A DNA stretch of 47,190 bases from Eledone cirrhosa (taxonomy: Eukaryota): NCBI GenBank assembly GCA_964016885.1, contig CAXHJY010000290.1, forward strand, positions 1 to 47,190, in the 5' to 3' direction. The notes below the pieces were generated by a model, which worked only from the letters and a program-made list of their open reading frames with translations, was not told the origin of the DNA and searched no databases. This document shows, piece after piece, positions 1 through 47,190 of this stretch. A program made the translations under genes and the position numbers. Position 1 is the stretch's first letter; the number at the start of each line of letters is the position of its first letter.

Positions 1-7
1 CGTAACT

Positions 8-1600
<1,593 letters not shown>

Positions 1601-2208
1601 GGTGGCTGCCAACTCGTTTTCGAGTACGGCCACTACTTTATATCCATGTAGGAGAACCCCTACCAATGCGCTGAACGAGTGTGACTTTTTAGTCCAGCCA
1701 GCGACTTGAAAACTCTGGTACAAACACTACACCTGTGACAATTATTGACACATAGTGCTGGGCCCATGGTACCATGTGATGACAAGTGCAGAGAGATCTC
1801 CAGATATAAAGCAATGCCTGTGCCGTGAAGCTTTTATAGTGAGCAAAGGCACTGCACAAAGCCAGTCCCACTCTCTTAACCAAGATAATATTTACCAAAA
1901 AGAAGAACAAGTCAACATCATTGGATACCATCAGGGTTGCAGATGTTATATCAGAGTTTTCCTTCTCCTAGAATTCTGCCTTGACAAAGGCTAAGGGGTC
2001 ATCTCTCCCAGTGATTTTGGATAGCCATTGACTCTAAAGAGCTCCTTTGCCCTTTGACAGGTTTTGTTTTTAGTCCTGCAGGATGTCCAAAGTCACCCTC
2101 CTCACCAAGAAACCTTGGTGGGGTTGCCAGTTTAGTCGCCAACGACCCGACCATGGAACAGGTTGTACTGGGATACATGTTACCAGTAGCACCAACTGGT
2201 GACCTGAC
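1601..2208 (-). mobile_element. Family A: RTE-derived non-autonomous element, longest copy
   Basis: Minus strand carries CTAGGAGAAGGAAAACTCTGA and TAAACTGGCAACCCC motifs resembling RTE LINE 5' UTRs; terminal hairpin ACTCG-AAAA-CGAGT just before the TA tract; no ORF; three copies in the window. Confidence 0.6.
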
Positions 2209-4204
<1,996 letters not shown>

Positions 4205-4428
4205 TTTTTTTTAAGCGATCGACTTTTGTCAAATCGGACCGAGGAAACAATGTTTCCGTTGGTCTTTCCAATTGCTAATACTATCTATCGGTCGCAACTC
4301 CAGGTAGAAGGAGCAACGTGAAATAAAGTGTCTTGCTCAAGGACATAACGCATCGCCTGGTCCAGGAATCGAACTCACAACTTCACGATTGCGAATCCAA
4401 TTCTCTAACCACTCAGCCACACGCCTTC
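4205..4428 (-). mobile_element. tRNA-derived SINE with structured 3' module and A-tail
   Basis: Minus strand: A box TGGCTGAGTGG, B box GAGTTCGATTCC, then TGTCCTTGAGCAAGACACTT central-domain motif, ending in A8. Confidence 0.85.
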
Positions 4429-4442
4429 ATATATATATATAC

Positions 4443-4475
<33 letters not shown>

Positions 4476-4481
4476 CATATG

Positions 4482-4532
<51 letters not shown>

Positions 4533-4628
4533 ACATATACATATATATATATACATATATATATATACATATACATGTATACATATACATATATATATAT
4601 ACATATACATATATATATATACATATAC

Positions 4629-4663
<35 letters not shown>

Positions 4664-4680
4664 CTTATATATATATATAC

Positions 4681-4711
<31 letters not shown>

Positions 4712-4726
4712 CATATATATATATAC

Positions 4727-5033
<307 letters not shown>

Positions 5034-5044
5034 CATATATATAC

Positions 5045-5083
<39 letters not shown>

Positions 5084-5720
5084 CGTTGTTCCGGGTTGAA
5101 TCGGAGGTAACCACAGTAAGTAAGGTACTCAATACATAGCAGAGTATAACAGTTTTAATATAGATGAGATTCTACAGGACTAGAACTGTTTCATTCATTA
5201 GAAATCATCAGGAATCTGGGTATCAAAAAATAAATATGGTATTTATAGGTCTCTACAAGTGGTAGGAGAGGGTGGTGAGTGGGATGGGTGCAGGTCATTG
5301 GTTGATAGAAAAGGGAATTCATTAAAAGCTAATTCTACAAAGCTATAGTTAATTTTTATTTTTATTTATATTTATTTATGTTTTTAGAGTAACAAAGGCA
5401 GACAGAATTCTATAAACAGGTTCCGGATGGCATACCAATCCTTGTCAATAAGTTTCTCTTAAGCTAACAGATGTCTATAAAATCAGTGGGGGGTCAGTCA
5501 TGCTCGTTAGAATTAAAGAAAAGGGAGATTCTTTAAAAGCTAAAGTCATTAAGGTTCTACTAAGTGACAAAGGTCTAGAGAATTCTGCAGACAGATTCAA
5601 AATAATGAGTGCATATCTTACTATTATCTTCGAACTTCTCTTAAACTAATCAACAATATGCCAAAAATCAACACACATTCACAAAAAAACAAAAAAACAA
5701 AAAACAGAAAAACAAAAATC
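5084..5720 (-). mobile_element. Family C: PLE pseudo-LTR / 3' end, probably the 3' end of the PLE at 8192-9625
   Basis: Contains a hammerhead on the same strand as the upstream PLE ORF; its first ~135 nt recur at 46310-46444. Confidence 0.65.
5167..5217 (-). ncRNA. Minimal type I hammerhead ribozyme (family C)
   Basis: AGATTC-CTGATGA-TTTCTAATGAAT-GAAAC-AGTTCTAGTCCT-GTA-GAATCT: 6-bp stem I, intact core, GUA site, CTAG palindrome in loop III. Confidence 0.85.
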
Positions 5721-8012
<2,292 letters not shown>

Positions 8013-8191
8013 AAGTAAATAGGTACTCAATAAATATACGCATATACACAGGCACATAAAGACACCTCTACAGGCAGAAAATGTAGATACGAAAGAGGTA
8101 CTCACATGACCATAGTGGCCGTATTTCAGGTTGAGGAGGGGTGGGGGTTGGGTGGGGAGGAGGTATAGGGGCCAATAGGGGGAGGTCGTTT

Positions 8192-9625
8192 TTAGCCATC
8201 GGGCTTTAACACTGGCTTAAAGTGTTTGAATGTTGCAAAGTTCTTGTGCATGCAGTTCGGGCAGTGTTCAGAGAGTTTGTTCAGTAGCGGGCCCTTGGCG
8301 AATAAAATTTCGTAGCTCTCTGAAATACAAAGGTCGCAGCCCTTGTGTCCTCCGTTGTAAGAGCGCGCTTTCTGGAGTATTTTCCAATTAATCGTGAAGG
8401 GGGTGGAGTTCCTTTTGAGGTCCCAAACGTAGGAGGCGAGTGTTGTTTGATTTGATTTATCCGGTCTTCTGAAGGAGTGGGTATGGGCATACCAACGGGT
8501 CTTAAAGTTGTTGGAGGTCATGCCGATGTAAGTTTTTTTACGATCCTCGGTGCCCGAGATGACATCGCATTTGTATACGATGTCATTTGTGAGGCATTTG
8601 TTTTCTAGTGGGCATGCTTCCTTATTTAGGCAATTACATAGAGCCCCAGTCCGGGGATTGGTTTCGGAGGTGGTTGGCTTATTTAGTTTAGAGTTGTGGT
8701 TGGCTATATTCCTAGCTAGGTTAGGTGTGGTGGAGTAAGACAGTCTTATAGTGTTCTTATTAAAGATGGTGTAGTACCTATGTTGTATGGGGAAGTGTAA
8801 TTTCAGTAAAGTGAAGAAAATCCTAGCTATCGGAGTAGATACCTCTCTATTGAAGGGAGGGTTGTACCAGCTAATCTGCCTATGTCTATTCCTCCTCTGC
8901 AATTTTGCGGTGGTTTCTAGGTAAGTTATCTTATCTTTAAATCCGCTACGGGCTAGGGCGTCATTGTAGTAGGAGGCAGATGCATTAAAAATATCTTTGT
9001 TGGCGGAGAGGCCAGATATTCTAATAGAGACGCTTTTTACTAGGTTATCAGTAATGTTTTGGGGGTGGTTTGAATTAACATTAATATATTTAAGGGACTC
9101 GTTAGGTTTGTGGTACGGGTAATAGAGGGAAGTATCTAGGTCGAGAGTGACATCTAAGAAGTTGGCCCTAGTCAAATTAGAATCTATAGTTATACTAAAT
9201 CCTAGATTAGAGAAGAAAGAGCTTAAGTTTTTCCGAAACCCATCGGTGGTTCTGGGGCTAACCTTATGCAGGGCGAAGAGGCCGTCGTCTCGGTATAAAC
9301 CTCCAGTTAGGCCGGTAAAGAGGTTCTTCAGGTTATGTAGGATGTACAGGCCCACAAGGTCGCTAATTTCAGCCGAGTCACTCGCCCCCATGCTAACGTC
9401 AAATGGGGTCTGAGATTTCTTGTTGATCCAGTAAGATCCATCGTGGTATAGAAAGGTCTTACGAGCGTGGAGGATAATAACTTGCTCGGCATCGGTAATG
9501 GTGGTAAAATTCCTGGCAAAGTTAATTGCGTCCTTCAAGAGGGGCTCCGAGATAGAGGCATAGTAGTTTTCTATGTCGAGTTGTAGGAAGCGAGTGTGGT
9601 GTTTATCGGGTAATTCTTGGAACCA
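8192..9625 (-). CDS. 5'-truncated Penelope-like element ORF: RT (domains 3-7, thumb) + GIY-YIG endonuclease; possibly Naiad-like
   Basis: LDIENYY, MGAS, YRDD, FLDVTL, YHKP..YI...[49 protein letters not shown]; the first ~55 aa of the listed ORF are Helitron/microsatellite read-through. Confidence 0.92.
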
Positions 9626-9629
9626 TATA

Positions 9630-9699
<70 letters not shown>

Positions 9700-10577
9700 C
9701 TAGCAGTAAAGCCCGGCGTTGCTCGGGGTCGCTCAGTAGCTGTGTTAAAGTTACAATGTTAAGTTTCTTTTTTGGCTTAAAGTCTGTCTGCACGACTGTC
9801 TGTCTGCACGCCTAACGAAATTTACAGATACATATATTTTAAATAAACTTATATAATTTTTGCTTTTTTTTACGAAATATTTGCTTGTTTTACGTAGTCT
9901 TTAAATAGACTTGTTTTCAAGTAAAAATATTGTTTTAAAAGGCTTTTAAATGGAAATGAAGCAAAACGGAAGCTTAGTGTTCGAACTGATGAATTTTGCA
10001 GGTCAAAATTTTGCTGGCTCGACAACTGTTCGTGTATTGTGTTAATGTCATTTTAAACGCTGAGAAAGCCAGCGTAATTTTTTTAATTTTTGCACGCAGA
10101 AAATGTAAACAGAACGTAAGACGCTCAATGTAAACAGAACAAAGGGAAATAACTCGTCACTTACGCTCAAAAATCGATACATTAGATTCGATTTCGTCAC
10201 ATAGGGTGGGTCAATTTGAAATATTTTTTTTGCGATGTCTTCGCTAGGGCTCAATGTACAAGTATAGCAATTTCGGTGCAATTCCGTCAGAGATTCTAAG
10301 AGGAGATGTGTGCCAAAAATCGATAGACAGACAGACAACCACAGCTTTATATATATAGAACAAAGGGAAATAACTCGTCACTTACGCTAAAAAATCGATA
10401 CATTAGATTCGATTTCGTCACATAGGGTGGGTCAATTTGAAATATTTTTTTTCCGATGTCTTCGCTAGGGCTCAATGTACAAGTATAGCAATTTCGGTGC
10501 AATTCCGTCAGAGATTCTAAGAGATGTGTGCCAAAAATCGATAGACAGACAGACAACCACAGCTTTATATATATAGA
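9700..10577 (-). mobile_element. Non-autonomous Helitron with duplicated 5' end
   Basis: Minus strand begins TC (TCTATATATATAAAGCTG), ends with hairpin CCCGAGCAACGCCGGG then CTAG, inserted between A and T; ~220 bp 5' segment tandemly repeated (10136-10359, 10357-10577). Confidence 0.85.
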
Positions 10578-10598
10578 TATACATATATATATATATAC

Positions 10599-10751
<153 letters not shown>

Positions 10752-10752
10752 C

Positions 10753-10823
<71 letters not shown>

Positions 10824-10844
10824 CATATATATATACATATATAC

Positions 10845-10977
<133 letters not shown>

Positions 10978-10982
10978 TATAC

Positions 10983-11063
<81 letters not shown>

Positions 11064-11078
11064 CATATATATATATAC

Positions 11079-11228
<150 letters not shown>

Positions 11229-11595
11229 GGTGGCTGCCAACTCGTTTTCGAGTACGGCCACTACCTTATATCCATGTAGGAGAAACCCTACCGAAGCGCT
11301 GAACGAGTGTGACTTTTTAGTCCAGCCAGCGACTTGAAAACTCTGGTACAAACACTACACCTGTGACAATCACTGACACATAGTGCTGGGCCCATGGTAC
11401 CATGTGAGGACCAGTGCAGAGAGATCTCCAGATATAAAGCAATGCCTGTGCCGTGAAGCTTTTATAGTGAGCAAAGGCACTGCACAAAGCCAGTCCCACT
11501 CTCTTAACCAAGATGATATTTACCAAAAAGAAGAACAAGTCAACATCATTGGATACCATTAGGGTTGCAGGTGTTATATCAGAGTTTTCCTTCTA

Positions 11596-11598
<3 letters not shown>
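11229..11598 (-). mobile_element. Family A, 5'-truncated copy
   Basis: Near-identical to 1601-1973. Confidence 0.85.
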
Positions 11599-11633
<35 letters not shown>

Positions 11634-11646
11634 GTATATATATATA

Positions 11647-11860
11647 TTGTTATATTTGGGGAGGGTCATATTTGCGTAATATTGCCAGAATTAATAACAG
11701 AACACACTCACTGTTTGGTTGGTTTTCGCTTCTCGCTGTCTTTTATATCTGTTATTAATTCTGGCAATATTACGCAAATATGACCCTCCCCAAATATAAC
11801 AATATCTGTTTCGACACACGATTTCATATAAAAAACCTCGCAAAACTAATTCATCGCCGC
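11647..11860. mobile_element. Family F: fold-back mini-element made of the two termini of the PLE at 36302-38038
   Basis: Left part matches 36302-36400; right part matches 37927-38038; arms are inverted repeats. Confidence 0.85.
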
Positions 11861-11880
11861 TATATATATATATATATATA

Positions 11881-12098
11881 CATAAGAGAGTATTGAAGTT
11901 TGCTTGAAGCATTGTGGAACAATAAGTAAATATCTATAAGTCGTTTGGAAGCCTCGACAATGCAAATGGGTAAATCTCCGGGTAACAAGGTCCGGTGGTG
12001 GAGAGAGAGATGTAAGTGGGTGTACGTTGAGATGCGTGGTGTGTATACACACCACGCATCTCAACGTACATCTGCATTGTCGAGGCTTCCAAACGACT

Positions 12099-12102
<4 letters not shown>
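11881..12102. mobile_element. Family B fold-back element, copy 1
   Basis: 54-nt tail, outer IR 11935-11968/12069-12102, perfect 50-bp palindrome 12021-12070. Confidence 0.8.
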
Positions 12103-12190
<88 letters not shown>

Positions 12191-12209
12191 TATATATACA
12201 TACATATAC

Positions 12210-12250
<41 letters not shown>

Positions 12251-12362
12251 TATACATATATATACATATACATATATATATATATACATATATATATATA
12301 CATATACATATACATATATATACATATACATATATATACATATACATATATATACATATACA

Positions 12363-12414
<52 letters not shown>

Positions 12415-12503
12415 CATATATATACATATATATACATATACATATATATATATATACATATATACATATACATATACATATATATACATATATATACATA
12501 TAC

Positions 12504-12544
<41 letters not shown>

Positions 12545-12555
12545 CATATACATAC

Positions 12556-13158
12556 TTAGTAAGTAAGTTAATTTTTAAAAAAATTTTAAAATTTTCTTAT
12601 TTTACGTCTTTTATATTATTTTTCTGCATCCTCCTGCATTGAACAACCTAGGTACTATGACATAACTTGTGTATTTGCTAGCATTAGCGTACATTTGTAC
12701 GCATATGTTAGTAGATATACTAAATTCTCTATATTTATCTCCAAATTACTTATTTGTTGAGCAAACCTGCCAAAACCACCTACTAATTTATTGGCGTGGT
12801 AGTAGGCTTCTGTCATCTTACCATCCCACTCCTACCGACTAGCCTCAGTGTCACGTGATTGATTCTTTAGAATCTGCCATTTGACCAGAGACAGCGAGCT
12901 TTTCAGTAGATGGAATCCAGTCCCCGCTAGCTGTTCCATCTACCGAATTATTATTATTTTTATATGAGTCCCCAGTGTCCGCGCACTGCCTGGAGACTTA
13001 GATGAGAATAGACTCCCTGATGACGCAATGAATTCTCGACAATTATATTATGTAACTGTCTTTATCCCATTGCAGAAACTAATTAGTTGGAGTGAAAATT
13101 TTAGTAAGTAAGTTAATTTTTTTTTAATTTTTAAAATTTTCTTATTTTACGTCTTTTA
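12556..13158 (+). mobile_element. Family D: retrozyme-like / non-autonomous PLE-type element, copy 1
   Basis: Non-coding 545-nt monomer plus ~58-nt terminal direct repeat; hammerhead just before the second repeat; several internal hairpins. Confidence 0.75.
13012..13093 (+). ncRNA. Type I hammerhead ribozyme (family D)
   Basis: ACTCC-CTGATGA-C-GCAATG..CATTGC-A-GAAAC-TAATTA-GTT-GGAGT; palindromic stem/loop III, extended stem II. Confidence 0.85.
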
Positions 13159-13297
13159 TATATATATATATACATATACATATACATATATATACATATA
13201 TATATATATACACATATATATATATATATCCATATACATATATATATATATACATATATATATATACACATATATATATATATATATATCCATATAC

Positions 13298-13329
<32 letters not shown>

Positions 13330-13573
13330 ATATATATATCCATATACATATATATATATACATATACATATATATATATACATATACATATATATATATC
13401 CATATACATATATATATATATCCATATACATATATATCCATATACATATATATATATACATATACATATATATATATATCCATATACATATATATCCATA
13501 TACATATATATATATACATATACATATATATATATACATATATATATACATATATATATACATATATATATAC

Positions 13574-13608
<35 letters not shown>

Positions 13609-13713
13609 CATATATATATACATATATATATACATATATATATATATATACATATGTATATATATACATACATATATATATATATACATACATATATATA
13701 TATATACACATAC

Positions 13714-13746
<33 letters not shown>

Positions 13747-13904
13747 CATACATATATATATACATATATATATATACATACATATATATATACATATATA
13801 TATATACATATATATACATATACATATATATATATATACATATATATATACATACATATATATATACATATATATATATACATATGTATATATATATATA
13901 TATA

Positions 13905-14123
13905 CATAAGAGAGTATTGAAGTTTGCTTGAAGCATTGTGGAACAATAAGTAAATATCTATAAGTCGTTTGGAAGCCTCGACAATGCAAATGGGTAAATC
14001 TCCGGGTAACAAGGTCCGGTGGTGGAGAGAGAGATGTAAGTGGGTGTACGTTGAGATGCGTGGTGTGTATACACACCACGCATCTCAACGTACATTTGCA
14101 TTGTCGAGGCTTCCAAACGACTT
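13905..14123. mobile_element. Family B fold-back element, copy 2
   Basis: Near-identical to 11881-12099. Confidence 0.8.
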
Positions 14124-14125
14124 GA

Positions 14126-14209
<84 letters not shown>

Positions 14210-14215
14210 ACATAC

Positions 14216-14254
<39 letters not shown>

Positions 14255-14417
14255 TATACATATATATACATATACATATATATATATATATACATATATA
14301 TACATATATATACATATACATATATATATATACATATATATACATATACATATATATATATATACATATATACATATACATATACATATATATACATATA
14401 CATATATATACATATAC

Positions 14418-14470
<53 letters not shown>

Positions 14471-14475
14471 CATAC

Positions 14476-15077
14476 TTAGTAAGTAAGTTAATTTTTAAAA
14501 AATTTTTAAAATTTTCTTATTTTACGTCTTTTATATTATTTTTCTGCATCCTCCTGCATTGAACAACCTAGGTACTATGACATAACTTGTGTATTTGCTA
14601 GCATTAGCGTACATTTGTACGCATATGTTAGTAGATATACTAAATTCTCTATATTTATCTCCAAATTACTTATTTGTTGAGCAAACCTGCCAAAACCACC
14701 TACTAATTTATTGGCGTGGTAGTAGGCTTCTGTCATCTTACCATCCCACTCCTACCGACTAGCCTCAGTGTCACGTGATTGATTCTTTAGAATCTGCCAT
14801 TTGACCAGAGACAGCGAGCTTTTCAGTAGATGGAATCTAGTCCCCGCTAGCTGTTCCATCTACCGAATTATTATTATTTTTATATGAGTCCCCAGTGTCC
14901 GCGCACTGCCTGGAGACTTAGCTGAGAATAGACTCCCTGATGACGCAATGAATTCTCGACAATTATATTATGTAACTGTCTTTATCCCATTGCAGAAACT
15001 AATTAGTTGGAGTGAACATTTTAGTAAGTAAGTTAATTTTTAAAAAATTTTTAAAATTTTCTTATTTTACGTCTTTT

Positions 15078-15078
<1 letters not shown>
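14476..15078 (+). mobile_element. Family D element, copy 2
   Basis: Near-identical to 12556-13158. Confidence 0.75.
14932..15013 (+). ncRNA. Type I hammerhead ribozyme (family D)
   Basis: Identical motif to 13012-13093. Confidence 0.85.
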
Positions 15079-19955
<4,877 letters not shown>

Positions 19956-21122
19956 TTATAAAAAATATACCAAACAAGCCTTCAATACATCAAAAGTCTT
20001 TATTAGCCAACAATGTTTCGTCATATTAAGGACTCATCAGGGCAAGTAAAGCTACAAGAAGCACTATCGGCCAATACAAGCCAAAAACTCAGAAGAATAT
20101 GGAGTATACATCTATTAAAGCCTAGGAAGGATATCAAGGAAAAGTAGGCTAAGATTAAGAGTGAGCAGTTACAAACATAGATATAGACCAAATAGCAAGG
20201 AAGTGATTAACATGTTGAACCCACATTGTAAATATTATATAATGCAAAAACTTGAAACACAAATGGTAATATAATGCGAGAATTACAGTACGATATAGAA
20301 TATAATATAATAGATGGTGATAATAAAAAGATTAATATATGTATATATATATATATATATATATACATATATACATTAGTACAAACACAAACTAACACTT
20401 ATTAAGTATTTAAATATATATGTATATATTGTTTACAGTATAATATAATAAAGATAAAAAAATAAGAATAAAGATAAAAATAAAAATAAAATATAATATA
20501 TAATTCCCTGTCAGTGTGCATAAACAATATAAAAACATTATAATAAAGATTATAATAACAATATTATAATATATTGGCATCAAAAGATATACAAAATTAC
20601 ATCATATATATAATTCAAGGTTAACAAATAGTATAAAGTTTTACACAGGGTAAGAAAAAAATCATATAGAACTAAATAGTGTTGAAAAAATTGTGTTGAA
20701 AAAAATATCTATACCATTGTAACAAATACACGGAGGTCAGGACGTTTTACATTGGCATAAATATTACCAAAATATCACAAGATATTACAAAATATAACAG
20801 AACAGTATTTCGAATAACATATATTAAAATCTATAATACGATTACATAAAAATGATATGATATAACAACAATAATGTCAAATATCAAACAGAGTCTAAGG
20901 AAGTGCTTATTAAATATTTACGTGGTTGCGATACACAGACATATATTAATGATACATATATTAATGATACATATATTAATAATACACAGACATATATTAA
21001 TGAACAGCGTGTGGTAGTAAATTCTTCGGCTCTGTTTAATTACATTGAGCTATATCTTATACTGTCATTTCTATAATATGAAGAGTGTGTTTAACTCCAA
21101 TACACTCTATTATTTCAATTCT

Positions 21123-21123
<1 letters not shown>
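19956..21123 (-). mobile_element. Family G: 3' remnant of a third PLE (degenerate endonuclease C-terminus, AT-rich 3' UTR, hammerhead)
   Basis: Minus strand gives IEIIEC..LHIIE..(frameshift)LNRAEEF, similar to the PLE2 terminus IEIRII..IRE..LNRKNEW; hammerhead ~45 nt from the TA junction. Confidence 0.55.
19998..20051 (-). ncRNA. Minimal type I hammerhead ribozyme (family G)
   Basis: CTTTACTTGCC-CTGATGA-GTC-CTTAATAT-GAC-GAAAC-ATT-GTT-GGCTAATAAAG. Confidence 0.85.
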
Positions 21124-22558
<1,435 letters not shown>

Positions 22559-22642
22559 CTCTTTTACTCTCTTTTACTCTTTTACCTGTTTCAGCCATCC
22601 GGCTGAGGCCATGCTGGGGCACCGCCATTGTTGCTACACATT

Positions 22643-41711: not shown

Positions 41712-42457
41712 TGGGAGTTTGTGCAGTGGGGTGATAGTGGAGGGTGGTGCTGGGTGATAGCTCGAATGTTTTTTTCCAGTTCTTTTGCCAGATTCATTAT
41801 GGCTAAAAAAGAGGAAGAAGTTTCCTGTTTAGAAGACTGTTGGTGACTGTGGTAGTGGTTATTTTTATGTAGGTTATGGTTTTTGTTTTTGCTTTTATTT
41901 TTAATTTTATTTTCATTTATCCGACGGGTCCCCGGGAGATGGGTAAAGGGACAATCCCGGTCTAAACACAATCTGTCTCGCAGGGAAAAACGGCAGATTT
42001 GTGGATTCCTTGTTTGAGTTATTGGTGGTTGTGTTGGTGTTAAATTAGAGTATGTATTATGGTGGTGGCTGTTTGTGGGGATAGATCGTTTTGTCCTAGG
42101 TAAATGGGTGAATTTGCAGCCACTATCCGTACATATTCTATAGCGTAGAGAGTAGCGGCAAATGATGGGGTTTCGAGTGGGTGGGTATGTGGGTGTGTGT
42201 GTTGTGAGAGGTGTAGATGATGGTTTGGGTAGGATTTGACGACCTTTGTGGACTATGGGAGGGAGAGTTCTTGTACTGGTATTAGAAGGTAAATTCCTTT
42301 GCATAGCAGTAGACAAAAATGTTGTTGTAGTAGTAGTAGGCAGAGATGTTGGCAGTGGTGATGATTGGACTGCTGGGCCAGAGAAAGGATGTGGCGTTTC
42401 ATGCTGTGAGACAGAGGCTACTGGGGGGTCAATAGTTTCATTTAGTAGATCGGCCAT
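41699..42457 (-). CDS. ORF1 protein (~252 aa) with two CCCH zinc fingers
   Basis: ATG at 42457 (MADLLNE); [19 protein letters not shown] and [19 protein letters not shown]; overlaps ORF2 start. Confidence 0.75.
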
Positions 42458-42575
42458 TGTTGATGAATCAAGGAGTGGTTCACACTGTTGTTGTCGTTGT
42501 TGTTGTTGTTGCTGTTGTTGATGTTGTTGTTGTAGCTGTTGTTGATGTTGTTGTTGTAGCTGTTGTTGTTGTTGT

Positions 42576-43953
<1,378 letters not shown>

Positions 43954-43956
<3 letters not shown>

Positions 43957-44816
43957 TATGAAGAGAGAAGAAACATTTAGATATAATTAGTAATAAAATA
44001 TATCATACCTAAACTGCTTCTAAATTTATCAAGAGGATACCTCATTTTACTAGTCTCAAGAACGCGTCTACACGACGTGAGAAAGAATCCCAAAAAGCGG
44101 AGGGGGAGATAGTCACGCGATATAACGGTCGAGAAACAGAGCTAAGCCTCTTATAACCCCGAAGAAAATACCACGGAGGTGGAGGGGGTATTTATATCGA
44201 GGCCGTAGAAGAGGTGGTGTAGGCGGCGAGAAGTATGAGTAATGGAAGCTTTCCAGCTGTCCTCACACTTCAAAGATTGCTCGACCAGAGGGAGTTATTA
44301 ACAATATATTTAGAAACACACAGATACATGCGGACACACACATATATACATGAATGCATCCGCACCCAACTGTGAGTTAAGGGTGCCAACTTCACCGATG
44401 TTGCTCAATGAATGACTGGAACAGACCTATCCAGTTGAACTGGACTGAACCAGTATCAGAGTTAAAAATGCATTATGAAGAGAGAAGAAACATTTAGATA
44501 TAATTAGTAATAAAATGTATCATACCTAAACTGCTTCTAAATTCCTCGACTACGTAGTTTCGTGGCATAAACAAAAACAATATATCATAAAGACATAGAG
44601 TACTTGCGAGGTCTGCCGACTTATCAAGAGGATACCTCATTTTACTAGTCTCAAGAACGCGTCTACACGACGTGAGAAAGAATCCCAAAAGGCGGAGGGG
44701 GAGAATAGTCACGCGATATAACGGTCGAGAAACAGAGCTAAGCCTCTTATAACCCCGAGGAAAATACTGGTTCAGTCTAGTTCAACTGGATAGGTCTGTT
44801 CCAGTCATTCATTGAG
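43954..44816 (-). mobile_element. Family I: non-coding tandem-repeat PLE-type / retrozyme-like element with inverted end segment
   Basis: Direct repeat 43954-44171 / 44471-44767; inverted repeat 44404-44456 / 44764-44816; hammerhead in the second repeat. Confidence 0.7.
44543..44632 (-). ncRNA. Type I hammerhead ribozyme with U3:A8 variant core
   Basis: TCCTC-TTGATAA-GTCGGCA..TGCCAC-GAAAC-TACGTA-GTC-GAGGA. Confidence 0.75.
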
Positions 44817-46309
<1,493 letters not shown>

Positions 46310-46509
46310 CGTTATTCCGGGTTGAATCGGAGGTAACCACAGTAGGTAAGGTACTCAATACATAGCAGAGTATAACAGTTTTAATATAGATGAGATTCTA
46401 CAGGACTAGAACTGTTTCATTCATTAGAAATCATCAGGAATCTGCTTCCTGATGATTTCTAATGAATGAAACAGTTCTAGTCCTGTAGAATCTCATCTAT
46501 ATTAAAACT
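46310..46509. mobile_element. Family C fold-back mini-insertion with hammerheads on both strands
   Basis: 67-nt tail, arms 46377-46440 / 46446-46509, 5-nt spacer; hammerhead at 46393-46443 (-) and 46446-46490 (+, 3-bp stem I). Confidence 0.85.
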
Positions 46510-47187
<678 letters not shown>

Positions 47188-47190
47188 GGG

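Follow-up and report, generated by a model that had tools for sequence, protein, structure and literature searches.

A candidate PLE-mobilised, ORF-less hammerhead element in the genome of Eledone cirrhosa

The window analysed here, a 47,190-nt stretch of Eledone cirrhosa DNA (GenBank assembly GCA_964016885.1, contig CAXHJY010000290.1, positions 1 to 47,190 of the forward strand), consists largely of (TA)n microsatellite, in which mobile elements form islands. One island, at 12556-13158, raises the question of how a sequence that has no open reading frame, contains a hammerhead motif and comprises slightly more than one repeat unit came to be inserted there. A preliminary description had read it as the outcome of reverse transcription of a circular or tandem RNA, or else as an internally deleted PLE. 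On balance, we think it probable that the element is non-autonomous and PLE-mobilised, a non-LTR retrozyme in the broad sense, copied from RNA longer than one unit and landing in TA microsatellites. The core of the earlier reading, a retrotransposed ORF-less hammerhead unit made from longer-than-unit RNA, is thereby retained; its argument from three copies falls away, as these represent one insertion.

The element, its copies and its hammerhead

Copy 1 (12556-13158, plus strand) consists of an ORF-less 545-nt unit and a 58-nt overrun, embedded in (TA)n. The terminal redundancy described earlier is real: 12556-12613 recurs at 13101-13158 with a period of 545 nt, and the two ends agree at 53 of 58 letters in copy 1 and at 61 of 61 in copy 2. 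The 5' copy of this repeat begins 12 nt after a predicted hammerhead cut position. The 3' copy, which resembles a PLE-type tail, ends at (TA)n, 70 nt after the cut, and by analogy with the PLE enzyme studied in vitro (PMC11167929) this end would be where reverse transcription started. Both flanks are (TA)n with interspersed C, in which a target-site duplication is indiscernible. The element is AT-rich (GC under 50%) and has no LTR/PBS/PPT layout, and no tRNA gene was found within the window. Its description as ORF-less holds across all six frames of the element, the longest frame running 58 codons from stop to stop. No element frame matches any of 120 PLE proteins (E up to 1), and the terminal repeats enclose no ORF with RT and GIY-YIG domains of the kind that an autonomous PLE carries.

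Shortly after the cut position lie signals that resemble those of PLE leader introns. Donor-like GTAAGT hexamers occur 15 and 19 nt past the cut (the chance of such a hexamer within 30 nt is 0.018), and an acceptor-like site is found at 12651. Together they delimit a candidate 89-nt intron at 12563-12651 on the plus strand (GTAAGT, pyrimidine tract, TAG), which starts 19 nt after the cut position and spans the tail end. The same donor- and acceptor-like layout is seen in a second ORF-less hammerhead family of the window, at 43952-44824, referred to below as the sister family.

All three copies in the window go back to one insertion that was later duplicated as DNA. Copies 2 (14476-15078, cut after 15008) and 3 (27581-28180, cut after 28114), both on the plus strand, share with copy 1 a common 5' junction and, upstream across 350-460 nt of microsatellite, the same 230-nt element. 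Their downstream microsatellite interruptions match one another, unlike those of 8 other island flanks examined, and all three have the rare allele at 8 of the 10 positions at which more than 85% of family reads have another allele. The nested segmental duplications (11210-15100 and 26569-28200) include a SINE-like piece, the 230-nt foldback element and the studied element; at 1597-3457 the SINE-like copy is longer, and of the foldback element only the end is present. Because there was one insertion, the geometry of the ends rests on a single event. The hammerhead is indeed identical in the three copies, as had been pointed out, but this carries no weight: the 8 differences in the 487-nt body would miss the 82-nt motif by chance with P 0.23, and since the copies stem from one insertion we rejected the identity as a sign of selection.

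This history also bears on the idea that a hammerhead-like fossil spread as DNA, by satellite-like duplication or as a non-autonomous DNA transposon, with no RNA step. Although the three window copies did arise through DNA duplication, the element has no terminal inverted repeats, and it agrees with PLE ends both in having a direct terminal repeat and in the distance between hammerhead and (TA)n. We regard this origin as highly improbable.

A descriptor search, on which the hammerhead call rests, identified a minimal type I motif at 13012-13093 on the plus strand. The predicted GUU cut falls after 13088 and the repeat restarts 12 nt on, in agreement with the preliminary description. Stem I comprises 5 bp (13012-13016/13089-13093) and is followed by CUGAUGA (13017-13023); stem II comprises 6 bp (13025-13030/13068-13073) with a span of 51 nt, and C13024 and A13074 are unpaired at its base. 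GAAA at 13075-13078 leads into a palindromic 10-nt stem III (13078-13087). None of 3000 dinucleotide shuffles of the element yields any such hammerhead. An Rfam scan of the element gave no hammerhead model match and 6 weak unrelated ones, and a scan of the whole window returned microsatellite noise and no hammerhead. Within the stem II loop, the predicted fold and read variants point to a further hairpin at 13038-13060 (plus strand), in which the G found at 13042 in 98% of the reads of one public run (X11) pairs with C13056.

The motif resembles the minimal PLE hammerheads described in PMC4209133 in its short helix I (4-5 bp in that type), long helix II and palindromic stem III, as well as in its G10.1-C11.1 pair (here G13025-C13073) and the nucleotide intervening between A9 and G10.1 (here C13024). 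It differs from that type by the additional A13074. This extra A before G12 departs from the usual core and produces a C-A mismatch at the base of stem II.

Mismatch at this position is not without precedent, and the precedent favours an alternative that we consider possible but doubtful: a classical non-LTR retrozyme, in which tandem loci give rise to a 545-nt circular RNA that a PLE reverse transcriptase copied for 1.1 turns. An axolotl retrozyme hammerhead with a U-U mismatch at the base of helix II does cleave (PMC7229834). Animal retrozymes of this kind consist of tandemly arranged repeats, each with a type I hammerhead, whose circular transcripts measure 170-400 nt (Cervera and de la Pena 2020, PMC7229834), smaller than the 545-nt unit, and the experimentally shown circles mostly bear canonical hammerheads, unlike the minimal PLE-type motif with a 51-nt stem II span seen here. 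In addition, in vitro cleavage was obtained for only 1 of 9 predicted Xenopus retrozyme dimers (10.64898/2026.07.22.740005).

Other hammerheads in the window lie at 5211, 46437, 46449 and 44627, against 0.02 matches per shuffled island set. A U-U at the base of stem II also occurs in the 5211 family, and the stem III palindrome of the 44627 motif differs from that of the element by a central AU-to-CG swap. In the hammerhead ends at 5173 and 46399 the cut lies 89 nt before (TA)n, so that they, like the element, end in the microsatellite a short way past the cut. Inspection by eye also showed, at 19952-20340 (minus strand), a core that resembles a hammerhead; its stems have 3 bp, (TA)n follows after about 60 nt, and its score is below the cut-off.

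The family in public reads and its predicted fold

Thirteen public runs were listed, with no RNA run among them, and four were compared. X1 and X4 come from one study, and X1 may be the same sample as the window; X11 comprises RAD-seq raw reads from another study with the same species label; X5 has another species label. Runs X6-X10 gave small shares, and X2, X3, X12 and X13 lay outside the comparison. Both 58-nt terminal repeats were masked, which left 24 unmasked bins; with this masking no tandem array was seen. In X11, 6646 of 12,467,656 reads fall on the unit, mostly at 82-95% identity. This is a share of 3 in 10,000 bases and corresponds to some 585 units per Gb, a figure good to an order of magnitude, since RAD-seq is biased. 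Contigs on the unit number 1047 in X1, 36 in X4 and 30 in X5. The element therefore belongs to a high-copy, diverged ORF-less family present under two species labels. Pattern scans gave no matches in metagenome, viral or prokaryote genome contigs.

The coverage of the unit speaks to a third reading, in which the unit amounts to no more than the pLTR and tail of a PLE that carries an ORF, the insertion being a 5'-truncated partial tandem of this terminal repeat. Several features would fit it: the PLE-type hammerhead, the tail, the donor-like hexamer that follows the cut, and an ATG (13028) within stem II from which 27 codons are open across the motif, as in an Anolis PLE (PMC11167929). Moreover, truncation is usual among PLE insertions, and minimal hammerheads occur widely as single motifs (10.64898/2026.07.22.740005, PMC4209133). 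However, from 12614 the sequence returns to the same hammerhead within 487 nt and contains no coding remnant. Each of the four runs covers every one of the 24 unmasked bins, and depth is sustained towards the 5' end. Among the 24 of 1124 pieces listed, some bridge 12610-12766, 12672-12816, 12723-13011, 12787-13000 and 12838-13076, and contigs spanning mid-unit occur under both species labels. The loose ends at lowest depth (12779 and 12796, among the 24 of 214 rows listed) are A/T runs rather than coding sequence. Full coverage and bridging contigs thus indicate that the ORF-less unit itself was amplified, and we judge the terminal-repeat reading improbable.

The frame opened by the ATG at 13028 was considered as a target of coding constraint and rejected. 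The listed variants at 13042, 13045 and 13051 are synonymous, yet one listed X1 variant alters other codons, and two of the three synonymous variants are private to copy 1. In some records the unit gives way to (TA)n at about 12723-12738, which may mark a second 3' end, and in one X1 contig 12619 and 12730 are joined on opposite strands, perhaps by an inversion of PLE type; events in the microsatellite could also account for both. The molecule ends listed for X11, at 12723/12726, 12785, 12946, 13034 and 13084, were rejected as ribozyme cuts: all lie on AATT sites and were taken as restriction cuts.

The claim that the body is strongly structured is borne out. The element folds at -145.5 kcal/mol (z -7.4), a value reached by none of 100 shuffles; for comparison, z is +0.75 for coding sequence of the window and -3.4 for a SINE-like island. 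On the minus strand z is -6.5, so that the z-score alone does not identify the strand, and to this extent the fold would also suit a DNA-level fossil. As a circle, the unit is predicted to have 62% of its bases paired, and strong pairing together with a more-than-unit insertion is what a classical retrozyme would show. In the MFE fold, hairpins are predicted on the plus strand at 12669-12720 (a long body hairpin), at 12906-12943 (one cited in the preliminary description) and at 12960-13004, directly upstream of the hammerhead. The three complements cited earlier all exist; CCTACTA/TAGTAGG, however, is out of register in the MFE fold, and the GTAGATGGAA hairpin is present with two mismatches in copy 3. 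At 12909, 97% of X11 reads have C, a mismatch in the 12906-12943 hairpin unless the partner base varies in a row beyond the 40 of 154 listed.

Variation in the reads is broadly consistent with this fold. Among the 40 of 154 variant rows listed, predicted pairs are broken in 6, against 13.4 expected. The deficit lies in polymorphic rows (2 of 28 break pairs, 8.2 expected, P 0.0006), and near-fixed rows give no signal (3 of 10, 4.1 expected). The 45 positions of the hammerhead core and stems contain none of the 40 rows (P 0.02). At paired sites, 9 of 11 transitions keep the plus-strand pair as G-U, which argues against spread with no RNA step. No compensatory double change was found among the 40 of 154 rows; given this, the linkage among rows and a fold predicted from copy 1, the avoidance of pair-breaking by common variants supports, and does not prove, selection on RNA structure. 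Preservation of the predicted fold over the whole unit, beyond the hammerhead, is a further point for a classical retrozyme.

The fold model also predicts a switch. In unit-length RNA the 3' arm of stem I is predicted to be captured by a decoy, CACUCC at 12827-12832 (plus strand), which would block the hammerhead. The modelled decoy pair probabilities are 0.86-0.97 in 12556-13158, and stem I forms at 0.92-0.99 when the decoy is omitted; the active hammerhead fold lies 6.7 kcal/mol above the MFE. A common variant at 12829 retains the decoy pair as G-U. Such a block would be in line with plant retrozyme and viroid circles (PMC7229834), again as expected of a classical retrozyme. The stem III palindrome has a predicted self-duplex energy of -9.0 kcal/mol and a stem III probability of about 0.1 in the monomer, from which cleavage as a dimer is predicted.

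Neighbouring elements and a model for insertion

A candidate for the enzyme source lies nearby. The PLE frame at 8195-9622, for which 723 relatives were found (E up to 0.001), contains the motifs CxCx5C, CxxC and CxH, and among its long relatives RWK occurs in 55 of 63 and DKT in 56 of 63. Such motifs characterise the Hydra clade of PLEs, whose insertion target is (TA)n (PMC8557442, section 11), and on this basis we assign the frame to the Hydra type. Pfam gave only a sub-threshold GIY-YIG match for this frame and no families for 3 relatives. At a cut-off of E 1e-3, no PLE piece in the window resembles the element at the DNA level, and no parent PLE with a matching end was found within the window. 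The frame is thus a candidate for the helper type, not a shown parent.

On the minus strand at 5081-9630, this frame (RT to GIY-YIG) is followed by about 2 kb of microsatellite and then by the 5211 hammerhead with an 89-nt tail; frame and hammerhead end are possibly one element. The 5211-type end recurs as a foldback at 46307-46515. A second PLE remnant at 36299-38042 has a GIY-YIG-like frame and, near 37720, a hammerhead-like core below the descriptor, and its inverted 139-nt end includes flanking sequence of another element. LINE copies at 22552-26292 and 38598-42576 (both minus strand) are near-full-length with endonuclease and RT frames and sit in (TA)n, as does a fragment of the second LINE at 28949-29644 (plus strand). 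Among the 120 matches listed for a neighbouring LINE frame, the highest identity is to the octopod Argonauta hians (63%, against 56% or less), the only match with a species name; together with an octopus-like repeat landscape this fits a cephalopod host. Two identical copies at 32369-32745 and 33849-34225 contain a perfect 288-nt palindrome with inner repeats. The element at 9696-10575 has an internal tandem of 220-230 nt, and its ends recall what we take to be those of non-autonomous Helentrons.

We propose the following sequence of events for the PLE-mobilised element. A source locus with two or more units would be transcribed, and the upstream hammerhead would cut, likely as a dimer through the palindromic stem III. 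The downstream hammerhead would remain uncut, possibly restrained by the decoy. A PLE would lend its reverse transcriptase and endonuclease; its enzyme would nick (TA)n and prime copying inside the RNA, 70 nt past the uncut hammerhead. Copying would then traverse one unit and halt 12 nt short of the cut 5' end. In vitro, a PLE enzyme nicks AT-rich DNA and starts internally, downstream of the hammerhead, mostly on uncut RNA (PMC11167929); such a start would account for a 3' end 70 nt past an intact hammerhead. As in non-autonomous PLE ends, the element combines an end 70 nt from the hammerhead with a (TA)n target and a partial tandem, in one independent insertion.

The form of the template is less clear-cut. 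The source must have held more than one unit, whether the template was linear or circular. A 5' end that lies 12 nt past the upstream cut suggests that the template was linear, with a ribozyme-made 5' end, and fits a linear 5'-cut RNA at least as well as a circle, which offers no reason for a stop 12 nt from the cut. Nevertheless, the sister family does not start at its cut and the PLE enzyme copies mostly uncut RNA in vitro, so the stop near the cut may be coincidence. With a single hammerhead and the initial 12 nt of the monomer missing, copy 1 cannot itself release a monomer or circle, a further difficulty for the classical retrozyme.

The sister family (43952-44824, minus strand) has a 596-nt period and comprises about 1.4 units and an inverted 5' piece. 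It extends past two hammerhead positions. Its hammerhead, the motif at 44627, has a UUGAUAA core variant and a 59-nt stem II span. In the downstream unit a gap of about 78 nt removes most of the hammerhead, which might reflect a skip over the folded motif during copying. As 1.4 units of an ORF-less, structured sequence (z -7.1), this family lends something to the classical retrozyme. At 13033-13060 the element agrees with 44108-44135 and 44704-44731 at 21 of 28 letters, the two families being otherwise unrelated. This likeness was reached by 8 of 500 shuffles over a length picked after it was seen, and a shared enzyme-binding motif is a possible explanation, offered as a weak lead.

Taken together, the 12556 and 43952-44824 families could be two members of an octopod class of large (550-600 nt) viroid-like retrozymes, with abundant circular RNAs, a minimal hammerhead with extended stem II, a decoy-silenced monomer, selection acting on the fold in its entirety, and Hydra-type PLEs as the agents of spread into (TA)n. 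We view this more ambitious proposal as speculative and rather unlikely.

Relation to described systems

A search of the literature found no report of a cephalopod hammerhead or retrozyme; the supplements of PMC4209133, PMC7229834, PMC8557442 and 10.64898/2026.07.22.740005 may list cephalopod motifs, and Repbase, Dfam and subscription journals were outside its scope. An octopus repeat annotation reports 31 recently active PLE families, and in its available main text the word 'ribozyme' is absent. If our reading is correct, hammerhead-bearing non-autonomous PLE derivatives extend to a cephalopod. The element would also provide a compact, structured, ORF-less substrate for two questions raised in the literature: the role of the minimal hammerhead during the PLE cycle, and the circular or linear-multimer nature of the template. 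The class has already been described, and the gain is therefore modest unless circle and decoy switch are demonstrated.

Among known systems, Chlamys PLEs such as MRC1 (PMC8557442) likewise have ORF-less derivatives, pLTRs and head-to-tail insertions. They are green algal, however, and mostly without canonical hammerheads, and their non-autonomous forms have known similarity to the autonomous 3' end, in contrast to the element and the PLE pieces of the window. The pLTR and tail of EN-bearing PLEs (PMC4209133, PMC11167929, PMC3846280) come closer: like the element, they have a minimal hammerhead with palindromic stem III, a partial tandem, a 3' end within the unit past the hammerhead, and intron-like leader signals, and in the Hydra clade (PMC8557442) a (TA)n target. 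The element differs from them by its lack of an ORF, by amplification of the ORF-less unit itself, by the extra A before G12 and, in the case of the 218-bp pLTR of Pen2a_Av, by a longer unit.

Animal non-LTR retrozymes (PMC7229834; Li, Clavereau and Pollet 2026, 10.64898/2026.07.22.740005) resemble the element in being non-coding, with one type I hammerhead, GC under 50%, a highly paired fold, many copies and co-occurrence with PLEs, and 545 nt lies inside their range of 51-972 bp. The element differs by its (TA)n insertion with a PLE-type tail and by a hammerhead predicted to be blocked in the monomer, most animal retrozyme circles leaving theirs free. The 2026 preprint derives retrozymes from PLE terminal repeats, handles non-LTR retrozyme and deleted PLE as one class, and counts dispersed monomers, which are common, as likely dead offspring; the window copies have 1.1 units and one hammerhead each. 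A circular-RNA model for PLEs dates from 2014 (PMC4209133). Judged by its sequence features, the element probably works like, and belongs to, this described class of PLE-derived retrozymes.

Follow-up and report, generated by a model that had tools for sequence, protein, structure and literature searches.

The minus strand at positions 44543-44632 of the window, by which we mean the whole 47,190-nucleotide stretch of Eledone cirrhosa DNA analyzed here, carries a genuine hammerhead ribozyme motif for which self-cleavage is predicted. The motif belongs to an 863-bp insertion built from a 596-nt non-coding unit. We consider this unit to be probably a Penelope-like (retrozyme) element, likely non-autonomous, with a type I U3:A8 hammerhead whose self-cleavage is expected to be slow and to proceed mainly as a double hammerhead of two units. 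The genomic copy in the window is slightly decayed and retains one complete motif.

The hammerhead motif and its detection

Three helices surround the core and helix I is the open one, as in type I hammerheads (Table 1). The core differs from CUGANGA at positions 3 and 8 only, and the two replaced bases are Watson-Crick complementary, with the 3:8 pair present as U3-A8 rather than the canonical C3-G8. U4 G5 A6, A9, G12 A13 A14, A15.1-U16.1, H17 and G10.1-C11.1 are all present. No canonical loop I was evident by eye, and loop I is poorly defined in the Penelope-like element (PLE) hammerhead motifs of PMC4209133 too. A sequence-only reading of this DNA had proposed a hammerhead with a UUGAUAA core that keeps the 3:8 Watson-Crick pair, and both proposals were borne out, on the minus strand. 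The loop that it gave as a palindromic TACGTA is palindromic, but the palindrome is 10 nt long (44549-44558) and not 6 nt. The stem II loop, put at about 48 nt, is 46 nt and is predicted to be mostly paired, as a hairpin extending stem II.

A strict descriptor accepting any Watson-Crick 3:8 pair was run over both strands of the 15 islands of non-microsatellite sequence in the window, 18,226 bases in total. It gave one match in the real islands and none in 60 second-order Markov controls. A relaxed scan returned five candidates with core and stem II in the window, and stem I was found only in the motif at 44543-44632. A further hammerhead-like core at 37726-37753 (+) is canonical C3:G8 (CUGACGA, with a bulged U, a 6-bp stem II and GAAA); no stem I was found within 160 nt of it, and a PLE-like ORF fragment at 36977-37447 lies about 280 nt upstream of it.

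Rfam gave no hammerhead at gathering score over the whole window, and its seven matches at E<=10 within 43950-44830 included no hammerhead family. Hence standard searches do miss this motif, as had been foreseen for CUGANGA-type searches, likely because of the long stem II insert together with the variant core. An Rfam match to mir-268 over the 3' hairpin (28.6 bits against a cut-off of 47) was dismissed as generic hairpin likeness. Motif pattern scans found five loci in metagenome contigs and eight in viral contigs, and none could be aligned to the element outside the 15-26-nt motif. An unrelated hammerhead family in metagenome contigs (L001, L003 and L004, around 624-704 on the minus strand) has the same helix III palindrome; the core of L003 is canonical, and those of L004 and L001 are decayed and non-compensated.

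Table 1. Features of the hammerhead motif, of the insertion and of other elements in the window
Feature	Position	Strand	Basis or remark
Type I hammerhead ribozyme motif	44543..44632	-	Constrained fold and descriptor scan
Stem I, 5 bp	44628-44632 / 44543-44547	-	
Core U3-U4-G5-A6-U7-A8-A9	44627-44621	-	U3 = 44627, A8 = 44622
Stem II, 6 bp, G10.1-C11.1, one bulged C	44614-44620 / 44562-44567	-	
Stem II region including 46-nt insert 44568-44613	44562..44620	-	Insert fold predicted
GAAA	44561-44558	-	
UACGUA	44556-44551	-	
GUC	44550-44548	-	
Helix III and GAAA	44549..44561	-	10-nt perfect palindrome 44549-44558
Predicted cleavage site after C17, between 44548 and 44547	44547..44548	-	Hammerhead consensus
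Whole insertion, 863 bp, non-coding Penelope-type/retrozyme element (probable)	43954..44816	-	(TA)n tracts on both sides
One full 596-nt unit	44172..44767	-	Contig joints
Upstream partial tandem copy, 297 bp, pseudo-LTR-like	44471..44767	-	Intact hammerhead
Downstream copy with 78-bp deletion	43954..44171	-	UUGAUAA kept at 44026-44032
53-bp 5' inversion	44764..44816	+	Reverse complement of 44404-44456, 1 mismatch
19-bp hairpin between cut site and element 3' end	44486..44538	-	
LINE-type RT ORF	38693-41224		RVT_1, E=1e-30
PLE-like fragment	8198-9580		Weak GIY-YIG, E=0.004

Architecture of the insertion

In the RNA sense, the insertion consists of the 53-bp inversion, the 297-bp partial copy, a single-copy stretch of 299 bp and a second copy that is 97-98% identical to the partial copy. 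The second copy lacks 78 bp, the equivalent of 44543-44620 from G10.1 through the stem I 3' strand. The gap stops 4-5 nt short of the cut site and shows 1 nt of microhomology, and the upstream copy is intact across the junction. The deleted repeat noted in the sequence-only reading near 44026-44037 does keep the core, reading CTCTTGATAA on the minus strand at 44026-44035. The locus amounts to 1.5 units with a single complete hammerhead motif. Splicing was dismissed as the origin of the gap, with GT..AG ends absent on either strand.

When the 596-nt unit was read as a circle, its longest ATG ORFs were 46 aa (+) and 48 aa (-), and a coding role was dismissed. The RT and GIY-YIG endonuclease ORF of an autonomous Penelope-like element is not present in the insertion, and no similarity to the PLE-like ORF regions within the window was found. 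Two sets of features suggest that the insertion belongs with non-autonomous PLEs: a partial tandem (pseudo-LTR) that contains the hammerhead and is adjoined by a 5' inversion, and a microsatellite or AT-rich target combined with a common 3' end. The non-coding, highly self-paired unit is in turn a feature of non-LTR retrozymes. Insertions of Penelope-like elements have been described as marked by partial tandems, by an inverted 5' piece alongside and by a microsatellite target (PMC8557442), and the architecture seen here is PLE-like.

The hairpin at 44486-44538 is a possible recognition site for the reverse transcriptase. The stretch at 44477-44481 (-) can pair with the 5' end of the 3' product (the stem I strand), closing the 3' hairpin domain; such pairing after cleavage might favor product release.

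Other elements in the window

The window has AT-rich sequence in which (TA)n arrays predominate. A frame at 8195-9811 (-) contains a PLE-like RT with the weak GIY-YIG match and is broken by an in-frame (TA)n tract (9625-9699); its motifs make it a putative PLE. Pfam gave no match for two PLE-like fragments at 36421-37447. A perfect 134-bp inverted repeat (36302-36435 and 37845-37978) flanks a PLE-like fragment, with the same 5'-inversion anatomy as the 863-bp element and no sequence similarity to it. At 10136-10577, a two-copy tandem repeat (221 bp, copies 97% alike) adjoins (TA)n, and no hammerhead core was found in it. Two LINE-type endonuclease-RT elements, both near-complete and divided between adjacent frames, occupy 22876-25884 and 38693-41828 (-), and a stretch near 29076 repeats part of the latter.

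State of the core across the repeat family

Among 24 listed sequencing runs, 20 contain part of the element, under 17 organism labels. None of those 20 is listed as RNA, a fact that carries no information about expression. Four of the 24 were compared with 44172-44816, namely X1, X5 and X11 as contigs and X22 as raw reads, using a variant table of other letters at >=4% in which interior differences are itemised and piece ends are filtered. X1 may be the window's own sample, and each of the three contig runs may be DNA or RNA.

X1 yielded 1,541 contigs, 504 of them at 99% identity or more and 345, 366 and 326 in the lower bands. This spread over lower identity bands indicates many diverged family copies. 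The summed depth of X1 in the bin 44612-44633 was 485,735, a figure that is not a copy number. Another letter reached at least 4% at 24 places, and ten of these letters are near-fixed against the window, indicating that the signal is dominated by other copies. No variant place fell in 44603-44767 or in the stems or core, 44627 and 44622 included, and the contigs of X5 and X11 that cover the core have no other letter itemised there at this threshold. Two un-itemised other letters are counted in each of three contig pieces, two from X5 and one from X11, and probably lie near the piece ends. With these letters as a caveat, U3:A8 is, judged from the contigs, the family-wide majority state and not private decay.

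A joint going back 596 nt was present in two X1 contigs and in one X5 contig, the latter 621 nt long and closing on itself, and 13 loose ends of X1 behind 44767 run on into the sequence at 44172. The 596 joint could stem from a circle as well as from tandem or partially tandem DNA. Five X1 contigs break off at 44471 and pass into (TA)n, which shows that insertions share this 3' end, located 77 nt beyond the cut site. X1 variants at 44534 and 44536 exchange A-U and G-U, so that, as read by eye, pairing of the 3' hairpin is retained. X22 (1,938 Mb) is without the element; its five reads all fall on the CA-rich patch 44304-44369. No joint with the 78-nt skip is listed in any of the four runs, and the single skip listed, from 44566 to 44679, is off the cut site. 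X5 and X11 carry the element at low depth, which probably reflects trace host DNA or possibly a wider spread.

Predicted RNA folding

For the isolated 90-mer, the hammerhead-constrained fold is -19.1 kcal/mol and the MFE is -20.2 kcal/mol. The cost of the hammerhead fold over the MFE is 2.7 kcal/mol for 141 nt, 10.4 kcal/mol for 297 nt and 4.5 kcal/mol for the 596-nt circle, contexts in which stem I is mostly lost to other pairings. Stem I pair probabilities are 0.49-0.75 in the 90-mer and about 0 in the 297- and 596-nt contexts. Helix III has two Watson-Crick pairs beyond 15.1-16.1.

Two motifs together behave differently in the predictions. The palindrome at 44549-44558 scores 0.0 kcal/mol as a hairpin and -12.9 kcal/mol as a self-duplex, in which two copies form 10 bp. 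When two 90-mers are co-folded, the MFE structure is precisely the double hammerhead, at -54.1 kcal/mol compared with 2 x -20.2 (-40.4) kcal/mol. The 46-nt insert is predicted to form a 6x3 internal loop and an irregular hairpin that extend stem II, and the family letters at 44594 and 44602 both increase pairing in this hairpin (-3.4 kcal/mol). The fold of the 596-nt unit has z = -4.99, a value owed in part to a self-complementary CA/TG patch, and none of 100 shuffles was as stable.

Evidence on selection in the unit and in the core

With the ten near-fixed family letters, the circular fold gains 10.3 kcal/mol in stability. In 200 random sets with matching substitution types, the mean change was +3.8 kcal/mol, and one set equaled the effect of the family letters. 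Since the family letters stabilize the predicted fold beyond the random sets, this points to selection for RNA structure in the source copies.

The catalytic core did not give a comparable signal. The difference in conservation between core plus stems and the other unit positions was not significant (0/44 versus 24/516 vary, P=0.13), nor was that with the insert (0/44 versus 3/46, P=0.13). A pair inherited by all copies is a single ancestral event and is by itself no proof of selection. The argument of the sequence-only reading, that compensatory core changes suggest selection for activity, goes beyond what the data show. The compensation itself stands as far as pairing goes. General rescue of activity does not follow from it: a pairwise mutational scan of a type III hammerhead found rescue of the 3:8 pair for the G3:C8 swap only (PMC9901934).

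Comparison with known hammerheads and retrozymes

The U3:A8 core swap is already published, and 44543-44632 is a further example of it. Perreault et al. reported natural U3-A8 in several hammerheads in 2011 (PMC3088659), a covariation that is rare in their survey and is here the majority state of one family. Cervera & de la Pena 2014 described about 1,300 U3-A8 motifs in Schistosoma mansoni, after the variant had been seen in a Cercyon PLE (PMC4209133), and the S. mansoni(3) row of their Fig. S3 has the identical UUGAUAA core. Palindromic helix III, bulged helix II and U3-A8 are all known in the PLE hammerheads of that paper.

The S. mansoni U3-A8 hammerheads resemble ours in being type I, in the short helix I, in the palindromic helix III and in the terminal-repeat location (PMC4209133). 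They differ in that their helix III is a minimal 4-nt palindrome, whereas ours is 10 nt; in the extra base between 9 and 10.1, in place of which ours has a bulge within helix II; in loops of 3-9 nt among the Fig. S3 rows considered, compared with the 46-nt hairpin insert; and in that our element has no ORF. The PLE hammerheads of Drosophila virilis, Aedes aegypti and Marsupenaeus japonicus share a small palindromic helix III, with the bulge inside helix II recurring in D. virilis and a palindrome of equal length in the Aedes rows. Unlike the present motif, these rows have C3:G8, a short loop II and mostly ORF-bearing PLEs (PMC4209133).

Non-LTR retrozymes have dimer-dependent type I motifs in non-coding tandem units that are expressed as circles (PMC7229834). 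The metazoan ones share with the present element the non-coding, self-paired unit and the type I hammerhead; 596 nt falls inside their 51-972 bp range, and PLE dependence has been proposed for them (PMC7229834; bioRxiv 10.64898/2026.07.22.740005). In contrast to their tandem arrays, the present locus has 1.5 units, a 5' inversion and one deleted motif, and the canonical loop I-loop II contact is not evident. Distinctive here is the combination of U3:A8, a 10-nt palindrome and a 46-nt insert in a non-coding unit with full PLE anatomy, which we describe without claiming that it is absent from print.

Proposed mechanism and alternative explanations

In the mechanism that we favor, the minus strand would be transcribed through more than one unit, and two motifs would pair via the 10-bp palindrome and exchange their stem I strands. 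Cutting after C17 would free 596-nt monomers, which might be circularised and in which, once folded, sequestration of stem I would switch the ribozyme off. An autonomous Penelope-like partner would supply the RT and the GIY-YIG endonuclease that nick (TA)n DNA, and copying would begin inside the unit, at a constant position about 77 nt downstream of the cut, and run for about 1.5 units, finishing in the short inversion. Internal RT initiation at AT-rich DNA was demonstrated in vitro for an anole PLE (PMC11167929), and PLE hammerheads cleave slowly (PMC4209133). U3:A8 would go back to a single origin, either in the founder or in the Penelope-like ancestor of that founder, and would have been inherited since.

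The strongest competing view, which we consider unlikely although not negligible, is that the motif is a relic, catalytically dead or of negligible activity, whose U3:A8 hitch-hiked from an ancestral Penelope-like terminal repeat while the element spread via uncleaved RNA. U3:A8 is absent among the rescuing pairs of the type III scan (PMC9901934), eight of nine Xenopus retrozyme dimers were without cleavage in vitro (bioRxiv 10.64898/2026.07.22.740005), and the anole hammerhead, whose cleavage required protein, was dispensable for insertion in vitro (PMC11167929). The sequestered stem I in long contexts and the non-significant core conservation fit a relic as well. However, the remaining core bases and all three stems are intact with no X1 variant at >=4%, the structure of the whole unit looks selected, and Perreault et al. 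state, citing another source, that covarying 3:8 ribozymes are active in vitro (PMC3088659). With the published results on 3:8 rescue in conflict, and in view of those on retrozyme dimers and the anole PLE, the relic keeps its standing.

Somewhat less likely still is a motif that is active as a monomer, through docking of the stem II hairpin on stem I or through a bound PLE protein, so that the dimer is unneeded. The hammerhead fold of the isolated 90-mer lies 1.1 kcal/mol above the MFE, helix III has its two additional pairs, and the anole hammerhead is protein-assisted (PMC11167929). Against this, helix III pairs with a probability of 0.02-0.09 whatever the monomer context, and its hairpin is not stable by itself, whereas short palindromic helices III are a known signature of dimers (PMC4209133, PMC7229834).

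A more specific scenario, which we regard as doubtful, adds a history to the 78-bp gap. Here the U3:A8 hammerhead would be active, its stem II lengthened by the hairpin, and would process a 596-nt RNA copied by a Penelope RT from an internal start 77 nt past the cut, and the gap would be the fossil of an RT jump off a ribozyme-cleaved 5' end. The gap sits in the unit that the RT would copy first, in a single, post hoc case, and since no 78-nt skip was seen in any examined run, the idea is without a second example. If true, it would be genomic evidence for in vivo cutting by such hammerheads and would mean that PLE machinery mobilises retrozymes from RNA that the ribozyme has processed.

It is improbable that the insertion is the 5'-truncated end of an autonomous, protein-coding Penelope-like element. 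Its anatomy is of PLE type and most PLE insertions are 5'-truncated (PMC8557442; bioRxiv 10.64898/2026.07.22.740005), but the contigs of two runs go from 44767 back to 44172, a closed 596-nt unit in which no ORF exceeds 48 aa. Most improbable of all is that U3 and A8 arose by mutation at this locus alone, within a family that is otherwise C3:G8, the CTGATGA case that the sequence-only reading wanted checked: two un-itemised differences in one X5 and one X11 piece spanning the core would leave room for it, but both bases stand in both window copies and in the X1 contigs, the table itemises ten near-fixed letters elsewhere and none at 44622 or 44627, and its per-kind totals agree with its rows for all three contig runs.

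Significance

The overall significance is modest, as the core swap was already in the literature. Rfam and CUGANGA descriptors undercount elements of this kind. The anatomy of the insertion supports the proposed link between retrozymes and Penelope-like elements. The family, apparently high-copy and with U3:A8 as its majority state, offers a natural substrate for the question of whether variant-core PLE and retrozyme hammerheads cut, as dimers or with protein.
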